A DNA stretch of 63,796 nt, filler included, from Licmophora abbreviata (lineage: Eukaryota), in assembly GCA_900291995.1 (NCBI GenBank). It is 14 parts of 14 records of this genome, joined end to end, with 100 filler letters (N's around TTAATTAATTAA, not from the genome) between each part and the next. Parts side by side here need not be neighbours in the genome. Positions count along the whole stretch, not along the records: positions 14,068 to 25,614 come from OLMU01005723.1; positions 25,715 to 27,926 come from OLMU01005724.1; 12 more parts are not named here. One strand, written 5' to 3'. The position numbers and the translations under genes were made by a program. Under the pieces are notes generated by a model, which saw only the letters and a program-made list of their open reading frames with translations, did not search any database and was not told the DNA's origin. Positions 1-63,796 of this stretch are shown piece by piece; position 1 is the stretch's first letter; every line of letters starts with the position of its first letter.

Positions 1-883
1 GCTTGGAAGTACGCCCTTGCATATTGCCTGCTGGAGCGGGTCCTTTGAGGTGGTTCCCTTGTTGGTTGAGGCGAATCGACACGCTGCCCGTATGTCGGAT
101 AATCACGGCCGTCGGCCGCTCCATGTGGCGTGTTATTCGTGTCGGCCTCCTTCAGAGGAGGTACTAAATGTACTGATTCAAGCTGATCCGGATGCCTTGT
201 TTGCAAGAGACAATCAGGGAGATACGCCATTGTCGCTTCTTTGTCAGCGCCACGAATCTCGAATGAAGCAAGCCATGGAGCGGGTCGAACAGGGATTGAC
301 GTGTGAACAGACGATATACGAAACCATTCTGGGTCCGTTCTGGGCACAGGTGTGCTTGCTCATAGAAGCCAGTGGTGGGCACAGACTTTTTGCGTGCCAA
401 AAAGACTGGAGACTGGTTCATGCTCTCACGTCGACGCCAGACTGTCCCCATTTACTCTTTGAACTCGGACTCAAGATGTATCCGGATCAGGTCAAGGAGA
501 AGGTAGATGGGAGTCTACCGCTTCACTTAGCAGCCCAATGCCCCACATCCTTCGATAATGACGATCAACTCAAGGACGGCTACTATATTGGCACGCTCTT
601 GTCACTCTTCCCCAACGCTGCCAGCACGACGGATGGGGTCGGGCGACTGCCCCTTCACATTGCCGCTGAAAGTGGCAAGAGCTGGGAAGCAGTTGTGAAA
701 AAGTTGTTATTGTCTTTTCCCAATGCCATTTATCGACGGGATGGCAAGTTTGGCTTTTGTCCCGCCATGCTTGCGGCTCTTCCGAAGGGGGGTGGGGCTG
801 GAATCATGGATGAGACCAATGCACTATTTGAATTGTTGCTTGCGGATCCTTCGGTTGCAAGGATGTGCAGTAGTTCTCAATGA
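1..883 (+). CDS. Ankyrin-repeat-like protein (diatom-expanded type), 5' end outside the window
   Basis: Repeated ankyrin-type motifs: GRRPLHVAC, DNQGDTPLSLL, GSLPLHLAA, DGVGRLPLHIAAESG. The ORF is open to the window edge. Confidence 0.85.
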   Translation, partial: LGSTPLHIACWSGSFEVVPLLVEANRHAARMSDNHGRRPLHVACYSCRPPSEEVLNVLIQADPDALFARDNQGDTPLSLLCQRHESRMKQAMERVEQGLTCEQTIYETILGPFWAQVCLLIEASGGHRLFACQKDWRLVHALTSTPDCPHLLFELGLKMYPDQVKEKVDGSLPLHLAAQCPTSFDNDDQLKDGYYIGTLLSLFPNAASTTDGVGRLPLHIAAESGKSWEAVVKKLLLSFPNAIYRRDGKFGFCPAMLAALPKGGGAGIMDETNALFELLLADPSVARMCSSSQ

Positions 884-1725
884 CCGACAAGCGGTCGTGG
901 TGGAAGATATTTTGCTACTTGTAGTGGCAAGAACTAAGGCACACAAGCAGACCTACGACTTGAGTGTACCTGTACCATCAATAGCATGAACTCGATCTAG
1001 TCGAGCTCTCTGATTACCGAGGAATTGAATTGGGGATCCATGCTCCGATTGCAATAGTCCCGTTGTTTGACGAATACGCAGAGCAACAACAGCTTACGAC
1101 CTACGTTGTACCTGTAGACGAGGCTACGATCAAGAAACTGCGTGCATAGATCTACTTGCTTTCTTTCCTCTGTGCAGTGTTGCCCTTGCTTTCCACGCAC
1201 TTTCAAACTTGCTCTTCGCGCTAAAAATTGTGTTACCAAGCTAGCCAGTCTTCCCGATCCATCAATTTTGTATAGCCCTTTCTCAATGCAAATCTACTCT
1301 TAAATGTGTGAGTGCCTGGCATGTTGAGTATTCAAAGCAATATACACAAAGTACATGCATATTTTAATTAAAGTCAAAACGATACAATCGATTAAATTAG
1401 CTATACGAATCGTCAAATTGATATGTCGAAATGTCCTATCCACCAAGAGTTACCCATCAATATGTACCATCAGCTTGCAAATATAAATATGAAGCGAGCG
1501 GCGCCGGCCCAAAGATTTTGAAGATCCGTTTGTCTTCTCGGCAAAACCATCAACCGAAGCCATCGCCGGTGGTGGCGTCCATGGTGTCGAGCAGGCGCGT
1601 TGAGAGCATTCTTCCCTCCTGTATCACTCTTCAGTGGTCCCTCAGTCGCTGTTGAAGCACAGGGACAAAGATTTGAGAGACGGTTGCATGAAAACGCGGA
1701 AAAGCACGAAAAGTTTGTCTTCGCC

Positions 1726-4700
1726 ATGAACAACGACGCACGCGGCGGGAATACGGAGGGTACCATGGAGGACTTCGAGTGGAACGAGTCCAAGAGCGTT
1801 GCTACGGCTTGGTCGACGACTCAAGGCCGATCCAATAAGAGCAGGAGAGCGTATGGACGCCGAGACGCCAGGAAGGGTGTTGCGTACGGCTCCAAGCGCG
1901 GAAACAAGAAGAGAGCGCTCCAGGAGCGACTCAATGCTGCTCAGCAAAGCGGCGGCTTTCTTTCGGACCAAGGAGGTCTCTCCGACAGCATGAGCAGTAT
2001 TGAACGAGCGTCCTCGTCTTCTACTACCTTTGATCTCGCTCGTGGTCATCCCTCTCGTGTGGCAGCGGCAGCACCGCCGCTTCCTCGGCCGGAACGCATC
2101 GTTGGTGGAAGTCATCACAAGCGGTCCAAGTCGATCGGGTCGTCCCTTCCCATGTCGCTTTCGACTCCCTCCATGCAGCGATCTAACTCCGTCGCTGCCA
2201 GCTCACCGTCGCTTCCTGCTTCATCGACCTCCAGCTCGTCGCTCACCGACTGGAACGAGAACTTTGATCCAAACCAACAAGATGAGAATCTCATGCTTGC
2301 TTCTCTCATGTCACCGCAGCCACCGGTCAAGCTCAAAAAGATGCAGACGACGCCGGTCCATGTCGACATGGACGACATCGATGGAACGGAACGACGTCGG
2401 AAGCTTCGATCGAAGAGCCTTCAGGATTCTCCGTCCTTTTCATCTCCTGCAAAGAGCACCTTCTCGCTCTTGGCAAAGGAGAATGCCGAAACCGCAGTCG
2501 CGTGGGTCAAACCTCCCAGTCTGTCGCCCTCGAGGTCCTTGGCGAACAGCTTTGGCTTGGATATGCGTGATATTGACCAAGGCCGTCGACTGTCGTCCAC
2601 CCCCAGTGTCTCCACGAGCAGCGGCAAGCGAGGCGTCTGCGGATCGCCTCTGGGCGACGAACGCGAAGATGTCAGTTCTACCTTTTCCTACAACCAGTCG
2701 TCCACGTCGTCGTTTCAATCCAAGTCGCGATCCCGAATTTTCTCTGATTCCATGTTCAAGACGGTTGGTGCCCCGACTCTTGTCAAGCACGATCGTGCCA
2801 TGCAACAAAACCCCGATGACGACGATGATAGCGACAAGGATTCTGGTGCCGACGACGAAGCCTCCGACAATGGCTCCTACGATAGCAGCGGCGACGGCAT
2901 GGAAATGGACACTAATCTTGGACCTCCCATCGGTGTGCGTCGCCGGTCCTCCGCCAACTTTGACGAATCTGTCTTTGGGCGAAAGGAGCGAAAGTCTTTC
3001 TCGACTNNNNNNNNNNNNNNNNNNNNNNNNNNNNNNNNNNNNNNNNNNNNTTAATTAATTAANNNNNNNNNNNNNNNNNNNNNNNNNNNNNNNNNNNNNN
3101 NNNNNNGAATCTGTCTTTGGGCGAAAGGAGCGAAAGTCTTTCTCGGCTGACGACGTCTCTGAAACCATGTCGTCGTACGACGATTTGAAGTTCCTGATCA
3201 AGGCGCTTCGCAAGGAAAAGAAGGGAACTAATTTATCCTCGTTTGGAGTTAGCAAGGTCTGGACTGTGGCAATTCCGCCCATGTGGGCGTCCGATCGACG
3301 CAGGACATTTCTACAATGGTCCACCAGTCTGCTTGGCTTTCAGCTTCGCCCGGGTGGAGGGTCGCTCACATTTCTCCAGATTGCCGTGTCCAAAGGCAAC
3401 TCCGTGCTTGGTCAACTGGAGACCGCCCTCCTAGCTCATAAGAAAAGCGAACAAGAACGACCGAAGGGCATTCCCTGGACTGTGACCACCACGCAAGCGG
3501 CTCCACCAATGCTCCTTCCCGTGTCCACGTCCAAGCCACGACAGACCCTCACCGCGACTCAAGGCGCTCGACCTCGTGACGATAGCAGCAAAATGGAGAT
3601 GGACCTGCTCCTCGGAATAGAGTCGCTCGCCATTGCTGAGAGTGAGCCAATGGAGGAAGAAGAAAAACCACCAGACTCGTCCGTAAATCCTTTGGTACGT
3701 CTTGTCACTATGGAACCAACCGCTGAAGGACTGGGAGTACCCCCAGCCCCTATCAGTAGCGTTGATCCTTCGCCGTGTCGACCTAGCTTTGGAAGTTATC
3801 AGGGCGCTCGACCGCGCCTATCGGACGTGGGCGGGCAAGATATGATGATGCACATTCACGGATTCAGTCCCAATGTGGGACGTCCTCCAAGACTCTCCAC
3901 TTCAAGCGTCCACACGGTCGCTAGCAATCGTCCGAGTGGCCTGTTGCCTCGTGGTCATATGTCTCCGTTTGCGCCACCTCATAGCGCGTCAAGCCGTGGC
4001 GGGCAGACGAGCATTACATTCACCGAAACGTAAGTTCTCGTGGCGTGACGGCTTTCGAGGTTCTATTCTATGGAAACTCACCTCGTGCGTTCTATCTTCT
4101 TCAAACAGACCGCTGATGAAACGATCTGGCGACGTTGGCTTGCGGGCGTCGGGCTGTCGAGACTGGGGAGCGTCAGAGCAGTGCCCGCAGCCAATCATTC
4201 ATGAGTTGATAGGTCGCGTCGAACTTGCATTCAGAGCTTCGGGTACGTCGTTAATGATGGTAGACTAGCGCTGTTCACACTGCTTGAGCGACATGTTCCT
4301 AACACGAAGTGCCCTTCTCGCTTGATGCCAGGATTCGCGTGTGAGTCGCCTTTTGCAGCACTCGACGATCAGGCTGCTTCGGGTTCAATGCCTACGGACT
4401 TTTCAAGCACCGCTGTCAACTCATCTGATCTTGGCTTCGATTTTGAAGTCGACAAAACCGACGAACATTGCATTGTCGAGGGGGACGACGAGGACGAGGA
4501 AGAAAACGCAGACGAATCACTATCGATTCCGAGTGCACTGCTTCCTCTCGTTCGACGTGGCAGCGTCGGCGCCACGGCTCTTGCCGGACTCAGTTTGAAT
4601 GAGGAAGCGCAAGTGGGTGAAGGAAAGCTGAGACGTCGTCGCATGCTCTCTTTCGCCAAGCACAGACGGGTTTCGCTGTGTACAACGGCACTACCCGCTG

Positions 4701-6792
4701 TTCGTCCTGTCCCTGTGTCCCGTAAGACTATCTTCGCAAGACCGTCGGTGGATCAGGGGCTATTTGCTCCTCGCGAGTCGATTTCTTTCTTGGACAGGCA
4801 CCAGTTTGCCCCCGCTTTGTCTCCCGTTGCTGTAGAGCCCACGATCATGGAGGTTGACGAACAAGGACACGCGCTCCTGGAGCCATCGGCTCTGTCGACT
4901 GTTTTCTCGTTCTTGCGAGAACACGACCTCCTTTGCTGTGCCTCGGCCGTCTGTTCGGACTGGGCCGACGCTGCCACTGACGCTCACGCGTCCTTGATGC
5001 TCGTCAGCGTAGGATGCTCATCATCTACATCCGCAGATCAGATCAGCGACGACGAGAGTGACGATGGGTATTCTATCGGTGATACAGCATTGACGGCGTC
5101 GGTGGCGCGGTCGATGGAACGCCCGTGGAAGTTTATATTGTCTCGGTTCCCGTGGGCATGTTTCTTATCAGAAGGCGCTTTCAAGCGTGTGTATAAAGTC
5201 TGGAATTCTCTCACGGATGCCACGGAGGCAGTCTCTGTCATGTAAGTCGCGAGGGGAAGCTTCGTATCGTTAACCAAGGGACGTGTTCTCACCGTGTCGT
5301 GATTTTGACTTCCAATGCTTTTTGCAGGGACGTGGACCTCATCGAATCCACAGGTAACAAGGCAGTTGTTGGCGCCGAGCTTGCTGTCTCCGCCATGCTT
5401 TCTTCTCTTGTTCGTCGCAATGTATGCCCAAATTTTGTCGTTACCCGTGGCGTCTTTACTTGCCCTTATGAACCACCAGCGACAATCTGGGGAACTGAAG
5501 AGAACAAGCGACCCAAAGGAAGCACATACAAGGGACAGTCTGTGGGAAGGAAGCCGAGAGAACCGTCAGCTGCAAAACGCGGCCGGTATCAGTACATGCG
5601 AATGGAGCTTTGTTCTGAAGGCGACACCGAGGAGTTCCTGAAGGGTCAGCCTAACGGCGCGCTTCTGCCTGAAGAGTCGCGGGTCCTTCTGTTCCAGATA
5701 GCCTTTTCTCTACACGTGGCGGCCGATCGCTTTGGTATGAAGCATTACGACGTCAAGCTTCTGAATATATTTCTGCAAGACGTTAAGAATACAACTCCCA
5801 TGGAATCGACTGGATCAAACACTGTCCTCCGCTACGCCCTCGGACGTCACGTGTTTGCCTTGCGAATGCCAGAAGAGCGGTCTGTGCTTGCGAAGCTCGC
5901 CGATTACGGAACAGCCAACGTCCAAGCCGAGTCAAATGGCCAGCCTGTCACCATCGGCCAATTCACAACACTCGAGAACACACCGCCCGAATTCTTAGTC
6001 CTGGGCGATGCCGCAACCCAAGGGCACGGTCACGACAACTTTGGACTCGGCCTCTGCATGCTTCATCTGTTTACTGGTCATGCACCTTACGAAGAGATCT
6101 TGGACGACGTTATTTGTCCACCGAATCTCAAAAAGAATCTTCGACTCGTTTGGGAGGGGGAACACTCGACGGGCTACGATGTTCTACGCAGCGTGATTCT
6201 GGCGGACGTTTACGAGGACGAAGACGGGAATGTCGAGGGAGAACCAGACGAGGTGCTTTACAACACACTGTACCGCTACCTCGTTCTCTTTGGTGTCCCT
6301 GAGGTGAAGTACAAGAAGAAGGAGTGTGGCCGGGTCTGGCGAGCCATCACGACTTCGCTCGGAGGCGGTGGACCGAAACGCAAGAAAGTGTACGGTCGAA
6401 TGGCTCGAGCCGACGGTCCCGACTCTACTCATTTCCAGAACGATCGAAAGAAGTACGCTCTTGCTCACGGCAGTAACAAGTACATCACACGAGCTCGAAG
6501 AAGTCTGCAGGTAAGTCAAAGTTCGCTCTGATCGTGATGTCTTCTTACGGTTGAATGTTGTTGACTCAGCTAGTGCCTTTTTTAAAATTCTGACTGTATC
6601 CTTCTTCAGAGAATGGAGGGAGGCATGGAGCTTTTCCTATCGCTAGTAGACTTCAACCCACAGACTCGAGGTACTGCACTGGATGTATTGAACTCGACCA
6701 TGATGCTGCCGCTACGGGAAGCACGAGGAGTAGCGTCACACGAACCAGGGGACCTCGTTCTATCATTCTTGGCTTATGCAGCCACTAACTAG
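1726..6792 (+). CDS. Large multi-exon protein: Ser-rich disordered N-terminus, F-box-like motif, C-terminal atypical Ser/Thr kinase domain
   Basis: ORFs join in frame through GT-AG introns 4030-4108, 4243-4331, 5242-5327 and 6511-6609, with stop TAG at 6790-6792; the gene spans gap 3007-3106. Kinase motifs: LSEGAFKRVYKV, HYDVKLLN, LADYG, TPPE, DNFGLG. F-box-like: LEPSALSTVFSFLREHDLLCCASAVCSDW. Start codon uncertain. Confidence 0.8.
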
Positions 6793-6966
6793 ACTAACTC
6801 TAGTTGCATCATAGTGCTAAACGATGATACTTTGGCCGTCCATGACTCGTTAGACTTCCTAGAGGGTGCGCATTCGACATCGGGCAGAATCGTTTGGGGT
6901 ACGATGGAAGTCGTGCTGATAGGTGTAGCGATCGAACCAAACCCAATAATAAAAAAATTGACGTGC

Positions 6967-8427
6967 TTACTTGGCGAGACATCCTGGACAGTTGTGAAGA
7001 GTCTCGTGCAAGAATGCGTCACAGTCGGAGCAGAACACATTGTGACATTCGGGACACTGGAACCGCAGTATTTCCTCTCCTCCATCCTGTGTCTTGTTCT
7101 CTGATGCAGTCACTGTGCTTGCGCCCCGAACGCCAATGACTTTGAGGCACCCGTAGCAGCATCGATCGAATTGCGTCGACGATACGACAATGCTGGCGTC
7201 AATCTGAACGGAAGGGTAACCATTCATGGAGGACGACGTGACCTGAGGATTTGAGTTTCGATTGGCGTTTGCATTCTCTCCGTCCTCGGCGTCCCCTTTC
7301 ATGAGAGACACTTCCATGGCAACTTCTCCAAACGGCGGCACGGGAAACAAGTGATGAAACGATCGTGCCAGGTGTGGCGATAGGACCAGCTTTAAGCCAC
7401 ACACGGCGCAAGAACTCGGCAATTCCGCATTCCTTGCCTGGCATTGCGGACACGAATAGGATTCTCTGGAAAGTATCTTCTGGTTTTGCGTCGCATGGAC
7501 TAAGGTGGGAACGTCCATGACCGTCTTCGTGGGAAAGCCCATTCGCACCATGTCACATCCGCTCTCGGTGGTGGCATGGTGTGGTGGAGGGACACACTGA
7601 CCTTGAAGCAGCCACTCGCGGAAGTGCGTCTTGTCCAAGCACACAGCCATGGTGCCATGCGTTTCTTCAGCAAGGCGTCGACAGACGTGCATTTCAGCCG
7701 CGAGCGCAAAACAGGATACCCGAATATTGGCCCCTTTTAGTTTCGTGAGCGTCTCGCTCAAGATATTTCCGGGATCACACGTGTGCAAACTTCCACAGAG
7801 TACAACGATTTCTCTACTCCCATACTTGGGCTGGTGTCCAAGAGACCTCCCCGCCACCTCGAGTCCATTCTGCAGCGAAAACTCTCCGCCCTTCCCCTGC
7901 AGCTGCTGCACACTTTGCAGCGCCAATCGATGCTGCTTGCTGCTACTACTTAGCTGCGACAAAACCTCTGCTTCTCCGTTACGCACCAATACGAAGCCCA
8001 GGTGACTCAACGGATTCTGATCGTAATATTCACCCACAAAGTCCTGAAGTAGGGCCGTGACCACTTCGAGCCGCGTCCCACCCGGCAACGCCGGATCCTT
8101 CACTCCTCGCATCGCACTACTCGCATCCAGTATCACATAGACATATCGAATCATGTCCCGTACGACACGCCGGTTCTTCTGCGAATAATCGTTCTGGTGG
8201 AGTCGCTGTCGTCGCAAACGAATCGTGTCGGCAGGAGTGCGCTGGGTACCGGCCAGAATGAGGTTTCCGTCGGCGTCTTCTTGAACGGCATTTTCCCAAC
8301 TCCGATCGCCTGTTGTGTCTTCCCAGGCATGGGCAGCGGAGGACGGGGGAGCACCGGAACTCGATGGATCTGCGGAGGAAGCAGCAGCAGGCTGAGAAGA
8401 CGACGAGGAAGCAGCAGCGGTCGTCAT
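6967..8427 (-). CDS. GTF2H2: General transcription factor IIH subunit 2 (p44/Ssl1)
   Basis: Ssl1 vWA-like domain (MIRYVYVILDAS, EYYDQNPLSHLG, SLQNGLE), C4 zinc finger (YSCPQC...CAVCGLKLVLSPHLARSFHHLFP) and C-terminal C1/RING-like finger (CPECHNVFCSDCDAFLHETLHNCPGC). Confidence 0.97.
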   Translation of the reverse strand: MTTAAASSSSSQPAAASSADPSSSGAPPSSAAHAWEDTTGDRSWENAVQEDADGNLILAGTQRTPADTIRLRRQRLHQNDYSQKNRRVVRDMIRYVYVILDASSAMRGVKDPALPGGTRLEVVTALLQDFVGEYYDQNPLSHLGFVLVRNGEAEVLSQLSSSSKQHRLALQSVQQLQGKGGEFSLQNGLEVAGRSLGHQPKYGSREIVVLCGSLHTCDPGNILSETLTKLKGANIRVSCFALAAEMHVCRRLAEETHGTMAVCLDKTHFREWLLQGQCVPPPHHATTESGCDMVRMGFPTKTVMDVPTLVHATQNQKILSRESYSCPQCQARNAELPSSCAVCGLKLVLSPHLARSFHHLFPVPPFGEVAMEVSLMKGDAEDGENANANRNSNPQVTSSSMNGYPSVQIDASIVVSSTQFDRCCYGCLKVIGVRGASTVTASENKTQDGGEEILRFQCPECHNVFCSDCDAFLHETLHNCPGCLAK

Positions 8428-8592
8428 GGTCGACGTGACAGGGGTGTGAAGTTTTCTGTGTTGTCCGTCGCGACTGTGTCAGCGGAAGACGGCAAGACGC
8501 CGAGCGCTCGAAATCTGGAGGAATCAGGATCTTCGAAAATTCAACAAAATCAAAACCAAATTGAACACAAAACACAATCTGAGAGACAGACA

Positions 8593-9770
8593 ATGATGCC
8601 GACGGAGCGGAACGACGCCATGTTGGATGGGCAAGATGCTTCTGTTGCTTCCAATGAAGAAGAGACAGGCCGAAGGCGACGTGTATCTGATGTGCAAGGT
8701 CACCAGTCTGCAACCGAAAACGATGACAGTGACGGACGACTTTTTCCGGAGGATCTTCCTCGTCCCTCAAGATCCGCTGTCGCTCATAGTGCTACCGGTA
8801 GTGCTGATGATGATGCCAATGGCGGAAGCCAAATCATGGAAAAAAGTCCTACCTACGATGATGCTCATGAAACTCCAGTGGCTGATTTTTCGTCGAATCG
8901 AACCGACGCGGTGGACTGTATTGCAGTGAGTATCGACAGCGTCACTGCTAGCACGACACCGGACCGCCCCCGTGCGGACAACAGTATTCCCAAATCCACG
9001 GAGAGGGCTGCTGCGATGCTACCTCTGGAGCAAGAAAGAATAACACAAAATCAAGAAACGCCTCCTATTGACCCACAGGACACCGACGACGACGTCCAAC
9101 GCGACGCCGCGACGGAACGAGTCGCCTGTCTCGTTCACATCTTCTTCGCCTTTTTCGCCTTCTTGACGGGTGCAGTGGTACTCTTGTGTATTTCGATCGT
9201 GTCACACTACGGCATTGTTGTCTTTCTGGCACTTTCTGTCTTTATTCTCCTCATGGGAGGAGTCTTTTATTTGCTTGACGGCATTCTCAAGGACGATGCC
9301 AACTGGCGACCAGTTCGACGACGTATTCATCATTGGAAGGCAGTCGCCGCCAAAGTTGTGCTGGATGAAGTACGACACTTTCAGCTAGACTGGAATGCGC
9401 ACTTGTTGTTGACAGATGGAAGAGTGAACATGTATGAGGAACAAGGGAACAATGACTCTATCGATGAACAGCCGAAGAAGAAGGCCAGGGGGAAGAGTNN
9501 NNNNNNNNNNNNNNNNNNNNNNNNNNNNNNNNNNNNNNNNNNTTAATTAATTAANNNNNNNNNNNNNNNNNNNNNNNNNNNNNNNNNNNNNNNNNNNNCT
9601 CTATCGATGAACAGCCGAAGAAGAAGGCCAGGGGGAAGAGTGTCGTGTTCAAGGTGGTCAAACCGTTCTTGCGGCCCTTTCGGGGTCGACGAAAGCTCAG
9701 AAAGGAAAGGGAAGCGGCTGCAGCAGCGCGACAGCAACGAGGGGATAGCTACATCCCGCCCGTCATATAG
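8593..9770 (+). CDS. Hypothetical membrane protein (acidic disordered N-terminus, two transmembrane segments, basic tail)
   Basis: ATG at 8593 and two hydrophobic segments (VACLVHIFFAFFAFLTGAVVLLCISIV; GIVVFLALSVFILLMGGVFYLL). The flanks of gap 9499-9598 overlap and continue as ...GKSVVFKVVKPFLRPF...YIPPVI* with TAG at 9768-9770. Confidence 0.65.
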
Positions 9771-9898
9771 AGGATGTGAAATAGATATAGAAAGGGCATG
9801 CCTCGAGTATAGTAGAGCAAAAGACAACTTATACGGTAGACACTTCGGTAGTTCGACCCCAGTCACTGTTTGATTCTGGTAAGATATCGAGCACCAGT

Positions 9899-11667
9899 CT
9901 ACACGGTCGTACTAATGGCCTCAATGTCCTTCACGATCTCAGCGTTTTGAGCAATCTGCGCCATGAAGTAGTTTTCAAACCTCCGTTCCTTCTCCGCCTC
10001 GTCTACATGCACCATGTCGTTCGTCAGATAGTAGTGTATATCCATGGCCGAAACAAGTTTGTCCTCATCTCGCTCCACTTGACGCATCTTCAGTTTGTAC
10101 GACATTAGAATTGGCAAAAAGTCGGATTCTTTCATGTCATTGAAGTCAGCCAGTTTCTTTACGCCAATGGACGTGTACAACTTCATGTACGAGCGCAACT
10201 TGCGAAAGGCACGCTGCGATGACATTTCTTGGGCGAACCGTTCAACTTGCACCTTGTATGCATCTTCCTTGGCCGAAGGACTAATGAATTTGGGGCAGCT
10301 TGCTGTAAACATAGTTTCATAGCCTTCTTCGCCGGCATCAATCTTGCTCAGCTGTGCGCGATGCTTTTCGCGGAGGGTGCGAAGCACGCTGTCTTCAACG
10401 AGACCGGAAGACGGACAAATGTGCATTACAATCGCCAACAGGCAAATCATACGATCGTACAGCTTGTTGAACTGTTCCGAGTTTGGGAGCTTTCGAAGTT
10501 GACCGGTCTAACGTTTTGTAGTAGACACATTGCGAGAAGTCCAGGTGCGTGTGAGCAGATCAGTCCCAGTGCAGAGCAGCTCTTGATCAAACTTCCACAC
10601 ATCACCAGCCTTACCTTAAACCCTCGCTGCATATAAAGGCAAATCTCTCCCAGAGTTTTGGCTGCATCCTTGTACCGGCGCAACATGAGATACGCCACGC
10701 CCGAATGGTATGAACAGCTCAATCTCGCATGAAACATGCCATGAACCACGTCCTGGGGCGTCTGGGTGGGTTCGTTCGGATGCGCCACAGGCGAGAACTC
10801 AGAAATGGCATCAAGTGCTGATAGACACCCCCAATGGTCCCCCAACAGACATTCGAGTCGACTGAGCGTGACGGATGCAAAGAGTCCCAAGTGCTGATAT
10901 GCGGCAGTCGTCGCAGTCTTTCCGATCGCCACGAGTCGATGCAAGTAACTCAACACAGTCTCGATTGCCCAGGCTTCGTCTTGCTGTGACATGATGGTGA
11001 GATTCTCCAACACGTGATGCGGCGCGGAAGTACTCGCGCTCGGTGAGGCGGATGGATCCTGCAGATTGATGCCATGCTTCTTCGCGGTCGACTGCAATGC
11101 CGCTTTGAATTGACAGAATCCTTGAAACTGATACACAAACTCGTGTAGAATATCAAAGGTCCATTCGGGAAGAATGTAAAAGGGAGCTGGATCTTTGGTT
11201 GCGTTGTTTTCAGCGTCCATCAAAAGTTCGTCAAAGAGCTCTCGGTACACGTGCCAGCCTTCAATGCGATCGCTGAGTGTGGGACGGTTGATGGAGAGCA
11301 TATGACGTTGCGTCACTTCGCGATAGAGAGCGAGAAAGAGAGGGTCGCCATTGCATTCTGAAGCAATGGACTGAGGCGAGGGCCAGGGAGAAGTGGAAAA
11401 GTACTGAAAAAGAGAGGGAGAGAGAAGAATTTTGGCGGGAAATGCCGTTTGAAAGTGAGGCGGTTGTTGGAATACAGAAATTTAATTGGACTATGGAAAC
11501 AAGCCGCCACTTTGGACGACCCTCACCTTGCTGCTGAGCTCTCGAAAGGTCGTGTAATACAGTTTCTTCTGCTCATCCGGAATGTGCGATGTGATCACAG
11601 AGTCTGACAGATCGAACACAAAGTCAGTGACGATCGCAGGAAGACAAGCGTCCGAGTCGTTCGTCAT
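9899..11667 (-). CDS. EIF3L: Eukaryotic translation initiation factor 3 subunit L
   Basis: ATG at 11667 in a gccgccATG context; introns 11526-11404 and 10614-10508 restore the frame. Conserved eIF3L motifs: LPEWTFDILHEFVYQFQGFCQF, GVAYLMLRRYKDA, CPKFISP, LRSYMKLYTSI. Confidence 0.95.
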
Positions 11668-11840
11668 GGCGGCTTTTTGTTTTGGAATGTTTAATGTGCA
11701 CGGCCTCGTCGTTGCTTCTGTGGACGGACGACTGTTTTGTNNNNNNNNNNNNNNNNNNNNNNNNNNNNNNNNNNNNNNNNNNNNTTAATTAATTAANNNN
11801 NNNNNNNNNNNNNNNNNNNNNNNNNNNNNNNNNNNNNNNN

Positions 11841-12997
11841 TCTTCATCATTATCCTCTTCTTCTGCGCTGGTGCACCCCGGACAACGGGCCCAGGAACTA
11901 CTTCATCACATGGAAGAGCTGTACCAAGCGGGCAATGAAGATGTCGAACCAGATGTATACAGCTATACGAGTGTCATCAAGGCATGGGGAAACGTGCGTG
12001 ACGAAGCGGGGTGTACCCGTGCGCTCGACTTGTTGGAACGAATGGAGACTCTGGCGACCGAGCAAGATCGTCCCAACGTACATCCCAACCCACACACATA
12101 TGCCTGCTGTATTACGGTACTGGCGAACCATGGGAGGGCTCAGCAAGCCCATGAGTTGTTACAACATTTGATTCAAAGATATGAACAAACCGGAAACGCC
12201 CACTACAAACCGGATACGGTTATTTTCAGTGCCGTTATTCAAGGATGGGCGCAATTGGCGAGTAGTGGTAGGGATACACCCTTGACGAAGTCCAATGTAG
12301 TGACTGCTGCCGATCGCGCGCTGGGGCTGCTGCTGACGATGAAACGGCTTTCGAAACATTCCGACTATGGGGACAATATCGCACCGAACGCCTATACATA
12401 CACATCTGTCTTGAAGGCACTGGCCAAGAGCGGCGATCGCAAGACCATGGCGGATACAGCTGAGCAGCTTTTGCAGGAGCTACAGCAGACATCAGCAATA
12501 CAAGCATCAACGATTCATTACAACGCGGTGTTGAATGTCATTGCGCAGAGCTCTAGCCACGACAAAGCAATCCGAGCGCAGCGATTGTTGAGCAATATGT
12601 CGAAATGTCGCTACTGTCAACCCGACGTGATTACGTTCAATGCAGTGCTACTGGCATGTGCCAATAGCTTTGGGTGGGACACGACGAAGCGCAAGGCATT
12701 GAGTATCGCGCTGGAAACGTATCAGGAGTTGTTGCAAGCAGTGGAACCGAACTCCTGCACTTATGCCTTCGTAATAAAAGCCATTCGAAAGTTGGTACCT
12801 CCCAGCGAAGCGCGACATAGTGTACTGCAAAAGGCATTTCGGGAATGCTCCGAGCGTGGGCTGGTCAATGAGTTTGTGTTGAAGCAAGTTCACCTGTCGT
12901 GTACCGACGAGCAGCGGAATAAACTGTTCGGAATGAGCCGGGAGAGTTAGGGCGAAGGATCTTCCTGAAGAATGGTCATGTCGATGTGAAGGATAGT
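11841..12997 (+). CDS. Pentatricopeptide-repeat (PPR) protein, 5' part lost in gap; possible 1-nt frameshift near the 3' end
   Basis: Tandem ~35-aa PPR motifs (PDVYSYTSVIKAW, PNPHTYACCITVL, PDTVIFSAVIQGW, PNAYTYTSVLKAL, PDVITFNAVLLAC). The ORF stops at 12950, but the +1 frame continues DLPEEWSCRCEG*. Confidence 0.9.
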
Positions 12998-13447
12998 CAC
13001 ATTCATTCTACAGTAGGATCAAGGATTGTAGACTAGCTTGAAGCAGGCAACTACTTTACCTGTTAGCGACGAGCGACTGGAGTTTCTGATATCGTCTGGA
13101 TAGGAAACTGCGCGTGCTCCAGTTCGGTAGATAGACGCTACCAGGTAGAGTACATGGAGTCGTGGAGCACTTCTTAGGTCGATAGATACCGGTAGAGTTT
13201 CAGCGGAATCGTTCGACTTGTACTCTCAAGCGTTGAAGTACAGGTAGATCAAGAATCACGTAGATGCTTATGCTTATCATTGAATCGCGCGAACTCTGGA
13301 GATAAGCAAGTTTCAACCTGCCTTTGTGGAAAGTCATCACTCATCACGACAATGTCCGCGATTCAATTCGCTTCACTCTTTCGCTGCTCCTGCGGAAGTT
13401 GAAATCAATTCTTTCGGCACGCGTCATTTCATTAGCGATACCGTACT

Positions 13448-13786
13448 ATGGGAAACGCTTACAGTAAAAAGACCAAGTTCTGTTTCGTCGGAGACCTCTG
13501 GTGCAAGCCTGAACACACAGAATTTGTCAAGACAGAACTGTACCAATTGGTTCAAGCGACACGCGTCGAACACGGTTGTATGGATTACGAATTTCATCAA
13601 GATATCGAGAAGCCCGATCATTTTGTTATTGTTGGACGGTGGAAAACTACGGACGACTGGCGTGCTCACATGGAAAGCAAGCATCTCGTGGGAGCCATGG
13701 AAGTGATGAGAGGCAAGTTGGAAAAGGAGTGGGGAATAACGAAACTGAGACGCATTGAAGTCGCGGCAACCACTCAAGTCTTATAG
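13448..13786 (+). CDS. Antibiotic-biosynthesis-monooxygenase (ABM; putative quinol monooxygenase) domain protein
   Basis: Typical ABM pattern LVQATRVEHGCMDYEFHQD...FVIVGRW...WRAHMESKHL. Intronless, 112 aa. Confidence 0.85.
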   Translation: MGNAYSKKTKFCFVGDLWCKPEHTEFVKTELYQLVQATRVEHGCMDYEFHQDIEKPDHFVIVGRWKTTDDWRAHMESKHLVGAMEVMRGKLEKEWGITKLRRIEVAATTQVL

Positions 13787-14455
13787 AAAGAATCGTGTGT
13801 GTTTGAAGGAAGATTGCCGTCAGTATAAAAGTGGTTGCGTCTTTTTAACTTCTTGTTGAGATATACGAACAATACTAAAGATGGCTGTTGATTCGACTTA
13901 CGACTGAAGGTGTTTTTTGTAAAGAAATGCACGATACGCATCGAGCCGATATGTAAGGGGTTATTAGNNNNNNNNNNNNNNNNNNNNNNNNNNNNNNNNN
14001 NNNNNNNNNNNTTAATTAATTAANNNNNNNNNNNNNNNNNNNNNNNNNNNNNNNNNNNNNNNNNNNNGGCATGTTGGGGGTTTAAAGAGAGGCGACTCAA
14101 AGGAACATTGCTCTCCATGTCCTCATCGTAGTCGACCGATACACTGCCTGCTGATAGCGCTGTGGTCGCCGTGGTTGCGATTCATTCTACGAGCGTCGTA
14201 CTGACTGTCTCATTCGAAATTATGAGTCGAAGGTGTCGGATCGATCGAGACATGAAAAGTCATATCAAAAACGTCGCTCGTGAAGAAGAAATGACTCTTC
14301 GTTGACGCAGTACGAAGTGCACCGTAGAGAAGGCCCGACGCGCTTGCACGTCAGAATAAATCTGAGATCACAAAGCCCTTGAAGATCCGTCGATCCGAGA
14401 ACCAAGGCTCTCTTGTCAATGTACATGAAAGCACCAAAAGCCGCTTCGATTCACG

Positions 14456-14999
14456 ATGAAGCTTTTCTATTCACTCTTGCTGGCGTTGTCGCTCTTCCTG
14501 TCGTCGTCACAAGCCCACAAAGAATCGTCGGTCCATCGTATCGCCGACCTTGACGGCCAAGACCATAGGCTCAGTCGCACTGACGCATCAGGTGGCCTTG
14601 ACCCCAAGTACTATTGCAGAGCAAGATGCAGACTGGTTACCCGTTTCTGTGATAATACCCATTTAGACGGTGACGCTGGTAAGTCGGCCTTGCCTCGGCT
14701 ACCATCGCTATCTTAGATTGTCTTCGCTTGTCCATGATGATTCTGAATTCTGACACTTCAATTCACTTTTCTTCCCCATCGTAGTCGTGGACCCGGATGG
14801 AGTTCCCGTCTCGTGTCCAACGGAAGAAGACTGTATCAAAGAGACTTGTCGCTTCTTTCCGACAATGAAACAGAAGCAGATGTGCATTGACCAATGCATC
14901 AAGATTGTTCATTCGCAATACTGTAATCTCAATTGCTCGCAGAGGAACTATGAACTATGCAAACGAGATCACTGCATGCTTGGGAACGAGAACGAGTGA
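14456..14999 (+). CDS. Secreted cysteine-rich protein, paralog 1
   Basis: Signal peptide MKLFYSLLLALSLFLSSSQA. Intron 14679-14784 (GTAAGT...TAG) joins the two ORFs in frame. Its 12 Cys align with the neighbouring gene. Confidence 0.85.
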
Positions 15000-15284
15000 G
15001 CTGTGTAACGGGCGGCAAGTGATCCATCACTGGTTTAGTGCATGATCACGAAGTATGTGTGAGAAGGGAATGCCCTCAATTGTAGCATTATAAAAGGATA
15101 AGATGGAATTATCCTCGCAGTCACGGCACGACATCACGCACGCACGTTTCTCCGAGGACCCGACGATGTGTCAGAAGTCAAAAGAGGCTTATTTGCTTAT
15201 GCCCCATTACAGATGATCTTGTGAATGGTTGTGGCGATGCTGCCATTGTTGTTAGTGTAGTAGACATTGAAGACTCGTAGAACC

Positions 15285-15803
15285 ATGAAGTTCGCAACTG
15301 TCGTTGTTTTCCTATTGCCTCTATTCGCTCCGGCGACCGCTGTGCGTAAGACTGGAGATCTCGTGAGAGTGGATGGCCGTGCGGAAGGGGGAGATAAATT
15401 GGATCGCTCAGAGAGGCCCTTGCCCCAAGAACTTCCCGACAGGATGCAACACCAAGTTGAGCATAGCTCCAACAGGTTGAACCCGAAGTACTACTGTAAA
15501 CAACGTTGTCAGCTCCTGGCGGGACACTGTGGAAAGACGAAGGTGGTGGGGGATGCGGTCGTCTTGAAGAAGGACGAAAAGACACTGTTCAGGTGCCCCA
15601 AAGAAGAAGAGTGTATCCAGAAGACGTGCCACTTCTTTCCAACCATGAAGGAAAGGATGTTTTGTGAAGACGAATGTGACAGGGCGGTTCACGGCGGATA
15701 CTGCTTTCTCGGATGCACTGAGCGCAGTTTCGATAGGTGCATGCGTGACATGTGCTCCCCTACGCCCCCAGTGGCGACCGAGCAAGTGGAGGGTGGCCAG
15801 TAA
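15285..15803 (+). CDS. Secreted cysteine-rich protein, paralog 2
   Basis: Signal peptide MKFATVVVFLLPLFAPATA. Shares PKYYC, CPxEExCIxxTCxFFPTMK and all 12 Cys with paralog 1. Confidence 0.85.
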   Translation: MKFATVVVFLLPLFAPATAVRKTGDLVRVDGRAEGGDKLDRSERPLPQELPDRMQHQVEHSSNRLNPKYYCKQRCQLLAGHCGKTKVVGDAVVLKKDEKTLFRCPKEEECIQKTCHFFPTMKERMFCEDECDRAVHGGYCFLGCTERSFDRCMRDMCSPTPPVATEQVEGGQ

Positions 15804-15954
15804 TGGACCTATATACAACGAGCGGTTCAGGTAGCGAAGAGTCGTTGAAATTACAGTACGGTATACCTATTACAAAAGATTTAGACACATGCTCGTGTCG
15901 GTTGAAACCGAGAAAATATCGTTCTCGTGCTGATGGTCCAACACAGAATAGGCA

Positions 15955-17619
15955 TCACGTCACCGTGAACTTGAGCTCTTCGGTCAACAAGTCACATTCG
16001 TACTGCGCATCAGCCCAATCATTCGCGGACAATCCTTCTTCGCCGGGATCGGGGAAATAGTAGTCCATACCCAGCGAGGCATATACACTCACTCCACTGA
16101 TTAGCTCGCGCGGTGTAATGTTGACGGCTGGATTCGTGGGACTGTCAGTACGAGTACTCAGAAACAAGTTCAAGTCATCCCGACTCCAACAGAGCTGGCC
16201 TAGTAGCCGCGTCTCCGCATAGTCCATGACACCACCGTAGTTGCTGGAGGTTGTAGGCGCATCCAAATCGGCGAGTTCGGGAAATACATCGAAAAACAAA
16301 CAATCCCATGATGAGACGACCCCCAAATACGTATTCTGAAGCGACTGAACGGTTAAGCCGCGCTGCTCTTCAATTTGCTTCGCCAGCTCCATCGAGAGCT
16401 CTTGAAATGTAGCTGACGCATTCTGATTGGTTTCGTTTAGAAAAGACAGTATTGTGGTCAGAGCATCGATCTGCACCTGTAATCGATCGTTCTCTTGTTG
16501 CAGCAGGTCTTGTTGCGATGTAAGATTGGTCACTGTCGTGTTCAGTAGTAAGTTTTCTCCTTGCAACAGCGCTACTTGCTCTGCGAGTTCGATATTCTCT
16601 TGTGCTAGTCGATTTCGTTCTGCCAACAATGCCTCTTGACCTTGAGACAGCAACGCAACCTGCTCTTGCAAATTGAGGTTCGTTTCATTCAAGTCTTGCG
16701 TTAGCTGTACAAGTGCCGCGTTCTCGAGTGAGAGTTGCTCGACGAGGGCTTCGAGTTCTGCTGTCGCGTTTTGCAACAAGGCATTCTGCGCGGCCAAATC
16801 TGCATTCGTCGCATTCAACTGGCGATTCAGCTCCGCAAATGTCTCAATCGACTCATCGAGTCGATCATTTTCCGCTTCGAGTCGATCAACTTCTTGTTCC
16901 AGTTCATCAATCGTCTGGTTCAATCTCACAACTTCCACCGTAAGTCGATCGACTAAAACTTCCAATTCATCGACTTGTCCTTCCAGTCTATCAACCTCGT
17001 CTTCCAGTCCCGTAATGCGTCCATATTGAGATGCAAAGAAAGCAAAGGAGCCAGTGACAAACAGGAAGTAGACAGCCAATATCAAAAAGACGGGCTTGCT
17101 CATGCCAAGGAAAAACGCGCGGGATACTCTTGCAGTACTCGCAGCGGCGCTGCTAGACCGCTCGCCCCCAGCTGCTACTAGTGGAGCTGAGACATGTACC
17201 GTTGTATTGGTGACTACCGACTTCTCGGGTACGGCATCACTACTCTTGGCCGCTTCCGCAAAGACGGCAGCCGCCGTGGCTCCCGAACTGGCACTAGTCG
17301 TTGATCCTGACGACAAAGGTAGCCGAGAGGGCCTGACGGGAGTCGCGGTCGGAGAAGTTTGGGTCGTGTCGGACGACATTCGAGGCAGCGGTGCGATGGC
17401 GGCTGTCGTCGAGTCATCGCGAAGGAATAAGTCGCCCGAGGAAGCCAAAGAGGTCGCACTGTCTCGAAAGATGAGGGGAGATGTTGGGGGAGACGGAAGT
17501 TCCTCATCATGGGGAGGACTCATCATATCGGAGGCGTAATCTTCGTCTTCATCGCTGCTCGTGACGCCGGATCCTCCCATCATGTGTACTGGAGTCTGAT
17601 CGCCGTTGTTGTCACTCAT
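15955..17619 (-). CDS. Type II membrane protein with long luminal/extracellular coiled coil
   Basis: 554-aa ORF: Ser/Thr/Pro-rich N-terminus, single TM (VFLILAVYFLFVTGSFAFFA), about 220 aa of heptad repeats with many N-x-T/S sites, and a small Cys/Trp-containing C-terminal domain. Confidence 0.85.
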   Translation of the reverse strand: MSDNNGDQTPVHMMGGSGVTSSDEDEDYASDMMSPPHDEELPSPPTSPLIFRDSATSLASSGDLFLRDDSTTAAIAPLPRMSSDTTQTSPTATPVRPSRLPLSSGSTTSASSGATAAAVFAEAAKSSDAVPEKSVVTNTTVHVSAPLVAAGGERSSSAAASTARVSRAFFLGMSKPVFLILAVYFLFVTGSFAFFASQYGRITGLEDEVDRLEGQVDELEVLVDRLTVEVVRLNQTIDELEQEVDRLEAENDRLDESIETFAELNRQLNATNADLAAQNALLQNATAELEALVEQLSLENAALVQLTQDLNETNLNLQEQVALLSQGQEALLAERNRLAQENIELAEQVALLQGENLLLNTTVTNLTSQQDLLQQENDRLQVQIDALTTILSFLNETNQNASATFQELSMELAKQIEEQRGLTVQSLQNTYLGVVSSWDCLFFDVFPELADLDAPTTSSNYGGVMDYAETRLLGQLCWSRDDLNLFLSTRTDSPTNPAVNITPRELISGVSVYASLGMDYYFPDPGEEGLSANDWADAQYECDLLTEELKFTVT

Positions 17620-18263
17620 TTTAGACGAATTTCACTACTCCGGAGTAGGTCGAACTTTGAACTCTTTCGCTTCACTCCGCCTCTAAGATTTGGTTGCTCT
17701 TGATGGATCCAGGGGATCTTGTGCTGCTGCTGGATCCTCAGCTGCACCACTGCATGAAGCCGCCGCTGAAGTGACACAAGGTGACATGGCCCATGAGAAT
17801 CGAATCGCCCCGTCTTGCTCTCTGCTTTGCCTGCCGGCGGCGTTCATTTTGTGAAACTGGACGAACAAGCGCTTGCTTGCTTTGATTTGTGGCATCCGTT
17901 TCGAATGTCTCAAACTGCGCGCGCCCAAAATGTACTTAGAACAGAATAGCGCCCGCCCGCGCTTCGGTGCGCTCGCCCTCTCGTCAGCTTCGAAAAGCTC
18001 GAGATCCAAAACTGATCAGCAATCTGGTCATTGCTTCTTGGCGGCGCGATTGGTGGATGATAGTGTCGATCTTTGGAGGCTCTTGGTCATCGTCCGTTCA
18101 ACAGAACTGTGTGTATAGACCCTAGTGTGCCGCGGAAACGTCCTGATTGTTCAGATTTGCTTGATTCGCGTCGAACGTCCTCAAAAAGTCACTGCAAGCC
18201 ATTGACGCCTTGTGTCGCTGCCGGTAGAGAGTTCGTCCAGATTTCGCCTTGATTTGCCTCAAA

Positions 18264-20276
18264 ATGAACGGAAGCTCCTCAGGTTTCCCTCGAGAGATGC
18301 CCTCTCGCTCTGCCAGTAACGGGAGCAGCGCCAGTAACAGCAAACGGGCCAAATACAAGGCTCTCTTGAACGAAAAAGACGCCCAGATCGCCACGCTCCA
18401 GTCCCAAATTGACTACCTCTCTAATCAGCTCGCTCGAGCCGGAAAGCAATCCAACTCTGCTTCTCCGCACCACAAGATTCACAATCAGCTCACACCCCAT
18501 GCTATCACGGTACATGAAGAACACGTCAAGCAGCGCGTACTGCTCACACAGAAACCAGAACGACTCGGTCGCAAGGCTTCCATCAACACGCGTCGCGTCT
18601 TTGATCAGCTGGAAGCACGGCAGCCCCCGTCGTCGGCGCAACACGACAATCTCGCACAGCGCATTGTCTCCATGTTCCAACATCCCGCCGCGCATGTCGA
18701 TTATCTACACTCGGAACAGTTTGCCAAGGACTTTCTGATTCTCTGCAAAGAGTGCAAGCTCTTGCTCGAAAAGGAGCCTCGAGTTGTCTTTCTACAATCC
18801 CCAGCCTACATTTTTGGAGACATTCATGGCAATCTCGAAGATTTGCATTTCTTTAGCGACAATCTCTGGCGATTGGGAATGAGTCTCACGGCGGGAAATT
18901 TTGTCTTTTTGGGCGACTATGTCGATCGCGGCATGAGCTGTCTCGAATGTGTCAGCTATTTGCTAGCTATGAAGCTGTGCCTCCCGCTCAAGGTTTTCTT
19001 GCTGCGGGGGAATCATGAAACGAGAGATGTAAATGGTACGTTGCTTCTGCTGCTACTGAGAGATAACACACGGATTCACTGGTTGGTTCTGCTCACAACT
19101 CGCCTCTGTCGTTCGTATCTACACGTACGTGTGCTCTCTCTACTCAAAGGCTGGGAGGAACACTATGGCGATCGAAGCTTCTTGGCGCAGTGCCGCATGC
19201 GGTTCGGCGATGACGTTGGCTATAAACTATGGGAACATGCTAATCAGGTCTTTGATCGAATGCCACTTGCCGCCATTGTTGACCAAGATATCTTTTGTGT
19301 ACATGGTGGTATTCCCCGGCCGAATCTCAGAGGTAGTAGTCGCATTCAAGATATTCTCAGTGTCCCCAAGGTTGCGGGCATCAATCCTCCGTATGAGCAC
19401 GAACAAGATCGGTATCAGCAAGTGGCAAGTGATTGTATCTGGAGTGACCCGGCGAGCGAGGAGCAGGAGATCCATAGCGTCGATCCTATTTCGGGCTTTG
19501 GAGAATCGCTCCGGGGTGGAGGTGCCATTTGTTTTGGGAACAAGGCTGTAACGCAGTTCTTACAGGAGCAAGGCTATTCCTACATTATGCGAGCGCACGA
19601 GGCGCATGCGGAGGGAGTGGCCGTGAGCAAGGGAGCGCGTGTCTTTACCGTTTTTAGTACGTCCAAAGATCACAATCAAGGATCGCAAGCAATGGCGGGG
19701 TGTATTCTGGTGGACTTTGAAAAGTTGCAAGTTATCAATCGATCGCCAGCCTACAAGAATCAGTATGTTCACCGACGTGATTCCGTGAGCTTAGCGGCCC
19801 TATCTGAGTCGGAGATTGAAAAGCGCATACGACTTGGACTCGTGACGCTTGCACCGCGGGAAGAGCGACAAATCGACGCCGACGACGAAGAAGAGGAGTA
19901 CGAAGAAGCCGAAGAGCAGTGGGAAGATTTCGAAGACGTAAAGGAAAAGGAAGGAACGAAAGAAGAGTATGTGTTTGCGCCGAATCGTCGCTCCTCTATA
20001 GACTTGAATTCTACGAGTAACGCTCACGATTCGATGGGCAGTCTGGACTCGCTGGAAGCCATGAACTACTCGCACGGCGACGGTCTGTCGCTCATTGTTG
20101 ACTTTGATCCATCCACTCGTAAGAGATCGTCACGAAAGCCTCGCGTGTCGGCAATTCACGAAGAAGCTATGGACGAATCGATGGACCAAGATGAGGAGGT
20201 GGCGACGGTGGATGGCGATGCGTCTGCTGGAGACTGGGGAGAAACGGACGATGGAAACGGCCTTTCTTCTTGCTAA
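18264..20276 (+). CDS. PPP-family Ser/Thr protein phosphatase with N-terminal coiled coil and acidic tail
   Basis: Motifs GDIHG, GDYVDRG, RGNHE, HGG, WSDP and RAHE. Intron 19036-19149 (GTACGT...AAG) removes the odd LLLLLL insert. ATG at 18264. Confidence 0.93.
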
Positions 20277-20370
20277 GGCGTATCGTAGGCTTGGCGCAAC
20301 TACACTTTGTAGACGGATTCTACTTACGATATATCTACTGTGTACGCTCCATCGGTTAATTTGTATATAT

Positions 20371-22736
20371 CTAGCGAGAAGTAGTGCGAGCGTGCTGCGG
20401 AGGGCTTCGCGATGAGTCCAGGCGACTTCGAGACACACGCCTGTTGCTAGCTACTGTGTGCAACGAACTTCGTGGTGACCGGAGTGAGCGTCCGATGGAA
20501 CCAGCCGCAGATTGAGCGGATGACATGAGAATGTCTTGCCAAGTCATGGACCGACAGCTCTCGTACAAGGAAAGCGTCTCTGCTTGCTCCTGGGTGTAAG
20601 CGCCTTCGTGCACGCTCGGCGGACGGGCAGATGGTACTTCGGGGTGGAGGCCAGCGTACTGTTTGAGGCGCCCAATCTCGTTCTTCAAATACTCCATATC
20701 GACTTTGAGATAGTCCATGTCGTCGGCCAGCTCGTTGACAGCCGTCTTTCTTCTCTGACGAGTTGACATGCACTGTTGGAACTTATCCTTGCCCGACTGA
20801 AACTTCCACCAGAACAGAAAGTACAAGGTCCCTAGGCCAAAGAGTAGCAACAAGAAAACGCCGAGAGCGGTGAATCCCGTACCACCTTGATCGAAGCACA
20901 CGGCGATTCCGAGCAGAATGAGTGGCAAGACGAGGAACGCAACGATGACAAACACCAGCGGAAAGCCACGCCATGAGCGGGTGACCCGGCCGAGTCGACG
21001 CGCTAGCTTCAATGGGATTCTGCGCATAAATGGTATCGGATACCACATAAGGATGCCGGTCAGGTTGAAAAACAAGTGGACGAGTGCCACTTGTAGCGAG
21101 TCTACGCTGTTGCTGACCATCGCCGCCATGAGGGCCGTAAAGGTCGTGCCAATATCAGCCCCAAGCGTCAGGGGGTACATTTGCTCCAGTCCCAATACCC
21201 CCATCCCAACTAACGGGACAAGTGTTGAAATGGTAATGGAAGAACTCTGAACGAGAACTGTTGCCCCGCATCCGATTCCCATGGCGATGTATCCGTTGAT
21301 ATTCGTCGCCTTGTATATTATACGTTGCGATGCGCCCAGCAACATGTAGCGGAGTAGCGTGACAAGTCCGACGAGGCAAGCAATCAACAAGACGAGCGCA
21401 TAGATGAGACACACCCATCCCGATATTGAGTCATCTTTCTTGCTTGCCCTATCCTGAAAGAATGCAGGGCAGTTATTTGTCTTTGAGTCGCACGCGATCA
21501 GTCCTGTGGAGCACGAACTGAAAGATTCGACGCCCCCCTCGCACTCGACCGGGTAATAGTCTTCGCAGCCAAGCGTACCGCCGCTACTGGCAATGTCATC
21601 CATCATGTCAGTGTTTGCAATGATGATAAGATTTCCAAGTGGCGATACAATCTTCTTGATTGGCCCTTCCCACTTTTCGCCCTCGCCCACGTCGGACGGC
21701 AGCATGAGCTTTGTGAGTTGGAAGAGATATTGAACGGATACTTCGAGTGGAAAAAGGACGCAGACTGTAAGGACTTTGAAGCACCATACCACGGAGCTGC
21801 CTACATGATTTCAAGAAACCAGCCGACACCTTTGTTAAGATGATGGACGGAGATGAGAAACAGTGCAGGCGAAGGTGCGTGACGTACCTGCAAACGCGCG
21901 TTGCAACTCGTCGACATCGCCCATGTGCGCCAGCGACACGAGCAGGGCTGTAATCGCTGTTCCGATATTAGCTCCCACTGAAATGAGTGAATGTGAAGGA
22001 GTGCTTGTGAGCGACTACGAGCACACTCCCATCGCATAGTAGCTGCGATGGACACAACGTCGCTTGGGTGACACTTACTAACGATATAAATGGCGGTATG
22101 AACATCGAGTCCGCCGCTGACGAGAGACACGACAATGGCAGTCGTCGTAGAAGATGACTGTAACACCGCCGTCGCCAGAATACCCACCATCAAGCTGGCC
22201 ATGGGATTGGCGTCCGACCCCAACAGTGATTCGGCAGTGCATCCCCCGACCACTCGGAAGCTACGACTGAGCAGTTCGAGCCCAATCAAGAAGCAATAAA
22301 GTAGAAACAAGAGTATAAGCACTGCGAATCCAATGTACATCCATTCTCGTGATGTGTGGCAACAGCATGCGGTAAGGACGTCGTGCCATGAGACCGGCTC
22401 GCTCAAGTCTAGCTCGTCGGAAGCGACGCTCTCGATGTTATCAATGAAAATCGGCGGCATCGAGTGCTCTGACAACGCGAGATTCTGTGGTGCAGTTGGC
22501 GTCGGCTGATGCTCGACATGCTTACTTCGCTCCGTCATGGCTAGAGCAGCGTCATCATCTTGAGTGCCATTCTGAAGAGGATGTTCCATTTCGACATCAA
22601 GTACAACATTTCTCATTTCGGCCGGGGGAGACAAAAATCGAACCGAGCCGGTTCCTTCTTCCGCGGCCGAGAGCTGGGACGAAGTCCGTCGTCTAACTAT
22701 GTCGTTCGCTGAGGGTCGATCAGTGTTCGGGGGCAT
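20371..22736 (-). CDS. Sodium-dependent phosphate cotransporter, SLC34/NptA family
   Basis: Two QSSS repeats (VLQSSSTTT, LVQSSSITIS), plus MGANIGT (after splicing) and LGADIGTT, and VALVHLFFNLTG. Introns 22078-21978 and 21887-21801. Confidence 0.95.
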
Positions 22737-23203
22737 ACTGGTGTTTACTAAGTAGACAGTGTGTGATGAAAAGATTGCGGATTACTTTTTGTTGTTGTCT
22801 TTCGTTTGTTGTTCAATCAATGCGAACGCAGGTGAGTGAGGAGCTGAGTTGACAACATATTTTTGTTGACATCCCTCCTGTTCCCTCCATTTCCTAGCGC
22901 AACGAGTTTTCCCGAATCAATATTATAAACAGAACACTCTCGACGCCAGCGCTGAGAAGTGATGCTCGCGCGACCCATCGTGTGTCAATCGTTGACAACG
23001 CAGGAGATGCGGCGCGTCTGGGACTACAAGGTACTCTGCTCTGTAAGTGTACGCGTATTATGCTCCGACGGGGCAGCCAATGGCGCTGCATCCTTCTGGT
23101 GGAAGTTGCATAAAAGTAAGCTAGTTTTACCCTAAGAATTGTTAGATTTCATTAGTCCTGTCGATAGCCATGATATTCCTCTCTCTATGTTTAACTAGCG
23201 CTA

Positions 23204-23641
23204 CTACGTCCTCGACGGTGTGGCTTGCGCCGTGAAGACTGACGGAATGTCCCATACTTCTGTGATTCGTCCGTCGACGATACGCCACACGACGACCACC
23301 TCTGTTTCGATTCTTTCATTTCCCAGTATCATGGTGTTTCGAGTATGCGCCACGACCAATTCGTCTCCGACGGCCTCGACAGATAGCGGCTCCACGTGAA
23401 AGGTTCCTTTCGTACGTTTGCCCATTCCTTCAAAGAAAGCGTGGACGCCTTTTAGACCGACGTAGTCGCCCTGTACATCGGGTAGCTGGGGGTTGAAGAA
23501 GTGAAAGACGACATTGTCAGAAAATGCGTTCTTGGCGGTACTGATATCGGAAGGGTCGAACTTCTGTAGGACAGCAATGTTCGGATGCTGATGCTGGGGT
23601 GCCGCTGCTGCTGGGTTCGAACTGTTCCTGGGATGTTGCAT
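23204..23641 (-). CDS. SnoaL-like / NTF2-fold protein
   Basis: FSDNVVFH...GDYVGLKGVHAFF...VGDELVVAH...VVVWRIVDGRITEVW is a typical SnoaL/NTF2 pattern. Intronless. Confidence 0.85.
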   Translation of the reverse strand: MQHPRNSSNPAAAAPQHQHPNIAVLQKFDPSDISTAKNAFSDNVVFHFFNPQLPDVQGDYVGLKGVHAFFEGMGKRTKGTFHVEPLSVEAVGDELVVAHTRNTMILGNERIETEVVVVWRIVDGRITEVWDIPSVFTAQATPSRT

Positions 23642-24272
23642 TCTTGTAGGTCTTTGAAACGTTATTCTTTGCGTTTGCCTCCTTGAATCAATGCGGGCTT
23701 GTTAGTAGAGTTCTTTGTGTGTATTGTGGCTTCATGGTAGGCTTCGCGTTCGAGGCCGGTCCGAACAGTGAAGAAGCTCAGGATTGATGACGCGCGAACA
23801 CGAGAACCCGTTTGAAAAAAATAGCGGGAAGCGATTCGAAACGAACATCATACTCGTGACACGATTTGCAAGACTACGCGATGATGTTTTGGGTTTTGGG
23901 GGAATGTGAATGGAAGACGATATCAGCGGAAGTTGAAAGTACGTACCGGTACGAAACAATATCACGAAATTGAAATGGAACGACAAGGATATTCAATATG
24001 CTCAAATGTCAGGCGTTTCTGCTCATAGAAGTCAGCCATGCTCTGCAATAACATCATCATGGTGGGATGGATTTGATTCCAAAATCTGCCGCATGTACTG
24101 TCGGATGGTTTCGAGAAACAACGCGACGAGTCTCGGCTCTAATAAGTACGAGACTGGCTCTGACTCGATCGTTGAGTTCTCTCGCTGCCGGTGTTGAAGA
24201 CGACAAATGAAATGCAGTTTCGTCATCAAAAGAAGTTCATCTTTCTACCTAAACCTACTGATTTGAGAAACC

Positions 24273-27208
24273 TCAAACACTCTTGACGGCCCTGACGGCC
24301 CATTTCTTCCAGACGCAATATCCCAAGACCACCGCTGCAATGGTCGCCATCTTTTCAAAGCTCAACGCAAAAGGGATAACGATCAAGTACAAGACGGCCG
24401 ACAAGAGAAATTCGCTCTGGAGCTTCGCCAAATAATTGAGGACTGCAATGCCAATCTGAATTTGATCCAGAACATTGAGAGTCGCAATACCCACCTGAAC
24501 TGGCTTGGAATGCCCATTCTCATTGTACTCTTCATTCTCACAGCCAAAGAGACCACACCACAAGCGGATGGGCTGCGCGGCCGCGTGCTGGATCCACTTC
24601 TGCTCTTCGGGGGACAAGTACTTGTCGTAGGGAGAAGGGAGGGCAGTGTAGATCGAGGCAACCACGCCGTTCACGACAAGGTTTCCAGTTGCAGTCAATG
24701 GCGTGTACTGACCAAGACTCGTCACCTTGCTGATCGACTTGACTTTCACGGGGCGCCCCTCGTGTTTGGAGATGAGAGCGTCGCCAATTTTGACCTCGGA
24801 AGCCGGGACGACAATTTTCTTGTTGGTCTGGTCATCGTATACGTACAAGAAGTGCTCGCTGGAGATTTCAAGCGGCTTGGTCATGGTATCGGCAAGAATC
24901 TGAAGGTATTCGGTCATGTCGTTGGGGGCAGCGTGACCAAAGCTGTAGATCTTGGAGTATGTGCCATCAGCCGTCAAGACTGAATCACCAATCTTCAGGG
25001 CGTCCATTCGAGTAATACCCGCACCTTCCACCTGGACTTCGTCGACGCCGGGAAAGCAAATATGGGGTTTCTTCGGTGGATCGGTACTAGTATCATCGAT
25101 GATCTCTTCGGTGCCATCCTTGTCCTCGGTGGGGAGATTAGTGGGAGTACAGGGCAGAGCGCTCCCATCTTCTCCGACAGTGATGGAAAATCCTTCGTCG
25201 TCCACTTCACAGGGTTCATCTTCTCCTTGCGACGCAAAGCCATCCTCATTGACCGTGATCAAAGCGCTTCCCAGAGCCGTGGCCCCCGATGCGCTTGTGA
25301 CACGAAGAAGTACGACCCCGACAAAAGCAGTGTCGTACGTGAACATGGCCTCGGGCTCAATAGTTTGGACACTGTAGTCGCCATCTCCGAAGAAGCTCCA
25401 CTCGTAGAGAACGATTCCAACGCCTTCGGAATCGTACGAGCCCGATGCATCGAAGGTGATGGGAACGCCCACCTTTCCGGAGTAGGCGATGCCCAACCAG
25501 GCAAAGGGGCTTCCAGAAGCACTCGCGATGACTTCTGATATCGTCGCCACAACGTCTCCGCCAGCGATGATGCCGCCTCCTGTAGCAGCAGAGATTGCGC
25601 TAACGAACCCCCCCNNNNNNNNNNNNNNNNNNNNNNNNNNNNNNNNNNNNNNNNNNNNTTAATTAATTAANNNNNNNNNNNNNNNNNNNNNNNNNNNNNN
25701 NNNNNNNNNNNNNNTCCCACATCAGCTCCGGTCACAGCAACAGGGTCGAGCGCAATGCTCTCGGCGATAAGTTGGGATGCAGTCAGGCCAGAGATAGGCT
25801 CTGCTCCAGAGACGACTTTCGCCTCCGCGTCACCAATTACGATCATGATTTTGGTGGCACCGCTGGTCCAAGATAGGTCGAGGGCTGCTTTGATACCAGA
25901 GTAGACTGTCTCTGGACCATCACAGCCCCCACTGGCAACGAGCGAGTCGATTCCGGCTTGAATTAAAGACAACTGGTTCGTAAAGTCTTGATCCACGCGA
26001 GCTGGGTAATTTCCTGAGCAGAACTCAGGGAAGTCTTTGTAGGAAACCACAGCCACTCGGAAATCAGATGTCGCAGCCGCGAGCTCAGCCACAAGCGTGG
26101 CCAAGTTATTGCGAACGTCGGCAATTTCACCAGACATGGAACCCGTTGTATCGACAACAAAGGCCATGTCAATACTACCGCCATTGTCAAATGCACCCGG
26201 TTGAGCATCGACAATTGAGAAAAAGGCTGAGAGGGCCTCACCGAGTTGGGCGTGGCCCTCTGCGTTAAAGTGATACCACTCCGGCGGCGTGAGGCCATCG
26301 AACTCCCAAATCCAGCCATCTTCGTTTTCCGATAGCACCGATGGATCGGGCTCGCGTCCTTCAAAAAGCTCCTTGGTCCCATCATAGAAGATCGCAAAGT
26401 CGCGTCCAACTTCAAGGTTCGCGGCTGCAACCGCATTTCCCTGGCGTGCGTCGCCTTCTTCTTGCAGAGCGTAGAGGGCATCTCGGACATCGATCGAATC
26501 ACTGCCAATGATGTCTGTGAGCGTGTATGTCGTATCAAGGAGAAGATAGGGATACGAAACGAGAACAACCTTGGCGTCGTTGTTTAACTTCGCGGAAATG
26601 GCTACCAGAGCCTCGGTGATAGTATCTTGGAGATCAGCCAGTGCATCTGCGGCGGCCATGATGTCTTCGCGGCAGCCATCGACATCGCGAGCACCCAGGG
26701 CAAAGCAGTTCTCCACAATGCTTGCAAACCCCAGATCGTTTGCACCGAACGTCAGGAGCACAAGATTGACACTCTTGTCGATGGCGTTGATCTGCGGAAA
26801 GATGTATCGTCGGCATGCCGTGCCTAGCAAGTCTCCGTTGTCTTGGTAGAACTCGTCTGTGTTGTCAGGCGTCGGACAGTTACCTGAAAGAGACTTGGCT
26901 TCTAGATCTTTCTCTTGCGGACCCAAGAGTGCGGAAAGCTTGGCCCCTGAGCATGCCTTGTTAATGAATGTGACACGGAACACATCCCGGAGGGAGTCAG
27001 CAAAGTTCTCACCCCAGCTCGTAGGACTGCGGAAACAATCGCGGACTCCAACGTAGTTACGATTTCCACTCTCATCACGTGCTCCGTTTCCGGCCGAGGC
27101 CGAGTCACCTAGATGGACAATCTTGAAAGGAGGGAGCTCTTGGGACTGGCCGGTCGGAAGGCCCAGCAGGCCTACCAGAAGAAAAAGACGGCGCGAAGAT
27201 CAAAGCAT
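24273..27208 (-). CDS. Signal peptide - SGNH/GDSL hydrolase - vWA - PKD-like - Hedgehog-type Hint - TM protein; in-frame TGA at codon 3, possibly a pseudogene
   Basis: SGNH blocks HLGDSASAG (upstream of the listed ORF, same frame), ACSGA, TFGANDLGF and WYHFN. vWA MIDAS-like DMAFVVDTTGSM. PKD-like ITFDASGSYDSEG..YEWSFFGDG. Hint CFPG...LKIGDSVL...SSEH...TPLTATGNLVVNGVVAS. The vWA end (SAISAATGG) resumes after gap 25615-25714. Confidence 0.88.
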
Positions 27209-28295
27209 CACAAGCGGACTGTAGAGGATTTGTCAGATGGAAGTTGGTTCTTTCAAGCACACCTACCGATATCTTGAGCTTCTTCCTTTTTGATCACTTC
27301 AAATAACACAACAATGAGAGAACAAAGAAACGATCACATGAAATATCACGAAAGAGCCAGAATCGAAGCGGCAAATTTCTGGTTCAAATTCAGATATGTA
27401 TGAAAGCATTCGAAGCATGCCGTGTGGAACTGAACAGAATCTCTAATGCACGCCATCATCCGATCGTGGATCGTGTACTCTGAGCTGCGACTTAAGTTTC
27501 AAAGTCGATAGTCAGGCGTAGGACTTCGTACAAGTACAACTGCCTCTCGAAATATTTGGACTTCCAAACTTTCGGCCTTTAAATTTTCATTTAAATATGC
27601 ACACACAAAGGAAGATTCTTTGCCTCTTTCCCCTATACAAGCTCGGGACAAATGTCTACCTGGACCGAAGTTGTTCTTGGTCGTATCGTACCTGGGAACT
27701 GTACCTTGGTAGGAGTCCTTGCAACTTCAACCTTGTCTCAACCGGGACTCTCTGGCTCCGCGCGTTTCGAATATCGGAAGCAAGACTGGAATTTCAAAGT
27801 TGAAAATTCAAAATTCGGTATCTGGTACCCTGGAAATATTCGTAGTGAATAGACTGCAGTTCACTGTATACCAGGCATGAATCGAACCCAATGGCGTATT
27901 GTGCAGCATGAATGTTCTCGCACTCTNNNNNNNNNNNNNNNNNNNNNNNNNNNNNNNNNNNNNNNNNNNNTTAATTAATTAANNNNNNNNNNNNNNNNNN
28001 NNNNNNNNNNNNNNNNNNNNNNNNNNGCTGCCGCGGGAACATCAAGGTCGAACATAAGAGAAACACTTGCGAGAACCGCATCGGAGACCTGCCAAGGGCT
28101 GCAACAAAATCATAAGACTAATGTCTCATGTCTTTTTCTAATGACGTTCGACGCACGACAAACTACTGCGTCCATGTACGTCATACTCGTGACCCGTCGA
28201 CATGAAATGGTCCACCCTGACGAAGACAGAAGTCCCAGTGCCGGTGACGAGACTGAACAAGATGAGTTCTAACATGGACTGACAACTCTTGACTA

Positions 28296-31200
28296 CTATG
28301 ATAAGCTGTAAGTTAGTAGCGCATCGAAAGCCATGTCGCCGTTGCAAATCTTTGCGAAATCTGCAAGTAGCATTTTCGCCCTTGGTTTTGACTTAGGGCC
28401 TTCGCGCGCAAGTCCAAATAGAATCGAGATGATTTGTTGAGATGCGTCCGGCGTTACGCGGCCGCCATTTCTACAGCTAGACGACATGGCATCATGGACC
28501 CACTCATGAGCGATTGTTCTTTCCTCTACGACAGGCCCGACGACGGATGCAGTAGCAATGTGGGCGACAATCGCAAAGAGACAGTCTGACAGGGACGGCC
28601 ACAGAATCTGAGGACTGTCTCCCGCTAGACCAGCAATACAGGCCTGCACCACTGTCTCTCCGCACTGGACCAGTAGTTCATCTATTGTCCCTGCGGCATT
28701 ATTCAGGGCAGTCATTGAAGTATCGGACAGGCGCAGAGATCGCCAGCCAAATAATTGCGCCAAGAAGTTCAGCGATGCACGGGTCGAAAGGGGCTCTCCC
28801 TTACATGCAGAGAGACTTTCGACCGCAAAGGCGACAATCATCGAAAAGTCTCGACAAGTGACCAGTGCCATCGGCTGAAACAGGAGATAGCGTTGGTTGA
28901 GTTCGAGGAACGCTCGACTCAGCTCTGGGCACTCGTCGGGCCCGTTCTCTGTGGTGACATACGTACAAACCACGTTTGTCACATGCAGCAATAGCTCTCG
29001 GAATGACGATTCCTCTGTTCCACTGAACGACTCGACAGCACTTGACAAATATTCCAAGGTGCTCGGGTTCTTTGTCTCCTCCAGAGAAACAACCACCATC
29101 TTGATCGTTTCAGAGAAACGCGGCTCGACCAAAGTTCGAGCGTTGCTGAGCAATTGGCGGTGAATCGCGAGTACTCCTTCCAGAATGACATCGCATAACC
29201 GTGCTAGCCGACCAACGCGATCCAGAAAGGGCCACAGTGTAGCGGACGCTACATCACTCAAAAGATGGGCGCCAGGGGTAGCATCTGTAGCGCTAGTGTC
29301 TGTCGATGCCTGATCACAAAACTGAATTGAAGTCCGCAGGATATGCAGATACTTGAGCAGTGCCTCGATAGCCGCGTTCGACTCGACAACACTGGAACTG
29401 GACACCGTCTGAACAGGACATTCGGATAGCGAGACCACAGAACTGATCAAGTGCGACAAGGCTTGTTGAACCAATTCCGTGTCCTGCATTTGCAGTAGCA
29501 ATCGGGTAACGCCTTCGGTTTGCGCTGAGACAGACTCTATCGTGCCATTGCCCGATGCCACCGACGAGAGCGTCGCCGCCATCGTGTCTTGCACCGACGC
29601 GACCAGAAAAGGTTGAGGCCCTTCAAGTAACCTGGAGGAGCACGCGATATAAATCGATCGAATAGCCTTGGCTGTCTCCTCGTTGCTGCTCGTTCCATGC
29701 TTCCTTTGAAGGTGAGCAACCAGATGCAGAATATCTCCGGGAGCACAGTGAGCGTTCCATGCCGGCGCGTACGATCCCAGAAATCTGGCAGTTGCCTTTT
29801 CTACCAAGAAATGGGTACTCGATGACTCGTGTTGTATCAAATGGTGAGCAAGTTGCGACAATACTCGCGCCGACGCCTGTTTGTCCGACCTAATGCTGTC
29901 TCCACCAGCCCTAGCCTTGACGCGTGCACATACTTCCTTCGATACTTGGTGAAGCCCGAACAATGCCGCTTCCACTGCATTCCAAGGCTGCTGCGGCTGT
30001 GGCCCCACGATCAGCTCAATCATGTGCTGCAAATATTCGGTGCGCAACAGAAAGTAACTGCTCACCAAGACGTCCGTCACCATGTTTCTCAATTCGTTGA
30101 ATTCAGTCTCATCATCGAGTTCCCCATCGATTGGATATGCCACTCGGGAAACGAGACCCTGAATAACTTGACGAAAGAGTGATTTTGTCCAATTTAAGTG
30201 TCTTACCGACGTGGGTATCTCTTGTACTGTTAACCAACATTCCAGTACGGGCAAGGTAACAGGAACGCTGGGGTGCGACTGTAAGTTTACCAACAAGGTT
30301 AACAATGCTTCGGCCGGTTGCAGGGTGACATAATCGATATCTTCACCAACAAGCGTACAGAGACACATCGACAAGGCGTGACATGCATCGTCCCACTGTC
30401 GTTCGGTGGAATATTTAAGCGGGTTCCCGATAAAACCTGTCGTCTCGATGGCCGACAGTAGCTGCGACATGGCATTTTGGCGGGACGGCGTGCACGAGTC
30501 GGTGGGGACCAGAGCCGCTTCCGCCAACGCACGACACGCAGTGGTTATGATCTCCTCGCTCGTAGGGTGCGTAGAAGACAAGATACGAATCAACATGGAC
30601 AGCAGTGTCTGCCCACCTCCATTGATGCTAGCGAGATGCGAGAGTGTGACATGGCATGTTTGACTCCACACATGTAAAGTCTCGAGTGCTGCCAGCACTT
30701 TATCAGGGTTAATAAAAGAGCACTGAACATAGACCAATACACTCTCCATTGATGGACATAACTCAGCCGCAGGTGTAGTCAAGTCAGAACAGGCCTCAAG
30801 TTCGGAAGGAATGTTGGCGAGTAGCTTGAGCGCGACGAGCGTGGACAACGACGTAGAGGGACCACCTCCGTTCTGGTTCACACCAACATGGCAGCACATG
30901 GTCACCACTTGATTGACGTTTCCGCATCGCGCCACTAAGGCTGCAGTACAAACACAGAGAGGTGCCATTATTGTCGTTGTGGAAGTCCTGGGATTGATGC
31001 CCGACCCCGCCGAACACAATAGTAGCAAAGACCATAGTTCTTGTCGAATTCTCGCCAGAGCAGGGAACTCGGCCGTTCCCTTGGGAATTTCTCTCCGAAT
31101 CTTGGCCTGCAGTAATGTCAAACAGAGCAATTTCATCCCGATAAGCTCCTGCTGAGCGATCTGGTCCTGCTGGACCACTGAAAAGCTTTGCAGCCACGAG

Positions 31201-31382
31201 ACGTAAACGTCCCACGCTTCCGTGGTCCTCGTCCACTGCTCCAAAAACTGGGAAGCTGCCGCTCGCGTCGTCGCATCAGTTGAAGCCCTTACCATCGCCA
31301 GCGCCGCGTCGGCCACAGCGTTTGTGGACTGCTGCAGGGGCGGCGCCTGTTCCATCATGGTCAAACGTGAAACTAAAAGCAT
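28296..31382 (-). CDS. Importin-beta-family karyopherin, transportin-SR / importin-13-like
   Basis: 1028-aa all-helical ORF with ASQFLEQWTRTTEAW N-terminus, VAYP..EFNELRNMVTDVL, WNAVEAALFGL and PDECPEL motifs. Divergent. Start could be ATG 31358. Confidence 0.75.
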   Translation of the reverse strand: MLLVSRLTMMEQAPPLQQSTNAVADAALAMVRASTDATTRAAASQFLEQWTRTTEAWDVYVSWLQSFSVVQQDQIAQQELIGMKLLCLTLLQAKIRREIPKGTAEFPALARIRQELWSLLLLCSAGSGINPRTSTTTIMAPLCVCTAALVARCGNVNQVVTMCCHVGVNQNGGGPSTSLSTLVALKLLANIPSELEACSDLTTPAAELCPSMESVLVYVQCSFINPDKVLAALETLHVWSQTCHVTLSHLASINGGGQTLLSMLIRILSSTHPTSEEIITTACRALAEAALVPTDSCTPSRQNAMSQLLSAIETTGFIGNPLKYSTERQWDDACHALSMCLCTLVGEDIDYVTLQPAEALLTLLVNLQSHPSVPVTLPVLECWLTVQEIPTSVRHLNWTKSLFRQVIQGLVSRVAYPIDGELDDETEFNELRNMVTDVLVSSYFLLRTEYLQHMIELIVGPQPQQPWNAVEAALFGLHQVSKEVCARVKARAGGDSIRSDKQASARVLSQLAHHLIQHESSSTHFLVEKATARFLGSYAPAWNAHCAPGDILHLVAHLQRKHGTSSNEETAKAIRSIYIACSSRLLEGPQPFLVASVQDTMAATLSSVASGNGTIESVSAQTEGVTRLLLQMQDTELVQQALSHLISSVVSLSECPVQTVSSSSVVESNAAIEALLKYLHILRTSIQFCDQASTDTSATDATPGAHLLSDVASATLWPFLDRVGRLARLCDVILEGVLAIHRQLLSNARTLVEPRFSETIKMVVVSLEETKNPSTLEYLSSAVESFSGTEESSFRELLLHVTNVVCTYVTTENGPDECPELSRAFLELNQRYLLFQPMALVTCRDFSMIVAFAVESLSACKGEPLSTRASLNFLAQLFGWRSLRLSDTSMTALNNAAGTIDELLVQCGETVVQACIAGLAGDSPQILWPSLSDCLFAIVAHIATASVVGPVVEERTIAHEWVHDAMSSSCRNGGRVTPDASQQIISILFGLAREGPKSKPRAKMLLADFAKICNGDMAFDALLTYSLS

Positions 31383-31593
31383 CTAAAACCTGAATTTGGA
31401 AGTCAAGGCGTTACTTATGGGTGCGACATGCATTGACATTTTGGATTCGCTCGCCACGATTTTTGGTTTTGGATCTTTCGAAGTATGTGAGTGTGTGATG
31501 CCATTGTTCGGCTGATGTCGCTCGTTGATGCCTGTCTTGCTCTGCTTGAGCTCTGTAGTGCACTTGTCTAGCAATCCTTCTTAGTCCTTCACT

Positions 31594-32076
31594 ATGCGCT
31601 CAAACTCGATGAAGCAGACTGCAATCTCCGTGGCCGTTGCGCTCTGGCTCGTCGTGTCGTTGTCCCTGGAGTCCGTCGATGCGCTTGCCTTTCGGTTGCC
31701 TCCTCGACAAAAGAAGCTTATCGCCACGGTAGTATGCGGATCTACATTTCTGGCCACATCCTGCGTCGCTTCCGCTGTCAATGTGGCCAAGGGAGCGAAA
31801 GTCTTCGATAACAACTGCGCTCAGTGTCATGCTGGTGGACAGAACTTGGTTGCCAAAGAGAGAACGCTTCAAATACAAGACATTGACAAGTATGTAGGCA
31901 TCGAAAACATTCAACCGTTCATTCAAACCAGCATGACGCATCGCGGGGCTCTACTTTTAGGCAGTCGTAATTTGTCAGACCGAGATTTTGCCAATGTCGC
32001 AGCCTTTGTCAAGCAACAAGCCATCGAAGGCAAGTGGCCTGGTGCCGAAGCTGAGAATCCCGCGGCGTCCGAGTAG
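31594..32076 (+). CDS. Plastid/thylakoid-targeted cytochrome c6-like protein
   Basis: Signal peptide ending VDA-LAF, a second hydrophobic segment ending ASA, then GAKVFDNNCAQCHAGGQN...ERTL and LSDRDFANVAAFVKQQA..W. The canonical GKNAMP motif is absent. Confidence 0.85.
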   Translation: MRSNSMKQTAISVAVALWLVVSLSLESVDALAFRLPPRQKKLIATVVCGSTFLATSCVASAVNVAKGAKVFDNNCAQCHAGGQNLVAKERTLQIQDIDKYVGIENIQPFIQTSMTHRGALLLGSRNLSDRDFANVAAFVKQQAIEGKWPGAEAENPAASE

Positions 32077-32600
32077 GCTTCTAGGAGGAATGAAAAAGGA
32101 AACAAGGTTAGCATGTGAACAAATTTAGTCGAGGGTGATGGAATACTCTTTTTTGAAGAAAATAGAGAAGGAAGATAAGCTAGCACTCGGAAGTCTGTCG
32201 TCGCGGGTCAACATTGTTACTCGCGCGTGTCTCACCATGCAGGTCCCAAAGAGCTCCTCAAAGATCCGCCCTGATAAATTTTCTCTGTGTCAAGTCAGCA
32301 TGAACTCGTTAGAGAGGCTTCTCGGTCGTTTTTGTAGGAGTTAGCCCATCGTCGCCTTGACCTTCATCAAGCACAGTGAATGAATGGACGGCGAGTGGCA
32401 CTGCACTGGCGTACAGACGCCATCGAGATCACAAAGGACGAGGGACTGACTCGACTCATCCCGAAACGCGGTTCCGAATTGTTCGTCCCGAGTCACGATG
32501 CGAACGCTGATTGACACGAGCCTTCACATAATGTAACACGATGAATGTCGCATCCTTTGTCGACGCCTTTGATAAAAATCCCTAGAATCATATCACGAGA

Positions 32601-33023
32601 ATGACAGAAGAGTTGGAAGCAGAGGAGACACTGGCGATCTCGACGTCCAGCAGAAACTACAAGTATTGCCCAGGAACGTCACGTCGGATGCTCCTGCAGG
32701 TTTCGATCGTCTGCATCGTCATTTCGATTGTCTTCATCTTTTTAGGATTTGCTCTCTTTTTCAGTATTGCCGATAGCAACTCATTAGAAACATGCAAGGA
32801 ACCGCCATGCCAGAAGAACAAAGATCAAGGGGCTGGATTCTTGGCAGGAGGATTTGTCCTGTTGATTGGTTCGGTTGTAGCCATCGTCATGTTTCGACGA
32901 CAGAATGTTGCAAAACTTGTCAGTCATCAGAAGCCAATAAACAAGTCGGTGCAAGTGAACGAACCTGCTGAGCAGGCTCAAGGCGAGGTCTCATTTGCAG
33001 AACCGGTGATCGATACCGTCTAG
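32601..33023 (+). CDS. Small hypothetical two-TM protein
   Basis: 140-aa ATG ORF with two hydrophobic helices flanking a short Cys-Cys loop (ETCKEPPCQK). Confidence 0.6.
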   Translation: MTEELEAEETLAISTSSRNYKYCPGTSRRMLLQVSIVCIVISIVFIFLGFALFFSIADSNSLETCKEPPCQKNKDQGAGFLAGGFVLLIGSVVAIVMFRRQNVAKLVSHQKPINKSVQVNEPAEQAQGEVSFAEPVIDTV

Positions 33024-33964
33024 CCAAAGCTACTACGACTTGTCTACTACTACTCCAGAAAGCAGGTCACATGTATGATGTCGTACTTGAGACTCCCAAA
33101 ACACAACCACGGATTGATGGATTGATTACAGGTACGGTAATGCTTTCTACAATGTATTATTTGGCTAGTTACCAATCTGAGTAGCTTTTATAAAACGATA
33201 GTTGGCCCGACAAGTCCAGTCCGTTTGGACGAGAAAATTCATTAGGGATTCGTGAGGCAACGGTCAGAGGACAGGCCTGATCACCCAACTGGTAACACTG
33301 TGGAAGAATGGACTCACCTCTAATGAACCTGGTGTATTGTAGTGTTGACAACCCTTAGCGAGTCTGGTTTGACCTCTTGCGTCCGTGCGTTCTTGGCGGG
33401 AAACTCCGTTTGAACAAAATCAGTCGTAGCTCCGGGTGTCCTCAGCCTTCGCGCAATTTATTTTAGCGGCGCCAAACCGCACCCGCTCACGCGAAGGCAC
33501 TGTATGATACAGTTAGACGGCACCTCGACATCGGAGGTTGTTCGACAATGGCGGGCCATGAGCGCTTTTCGAACTGACACGAAGCGTTGGAATCAATCTC
33601 ATGACTATTCGACACCGCAGTTTGTGTATCATGCGCTTGGCGGCCCCAGGAGAAGTGATTCAGGCTCGACGAGAGTACAAGACCCCAGGTTCCAGATTGC
33701 CCTCGACTCGCGTGGCTGCAACGACTTTCCCATCTCCGACATGACTCGCGTTGGTCTGGTCCTATTTGATGGAGCAAGAGGACGAAATATGAAAGGTGGA
33801 CGGATGAAACTTTCGGAAAAAGCCTGAGAAACAGCTGGTAGCGGTTGTACTTGTTCGACGGTTTCACCCGTTTCCAATGTTTCGCTTGTAGCGTCCACTT
33901 CTCGACCGCCCGCCACTACTTTTGAACTTTTCCGAAGACGACAACGTCCGTCATCTACAGGGAA

Positions 33965-35281
33965 ATGACTCGCATAATGGTCGCTTGCTGCCTAATCCTG
34001 ACTCTTCTTCTTATCGCTGTCGATTTGACCGATTCACTCCAAGCCCGGATGACTGGCTATTCGTTGCGAGAATATCCTGGTGCGATGTGTCTTGATGGGA
34101 CGCCGGGAATGTACTATCATTTTCCTGGAACTGGCGACGGAATTTCTAAATGGTACATTGAAATGCAGGGGGGAGGCTGGTGCGGAGACTTTGATCACTG
34201 TCTTGACAGAGCCGACACGCAACACGGCTCGTCGTCAACATGGCCCCCGCTTCAGACTGTGCACACTCCATTCTTCAGTGACGACCCGAAGGAGAACTCG
34301 CTTTTGCACAACTGGAATAAGGTCTACTTTCGTTATTGTGATGGCTTTGGTTTTTCAGGAAACGTATCGGACCCTGTGGAACGAGGTGGTGCGATTCTCC
34401 ATATGCGCGGACACACTATCCTGGAGGCAGGGATTGATGATATGCTTCACAAGAGAGATCTTTGGCAAGCGACGGACGTTGTAGTGGGTGGATGCAGTGC
34501 CGGCGGCTTGGCAACGTTTTGGCATTGCGATCGTTGGGCGGAGCGGATTCAGCGATATTCGCCTGCAGTCAAAGTGGCATGTGCCCCGCAGTCGGGGTTC
34601 TTCATGAACTATAAGGGTAAATCGGACCGTCCCACCTACAATGACCTGATGAAGGAAGCCTTTGAGTTTCATCAACCAGTCTTGTCCCACAACTGTCTGG
34701 ACAAGGAGCAGTCTAGCCCCTTAAAGTGTGTCTTTGCCGAAAATGCCGTCCAGTACATGACGACCCCCGTCTTCGTTATGCAGCCTATCTTCGATTCTTG
34801 GGCTAGAGGGGCGATTCGTCTCAGCGATAACGATCCGATCGAAATCAACAAATTTGGGGTCAGTGTAGTCGAACGTGTTCTTTCCACTGTCATGGACAGT
34901 AGTGCGACTAGTGATCAGAACGGTGTCTTTTTGGATTCTTGCAAGAGACACTGCGGCGGATACGATGTACGGATTGGTGGCACAAGCAAGACTGAGGCTT
35001 TGGCAAAGTGGTATAAGCGGGAAGCGCAGAAGAGCGTTTACGTGCAACACGAAGAGTATAACTGTGAAGTATGCTGCGATGCCTCTTTGGGGCCGCTCCC
35101 TCCTTCGAGTTCGCCTAGTGTTTCTACGCCATCGTCTGTTTGGCCGACGTATGAGCCTCTGGAAGTGGATCCTTTTCTTGAAGGAGTACATGTCTCAAAC
35201 GGACGTCGTACGGGGAGTAGTGGTACCGCTGCATCCCTCATGTTACTTTTGGTAGTTTTGATGTCGTCCGTGCTTGAGTGA
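33965..35281 (+). CDS. Pectinacetylesterase / Notum-family secreted esterase, probably GPI-anchored
   Basis: Signal peptide; CLDGTPG.Y, QGGGWC, NWNKVYFRYCDG, nucleophile GCSAGG, FDSW and DSCKRHC. Ser/Pro linker and C-terminal hydrophobic tail. Confidence 0.93.
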   Translation: MTRIMVACCLILTLLLIAVDLTDSLQARMTGYSLREYPGAMCLDGTPGMYYHFPGTGDGISKWYIEMQGGGWCGDFDHCLDRADTQHGSSSTWPPLQTVHTPFFSDDPKENSLLHNWNKVYFRYCDGFGFSGNVSDPVERGGAILHMRGHTILEAGIDDMLHKRDLWQATDVVVGGCSAGGLATFWHCDRWAERIQRYSPAVKVACAPQSGFFMNYKGKSDRPTYNDLMKEAFEFHQPVLSHNCLDKEQSSPLKCVFAENAVQYMTTPVFVMQPIFDSWARGAIRLSDNDPIEINKFGVSVVERVLSTVMDSSATSDQNGVFLDSCKRHCGGYDVRIGGTSKTEALAKWYKREAQKSVYVQHEEYNCEVCCDASLGPLPPSSSPSVSTPSSVWPTYEPLEVDPFLEGVHVSNGRRTGSSGTAASLMLLLVVLMSSVLE

Positions 35282-35611
35282 GAGGTTTTGCGGGCTGGCC
35301 CAAGAATGGCGAGAGGGTAGCTAACGCTCATTCATTAGCTAGAACGTTTCATACCCACAATCTAGTAGTCCGTTGACGACTCTATCGACCTCGCCTTTTG
35401 TGCTGAAATGGATACTTCACGATGTATAGGCGCTGTACACCTGTACCGAAGAATGGGTTCTGTCGAGTGCTTCTGTTTTAGGCGATGTGACGGCCTTTGT
35501 TGCTCTGTTGGNNNNNNNNNNNNNNNNNNNNNNNNNNNNNNNNNNNNNNNNNNNNTTAATTAATTAANNNNNNNNNNNNNNNNNNNNNNNNNNNNNNNNN
35601 NNNNNNNNNNN

Positions 35612-35777
35612 CTCCTTTGACCCGTGCGAAACTTTTGGTGGCCGCGCGAGGTCTTCGCTCCAAACCTCGCGCAGGCGATTGTTGAAGAGCCAGTCGAGTT
35701 AGTCAAGAGTGGCATCGACCGCGACGACCAAAAGCTCCGCATAACTTTCGAGCTTGACAACTGTCATGGAGGATGAC
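35612..35777 (+). CDS. Possible 3' end of an unknown gene lying mostly in the gap
   Basis: Open frame from the gap edge: ...VRNFWWPREVFAPNLAQAIVEEPVELVKSGIDRDDQKLRITFELDNCHGG*. Protein-like but no motif recognised. Confidence 0.35.
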
Positions 35778-36014
35778 GGCTGTGGCTTGAACGCAAGATC
35801 AACGAGGAATCACCGCACTGGGGTCATCTGTTTCGATCATGCTAGGCTTAAGACCTCTACTTTTGGTGGAGGAACTGTGAGACTAAGGCAGTTTTGCATA
35901 CAAATTTGAGAAACTCTCAAGTCTCAGGAATTTCGGCACTTCACCGACGTCTCCGATCTAGTAGGACGAGACCACCGACAGAAAAGTATGCTCACAATTT
36001 TGAGAGGCTGAGCC

Positions 36015-37126
36015 ATGCTTTCAACAATCCGAAGTGCAGTCTCGAGATTCAGCATGAAGCAAGTCTCGGAATTCTCGACTGTTCCCTTCGTGGTACACTC
36101 TTCCTTTCGCGACTATCTAGGCAAACGACTGCGCCCTCATGGTTTGGAATGGGGCATGGACGGCGACTCGCATGTAGCTTACCTGGTGTCTGACGATAGC
36201 ATCACTGTGCCAGACTTGACTGATCCTCGTGTCTCAAGAGGCATCATCGAGGCTCACAATCGATGGTGCTTTGCCAAAGGCCTGCCTTTTCGGACGGTCG
36301 ACGACATTCAGACCTTGTCGCGCCGTGGCAAACAAGGACATGTCGTTGTAGACTGGAAAAATACTCCCCGACGCGTTGAACACACACACTACTACCAAGG
36401 TACCAGTCGTGAAGATATCGTCACCAAAGACGAAGCTTGTAGGGACAAAGGTGCGCCGGCCGAAGTATGGATCAACGGACTGTTTGTCTCCGTGTTGGAC
36501 GGTCCAGAGACGCTCCCACCTGTACTGCATGCCATTGAAGGTGTTACTAGTGCCAAGCTGTGTCTTCGACGGTCCGAGGGCTTGATTCGTATCGAGCGAT
36601 ACTTCAATGGCTATCTTCGTGGTCGCGTTCAAGTGTTTGATCATGTCATGGACAATCTTATTGCACTGGAGGACCCGCAAATTCTGGACCATCAGACTTT
36701 GATTGGGACTGCGACACTGCCCGACTGGATCATGGGAGGTACGTATGCGTGATGATGACCCATGGTATACCAGTGTGCAGATGCAGCGAAAGTTGACATT
36801 CTACCGTTTCTTCTTTCCCATGTACAGGAAACCTTACGAGTCGGCTGTGGATTCGACAACTCAGCAATGGAAACGTCCGCTTTCTGCGCCCCCTTCGCAA
36901 TGACGACGTCAACAGCTCGGATCGCAAGTTTGAGCTAGTCAAGGGACAAGACGACGAGTGGATTCATCAGGTCGAGAACGAGCTGGAGCGACTTCGTCGT
37001 CTGGGGGAGCTCGAGCACCCGTTCGTGGCGGAAAATGTCGAGACGTCTACGAAGGACGATGACGTGATGAAAGTCAAGAAGAAACTGGCGCTTAATCGTA
37101 AACGTCGCAAGTTTTTTGGGATGTGA
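36015..37126 (+). CDS. Hypothetical protein, possibly mitochondrion-targeted
   Basis: MLSTIRSAVSRFS resembles a mitochondrial presequence. Intron 36739-36827 (GTACGT...CAG) extends the ORF to ...KKLALNRKRRKFFGM* (TGA 37124-37126). Confidence 0.7.
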
Positions 37127-37206
37127 GGTAGCCTAGTTGAAAAAAATCACTCTAGCCAAGTATCATTACATGTACAATTGCGCCTCGTATAACGCACGCC
37201 CTTAGT

Positions 37207-40200
37207 CTAGGATTTCGCTTTTTCGTGTTTCTCTTCAGAATCAGCTCTTTGGGAACGTTTGTTCTTTTCTCTTGAGAATGGCTTCCGTCTCTTATGTTTC
37301 GAATCTTTTCCGTTTTTCTTACGCCGATCTTCGATCTCCAAGGCGATCTGAGCTTCTATCTGTCGTTGCTCTTCAATCTGCAGTTGCAGTTCATACTCCT
37401 TTGTTTCGGCTTCCTGGATGGCTGAAAAGGATCCCGCACGCTCCTTTCGCTCGATAAACCACTTGCCTTCCACTCCGTAGCTCTTGTGCTGCTTTTCCCG
37501 GAAGGCTTCTTCCTCTTGCTGAATTGCATGAAGGCCTTTTGGTCGGTGTGTCGTAGCTGAAGCCGCTTTCTTAGCGGGCGAAGCGGACCACGGTGGGGTC
37601 ACAATCTTCTCTGACTTCGAGGGTGGCGACGGTATAAAATCTCCAAGTGAGTGGGATTTTCTTCTAGGATTCGCAGTGAATGTAGAGAACGAGACGCTCT
37701 CCGGCGACGATGCCGCAACACGAGCAACTGGTGACGCCCATGGTGGCAACTTGAGAGGAGGTAACGATCCCGGAGAAGGCAAGGTACGAGGTGCGGTGGG
37801 AGATCTCGAGGGTGGGCTGGCCGTTGAGCTCAACTTCTTCGCTTCTTCGTCGACAATACCTTGGAAGTCTAGTTTCGGTGCGCGTGCCGCAGATTTAGGA
37901 CCTACAGCCCAGTTGACCTTGCAAGCGCGTGATGAAATAGCATTTGAGCCGTCTCTAGAGACCGGAAAATGCGGTGGGGGTGGAAGCCGATATCTCGGCT
38001 GGGCACTTGAACCCCATGCATCCTTCTGTCCCCGTTTTGGCGATTGAAGTCGAGTGGGTACGCGTCCTTCTACTAGGGCTTGACGGTGCTTCTCAGCCAT
38101 GATGGAATCCGCAGCTTGCTTGCATTCCGATTCTTCTGATTGTAGAACACGGTTCCTGTGCTTTCTCCCGCTCCTGTGCAATGCCAGACTTTTGGCATCT
38201 GGGCATGTGACCGAGCAAATCTCGCAACGGAGAACCTGTGCTGCGCGGTGCTCTTTGTCCTGTTCTTCGGGATGCGACGATTCTGAGGTGTGACTTTCCG
38301 AGGGACACGGCTCGGACTTCTTCTTAGCATGGGCAGGCGCCACATCTTCGGGCACCCTGTAGGCTAGAGTTTTCTGTTCTAGACCGAGCTCTTGTGTCTG
38401 CGCTTCTACTTTCATCATCGCCTGCTCTAACATCGCGAGATCGGCCTCCAGCAGTGGCTTCCGCGTAAGCTTTTCCCTTTGCTCGATTGTCAAAGAGTTT
38501 GGGTTGGCATCGCCCAGACGAGCAATTTGACCTAGCCGCTTTCGTACACTGCGGATTTCTTTCATAAGCGAGCAGGACTTGGACCTTACATTCTCAGGCG
38601 TCTTCAGCATCATGTTAGCCGTTAGCATCAAGCATCGCTCCGAGCAAGTCACAAATGAGCCTGGCATTGCCTTTGTAGCCGAATGGAACGTCACGCCCGG
38701 TTTCTGCTCATCGCCTTCAGCCTGTATTGATAGTGCCCGGTTGCGACCATGGCTTCCCATGGAGTTTCGAGTGCTGCCGTGGCGCGGCCCACGGTAAAGA
38801 GACCAAATTGACGGTGGTAGACCATCCAATAGATTATCACAAGCACCTAGCCAAGCCTGGGCGTCAGCCTCTTCGTAGCGGGACGAGCATCCCGCCGTTA
38901 CAAGTCTGAATATCAAAGGATGATGATTGAGATCGCACGCACTCATTTCAGACAAATGAGAGCCATCAGCGAGCTGCTCGTGGAGAAATGTGTTCATTTC
39001 GCTCTTCCTTCCAAGCGTCATAACTCCGTCGAGATTCTTACGAACAAAATCATTGCAGTATCGCTTCAGCAGCGAGCTTTCCACACGATGCGCCATCACA
39101 AGGACCGGGATGATGTTGAACAAATCAACGTGTTGGGCCACTTCCCGAGCAGCGCGAGCCTCCAAGGAGCAGGACTCATCGACGCGCGGAACAGGCGGAA
39201 ACGAAGTGCCAATGAGAAGAACGGTGTGCTCCTTTGCACACGCAAGACCTACTGCTCGATGTACGCCAGGAATCCTCTTTGGAGTCGGCTGCCAACGGCG
39301 GTCTTGGTGTCCTAGCACATCCGTGCCTTGTGAGACGCCCCAACTGAAAACGTGGCCCGTCGATGTGACTACTGCTGTATGGTGCTCTGAGGCCGACACC
39401 GACACGACCCTACCGCCGCCGTTCTCCGGAAGCATGCCTTCGACGAGCTGAGGCGAACCAATAATGGACGGGGAGACATCCCGTGATCCTCGAGTTCCAA
39501 GAGACTCGGCAGAGATGCCGAACGTATAGACTCGCCCATCATCCGTGATGACCGCGTTGTGATACTTAGCACAAGCAATAGCGACAGGGTTCGCCCGGCG
39601 ATCGCGTCGGTGCAGGCTAGCATCGTGAGTCTGCGTGGACGCCTTGTCATCCGCAAAGTTCGCCTTGATAGGACGATGGTTTCCGTGTCCCCAGGAATAG
39701 ACGGAATTGACGGGGAGAGCACGATTGCCGACGGGGCTCACGATAACAAGCGTCGACTGTTCTGACGCCGCAATGTCGACAACGACCTTACGCGGCTGCG
39801 CCTTCCACAAGGAGTCGACACGTTGCACCGCGCCAACTCGTCGTCCCAATCGACCGAGTTGACCTGAACAATTATCTCCAAAGGTAAATACCTCACCGAT
39901 ACGGCCCAATGCAACGGAGTGCTTATCGCCGGCCGCAACCCTGACGCATGGTATGTTTCGCAAGCCTTCGACTCGTCGGGGCGAGAATGAACGACTTCCA
40001 CCCCCGTCTTCCATCGAAGTGCCGTTTGCAGTTGCATTCGATACTCCCAACTGCCCGAATCGATTGCTGCCAAAGCCATATACATTACCATCTTGTGTGC
40101 AACAAAGCGAATGATTGACTGCGGCCGCAACATGAATCACCTTTCGCTTCGTGAGGGAGCCCAGAACCCGTGTGAAGGAGACTCGATTCCTGTCGTCTCC

Positions 40201-41214
40201 TGTTCCGAGCCTTCCCCCTTTGTTTAATCCACAAGCGTATAAATGGCCTTCGCGAGTCACCACCATCGAGTGGTGGGCAGCGGCATCCACCTGGACGGCT
40301 GAATTCGCGACTCCGACTTGGGAAAGCGCAAATTCGGCAACTCGTTGGGGATGTGACGCCGTCGCGTCCGAGCGGGGAACGCCGAGAGCGCAGTGATTAG
40401 CTCGACCAAACGTGAGAACTTCGCAACCATGAATAACCAATGCAGAAGAGCCAGAATCATCTTCTTCGTACTCGCGGTCGCCGTGAAGCAAATGCAAGCC
40501 GCGAGTGAGGAGCGACAACTCACTGTCTGGGTCCTGATCTTCGTCCTCAAGTGAGTACACAGATGAGGACCGTCTACGACTCGACTGAAGCTGTACCTGG
40601 GAATGCCGTGATGCAAGGGATATTCGGCAAGCGGCAAGGGTGCCCGTTTGCAAGTTCCCCATTAGCTGCAACGGTGTTAGTCCCTCATGATCCATCGCCT
40701 GCACCATGCGTCGCACCAAGCATTGGTCGACCGAGTGTTCATCCTGTAGCAACTGCATGGGACGATGCTTCAGACGTTCCTGCCCAGTACCGAACAATGT
40801 AAAACCATTGACGGCACTCGCACTCGAGACCGCTTGACGCAAGAGGAGAAGAATACCTGCCAGATTCCCATCGAAAATAGCGCCATGGAGGGGTGTATAT
40901 CCATTTTCTATATCGCTTTGCAGGCAAAGACGATCCTGGATTGAGACCCTTCCCGGCTCATTCGAATCTCGCGCTTGAGAGTCCAACCAGGCACCACGCT
41001 GCAAAAGTGACTGGGCCAGCGCCATCGAGTCAGGTGTATCGATGGAGTGCAGAAAAGACTTGCCTCGGGCATCTTTGAGGCTCGTAACGATTCGAAAGAG
41101 CTCCTCAGCCGCCCACGTTTCCCCTGAATGGATCGATGACGTTTGATTCGATCCACCAATTTCGATTCCTGACCCTCCCGATGAACTCCGATGCCGCACC
41201 ATGGGACGAGGCAT
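37207..41214 (-). CDS. Ankyrin + RCC1-repeat + C2H2 zinc-finger protein (IBTK-like architecture)
   Basis: Ankyrin DIENGYTPLHGAIFDGN; multiple RCC1 repeats (HSMVVTREGHLYACG..GRLG, HSLCCTQDGNVYGFGSNRFGQLG); BACK-like LKRYCNDFVRKNLD; zinc finger CEICSVTC...HRSGRKH; LHAIQQEEE tail motifs. First ATG at 41214. Confidence 0.9.
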   Translation of the reverse strand: MPRPMVRHRSSSGGSGIEIGGSNQTSSIHSGETWAAEELFRIVTSLKDARGKSFLHSIDTPDSMALAQSLLQRGAWLDSQARDSNEPGRVSIQDRLCLQSDIENGYTPLHGAIFDGNLAGILLLLRQAVSSASAVNGFTLFGTGQERLKHRPMQLLQDEHSVDQCLVRRMVQAMDHEGLTPLQLMGNLQTGTLAACRISLASRHSQVQLQSSRRRSSSVYSLEDEDQDPDSELSLLTRGLHLLHGDREYEEDDSGSSALVIHGCEVLTFGRANHCALGVPRSDATASHPQRVAEFALSQVGVANSAVQVDAAAHHSMVVTREGHLYACGLNKGGRLGTGDDRNRVSFTRVLGSLTKRKVIHVAAAVNHSLCCTQDGNVYGFGSNRFGQLGVSNATANGTSMEDGGGSRSFSPRRVEGLRNIPCVRVAAGDKHSVALGRIGEVFTFGDNCSGQLGRLGRRVGAVQRVDSLWKAQPRKVVVDIAASEQSTLVIVSPVGNRALPVNSVYSWGHGNHRPIKANFADDKASTQTHDASLHRRDRRANPVAIACAKYHNAVITDDGRVYTFGISAESLGTRGSRDVSPSIIGSPQLVEGMLPENGGGRVVSVSASEHHTAVVTSTGHVFSWGVSQGTDVLGHQDRRWQPTPKRIPGVHRAVGLACAKEHTVLLIGTSFPPVPRVDESCSLEARAAREVAQHVDLFNIIPVLVMAHRVESSLLKRYCNDFVRKNLDGVMTLGRKSEMNTFLHEQLADGSHLSEMSACDLNHHPLIFRLVTAGCSSRYEEADAQAWLGACDNLLDGLPPSIWSLYRGPRHGSTRNSMGSHGRNRALSIQAEGDEQKPGVTFHSATKAMPGSFVTCSERCLMLTANMMLKTPENVRSKSCSLMKEIRSVRKRLGQIARLGDANPNSLTIEQREKLTRKPLLEADLAMLEQAMMKVEAQTQELGLEQKTLAYRVPEDVAPAHAKKKSEPCPSESHTSESSHPEEQDKEHRAAQVLRCEICSVTCPDAKSLALHRSGRKHRNRVLQSEESECKQAADSIMAEKHRQALVEGRVPTRLQSPKRGQKDAWGSSAQPRYRLPPPPHFPVSRDGSNAISSRACKVNWAVGPKSAARAPKLDFQGIVDEEAKKLSSTASPPSRSPTAPRTLPSPGSLPPLKLPPWASPVARVAASSPESVSFSTFTANPRRKSHSLGDFIPSPPSKSEKIVTPPWSASPAKKAASATTHRPKGLHAIQQEEEAFREKQHKSYGVEGKWFIERKERAGSFSAIQEAETKEYELQLQIEEQRQIEAQIALEIEDRRKKNGKDSKHKRRKPFSREKNKRSQRADSEEKHEKAKS

Positions 41215-41871
41215 GAGGAAATTCAATGACTGAAATACCAGGTACGGTTCCTGGAAAGTAAAATTAGCAACTGTGGGTCGTCTCAGACTGTTCTAGCGTC
41301 ATCGACAATTCATCCAGCCTCTGCAGGATGCCACCAACGACTTGGCAATGCCTCTTGGGCCCGAGATTCAGCCAGAAGATTCAAAGAGTTGAGTTTGCTC
41401 ACGCCAGTCAACTGTGATCGATTGCTGTGTCTTCCTTCGCGCCAGGTTCTTCTCAACTCAGTTTCTCTAAGTTCTGAATTCAGGAACTCAGATACCGATG
41501 TCTTCGGTAATGAAGTAAATTGGTATGCTAAAAGAATCTCTTCAACACGACGTGATGTATGTACTCGTAGGTCGCGTTGAAGGCTCCACGTGGCAATAAT
41601 TTCGCACCCCGATGTTGAAGCGTCAGCACTTTGGCGCCAAAATTTGGATTGCTCTGGGTTCCATGGCATGACACAATCAAAACAGACTGCAGACCACCAC
41701 TGGACTCCAAGTCCAAACTTACCGTTGCTATCNNNNNNNNNNNNNNNNNNNNNNNNNNNNNNNNNNNNNNNNNNNNTTAATTAATTAANNNNNNNNNNNN
41801 NNNNNNNNNNNNNNNNNNNNNNNNNNNNNNNNCCAAGTCCAAACTTACCGTTGCTATCGTTGGTGGAAGTC

Positions 41872-42447
41872 ATGTCACCGACTAAGCGAAGAAGCATGAA
41901 ACATTCGTTTGGGGCTGGTCTTTTGCTTTCAGCTTTCTCCGTCACGGCTCGCGCTGCGTTTCTCGTCGGGCCGTCCCGTACGTGCCATCAGAGTCGACAC
42001 TCCTCGGCGGCGGCGCCTTTGTTCCTATCTTCATCTGATGACCACGACACGAAAGAAACTCTCGATTTCACCAATTTCAATCCCTTTCAGCAAGGATCTC
42101 CCACTGGGCGACACCACCCTTTGGAATCATCGGCTGGAAACGCCAACACTATTTCGTTGCGGCAAACCGAAATGCAGCAAGTCATGGGTGAACTAATCGA
42201 GGTGGTCCGTCAAGGAGACGAAGCTGTTAATGAGGTGCTGCTGAAACACAAAGAGTTCATATTGGAACCGCTAGAAGATGACAATGCCGTATTAGAAATC
42301 GACAGCATATATACACCGCAGATGACTCGGACCGAACGGTATATAGCGTATGGCAACACTATGCAAGAGCGAGTGGATAAAGCCCGTGATCCCCACGCGA
42401 AAAGAGTGCTTAAGAGTATGATGAAGTTTGTTCTGAGCTATGAGTAG
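41872..42447 (+). CDS. Hypothetical plastid-targeted protein
   Basis: Signal peptide ending ARA-AF, Ser-rich transit region, then a helical domain. Start is ATG 41872 or 41896. Confidence 0.7.
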   Translation: MSPTKRRSMKHSFGAGLLLSAFSVTARAAFLVGPSRTCHQSRHSSAAAPLFLSSSDDHDTKETLDFTNFNPFQQGSPTGRHHPLESSAGNANTISLRQTEMQQVMGELIEVVRQGDEAVNEVLLKHKEFILEPLEDDNAVLEIDSIYTPQMTRTERYIAYGNTMQERVDKARDPHAKRVLKSMMKFVLSYE

Positions 42448-43062
42448 GGGGATAGGAAGTTGGAAGTGGAAGTTTGGAAGATGACTGCTGGCCGTCCTCG
42501 GAGCTTCGTTCGCTGGCACCGGCAGGGCGTCATCTCTACTGTTTCTAGCACTATGCCGCATTCTGCGATCGAAATCAATTCATTCCCTTATTGGCTTTTC
42601 GTCGTTACATCCAAGCACGACGATTGCCATCAGAGCATCAAGGCTTCTCAATCCATGTATTTTGACGCCGCGATTGAGTTCTCAGGTCAAAACACTCAAT
42701 CTCTGTACATACTCATACGACACCATCGGAAAAGGTAGGTCGCAATGGCCTTTTGGTTGGTGGTTCGATTTAAACGTTACAATAGTAATTGCGAGTACTA
42801 TGCTTCGTACTAAAGTAGAATTTACAGTTGCCGGTCGAACAGTCCGTCGTTTCGAATCCAGCCCGAGGCATGTATCGCTGTTTCTGCTTCCACGTGGAGA
42901 CATACTGGTACGAGGATTTTCCATCAGAAGAGAGGTTTTCGTCCTCTTCCGTCATCGACCGCGTCACATTCAACTTTCAACATTCAACAGTATCGATCGT
43001 CACATCATCCCATGACTTTGCGTGCTGCCAGAAGATCCATTGCCGTGCTACAATTCCTCGAT

Positions 43063-44062
43063 ATGAAGTTTTCAATCGCGTTGACACTACTTTGGGCAAG
43101 TCTGACGACTTCTTATGCCTTTGCGCCTCACTTTTCCCGCGAATCTTTCGTACGCGTGCCACCGACACGACTGTGCTCTGCCACAACCGACGAAGACTTG
43201 GGCTTGACGCCGGAACTGCAGCGCATGACCCAAGCATTCGAGAATATTGGGGATGACAAGCTGCGCTACAAACAGCTTTTGTACATGGCGAGCCAACTGG
43301 AAGCGGCTCCGGAAGAAATCATGATCAACGAAAACAAAGTTCCCGGATGTCTGTCAACTGTATTCATTGATGGCACAGCGACGTATGACGACGACAAACA
43401 GGGGCATGTCATAAATTATGTCGGAGATTCTGATGGATTACTGACCAAGGGACTGGTAGCTTTGTTGATTCGGTACGTTCGGTTTGAGTGCCACTGTGGC
43501 TCATGCCTCCTCGTCAATGTATCACACTCATGAATCGGTTCTATATATCTTCATTGGCAGCGGCCTCTCGGGTTGTACAGCGGAAGACATTCAGAAGGTA
43601 GACCCTGCATTCATTGAAAAGGCCAAGATATCACAGAGCTTGACTCCCGGTCGCAACAATGGATTTCTCAACATGCTCAACGTCATGAAGAAAAAGGCAC
43701 TTGCGCTGGAGCAGAAAGCGTTTGAGAGTGGAGACAAGCCGAGCAGCGGCAAGGATGAGACAGCCTTGGACGATACAGAAGATTCGGACCGACCCATGTA
43801 CGATAGTATGATGAAAGCATTGCAGCAGCTGAAACCAACAAAGATTGAACTCACTGACAATTCGCATCAGCACGCGGGACATGCCGGCAGCAAGGGGTTC
43901 AATGGCGAGTCGCACTTTGACCTCGAAATTGTGGCGGATGCATTCGAGGGACTGAATCTAGTCAAGCGGCACCAGCTCATATACATGCTACTGGGTGATG
44001 TCATGCCCAAGATTCATGCTTTACAAATACGAGCCAATACCCCGGACGAAGTAGCAGATTAG
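43063..44062 (+). CDS. sufE: Plastid SufE-BolA fusion (Fe-S cluster assembly, SUFE1-like)
   Basis: SYA-FAP plastid motif. SufE: RYKQLLYMA, NKVPGCLSTV, GDSDGLLTKGLVALL, LTPGRNNGFLNM. BolA: DNSHQHAGH, ESHFDLEIV, LVKRHQLIY, IHAL. Intron 43473-43560. Confidence 0.95.
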
Positions 44063-44400
44063 CCAGTCATAGGCTCGCGAAACGTACACGTACTCTACGA
44101 ATTGTGGTTCTTGAACAGTCACTAAAGTTGCAATCTTCTTAGATAACCCTTTAACACTCGCCACCATTCTGTTATGAAGCAACATTACATTTTGCGTCGA
44201 TATTATGATACCTTTCAGTAGGAAGCTTCGTAAGATCCCATTCTCATTGAAGCTGGCGAGTACTTCCTACACCCATAACCCATTTCGAAACGTGAATCGC
44301 GATGCATCGCCGGTCATCAGGCGAAGATCCGCGCAGCACAGTTCCAAATTTCGTCGCCTTTGAGCCGTCAGGTCTTCGCTCTTCGATCGCCTTATTCACA

Positions 44401-47400
44401 ATGGACACCGAATCGCTTCATGTGGTGCTCCAGCAGTCGTTCAGTCCCGATGCGAGCCTTCGTGGACCAGCAGAAGAGACAATTCGGAACCTGAAACACC
44501 TCAAGGGAGCCACAGTTATGCTCTTGCAGGTCGCGGCCGAGAAGCAGGTGAGTTTTTTATTTGTAAAACGTGAACACGTCACAAATAATTATGGACGGAC
44601 ACCCATTCGACACAGCACTATCGCCTTGCTTTACGATGCTCCACGTACCTTACACACTCCAACATATCTAAAACACACTGTAGGTACAATTTGAGGTGCG
44701 ACAGGCTGCTGCTATTCAGCTAAAGAATATCTGCCGTGAGTGCTGGGCTGAGCGCATCTCTATTTTGGGTTACTCGCTGTCGGTCGAAGACGGAACCAAG
44801 CCTCCGATTCTTGCGGACGACGATAAGGCGCTGCTGCGAACCAATCTAGTCGAGGCCTTGCTAGCCGAACATGAGAAGTCGGTACGGGACTTGTTGGCCG
44901 AGACTATCCACAACGTGGTTGTTCACGACTTTCCAGAGAAGTGGCCTACGTTGATTCCGACGATACTCGGCGCAATTTCTCAAGGGAGCAACGACCCGCA
45001 GCAGGCGCTCCGTGTCCACAATGCTCTGCTGGCACTGCGTAAAGTCTGCAAGCGATACGAATACAAGTCCAAGGACCAACGTGGTCCCCTAAACGAGATT
45101 GTGGCGAAGAGTTTCCCGCTCTTGTTGCCCTTGGCACAGCGACTGAGCGATCCAAACGAACACAGCCTTGAGGCGGCCATGATGCTTAAGCAGATTTTGA
45201 AGATTTTTTGGAGTGCGACTCAGTTCTACCTCCCTGGAGGCGATGATAACAACCCCTCCCCCGCGTTAACGCATCCAGAATCAATGCAACCTTGGTTTGA
45301 TATTATTCAGAGAGTCTTGGCAAAGCCACTCCCAGAAGCTAGCACTGGGCTTGAGCCCCGTAGCCAACCGACGGAAATTGAAGGCCGCAATGCGTGGCCG
45401 TGGTGGAAAGTAAAGAAGTGGTCTGTGCAGATCATGTCACGTCTTTTCTCACGCTACGGTATTCCGGGTTACGCTGAAGACGAGGTGCAGGCATTTGCCA
45501 AGCACTTTTCGCAAAATGTTGCGACTAGGTTCTTGTCGACCGTTTTCGAAACTCTGAACCTTCGACCGTCGGGACAGTTTTGCACAGATCGAGTGGTGCA
45601 TCTATGCTTGACTTATGTTGACTTGGCAGTCGAGTTGGCACCGACGTACAAGCTCCTCAAGCCGCATTTAGACTTTTTGTTGTACAAAGTTTGCTTTCCA
45701 ACGATCTGTCTCACGGACGAGGACATTGAGACGTTTGAAAACGACCCCCATGAGTTTGTCCAGCGACAAATCTCTCCCTTGGCAGATTTCTATGATCCGC
45801 GCCAGTCAGCCATTACCCTAATCACGGATCTCGTCAAGCATCGAGGCCAGGACGTGACGCAACCACTACTTGTACACATGACGGAGATTCTTCATCGATA
45901 CAGTGCAGCTGATCCGAGCGCAAAGAATCACAAAGAAAAGGACGGTGCTCTCCTAACTTTCGGCTCGCTTGCCAAGTATTTACTGTCAAAGAAGAAGTAC
46001 GCGAGTCAAATCGAAGGCCTGCTCGTCCAGAGCGTTTTCCCGGACTTCATCAGCCCCGTAGGATTCCTTCGGTGCCGTGCTTGTTGGATGGCGCAACAGT
46101 TTGCGCAAGTGAAGTGGAGTGATGATGGAGTCAATCTTCGGACTCTACTCACGCTGATCCTGCAGCGACTCAGCGATCCTGCCCTACCGGTACAGATTGA
46201 GGCGAGCAAAGCACTGCGATTTTTAATTGAGCACGATGGTGCCGAGAGTACACTGCTGCCGGTCTTGCCGCAGCTGCTGACTGAATACTTTAGGATCATG
46301 AATGAAATCGGCAACGATGAGGTGGTCGCGGCGCTTCAGGTGATCATTGACAAGTTTGGCGATCACATTGAGCCTCACGCGGTCGCTCTCGTTACTCAGC
46401 TGTCTCAAGCGTTCTCCCAGTACTGTACTGCCGGAGAGGATGACGACGACGACGATGCTGCTATGGCAGCAGCACAGTGCCTCGAGTGCATTGCGACGGT
46501 GCTCAAGGGCATTTGCGAGAAACCAGAGCTCTTCAAAACCCTTGAGCCCCAGTTGATTCCGCTGGTGATGCGCATTCTAGGAAACGACGGCGAGTTCATC
46601 GAGTACCTGGAGAATGCCCTTGACATTCTTACTTTTCTAGTTTACTTCCCAATTGATATCACCCCCGAGCTGTGGCAGGCGTTTCCACTCATTTATTTGG
46701 CATTTGATAATTGGGCCTACGACTACTTGAATCTCATGATTCCGCCCTTGCAAAGCTTTATCGCCAAAGGTCCTCAAGTATTTCTTGCGGGTAAAGCGCA
46801 AATGGGCGACGCCGCAGTCCCGTACATCGACTTGATTTTCAGCATGGTGACCAAGACCGTGACGAATGATCGGTCATCTGAAAGCGAATGCCGTGTGGCG
46901 TTGACTCTTTTCATGACAGTACTTCACAACTGTCCGGGTCAGGTCGACTCATACCTTCATGCCCTGAATGAGATTACCCTGGGCAAGCTCGGACAGCAAG
47001 TTAATGCACCTCTGCCATTGACGCGCGTTGCGATTTATCAAGTACTCGGGTCGGCACTGTACTACAATCCTACTTTGGAGATACAAGAATTCGAGAAACG
47101 AGGAGTGACACAACAAGTCTTTGCCCAGTGGATGAAAGATGCGTCTGAAGGGGCATTGGACGAAACGTGGTATGGTCGGAAGATGACGGTACTCGGACTG
47201 GCGGCCATCCTGACGCTGCCGACGTCGACTCTTCCTCCGGCGATTTCAAGCTCGTTGAGCCATGTCATCATTGCCGCCGTCACCATTGCAGAAAACATGA
47301 AGCTGGATGTTGAGAAGGAGGAGACGCAAGGCGAAGAGGACAAGGCAAGCCTAGAAGAAGAATACGACGACGACGAAGAAGAAGGTTTTGCGGAAGACCA

Positions 47401-47818
47401 GGATGTAACGGATGATATCGACGAAGCGTACAAGAACGCGCTGAGCGGGGCAACTGGCCTTGAAGACGAAGACATTGCCCGATTTCTTATGGGGGACTTT
47501 GACGACGATGACGATATGGACGACAACTTTCAGTCTCCGTTAGACCAAGTCAGTGAACTGCTATTCCTGAACGATTCATTGAAGGCTTCGTTTGCGCGAG
47601 AGCCAGAGGTGCGTTCTACTTAGCTTGAGGAGATTATGTTGCAATGGCTTGTACAGCTCGTCTCACACCGCTCGTATGAAAACTCTTGTGCTTGTATGAT
47701 GTTACTACAGGTCTATCAGCAAATACAAACCTCTCTTCCCCCCGAGACGGTGCTTTCGTGCCAGCGGCTCTTTGCCGCCGCCGATGAGGCACGCCAACAA
47801 ATGCAACCACAAAACTAG
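44401..47818 (+). CDS. IPO7: Importin-7/8 (SAD2/Nmd5-like) nuclear import receptor
   Basis: IBN_N motif VRQAAAIQLKN, DFPEKWP, WWKVKKW, FENDPHEFV, GFLRCRACW and an acidic C-terminal region. Introns 44548-44683 and 47609-47710. Confidence 0.93.
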
Positions 47819-47908
47819 AGATACCAATAGATCCTCAAACCCCACCTATCCTCAATCATCCCCTATGTTGATAGTCGCATTGACTACTTTGCTGCTCGAC
47901 AGGGAAAA

Positions 47909-48721
47909 CTACGACTTCTCCATAGCAGTGGCTGTATTCTCATCAGAAAAGAGGCAGTGGAAAGTGGATCCGTCAATCTGTTTCGCCGCATCGCTCGACA
48001 AGCAGACGCCATCTTCGGCTCCTCCTTCGCACCAAACACACTCCTTGTTATCGGCAGTAGTATGCCCCTGGCAGTCCGACTTGGCGCCCTCCGCAAGACA
48101 CTCAAAGAGATCCGGAGCAAAGGAATCGTCCGAAGTAGCATCGTCATCGGCAGTAGCCGTATCGTCGTCGTCCGGAGCCGGACCCGCACAGACGTAATCC
48201 CCAGTCTCCGAGACTGTGGCCGCCGCTTTTTCGCTCAAGCAAAGACTAGCGCCATCGGAGGGGTCCGGCTTTGGAGCGTCGTCATCATCCTCGTGGAAGG
48301 AGTCATCGAGTGGAAACGTATCGTCGTTGATAGCCGAAACTGACGTGCACCAGAGACACCCTCCATCGACGCTAAAACATGCGTCGCCGTCGTTGGAGTG
48401 GACGAGACATTCGAGCAACTGCAGGATATGAAGACGACGCGAGTGAGGTTTCGTAGTTTCCGCAGCGATCGCTTCTACTGTATCTTAGCACTTCTCGCAC
48501 AGCAAAAGTGCTGCAGTGTATCATAGTAGTATGATACAGGCACTCACGTGAGGATAGTCATCGTCGTCGTCCTGAAGTTCAGCGGAAGCGAGGAAAGTGA
48601 AAGTGAGCCCTTTTCCCTTGCCATCAGACCCGCGCAACGTCGCTTTCTGTAGCTGGGCAGTCATAGGGGCTGCCAGGAGCAGCATAAGCGCGGCAAGTCG
48701 AACGACTGCTGAGAACGTCAT
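47909..48721 (-). CDS. Secreted acidic protein with two CxWC-containing Cys-rich repeats
   Basis: Signal peptide MTFSAVVRLAALMLLLAAPMTA. Intron 48547-48419 joins in frame. Two units of EC..C..CxWC..CLS..AA..C separated by Asp-rich linkers. Confidence 0.8.
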
Positions 48722-49008
48722 CGTCGTTGTCGAAGAAGAAGGGAAGTGTAAAGTGTAAGATCTTTCTTGTTCAGGTCGCGCCTTTCGCCTTTCGACATGC
48801 GTTGGAGGGGTTGGATTCTGAATTTTGCAATTTTGGAGATTTGCCGATTCCAAATATTTCAGAAATTTTGGTCGTAGAGTTCTATGAGTGAAGGGTAGAA
48901 CGAGCCCAAACGTTTCGCAACTCACCTGAACTATCATTAGATGAGATACAACTATCAATCTTAGTCTAATGCGTGCCTAGTATCTGGTTAGCTCAAAATG
49001 CTCGAGTG

Positions 49009-51042
49009 TTACCTGTTCTTCCAACTTTCGGGAAAGATATCGTCCGGGATCATAATTTCGTGCCGAAATGCGTCCTCCATGTGCCAATCGGCTGTTCGCG
49101 CCTTGTTCACTAGTTCGATTCCATCGACGCCAACGCCCTTAACAAAAACAAGCTCATCGCCGACCATCATCTTTACATCGTACGAGATGTCGCTCGGGTC
49201 CATGTCATGTCGATCTATTACGTGGCAGTGGACGCGTTGGCTAGTCGACTTGATGGGCGGAGCAAACTTGTAACCGTCGTCATCCAAAATGTAATTCGCG
49301 ACGCAAAGAGTGTGAAGATTTGGTGGATACGGTCGCTTTCTTCGTTCTTCTTGCGTCAAGAGAGGTTCCGTCCATTCTGTTGCGTGCACGTATTCATCCG
49401 CACCCGGCGGGGGTGTCCAGTGCTTGACGTATTCATCCCAAGCTTCTTGCCACTCGTCACCGTAATCCATCAAGATTTCTTCGCCTTCCTCGATATCTCG
49501 CAATGCGACATAATCAAATGACAGTCCAATCTTTTCTTCGACGTAGCTTAGAGAATCAACATCCTTCGCAAGCCAGGATGGTTTGTGCGCCACCAGCTCA
49601 TCGCCGGGCCATTGCACCTTCACGTTGGCATCTTCCCGGCCGTGATTGATGTAGTTGACCATCCCACCGTATGGTGTTAGAACCAGAGTGGAGTCCCGAT
49701 GTCCGAAGCTGTAGTTGATAATTAGATCTTCGTTGTGAAAGACCCTTCCCGATTCGTTGTAAGTAATGTTAAGAATATGCCGCGCCTTTCCAATGTGAAC
49801 GAGCGGCGCGTATCCAACAACGTTGCCTTTCGGCAGAAAACGATTCGCAAAGGCACCGCGTCCCGCCTGTTCAATCGTTGACCGACCCGGTCTCATGTGA
49901 TCCTGGCACTTGCCATTCTTTTCCAACCACTCGACGTCGCGATGTCCAATCTGCTGAATAAAGTGTCGTACGATGGAGAACTCTTCGTCGTCATCGTCAG
50001 TCTCGCGCCGTTGCATCTCCCGAGATACCGTCGTCCAACTGTGCTGCGGCAGTGCCCCTAGTATCTTGGACTTGAAAGGAAAGTCTCGTGACGTTAGATT
50101 CCACAGGCCCTCGGCGAGCTCGTCCGGAAGCTCGTTCGCTTGCACCCAGGCATAGTAATCCCAAAGAAACGCATCGGCGTTGTCGAGGTTCTCATCGAAT
50201 GTAATGATCGCGCCCGGAATCCAAGGGATCCAATTGTCACCGTAGGCTGCAAACAATTCATCACCGGCCTCGACAGGCAGTCTGATCGTCGTCTCTGATG
50301 AGTGATACGGTGTGAATGCGTTGACCCCAGGATCCTTGCTCCTATGCAAGCCAGCTGTGTCGTATTGGCTACCCCGAGTCGAATGAATGTTGTGCATGTC
50401 CAGTCGCGAATTGACCGTACAGCCAACTCCTGGGATGAACGCTGCTCCTGACTCATCTTTGGAAAGATCCGTTTTGGACTCCAAGTTGACGACGGATCCC
50501 TCCCTGTTGATGATCGAAAGCCAACGCGAGACCGCACAGGCGTGAGATGACGAAGAACGGAAGCACCATGGACAGAACATAATCTCTCTCTCTCTCACAC
50601 ACACACACGATACCCACCAGATATATCGATCCCAAAGCGTCCCGTCTCTTGAATCTTGTTCACCCCATTCTCGAAATAGCAACGGAACAACAATCTCTGG
50701 AAAGTTGACGACTGTTCCCTCACTCAAAGCCTTGGCAGTGAAAATTCCCAAATTAGCCACGCCAACTGCAAAGTAGAAGGCAGAAAACAATTCTGAGCGC
50801 CCATCTACATTGTGAGAATCAAGACTGAAGTACCCGTACTGATTTTAGCACTCACTGGTCGACGGCGCCATGTAAATACCGCAGTCGGGCTCCGGGTACA
50901 GCTTGCAGGAGTTGTCGATTTCACAATCCTGGGGAGCCGGTTCCTGCGGGGGCTCTCGAGATTGCCGCCAGCCACCAGCAAGAGAAATTGAAGATACGCA
51001 CACTGCACACGACAGAATGCACACGAGGCGGAACATTGTCAT
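49009..51042 (-). CDS. Signal-peptide-bearing tandem SET-domain protein (diatom-type)
   Basis: Signal-like MTMFRLVCILSCAVCVSSISLA. SET-like 1: CGIYMAPST...PGVGCTVNS...VEAGDELFAAYG. SET 2: STIEQAGRGAFA...NYINHG...ALRDIEEGEEILMDYG. Introns 50855-50766 and 50617-50504. Alternative upstream ATG at 51114. Confidence 0.88.
50582..50608. repeat. Compound (TC)n(AC)n microsatellite within an intron of the SET gene
   Basis: atctctctctctctcacacacacacac read directly from the sequence. Confidence 0.85.
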
Positions 51043-51345
51043 GCCGCAGTGCAGTTGGGTCCTCAAGCGTCGAGTCGTCGACACCGTTGCTATGATGATA
51101 GTCTCAGGCATCATTTTTCATTTTGTCTTGGGTTGAAAAAGAGAAAAAGAAAAGATGGCTGTTCACTCCTCTACAACCGTGGGATGGACAGACGGTCTGG
51201 CCCGGCTGGTCGAAGCTAACACTCGACGTCGCAAACGAAGTTTGAGTTTGGTCCCGCAAGCTGCTATCATATAAGGCCTGCGTTAGTCACTACGAGTATC
51301 ATAATACTACTATGGTGAGAAGCTAGCGGGTTAAAACAAAACGAT

Positions 51346-52704
51346 TTATTCATCATCCCAGCAGCCTTTCCAGCTGTCCCCGAGCAATCGGTACAGGCGC
51401 TTGTTGTATGGAGACAAGAATTTGGACAGCTTCCGCAATGCCTCCTTGTCGTCGTCGCTAGGATCCGTCAACACAACCGAATTGTTGATAGCAGCCACCT
51501 CCTTCCAATTGATATTGGCCTGCTCCGGTAGCCCCAAAAAGTCGAGAACCTGCTCGTATTTCTTGTCCGGCTCTTGCTTCCATTGCTCGTACTTTAGAAA
51601 CTTAATGACTTGTAGCGGTTTGCGTCCAGTGTCACGAATCGCTTGGAACCAATGTCGCAGCTGCAATTCATACAAGCTCTGTCCAATAGGACCCAATCGC
51701 GTGCGCTGCAGATATCGGAACCATGCATCCTCCTCTTCGAGCGATCCATGTTTCGGCGCATCGTCACCCAACAGGCCGGCCGCTCGCATGACTGCGAAAT
51801 CCAGATCGACCCATTCTGCAAAGCTCCGTTGAAAATGATGTTGCTTCACAGCGGTCTGGTAGCTTGAGATAATTCGATCGACAGGGTGTCGGAGTATAAC
51901 GACCAGCTTTATCCAAGGACAGACACACAATATTCTCTGTGGCGGGACGGCAAACATGTAGTGCGAGGTCGCGTCGAAACTGAATGGCACTGTAGAGTTG
52001 TTCGCTCGCAAGGCGGTGCCATGATAGTGCCGCGCGTACATTTTCTGTCGTGCCGACCACACTTTCGTCTTTTGTTGTATTGTAGCAAAGCCACGAAAAT
52101 GCAGAAAGAACTCGAGCTGATTCGAGGTGGGGACGGTGGGGATCGCTTCCGGATGCTTGCGCAGTAGTGACGCCAGCTTCGCGACGCCACTGTCACTGGG
52201 TCCGGGCAAGAGAAACAAGGGTGCCCGTTGTTGCCACGCAGTCGATTCGCCCGCAGGAAACCACTCGGCTCCCTCGAGCTGACACCATTGATCGACAAAG
52301 CCCTCCGCGAGAGTCTGGTCCGGAAACTCGGCACCCGGCACAATCACCTGTGGTGGTGAAGTCTCTGCGGTCTCTGTCGACTGAGGCTTGGTCCGCTGTG
52401 CTGTAGGGGTAGCCGTTGGTTTTAAAGTAACATCTTCATGATTCGAGCCGGGTCGAGTTGGCCTCAACGACGGTGTCGTTGCGGAAGTGTGCTTTGCGGG
52501 CGGCGCCTCGGACGCGGGACGCACTGTCGGCGGCGTCTCCCCGCCTCCTATTCGATTCGTTGGCTGTACAGTCGGAGCTGACATTGGAGGCTTGGTCTTC
52601 GCGTGATCCTTGATTTCCATTACAGACGGATCGTCGCTAAAGGCAGTCTCAGACGGCACATCGCCAAACCACCACCCACCCAGTACGAGACACACGACAA
52701 CAGC
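51346..52704 (-). CDS. Golgi-type sulfotransferase-like protein (heparan-sulfate 3-O-sulfotransferase fold), 5' end in gap
   Basis: TM remnant and Pro/Thr stem, then FDATSHYM, KLVVILRHPVDRIISSY (3'-phosphate-binding motif), SLYELQLRHW, VLDFLGL and FLSPYNKRLYRLLG. Confidence 0.85.
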   Translation of the reverse strand, partial: AVVVCLVLGGWWFGDVPSETAFSDDPSVMEIKDHAKTKPPMSAPTVQPTNRIGGGETPPTVRPASEAPPAKHTSATTPSLRPTRPGSNHEDVTLKPTATPTAQRTKPQSTETAETSPPQVIVPGAEFPDQTLAEGFVDQWCQLEGAEWFPAGESTAWQQRAPLFLLPGPSDSGVAKLASLLRKHPEAIPTVPTSNQLEFFLHFRGFATIQQKTKVWSARQKMYARHYHGTALRANNSTVPFSFDATSHYMFAVPPQRILCVCPWIKLVVILRHPVDRIISSYQTAVKQHHFQRSFAEWVDLDFAVMRAAGLLGDDAPKHGSLEEEDAWFRYLQRTRLGPIGQSLYELQLRHWFQAIRDTGRKPLQVIKFLKYEQWKQEPDKKYEQVLDFLGLPEQANINWKEVAAINNSVVLTDPSDDDKEALRKLSKFLSPYNKRLYRLLGDSWKGCWDDE

Positions 52705-52888
52705 NNNNNNNNNNNNNNNNNNNNNNNNNNNNNNNNNNNNNNNNNNNNTTAATTAATTAANNNNNNNNNNNNNNNNNNNNNNNNNNNNNNNNNNNNNNNN
52801 NNNNCCCCCCCCTGATCCCCAGCCGAGTCGACACTCGATCTCAGAAAATACTTCAGAAGTGATGACGTCGGGCTCATCCTCTCTGAAG

Positions 52889-54358
52889 CTAAAGTGCCCT
52901 TGAGTACTTGAGTAAAGCTCTCAAGTTTTGTTTGACTTCCGTGTAATGTTGTATCATCCGAAACGTAGGCTTCCTCCCTTTCGCTCGTTCGACCTTGGCC
53001 CACCGATTGTTCCTTTCAATGTCGGGTTCTCCGAGACCTTGATTAACAGCTTGGGTAGTAGATCCCCGTCGAAAAGATCGACTCATCCCGTACTCCTCTC
53101 TGACGTCCACTTGCTCACTAATCACATCCGTCTGAACTTGGATCTCACACAATGCGTCCAACACTTCTACCTCGTAGTCGCTCGCCCTCCCTCTGCGCCG
53201 CGGTCCTCTTCGAAACACAGGACCGTCCGAAATTCCTTCATTTTGATACCAAGCTACCATCCTTTCGACCCAGAGTCTGGGCCTCAAACCTGACTCTGAC
53301 ACCGAGGCTAACGGCAAGAGATGATACAACTCTCCAGTCTCACCCTTGAATCGACCTAGCAACGCCACTACCACGTGCGGGTGCTCCGAATTGCGTCCAC
53401 TTTCCTCCAGGTGCTTGCGAATCCCTGTTAGGTCCGCAAGCGGTGTCTCTTCTCCTCGGAGTCCTCCACAGAATGAGATCACAGAAAACAGGGCGGGAAA
53501 GAGCACGCGCGATTGAGCCATCCTGTCACCATGAGCTTCCTCCCATTTTTGCTCGAATCTTTCCATAAGTTTCTTCATAACCTCAATAGAGATGGCAAGA
53601 TCCGGGATACTTTTGTCGCCCATTCTCTTGTGCATTCCCAAGTTAAAACGCTCATACCAATCAGTGAAAGTAGGGCAGGACGTGTGAAAAAGCTTTGTCG
53701 TCTCGCGTGCCATTACCGCCACTCCCGTCCCTTCGACTGAGGCATGCCATACATTTGAAAAACCACTTCGCAACTTCCGCGCCGTCTCAAATTGGATGGT
53801 GGATTCGTTCTTTCCCGGGTCAAGTGTCCGAACCAAGGTAGCACATGCCACTCTCATCCCCACACTGTCGCTCACCGGATGAGGACCGAGAGGAGGAAGA
53901 GGATCTAAGATCCCAAGGACACTGCTCTTCTTCAGCAATAGGCGGGTCTGGCTTCGGGTGCTCGAGATAGTACCAGGCTCTCGAGCCCAGAAGGCATCCA
54001 GATTTGCTCGACGGATGCAAGAGAGGAGCAGGGAGTCCTTTGCGTTGATCGGAATCGGGTTACGACGCTGAATGTTTCGAAAATGGCAAAGGTCGCACTG
54101 GAATTGACAACACAAATTATCGCCCGCGCGTGCCACCACAAACCTCTCACTCTCCTCTTCAAGATCCAAATCATTGCCTTCTTCATCTGTGGGACGCCTG
54201 ATGGGAAAATCCGGACACGACTTAGCGTCGTAACAATTCCCACACCACGCGTTCCGACATGCCGTCCAACCCTCTCGCCCGCTTGAGTAGTTTCCGCAGA
54301 AAATCCCTTGGGACCACGAGATTGTTTTTCGACATTTCTCGCAGTTTCCTTTCAGCAT
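52889..54358 (-). CDS. Tyrosine recombinase with Cys-rich N-terminal extension
   Basis: Catalytic set in the expected order: GLRGEE (R), GRFKGE (K), SRSFRRGSTT (xxxR), NNRW (W), IQHY (Y). N-terminal CxxC clusters. ATG at 54358; the frame is open to 54490. Confidence 0.9.
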   Translation of the reverse strand: MLKGNCEKCRKTISWSQGIFCGNYSSGREGWTACRNAWCGNCYDAKSCPDFPIRRPTDEEGNDLDLEEESERFVVARAGDNLCCQFQCDLCHFRNIQRRNPIPINAKDSLLLSCIRRANLDAFWAREPGTISSTRSQTRLLLKKSSVLGILDPLPPLGPHPVSDSVGMRVACATLVRTLDPGKNESTIQFETARKLRSGFSNVWHASVEGTGVAVMARETTKLFHTSCPTFTDWYERFNLGMHKRMGDKSIPDLAISIEVMKKLMERFEQKWEEAHGDRMAQSRVLFPALFSVISFCGGLRGEETPLADLTGIRKHLEESGRNSEHPHVVVALLGRFKGETGELYHLLPLASVSESGLRPRLWVERMVAWYQNEGISDGPVFRRGPRRRGRASDYEVEVLDALCEIQVQTDVISEQVDVREEYGMSRSFRRGSTTQAVNQGLGEPDIERNNRWAKVERAKGRKPTFRMIQHYTEVKQNLRALLKYSRAL

Positions 54359-54761
54359 CGTCCACGAAGCGGGATCTCCTGAGTCTCCAGGGTCTGTGAC
54401 GAATGAGGGGGAAAGAAATTCCGATAATGAGAGGTTCATGTTGTTGAAGATCCCACATGGAGGAGCCGGTACAGGGGATCGAAAACACAAGATCAGCCGC
54501 CTTTTGAAGGGTCTTTCGCCACCAGGCCGTCATTAGTCTTGGCACCACGAAAACATGCAAAGAGGAAGCGTCTCTGTGAATCGACCGGGCCATGCGTTCC
54601 ACCGCCACTGAAGCCGCCGCTGGAGCTGGGATCCAAAGATGTTTCTTCTGCGGGGGCAACGTCTTGAACCAGTCCTCAGCGGAGAGTACCATCATGTCAT
54701 CGCCAACCCATGACCTGACCCACGGGAGGAGATCAGGAGATCGTTCGGCAACAGACAGATG
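54222..54761 (-). CDS. C-terminal part of the element's pol ORF (DIRS methyltransferase-like domain)
   Basis: HLWIPAPAAA...HVFVVPRLMTAWWRK resembles the xxPP...VP.W..WW pattern of the MT-like domain that follows RNase H in DIRS elements. It overlaps the YR ORF in another frame and is truncated by the gap. Confidence 0.65.
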   Translation of the reverse strand, partial: HLSVAERSPDLLPWVRSWVGDDMMVLSAEDWFKTLPPQKKHLWIPAPAAASVAVERMARSIHRDASSLHVFVVPRLMTAWWRKTLQKAADLVFSIPCTGSSMWDLQQHEPLIIGISFPLIRHRPWRLRRSRFVDDAERKLREMSKNNLVVPRDFLRKLLKRARGLDGMSERVVWELLRR

Positions 54762-54861
54762 NNNNNNNNNNNNNNNNNNNNNNNNNNNNNNNNNNNNNNN
54801 NNNNNTTAATTAATTAANNNNNNNNNNNNNNNNNNNNNNNNNNNNNNNNNNNNNNNNNNNN

Positions 54862-56089
54862 CGCATTCGTTCGACGGGGAACGATTCAGTGAACCATCCC
54901 CTTGAGGAGAATGGTCAGATTGCACGCCACTGGATCCCGCTGGGCTAAGCAATGATTCAGTAGGCGTTCGACAGATCCCCGACCCGGTCGAGACGATCCC
55001 ATGAGAACTCCTCTTTCGCGCAATCTTGGCCTGGGACCCACCCTGTGAATCCGGTTGTGCCTTCCGCTTTCGACTGCCAGGGGCTGAGCCCCACACCCAA
55101 TTCGCCACCGCCTCAAAGAAACTGTGCCGGATCTTTTGAGGCACCTTGATTGACTCTAGTAACAACTCACACGAGGCGGGGGAGACTCCCAACAGAAGCG
55201 ACTCTGGGACATCCATGATCAACAATCGCTCTGTCACCGTCAATGGCCTCTCAACCCAGGACCTCCCGAAATGTTGCAGCCGAACTCTTGACGCTTTGGA
55301 GTACAGCGGCCACAGGCTCCAGCTCCAAACGGTACGTCCCTTCCGAGCCCACGCGACATGATCTGAAGCGGCGGGCGGTACTCTTTCAGGCGTTTGGCAA
55401 TGCCGACCCTCAACTCCAAACTTTAAAACAGTCCGTAAGTCCTGGGAGGGTCTGTGACTTAGAACGATTGACTCGAGGTCACCTTTTTCCCCTTTCACGC
55501 TCACAACCGAGGGATTGTTGCGCTCATCGCGCTTCTTCCAGCATCTAGCCTCCCAGGACCCATTCGTGACTCCCCCGACGGCCGAGTGACCAACAAGAAT
55601 CGTACGAAAGTCCCACCCTTCCAGACACATCTTTGACTTCCTTGGGGGTCGGAACGAAACCACACAGCGAAGCGCCCGACTCTCAGCCACGAGTGGGGTC
55701 ATGACCTGTGTCGCATCCTCATCTTCCAACACCAGGATAGTCACCGGGTGCGTCCCCATCACCCTCAATAACTCCTCCTTCCTTCCAACCCTAACCATCG
55801 CGTGGCCTCCCACAGCCCGCAACACTGTTTCTCGCAGGGCCGGGTCCTCCACCACTACCCAAGATAACTTCGCACGTATTCTCAAATTGAGTAAAGCAGA
55901 CCAGGGGAAAAAGCGGGCATACACCCCCATGTCCCCAGCGGGCTCAACGTCAACTATCATACCGGTTTCAACACCGTCTCGTGCGTACTCAGGCTTCTTC
56001 CTCTCTTCCGGAGGGGCGGATCCGAAGCTCGCCCCCGGGATAATGTCGGGTTCCAAGTCCGACGTGAGAGGGACGACCTGGCGTCCCCA
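54862..56089 (-). CDS. Element ORF2 N-terminal region (possible degenerate C5 DNA-methyltransferase-like domain)
   Basis: Open frame of about 409 codons starting directly after the gag-like TGA. Contains GHSAVGGVT and WVERPLTVTERLLIMDVPE; runs into the gap. Confidence 0.6.
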
Positions 56090-57572
56090 TCACTTCTTGG
56101 ACTTGGACGCGGCTGTGAGGGCTTGATCTGCGACGCCCCGGCAACTAGCAAGTTCCTTCTTCACGCTAGCCAGCTGGTGCGCCATGAGATCCACCCTCTG
56201 GCACGACGCCTTCTTCTGGACCACGTGAAGGAGAATGGCGGGGGCAAGGTCTGGGTGTCCCCGAAATTCACAGGATCGTAGACTCTTCATGTACTGGTGG
56301 GCCGAAAGAGCTCCCCACAAGACCATCGAGCATCGCGCCGCCTTGCTCAAACTTGCGTCCTTGGCATCCACACCCACCGATCGCAGAGTGCCCAGTTTTT
56401 TGAAGATCTCCCTGACAATGTGAGCAACCAAGTCCCACGCATCTTTACTGGAGACTGAGTCGACGTCGATCAACTCCCGGTAAAACTGGTCCATGAACTG
56501 CGCCATGTCATCAAAGAATTCGACCGTCTGTCGCACCATTTCCTCGGTCAGGTCACGAGCCTTGACACCACCCGACCCCTGGAATGTAGCGCGGATAGAC
56601 TGAAGGGTCGACGTCCTGAATCGACTCGAGTGTGCTCGGAGCCGATGGAGCAAACCCTCTTGACGTCCAGGAGAATCCCAGGCTTCGTGGTTTGGGAGTG
56701 CCGGTAAGTTGGACTCGCCCGGAGCGCCCTTGATACCGAAGCAAGCCGGATAGATGATGCTGAATGAGGCTGTCAGCTTGTCTAAGTCCGCCCGCTTCGA
56801 CTTGAACTCTTCGTCCAACACATCCGATTCGTTCCGGTTGAGGTTCTGGTTGACTGGAGTGAGGAAGGAGACGATGTCGTAGAAGAAGCGTCGCTCAAGG
56901 TCCGGGATATGGTGAGTGACCCAGGCCTGAGCTTCGGAGAGAGATCCGAGGAAGAACGAGTCACCAAACGAAATTCCTTGGGAGTTGACGCGTTCCATCA
57001 ATAGGGAGTTTGAAGCGCGGAGGTCTCGAATCGTAGTCTCTGACTCCTCCACTCTCCGAGTGAGTTCTTTCATCTCGGCCTTCACATCAGCAATCCCCAA
57101 CGAATTCTCCACCATCGATTCAACTTTGCCCGGGACCCGGGCTTGCGTGACACCAGATCCGCCCGAATCCATCGGGGAATTGAACTTCCCCTGGCTATTC
57201 TGAAAAGCCTCCTCCAATCTAGCGTACAGCTTCTGCGCTGGGCCGGCTAAGATTCCGTCTCCCGTCAACTCAGAGGTCAGTTCAAAGGATCGCTTCCATG
57301 GCACCTCGCAGGTATCCACTAGCTCCGAGAAATCCTTCTCCAGACGGCCCAATTTTCCTTGGGTCTGCCCGGCGAGGTCTTGATTCGCTCTGATTGCTTC
57401 CGTCACCTTATGGATGGCTTGTTCCAAGTCGTCTACCTTTTCGTCAACGCCTCTGACGGAGTCCCACACAGTTGCTCCTGGAGGAGAGTATCCTTGAGGA
57501 GGCAACTTCCCGACCGTGTTTCCGAGCTGGCTTAACTTGTCCTCCAGGAAAGGATCATCTGGGAGGAGGTTG
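56090..57572 (-). CDS. Gag-like ORF1 of the YR retrotransposon, 5' end in gap
   Basis: More than 470 aa with coiled-coil segments and a helical C-terminal half. Positioned upstream of pol/YR. The gag call is positional. Confidence 0.65.
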
Positions 57573-57672
57573 NNNNNNNNNNNNNNNNNNNNNNNNNNNN
57601 NNNNNNNNNNNNNNNNTTAATTAATTAANNNNNNNNNNNNNNNNNNNNNNNNNNNNNNNNNNNNNNNNNNNN

Positions 57673-60600
57673 ATCTGACGAGTCTGACACACTTGCACGA
57701 ACCCGAGGTCGTCTTTTGTTTGAAACAGCGGTATGCAACCGACACTATTTACACGTACACAGGGAAGATTTTGCTTGCTTTGAATCCGTTTCGAGTTTGT
57801 CAGGATCTGTACGGAGAAAGCGTCATGCAGCGCTATTGGGATGACACGACCAGAGAACGACCACCGCCTCATATTTATGCGGTTGCACAAGATGCGTACG
57901 GGTCCATGTTACGAGCCATGGAACTAGGGGCCGAACGTTTCAATCAGTCTATTCTCGTCTCGGGGGAGAGTGGGGCGGGAAAGACAGAAACAACCAAGAT
58001 TATTATGAGATATCTTGCTGCCATGTCACGTCGACATGTCGCAACCGAAGACCCGGAACATCGCAGTGCGGCAGGGGACGGAACGGGGATCGAGTCGCAG
58101 GGTGAGTGTAGTGCTACACTCCTTGATCGCAAATTGAGTCACGAACTTAGCTCACACATGAATTCCCAGTGCTTCAATCGAATCCAATTCTGGAATCTTT
58201 TGGGAATGCCCGCACCGTACGAAATGACAACTCGTCAAGGTTTGGAAAGTTCATTGAGATACAGTTTCTGAAGTCTGGGTGCCTCGTGTCAGCATCGATC
58301 GAGACATACTTGCTGGAGAAAGTACGACTGATCTCGCAGGCGCCGGGCGAACGAAATTTTCACATTTTTTACGAGCTCCTGTCCGGCCTCCCGCAGAAGG
58401 AACGAAAGGAGCTTTGGATTGGGAACAAGACAGCAAAGGACTTCCGAATTACTTCTGTATCGGGGACGTTCGACCGACGGGATGAAGTGAACGATCGAGA
58501 CACATACCGGGATTTACGGAAGGCTTTGACGACGATCGGCTTCTCGCCATCTGAGCAAAGAGACTTGTTCAAGGTGGCATGTGCGATGCTGCACGCATCG
58601 AACTTGGAATTTGTTGAGACATCGTCGGATTCATCACATCTGGATCGATCGAACCAATCGCTGCGCCCAGCGCTCGACCTCCTTGGAGTCACACATGATG
58701 ATCTAGAAAATGCGCTCTGTCTTTGTGCCATCGAAGCCCGAGGAGAAATATTATACAAGAATCTAACTCTCGCAAAGGCGAGAAAGGCATTGGAAGCGCT
58801 CATCAAAGCATCATACGGGGCGCTTTTCACCCATATCGTCCAGAGAGTCAACAGTTCCATAACTCTCCATCCTAGAGAAAAGGATATGATGAATGGTTAC
58901 ATTCAGTCGGGGCAGGGGGCAATCAATTGTCTCGACATCTTTGGTTTTGAGAGTTTCAAGACAAACAGTTTTGAGCAACTGTGCATCAACTACTGTAACG
59001 AGGCTCTTCAGCAGCAGTTCAATCGATTTGTGTTCAAGCTTGAGCAAGAAGAGTACGAGCGGCAAGGTACGTGACTTTCTTGCGGTCTTGTGAGATATTG
59101 TTGCAATCGGCTGAGTCGACTGACTTCAAGGACCTTCTGTCGACTTCACAGGAATCGCGTGGTCGTTCATTTCCTTCCCGGACAACCAAGACATTCTTGA
59201 TTTAGTTGAAGGGAAAAAGCCAGCGGGTCTAATATCTATTCTCGATGAGAAGTGCCGGATCCCACAGTCATCTGATATGATGTTCGCACGGGCTGCCTAC
59301 GAAAAATGCGGTGATCATCCCCGTTTCGAGGCATCCAACGCTCAAAGGGCGTCTGGGGCGTTCTCAATTCACCACTACGCTGGGAAGGTAGAGTACGACA
59401 CAGCAAATTTTCTGGAGAAGAACAGGGACGAACTGTCAAATGAGGCAACGAATCTACTCATTACCTCCACTAACGCATTTGTATCGAGCCTCGGGAATTC
59501 GCTAAATGACATTCCGAGTAAGCTTATGCGGAGCCCGAGTCCGGTCGTTTCTTCTGTGTCGGAAGCAAGTAGCAGTGCCATGAGCGCAACAGGGTTGTCA
59601 GGTGGACATCTGCTGCGTCGCTCGTCGAGCTCGCTAATGCACGACAGCGTCGGTACTCAATTCGCAAGACAACTGCGCGAGCTTCGCTTTCGCATTGAAG
59701 AGACGACTCCGCACTACGTTCGATGTCTCAAACCTAATGATGACTTGGTCCCCGATAACTTCAATCCAGTTGTTATTGGCGACCAACTTCGGTGCGCGGG
59801 AGTGCTCGAAGCCATCCGAGTTTCGCGCGTGGGATTCCCACATCGCTACAGTCTGGACGGTTTCGTTGAGAGGTACCACATGCTGGCAAGTGATACGATG
59901 GCTCGCTTCTCTCATATTCGGAAAGGGAAAGACCTTTGCGAACTTCTCGTCAAGGCAGTGGGGATGCAGGTTGACGAAATGGAGCATCTTCAAAACGAGC
60001 CTCGAGATGAGAACGGAAACTCTTCAAGCCAGAGGTACGTGTCTCGATGCCAAAACATTGGGCAAGGTTTGTCGTTTCGTGTCACTGAAACTCTATCCCT
60101 TGTTTCTCTTTGATCTTCCTCTTACGCGACCAGTCTAGGGATACAAGTGGGGCGTGCCAAAGTGTTTATTAGGAAACAGGTGTTTGAGACGCTCGAATAT
60201 CTTCGTCGACTAAAGTCAGAAAATGCGGCGACGACCATGCAAACGTTCACCAGGAGATTCTTAGCTCGTCGGAACTTTCTTCGGTGTATGGCAGGAGTTG
60301 TCACATTGCAAACTTTCGTACGAGGCATCCAAGCATCGCAACTGGTCTCGCATTTGAGATTGAAGAGATCCGCCTTAATTGTCCAGTGTGCTTGGCGAAG
60401 AGTGTTGGCGGAGCGCTACTTTGAGGCAGCACTTACTGTCGCGCAGTGGGGCCAAGCGACGCGACGTGGGATCGTCGCGAGGGAGATTTGCGCANNNNNN
60501 NNNNNNNNNNNNNNNNNNNNNNNNNNNNNNNNNNNNNNTTAATTAATTAANNNNNNNNNNNNNNNNNNNNNNNNNNNNNNNNNNNNNNNNNNNNCGCGAG

Positions 60601-62525
60601 GGAGATTTGCGCATTTATGCTTATGGACTTTAAAGCTACCTGTATTCAGAAGACTTGGAAGAAACATGTCGCACTCAGTCAGTTCCATTGCGTGGTCCGG
60701 GGTGTAGTCTCCATTCAGTCTCTCTACCGCGTACAGGTTGCAAAACAGGAGCTCAGAGAGCGCAAGAAAGAAACCCTTGACCTTCAAAAAATGGCAGAAG
60801 AACGCGACAGATACCGACGCGAGACTGTTCTACTCCAGCGCGAGCTCCAGAAAAGTAAAGAACCATCACATGAGGTGGAGAGACTGAAACGCGAGATCGA
60901 GCTGCTGCATATCCAGCTCCGAAAGGCACAATTTAGCAATGGAGTACAGACTCTGGTGCACGAGTCACCTGCTGCATTGTCGGATGCCACCGTGAGGCAT
61001 GTTCCACAAGAAGCGGAACGATGGTCGCGCGCTCGGTCCCCAACGACTGCTGGTGTTGCGAGAGAAATTCCAGACAAGACTGTCTCTTCTCTTGGAATCC
61101 CCGGCCGAAGATCGGTCGATAGCAGGAAAACATCGCCTTCTCGGCAAAGCGCAGCGGTACCAAAAACACCCCCGCGTCCGCAGAGGTCGGATATATTTCG
61201 CAATAAAGCTCACACTCCCGCCCGCCACGAAAGATTGTCTTCGGCAGTGTCTGCTAGTTCAACGAGTCTTCTGGACGCCGACGAAGACTGTCAGATACAC
61301 CATGCCATCGAAGCGAACGTTGCAGGATCGCCACCGGAGCATAGCACGCCCCGGAGTCTACTGGTCGTATCTTCTCCGAGATCCGATTCATCACGCGATT
61401 CATCGTACGTTGGCGAAGCTTCGAACTTGAGGAAGGCTATTCTTGAGGGCAACGATAGCGACACTCAATTGGTTCTGGAAAGCTCGGCCCACTCAGATAT
61501 CTTGATAAACGACAATGATCAGAATGGCCTTTGCCCTATTCACGTCGCTGTCCTTGCATCGAACGAGCGTATTACAAAATATCTTCTTGAACAAGACGCG
61601 GCTGTAAATGTCCAGAATCTTCGCGGGAATACGCCTCTGCACATGGCGTCATCGGCTTCCATGGTACGGCTACTCCTGGAGCAAGGAAGGGCCAACCCCA
61701 ACATTCCGGATCTAGAGGGCTTCTGCCCTCTTCATGTGGCTGTTCAGAGGCTCGATGCAGAGTCTGTGCAGACTTTGCTTGTTCACAAAGCAGACGTGAA
61801 TGCAGCCGATCACTCTCGCTGGCATACGCCGCTGCACATGATCGCTCAGCCAGACACGACAGAAGACCATGTCTTCTCTGAAAGTATCCATGGTACTGCT
61901 GATGAGGTACCAGTACGCGGCCTAATTGCTCGAATGCTGTGCGAAGCAACCGACCCGTCGGAGCCTGATATTGATTTTCAAGACAAAGACGGGAATACAC
62001 CGCTCCATCATGCCGTCATGCTCCACACAGAAGACGCAGGCGAAGTTGTGAGTTCCTTCCTAGAACATGGATCCGCACCGAATATTGCGAACAGCCGTGC
62101 CCAGACGCCACTACATCTTCTTTGTCACAATGATTCGTTGCGAAAGCTGGATGCATTCCAGGAAATGTTGCATGATCTCTTGTTTCATGGCGCAGACCCA
62201 AACCAACCGTCCTTGACCGGGTGTACGGCTTTGCATCTGAGTCTATATCATCGCGACATCGACTCTGCCATTCAGCTCATCCATAACGGGGCCGAACTTC
62301 ATCTACTTTGGAGAAAGGTACGTACAAACTCGTCGCAAAAGAGCTCTTCGATCGCTTCGATTATCGGTCGCCTAACTACCTATTTATCTATCTTTTCGTA
62401 CTTCCATTGGTCCGCAGCCGAAACGATGGCAATCCTTTTGGGACGATATGGGAACCTCGGAGATACTTCCGCTCGACATGGTAGAGGACGATCATTCGCT
62501 CCATCGACTGCTTGCGGCAATCACG
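57673..62525 (+). CDS. Myosin heavy chain with IQ motifs, coiled coil and ankyrin-repeat tail; both ends in gaps
   Basis: P-loop SGESGAGKTE, ESFGNARTVRNDNSSRFGKF, LDIFGFE, NSFEQLCINYCNE, PHYVRCLKPN and QLRCAGVLE. IQ motifs and about 7 ankyrin repeats follow. Introns 58102-58169, 59067-59151, 60035-60133 and 62318-62417. Confidence 0.95.
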
Positions 62526-62898
62526 NNNNNNNNNNNNNNNNNNNNNNNNNNNNNNNNNNNNNNNNNNNNTTAATTAATTAANNNNNNNNNNNNNNNNNNN
62601 NNNNNNNNNNNNNNNNNNNNNNNNNAATCTGCTAACGTCGCATCGCTGGAGTATGATCACACATCATCATGGTCGTGAGATGAGTCGAGACATCTCTTTT
62701 TCTTCGCGTCTCACGACTACGTCACTCGTGACAGCGTCGTCCCGGGACTCGATTCATTTTTTCTTGACCATTCACGGGTATCTTCCGAGCGACGGACAGA
62801 TCTGACATTTCTTTTCTTCGCGTCTCGCGCGCCAATGGTTTTGTTTTGTTTTGCCACGCGACACTTTTCTGTTGTGATGGCTGTGGCAGCAATGGACC

Positions 62899-63796
62899 AT
62901 GAGGATGACGATGGGCCGTGCTGTGTACTCGCTCGTTTGGATGGCCGCTTGGGTTTATCCTGGTGATGCCTTTATTCATCCTCGACGACGCCAAAGTGTA
63001 TTTGACGCGTCGAGTCCCGGATCACGCCCGCAAAACTCCGGTCTGCGAAAGAAGAAATCTTCCCTCCATCACATCGCTCGCTACGGCCCGAATGACACCA
63101 ACCTGCCACCCAACACTATCCCTGATTTTCCCAGCAGTGACGGAGGAGAAACTTCAGATGGTTCTGAGCAAGAAGAATGGGAACGTGAGGATGAAGTACG
63201 TGTAGCACGTCAGCAAGTCGAATTTCAAGACCTCGTTCAAAATGTCCTAAAGAACACGGAGCCGACACATTTACCGTCGCTTCTTACCAAACACATGGAA
63301 TTGCTGCTGACAATGCGAGGATATGAGGGTGCCGAACTAATTAAGAATGTTCTGCGCGATGCTCGCGTTCAGGGTGGGGAAGATCAGGAACGAGCGACGA
63401 TGGATGCTGTCGAGTGCATTCTCTCGTTCGCAGAGGAGTTTGTGGATCAAGCGCAGAATGTCGACGGGGCCAACAAGGCGTTATTGGGAAAGATTATTCG
63501 AACCATGGCAAATCGAAAAGAAGGAGCAACAGCGCGCGATCAAGAGGAATTACTAGACGAGTTGATGGAAACTGAAAAGTCCAACTTTACACCAGGATTC
63601 TTGAAACATATCGAAGGGGAGTGCGATCGAATCGCGTCGGCGCCCGTCGTGACTCCCGAAAGCGCCCGGCTTTTGGAAGTGATGCGCTTAATTCAAGCGC
63701 GGGTGTTAGAAGAGCTAGGAGAGGTACGTGTCCACGGCTTTGGCCCTTGAACTTCGTCAGTTCAATTCTAAAATCACTTGTCTTCATGCGTTCGTT
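62899..63796 (+). CDS. Hypothetical plastid-targeted helical protein, 3' end outside the window
   Basis: Signal peptide ending GDA-F, basic/Ser transit peptide and helical body. Donor GAG|GTACGT at about 63724 indicates that the gene continues. Confidence 0.7.

Follow-up and report, generated by a model that had tools for sequence, protein, structure and literature searches.

The question raised by this locus is whether a bacterial-looking secreted esterase and a Hedgehog-type Hint domain, which follow one another in a window of 63,796 nucleotides (the whole stretch of Licmophora abbreviata DNA that was analysed, assembly GCA_900291995.1), form a single gene, where the two parts came from and what the joined protein might do. 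The coding region extends from 27208 to 24273 on the minus strand, as do all features described below except an assembly spacer, and places all elements within one predicted chimeric gene in the order signal peptide, SGNH esterase, VWA domain, PKD-like domain, two-Cys module, Hint domain, helical region and hydrophobic tail. An earlier note on this DNA had listed the elements of such a gene; each was found by Pfam, PDB sequence search and translation at its proposed position on the minus strand. The start codon ATG (27206..27208) opens an N-terminus that agrees in length and position with the signal peptides of P0170 and P0173, the closest relatives. The predicted signal peptide of 22 codons (27143..27208), read from the translation and aligned with the N-termini of relatives, has two Arg, a 10-residue hydrophobic core and small residues ahead of Gln23. 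The stop codon TGA is located at 24273..24275. With moderate confidence we regard the locus as a single genuine gene in the nucleus of a diatom-type eukaryote, a two-part chimera in which a horizontally acquired bacterial cassette is joined to a diatom-type Hog module with a proposed self-cleaving action.

The first domain of the cassette (26231..27121) is identified by its sequence and predicted fold as an SGNH/GDSL esterase-lipase. Pfam matches to Lipase_GDSL (E 3.9e-9) and Lipase_GDSL_2 (E 2.5e-8) cover N-half residues 27-323 (numbered from the translation starting at codon 4, 27199). The GDS serine is encoded at 27103-27101, the GxND and ExxH blocks are present, and SGNH blocks I, III and V (G31-D32-S33, N154-D155 and E307-x-x-H310) are invariant or more than 90% conserved among 61 homologues. 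The AF2 model (pLDDT 90.6) comes closest in fold to two Streptomyces enzymes, phospholipase A1 (4HYQ, TMt 0.76) and a lipase (5MAL, TMt 0.78). No family and no structure were matched when the cassette was searched against NCBIfam and PDB sequences (for the esterase, no PDB match at E up to 0.01). The VWA domain (25515..26170), supported by Pfam and fold and interrupted by the assembly spacer, matches VWA_4 (E 1.5e-11, N-half residues 345-470) as well as VWA_2 and VWA. Its fold matches are integrin beta I-like domains, and a metal site is predicted from the DxTxS-type MIDAS motif D350-T-T-G-S354 (N-half numbering), which is nearly invariant among homologues. The PKD-like Ig domain (25251..25508) is conserved in bacterial homologues; although the match to PKD_4 (E 3.3e-4, 21.1 bits) falls under the 27-bit cut-off, the earlier call of this domain is upheld by PDB matches to ColH PKD chains (E 5.5e-5) and by the PF18911 domain that most homologues carry. 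The stretch at 25098..25250, previously described as an acidic linker, is not a free linker; alignment with relatives identifies it as a conserved acidic two-Cys module at the end of the bacterial-type cassette, with both Cys and several other columns invariant in all seven aligned sequences, including two of bacterial type. It is followed by a 13-residue junction linker that ends in His-Ile (25059..25097), where homology with Hint-less relatives stops and where, in the alignment, the hydrophobic tails of those relatives start.

The search for relatives of the cassette gave 79 homologues, and one of these, with 55% identity, is attributed to a Candidatus Zambryskibacteria MAG (Patescibacteria); the complete cassette is also present in named Chloroflexota, Actinomycetota and Saccharibacteria genomes, and its nearest Atlas clusters are bacterial. 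In a tree of 75 rows (LG+G4, quick search; L098, with 7 stops in its translated stretch, and database proteins shorter than 600 residues except P0173 were left out), the window sequence falls in a 5-row clade (support 100) inside a 10-row set (support 99), which in turn is nested among named bacterial rows, with Actinomycetota and Chloroflexota as neighbours. The 5-row clade is taken to be eukaryotic because of the style of the signal peptides, the tails and one split gene call. The nesting in the tree, the bacterial Atlas clusters and the Streptomyces-like esterase fold agree with the bacterial affinity that had been suggested for the N-terminal part, and the first ~680 residues probably descend from a bacterial surface-protein family via horizontal transfer. 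Bacterial GDSL-VWA-PKD surface proteins (e.g., P0174 from the Candidatus Zambryskibacteria MAG) share the domain order through the two-Cys module, 33-55% identity over GDSL-VWA and the conserved catalytic and metal-site residues, but have C-termini of their own (FHA domains, helical extensions and sorting-signal-like tails); Hog was found in 0 of the 80 cassette loci kept in the second metagenome scan (best E 0.28). Streptomyces SGNH lipases and phospholipase A1 (5MAL, 4HYQ, 1ESC) match the esterase best in structure (E 1.6e-12 to 1.1e-9), but identity is only 20-21%, and the window esterase is longer, with ~300 residues compared to 234-302, and is fused to VWA-PKD.

The window is composed of 14 pieces with 13 identical 100-nt artificial spacers, one of which (25615..25714; 44 N, TTAATTAATTAA and 44 N) lies beside a G7/C7 run within the VWA domain and hides ~3-5 codons. 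The earlier note had taken it for a gap that needed closing. It is an artificial spacer and not an ordinary gap, and the two halves are joined as one gene, as had been proposed: homologues are colinear across the spacer, and the relatives in alignment A1 bridge it with ~4 residues. A single bacterial-type homologue aligns with both halves, its residues 16-534 with the N half (39% identity, E 2e-106) and its residues 549-699 with the C half. That assembly or scaffolding joined a bacterial contaminant to a diatom gene is suggested by the stitched nature of the window and by the N half, which has a 2.2-kb piece to itself. Against this, the two pieces agree with the homologues in order, strand and register to within a few residues, and the PKD domain and the two-Cys module, which are the cassette's own, lie with Hog in one open frame, with no spacer between them, inside an 11.5-kb contig piece that also bears eukaryote-type genes. 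Moreover, the GC3 of the cassette (0.55-0.58) matches that of the neighbouring genes (0.54-0.62), and the cassette is therefore not contamination; we consider an artefact of this kind highly improbable.

An in-frame TGA at codon 3 (27200..27202; translation ML*SS...) had been overlooked in the earlier note. Position 27200 is T on the plus strand of the window and A in two near-identical environmental contigs, which thus read TGT (Cys) on the minus strand; one belongs to run X2 (study P2) and one to X3 (study P1), both from marine metagenome studies. The contig comparison covered 25715-27400, parts of which were spanned by six short contigs. The TGA stands in the assembled sequence, and no in-frame ATG other than the start at 27208 lies upstream of the catalytic GDS block, as would be expected if the locus had recently been disabled in the sequenced strain. 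Such a recent loss is nevertheless improbable: apart from codon 3, the remaining 940-plus codons are open, every catalytic motif is intact, and the contigs that read TGT come from two studies, although with a depth of only ~2 each.

The Hint domain (24639..25058) was recognized by Pfam (PF01079, E 8.2e-29, C-half residues 181-325; residue 1 = 25613, minus strand), by PDB sequence matches to 6TYY, 6TD6 and 1AT0 and by an AF2 model (pLDDT 90.9), for which Foldseek placed 6TYY (TMt 0.87, rmsd 2.1 Å) and 1AT0 (TMt 0.86) ahead of inteins; sequence and model together assign it a Hedgehog-type fold. Alignment with Hedgehog bears out the motifs HI|CFPG, FGH, SSEH and ASIY described previously. The Cys of HI|CFPG (25058-25056), Cys186 at the nucleophile position, aligns with Hedgehog Cys258. 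SSEH (Ser251-Ser-Glu-His254) aligns with TPAH and is a conservative Ser-for-Thr variant of T-x-x-H. The His of FGH (His227) occupies the general-base position, aligned with Asp303/D46 of Hedgehog, and the Asp expected of a Hog domain is thus absent; likewise ASIY, which ends at 24648, aligns with ASCY and has Ile321 in place of the motif-J Cys (C143/C400). Other Hint-type identities were considered and rejected. An intein does not fit, as the domain ends in Ala-Ser-Ile-Tyr and not in His-Asn and is followed by a family-conserved tail and not by an extein; a VWA-Vint protein would require Vint (PF14623), which gave no match at E up to 1, the sole other Hint-type match being Hint_2 (E 0.21); and a bacterial BIL reading was rejected on the basis of the motifs and Pfam.

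The Hint domain is followed by an adduct-recognition-like region (24507..24638), made up of three short helices (AF2, model residues 154-181) and a loop that holds two Cys conserved in the family; among ~162 relatives, His343 is conserved in 147, Cys353 in 153 and Cys358 in 156. The Pfam Hint match of the window protein ends at model position 163 of 213, and some relatives reach 207-212; given the early end in the window protein, homology of its tail with the sterol-recognition region of Hedgehog is only putative. The module closes with two long helices (24276..24506; AF2 helices 195-222 and 226-270), the second of which contains a hydrophobic membrane segment (core 24306-24413, hydropathy up to 2.13) and then a basic C-terminus.

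The family to which the Hint domain and tail belong is large, and its named members are diatoms. The nearest Atlas clusters of the Hog module are 100% Eukaryota, and of the few recorded members more belong to Bacillariophyta than to any other phylum, which is in line with the diatom affinity previously expected of the module; the Hint domain is reported, in a source seen in part, to have undergone strong expansion in certain pennate diatoms. In 150/150 of the best Hint relatives, the module lies at the C-terminus. Among the 75 relatives scanned for domains, which were those of at least 400 residues among the best 150, all have the Hint domain and 16 a different recognizable cargo, including trypsin in four, an amine oxidase and a pectin acetylesterase. 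Cys1 is retained by 127 of the 130 relatives that reach the column, His72 by 160/161 and Ser or Thr at the T69 position also by 160/161 (Ser 85, Thr 75). His-for-Asp and the missing second catalytic Cys are not special to the window gene but the rule across the whole diatom family: His occupies the D46 position in 158/161 relatives, and the second Cys of Hedgehog is absent in 156/162, with position 143 occupied by N (104), S (34), T (10), C (6), V (5) or I (3). Of 127 relatives, 15 have Ile directly before Cys1 and only 7 have Gly, and a membrane-type hydrophobic segment is present in 130 of the 152 relatives with a full tail. In a FastTree analysis of the module (150 rows), the window sequence is located on a long branch, with P0007 as nearest row (54% identity) and no well-supported small clade; this tree is therefore silent on the donor of the module.

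Animal Hedgehog (1AT0; D46H mutant 6TYY) resembles the window module in fold (TMt 0.86-0.87), Cys1 and T/S-x-x-H, but the window module lacks Cys143, Gly before the nucleophile and the Hedge signalling domain, and has a transmembrane tail. A closer parallel at residue 46 is the active engineered D46H/D303H Hedgehog, which has the same His as the window module; in the parts of the literature consulted, Drosophila and human Hedgehog remain active after this Asp-to-His change, so that the window module may have retained its function as well. According to a review, also seen in part, His at the general-base position retains cholesterol transfer in Drosophila Hedgehog. The His therefore provides no argument for the non-cholesterol nucleophile that the earlier note had proposed; that part of its interpretation is not supported, whereas the bacterial affinity of the cassette, the diatom affinity of the Hint domain, the single gene and, as the simplest history, the graft are.

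Non-Hedgehog Hog proteins of protists and animals, as described in the sections of Burglin 2008 (PMC2362128) that were searched, likewise combine a signal peptide, an unrelated cargo, a C-terminal Hedgehog-type Hint domain starting from Cys and a further conserved region; they readily acquire new N-termini, and their motif-J Cys is often replaced. The window protein differs in that its cargo is a three-domain bacterial-type enzyme-adhesin cassette, its module ends in a membrane helix and basic tail, and His replaces the general-base Asp. The VWA-Vint proteins in the same sections also have VWA and Hint in one protein, but the window Hint is PF01079, and its VWA belongs to the bacterial cassette, with PKD and two-Cys lying between. 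Diatoms were not mentioned in the searched parts of that paper. Literature outside subscription journals yielded counts of these domains for diatom genomes, and functional studies of diatom Hog/Hint were not found.

The exact fusion was found nowhere else among the protein relatives and metagenome loci searched. No GDSL, VWA or PKD domain was detected at E up to 1e-5 in any of the 75 scanned Hint relatives; the longer relatives comprised four proteins, two with the cassette and none with Hint; and the same architecture was absent from the first metagenome scan. This absence is weak evidence because the searched collections sample eukaryotes poorly. Within the same literature coverage, no paper on the domain combination was found, and the literature on horizontal transfer of GDSL genes in diatoms held nothing on the window gene. 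The concern that the architecture might already be common thus has a divided answer: the exact combination was not found elsewhere, but Hog modules that carry an enzyme are common in the family, and the window gene is a Hog protein of a known kind with a new cargo. The four closest cassette relatives (taxon not recorded) have a short hydrophobic tail and no Hint, and a graft is therefore the simplest history, as the earlier note had supposed for the enzyme and the Hint module. From their sequences, the tails of these Hint-less relatives appear GPI-signal-like. The gene would show horizontal transfer followed by domain grafting in one reading frame, uniting a bacterial surface-enzyme cassette with a eukaryotic self-processing module. 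Insect oskar (PMC7250577, seen in part) offers an analogy only: there too, an SGNH/GDSL-type domain gained by horizontal transfer was combined with a eukaryotic domain already in place to make a new gene, but oskar differs in partner domain, organism and biology.

The Hog module comprises the last 261 residues (Hint, the helical adduct-recognition-like region and membrane helix) and would occupy the place where the closest relatives have their short hydrophobic C-terminal tail. The signal peptide would carry the protein into the ER, and the membrane helix would hold the Hog module at the membrane. Cys186, aided by Ser251-x-x-His254, would turn the Ile185-Cys186 peptide bond into a thioester, and a hydroxyl nucleophile activated by His227 would attack it, freeing the enzyme-adhesin ectodomain while the Hog fragment stays in the membrane. 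With a membrane sterol or other lipid as nucleophile, the product would be a lipid-anchored surface lipase; with water, a shed enzyme. Judged from the conserved residues, self-cleavage is likely. A lipid is slightly favoured over water; the conservation of the general base and of the two-Cys helical region points towards it, as does the membrane tether. Ile at position 143, where only 6 of 162 relatives have Cys, the early end of the Pfam Hint match and the TGA at codon 3 count against the chimera explanation as a whole.

Two readings compete with the proposed action. If the module self-cleaves by hydrolysis only, it would shed the lipase-adhesin in soluble form, free of any lipid adduct. Hog proteins outside animals are not known to carry an adduct, and the term "adduct recognition" was chosen for that reason (Burglin 2008, PMC2362128, in the sections searched); the second catalytic Cys of Hedgehog is absent, and the Pfam match falls short of the sterol-recognition part of the model. 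Plain hydrolysis, however, would leave superfluous the general base at the D46 position (158/161 relatives), the conserved post-Hint helical region with its two Cys and the membrane tether (130/152), and we consider hydrolysis alone unlikely, though worth keeping in view. A Hint domain that does not cleave, serving only as a folded stalk with the tail as permanent membrane anchor, would account for Ile at the position where, as far as seen in a 2025 study, C143A and C143D abolish processing in animal Hedgehog (human Sonic Hedgehog), and for the beta-branched Ile, in place of Gly, before Cys. Yet the latter is hardly peculiar to the window, given 15 relatives with Ile and 7 with Gly among 127, and protist Hog domains commonly lack the motif-J Cys (Burglin 2008, PMC2362128, same sections). 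Conservation of the nucleophile Cys, Ser/Thr-x-x-His and the His base across 163 relatives with unrelated cargoes is hard to explain for a dead domain, and this makes a non-cleaving stalk improbable.

Returning to the self-cleaving module, its family is of interest for Hedgehog biochemistry as a natural test, as more than 150 sampled relatives have the His general base that was engineered in Hedgehog and almost none has Cys143; if they cleave, the branched intermediate would be dispensable in the diatom Hog lineage. For diatom biology, the module may explain the cell-surface release or lipid anchoring of many secreted enzymes. More tentatively, and as a possibility that we hold to be doubtful at present, diatom Hog modules may constitute a distinct natural class, membrane-anchored, with a His general base and no branched-intermediate Cys, that attaches secreted enzymes and adhesins of many kinds through an ester bond to a membrane sterol or another lipid and so substitutes for GPI-type C-terminal anchoring. 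Here, Hog would have been swapped for the GPI-signal-like tail of the sister genes, and if the modules do form such a class, the gene catches this tail-for-Hog swap in the act.

The gene on the minus strand at 27208-24273 is a real chimera of a horizontally acquired bacterial cassette (SGNH/GDSL esterase, VWA, PKD-like domain and two-Cys module) and a resident diatom Hog module (Hint domain, helical region and membrane helix). An ATG at 27208 opens the frame M-L-stop, which is then open as far as a spacer at 25714 (N half), and a second minus-strand frame is open from 25613, residue 1 of the C half, to a TGA at 24275-24273. Pfam searches of the N half returned Lipase_GDSL (E 3.9e-9), Lipase_GDSL_2 (E 2.5e-8) and VWA_4 (E 1.5e-11), plus VWA_2 and VWA, and those of the C half returned Hint (PF01079, E 8.2e-29, residues 181-325) and a sub-threshold PKD_4 (E 3.3e-4; 21.1 bits vs 27). 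Among PDB sequences, the C half matched collagenase PKD domains at 5.5e-5 and the Drosophila Hedgehog C-terminal domains 6TYY (7.9e-8), 6TD6 (8.7e-7) and 1AT0 (1.9e-6). In these alignments Cys186 (25058) corresponds to the Hedgehog nucleophile, His227 to Asp303 (D46), Ser251-x-x-His254 to T-x-x-H and Ile321 to Cys400 (C143). These matches and aligned residues bear out the domains and coordinates of the earlier note, which overlooked an in-frame TGA at codon 3 and the artificial nature of the joint at 25615-25714.

That joint consists of 44 N, the all-frame stop linker TTAATTAATTAA and 44 N, and the contig break there coincides with a run of seven G. The window comprises 14 contig pieces of 1.2-11.5 kb joined by 13 identical 100-base spacers (44 N, TTAATTAATTAA, 44 N) at 3007-3106, 9499-9598, 11741-11840, 13968-14067, 25615-25714, 27927-28026, 35512-35611, 41733-41832, 52705-52804, 54762-54861, 57573-57672, 60495-60594 and 62526-62625, so that genes crossing any spacer need the colinearity check made here for 25615-25714. 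Regarding the bacterial-type homologue P0003 (923 residues), residues 16-534 align to the N half (39% identity, E 2e-106) and residues 549-699 to the C half (36% identity, E 2e-16); in closer relatives (57-72% identity) about four residues span the joint. The bacterial-type PKD domain, the conserved two-Cys module and the Hint domain lie in one frame on one spacer-free 11.5-kb piece. Given this colinearity, the bridging relatives, the common frame of cassette end and Hint, the eukaryotic context of that piece and the GC3 of the cassette, the two halves belong together, and the placing of cassette and Hint in one gene stands.

The TGA at codon 3 (27202-27200) interrupts the frame after the only in-frame ATG found 5' of the catalytic GDS block, yet in alignment the N-terminus resembles the closest relatives' signal peptides in character and length. 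When contigs from four metagenome runs were aligned to 25715-27400, six short pieces matched at 99-100%. Codon 3 reads TGT (Cys; complement read) in one contig each of runs X2 and X3, from different studies and at a depth of only about 2 each, so that the TGA is due to an error of the assembly or else to an allele of the strain. A further 151-base contig (X3, record 5) matches 27181-27270 and continues with 61 unlike letters into the expected signal peptide; it could be a low-depth chimera, an allele or a paralogue with a common 5' region.

A protein search with the N half yielded 79 proteins. The closest were P0170 (705 aa, 72% identity), P0173 (70%), P0227 (84%), P0210 (63%) and P0171 (57%). 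P0170, P0173/P0227, P0210 and P0171 share the gene's order of domains as far as the two-Cys module; a search for Hint in these five found none. They terminate in a hydrophobic, Cys-/Phe-rich tail of about 30 residues, except P0173, which is broken off inside VWA. P0196 (54% over 86% of the query), grouped with P0171 in the tree, has the same ending. P0173/P0227 is the closest relative, called as two proteins broken inside the VWA metal motif, which is consistent with an intron or frameshift; for each of them the longest contig is given as 2,915 bases, and the two are probably one and the same. A large set at 45-57% identity follows, many members with terminal FHA domains; it includes P0174, from a MAG (57-kb contig) named by NCBI as Candidatus Zambryskibacteria. 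When a single genome of each prokaryote species was scanned, 504 cassette relatives were found, with the full GDSL-VWA block in a Chloroflexota MAG (46%), in Ilumatobacteraceae, Gaiellaceae, Acidimicrobiales, Cellulomonas, Baekduia, Nocardioides and Actinoplanes (36-40%) and in Saccharibacteria (32-34%).

The cassette tree contained 75 rows (the window, 15 named genome loci and 59 database proteins), leaving out locus L098, which has stops, and short proteins other than P0173. The window pairs with P0173 (support 95), and P0170, P0171 and P0196 complete a 5-row clade (support 100, stem 0.41), which lies inside a 10-row set (support 99), all nested among rows of named bacteria. From the signal peptides, the tails and the split call P0173/P0227 we infer that the 5-row clade is eukaryotic. 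In agreement with the tree, the Atlas clusters closest to the N half have only bacteria (100%) among members with a record. In fold, the N half (AF2 model, pLDDT 90.6) comes nearest to phospholipase A1 4HYQ, lipase 5MAL and esterase 1ESC, all three from Streptomyces, and its VWA to integrin beta I-like domains. The bacterial affinity expected by the earlier note was thus recovered by a separate phylogeny, and its term 'actinobacterial-style' is fair given tree, Atlas and fold; the bacterial donor most likely came from among the Actinomycetota, Chloroflexota or Patescibacteria.

The Hog module is part of an extensive diatom family whose members bear many different cargoes. A search with the C-terminal 265 residues matched 4,990 cluster representatives at E ≤1e-3 (121 at ≤1e-30), and the match was C-terminal in all 150 of those listed. 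The nearest Atlas clusters are 100% eukaryotic among the few members with a record, with Bacillariophyta the commonest phylum, as proposed for the Hint domain, and with the cassette nested in bacteria this upholds the reading of an acquired enzyme grafted on a eukaryotic module. Among 75 relatives of at least 400 residues, from the matches listed or found earlier, Hint was present in all and a recognisable N-terminal Pfam domain (E ≤1e-5) in 16: DUF285, PG_binding_1, Ephrin_rec_like, trypsin (four proteins), PBP_like_2, amine oxidase, fasciclin, DUF7107, jacalin, Lcl_C, rhodanese, pectin acetylesterase and Cu2 monooxygenase. One relative, P0036 (798 aa), carries a tandem pair of Hint stretches. 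Since enzymes are among these cargoes, an enzyme on such a module is ordinary in the family; the GDSL-VWA-PKD cargo was not seen on a Hog module again: in none of the 75 at E ≤1e-5, in none of the 4 matches of a search for longer relatives, with Hog in 0 of 80 metagenome cassette loci, and with the GDSL/VWA/PKD/Hint combination in no paper found by literature search. That search likewise found no functional work on diatom Hog proteins. Burglin 2008 (PMC2362128) describes ready gain of new N-termini by Hog genes and reports that protist Hog domains have Ser, Thr or Asp in place of the motif-J Cys; a term search of that paper returned no diatom names. According to a 2025 genome paper, Hedgehog Hint domains occur in >290 genes of Pleurosigma pacificum, 112 of Seminavis robusta and few of other diatoms.

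In the AF2 Hog model (89 sequences, pLDDT 90.9, pTM 0.79) the beta fold of Hint is accompanied by three short helices, a loop with Cys and two long helices, the second with the hydrophobic segment and a basic end. Its top structural matches, 6TYY (TMt 0.87, rmsd 2.1 Å), an engineered Hedgehog D46H mutant, and 1AT0 (TMt 0.86), rank above inteins and BIL domains. In a survey of 163 relatives, Cys1 is kept in 127/130, the D46 position is His in 158/161, T69 is Ser (85) or Thr (75) in 160/161 and His72 is present in 160/161. The residue preceding the nucleophile is variable (Gly in only 7/127, Ile in 15/127), two Cys past Hint are conserved in 153 and 156 relatives, and 130/152 have a strongly hydrophobic 19-mer past the conserved region. 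C143, present in animal Hedgehog, is almost never found (Asn 104, Ser 34, Thr 10, Cys 6, Val 5, Ile 3). PMC12054796 (2025) reports that C143A and C143D abolish human Sonic Hedgehog processing in cells, that in a construct of the Hedgehog precursor C143 gives rise to a branched thioester and that D46H Hedgehog is still processed in cells; the review PMC9163320 states that the D303H/D46H swap preserves structure and cholesterolysis and broadens sterol tolerance. On these accounts His at this position is a competent general base, and it is no sign of a non-sterol nucleophile. The points of greater interest concern the family: the natural His base, the missing C143 and the predicted membrane tether.

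Processing would most likely begin with entry into the ER via the signal peptide, and the C-terminal helix would hold the Hog module in the membrane, its short basic tail facing the cytosol. Cys186, with Ser251 and His254, would form a thioester, to be resolved by a hydroxyl nucleophile activated by His227, releasing an ectodomain of about 680 residues with lipase-like enzyme, integrin-like VWA, PKD domain and two-Cys module. Self-cleavage is rather probable; given cleavage, transfer to a membrane lipid and hydrolysis are about equally so. At the Hog position, sister genes have small residues and then about 30 hydrophobic residues through the C-terminus, which look like a GPI-attachment signal, and bacterial cassette members have anchoring ends of other kinds; it thus seems that the cassette requires a membrane link at its C-terminus, which Hog may supply. 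The GPI-like tails are circumstantial evidence that would favor lipid transfer.

The surroundings of the gene are a eukaryotic nuclear context. The 11.5-kb piece also holds a SnoaL-like gene, a Na/Pi cotransporter, a metallophosphatase and a bZIP-like ORF, and an importin-like ORF lies two pieces on. GC3 of the cassette (0.55-0.58) is within that of the neighbors (0.54-0.62), and that of the Hog part is slightly higher (0.66-0.67). A pectin acetylesterase ORF (438 residues, plus strand, 33965-35281, PF03283 E 3e-69) is without Hog, as the window contains a single Hog; the enzyme family is also represented among Hog cargoes, in the relative P0143. Immediately downstream of the gene is the SnoaL-like (NTF2-fold) ORF of 145 residues (minus strand, 23204-23641). 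The adjacent minus-strand ORFs at 20371-21792 and 21801-22736 each match the Na+/Pi cotransporter family and are probably one gene split by a short intron or stop.
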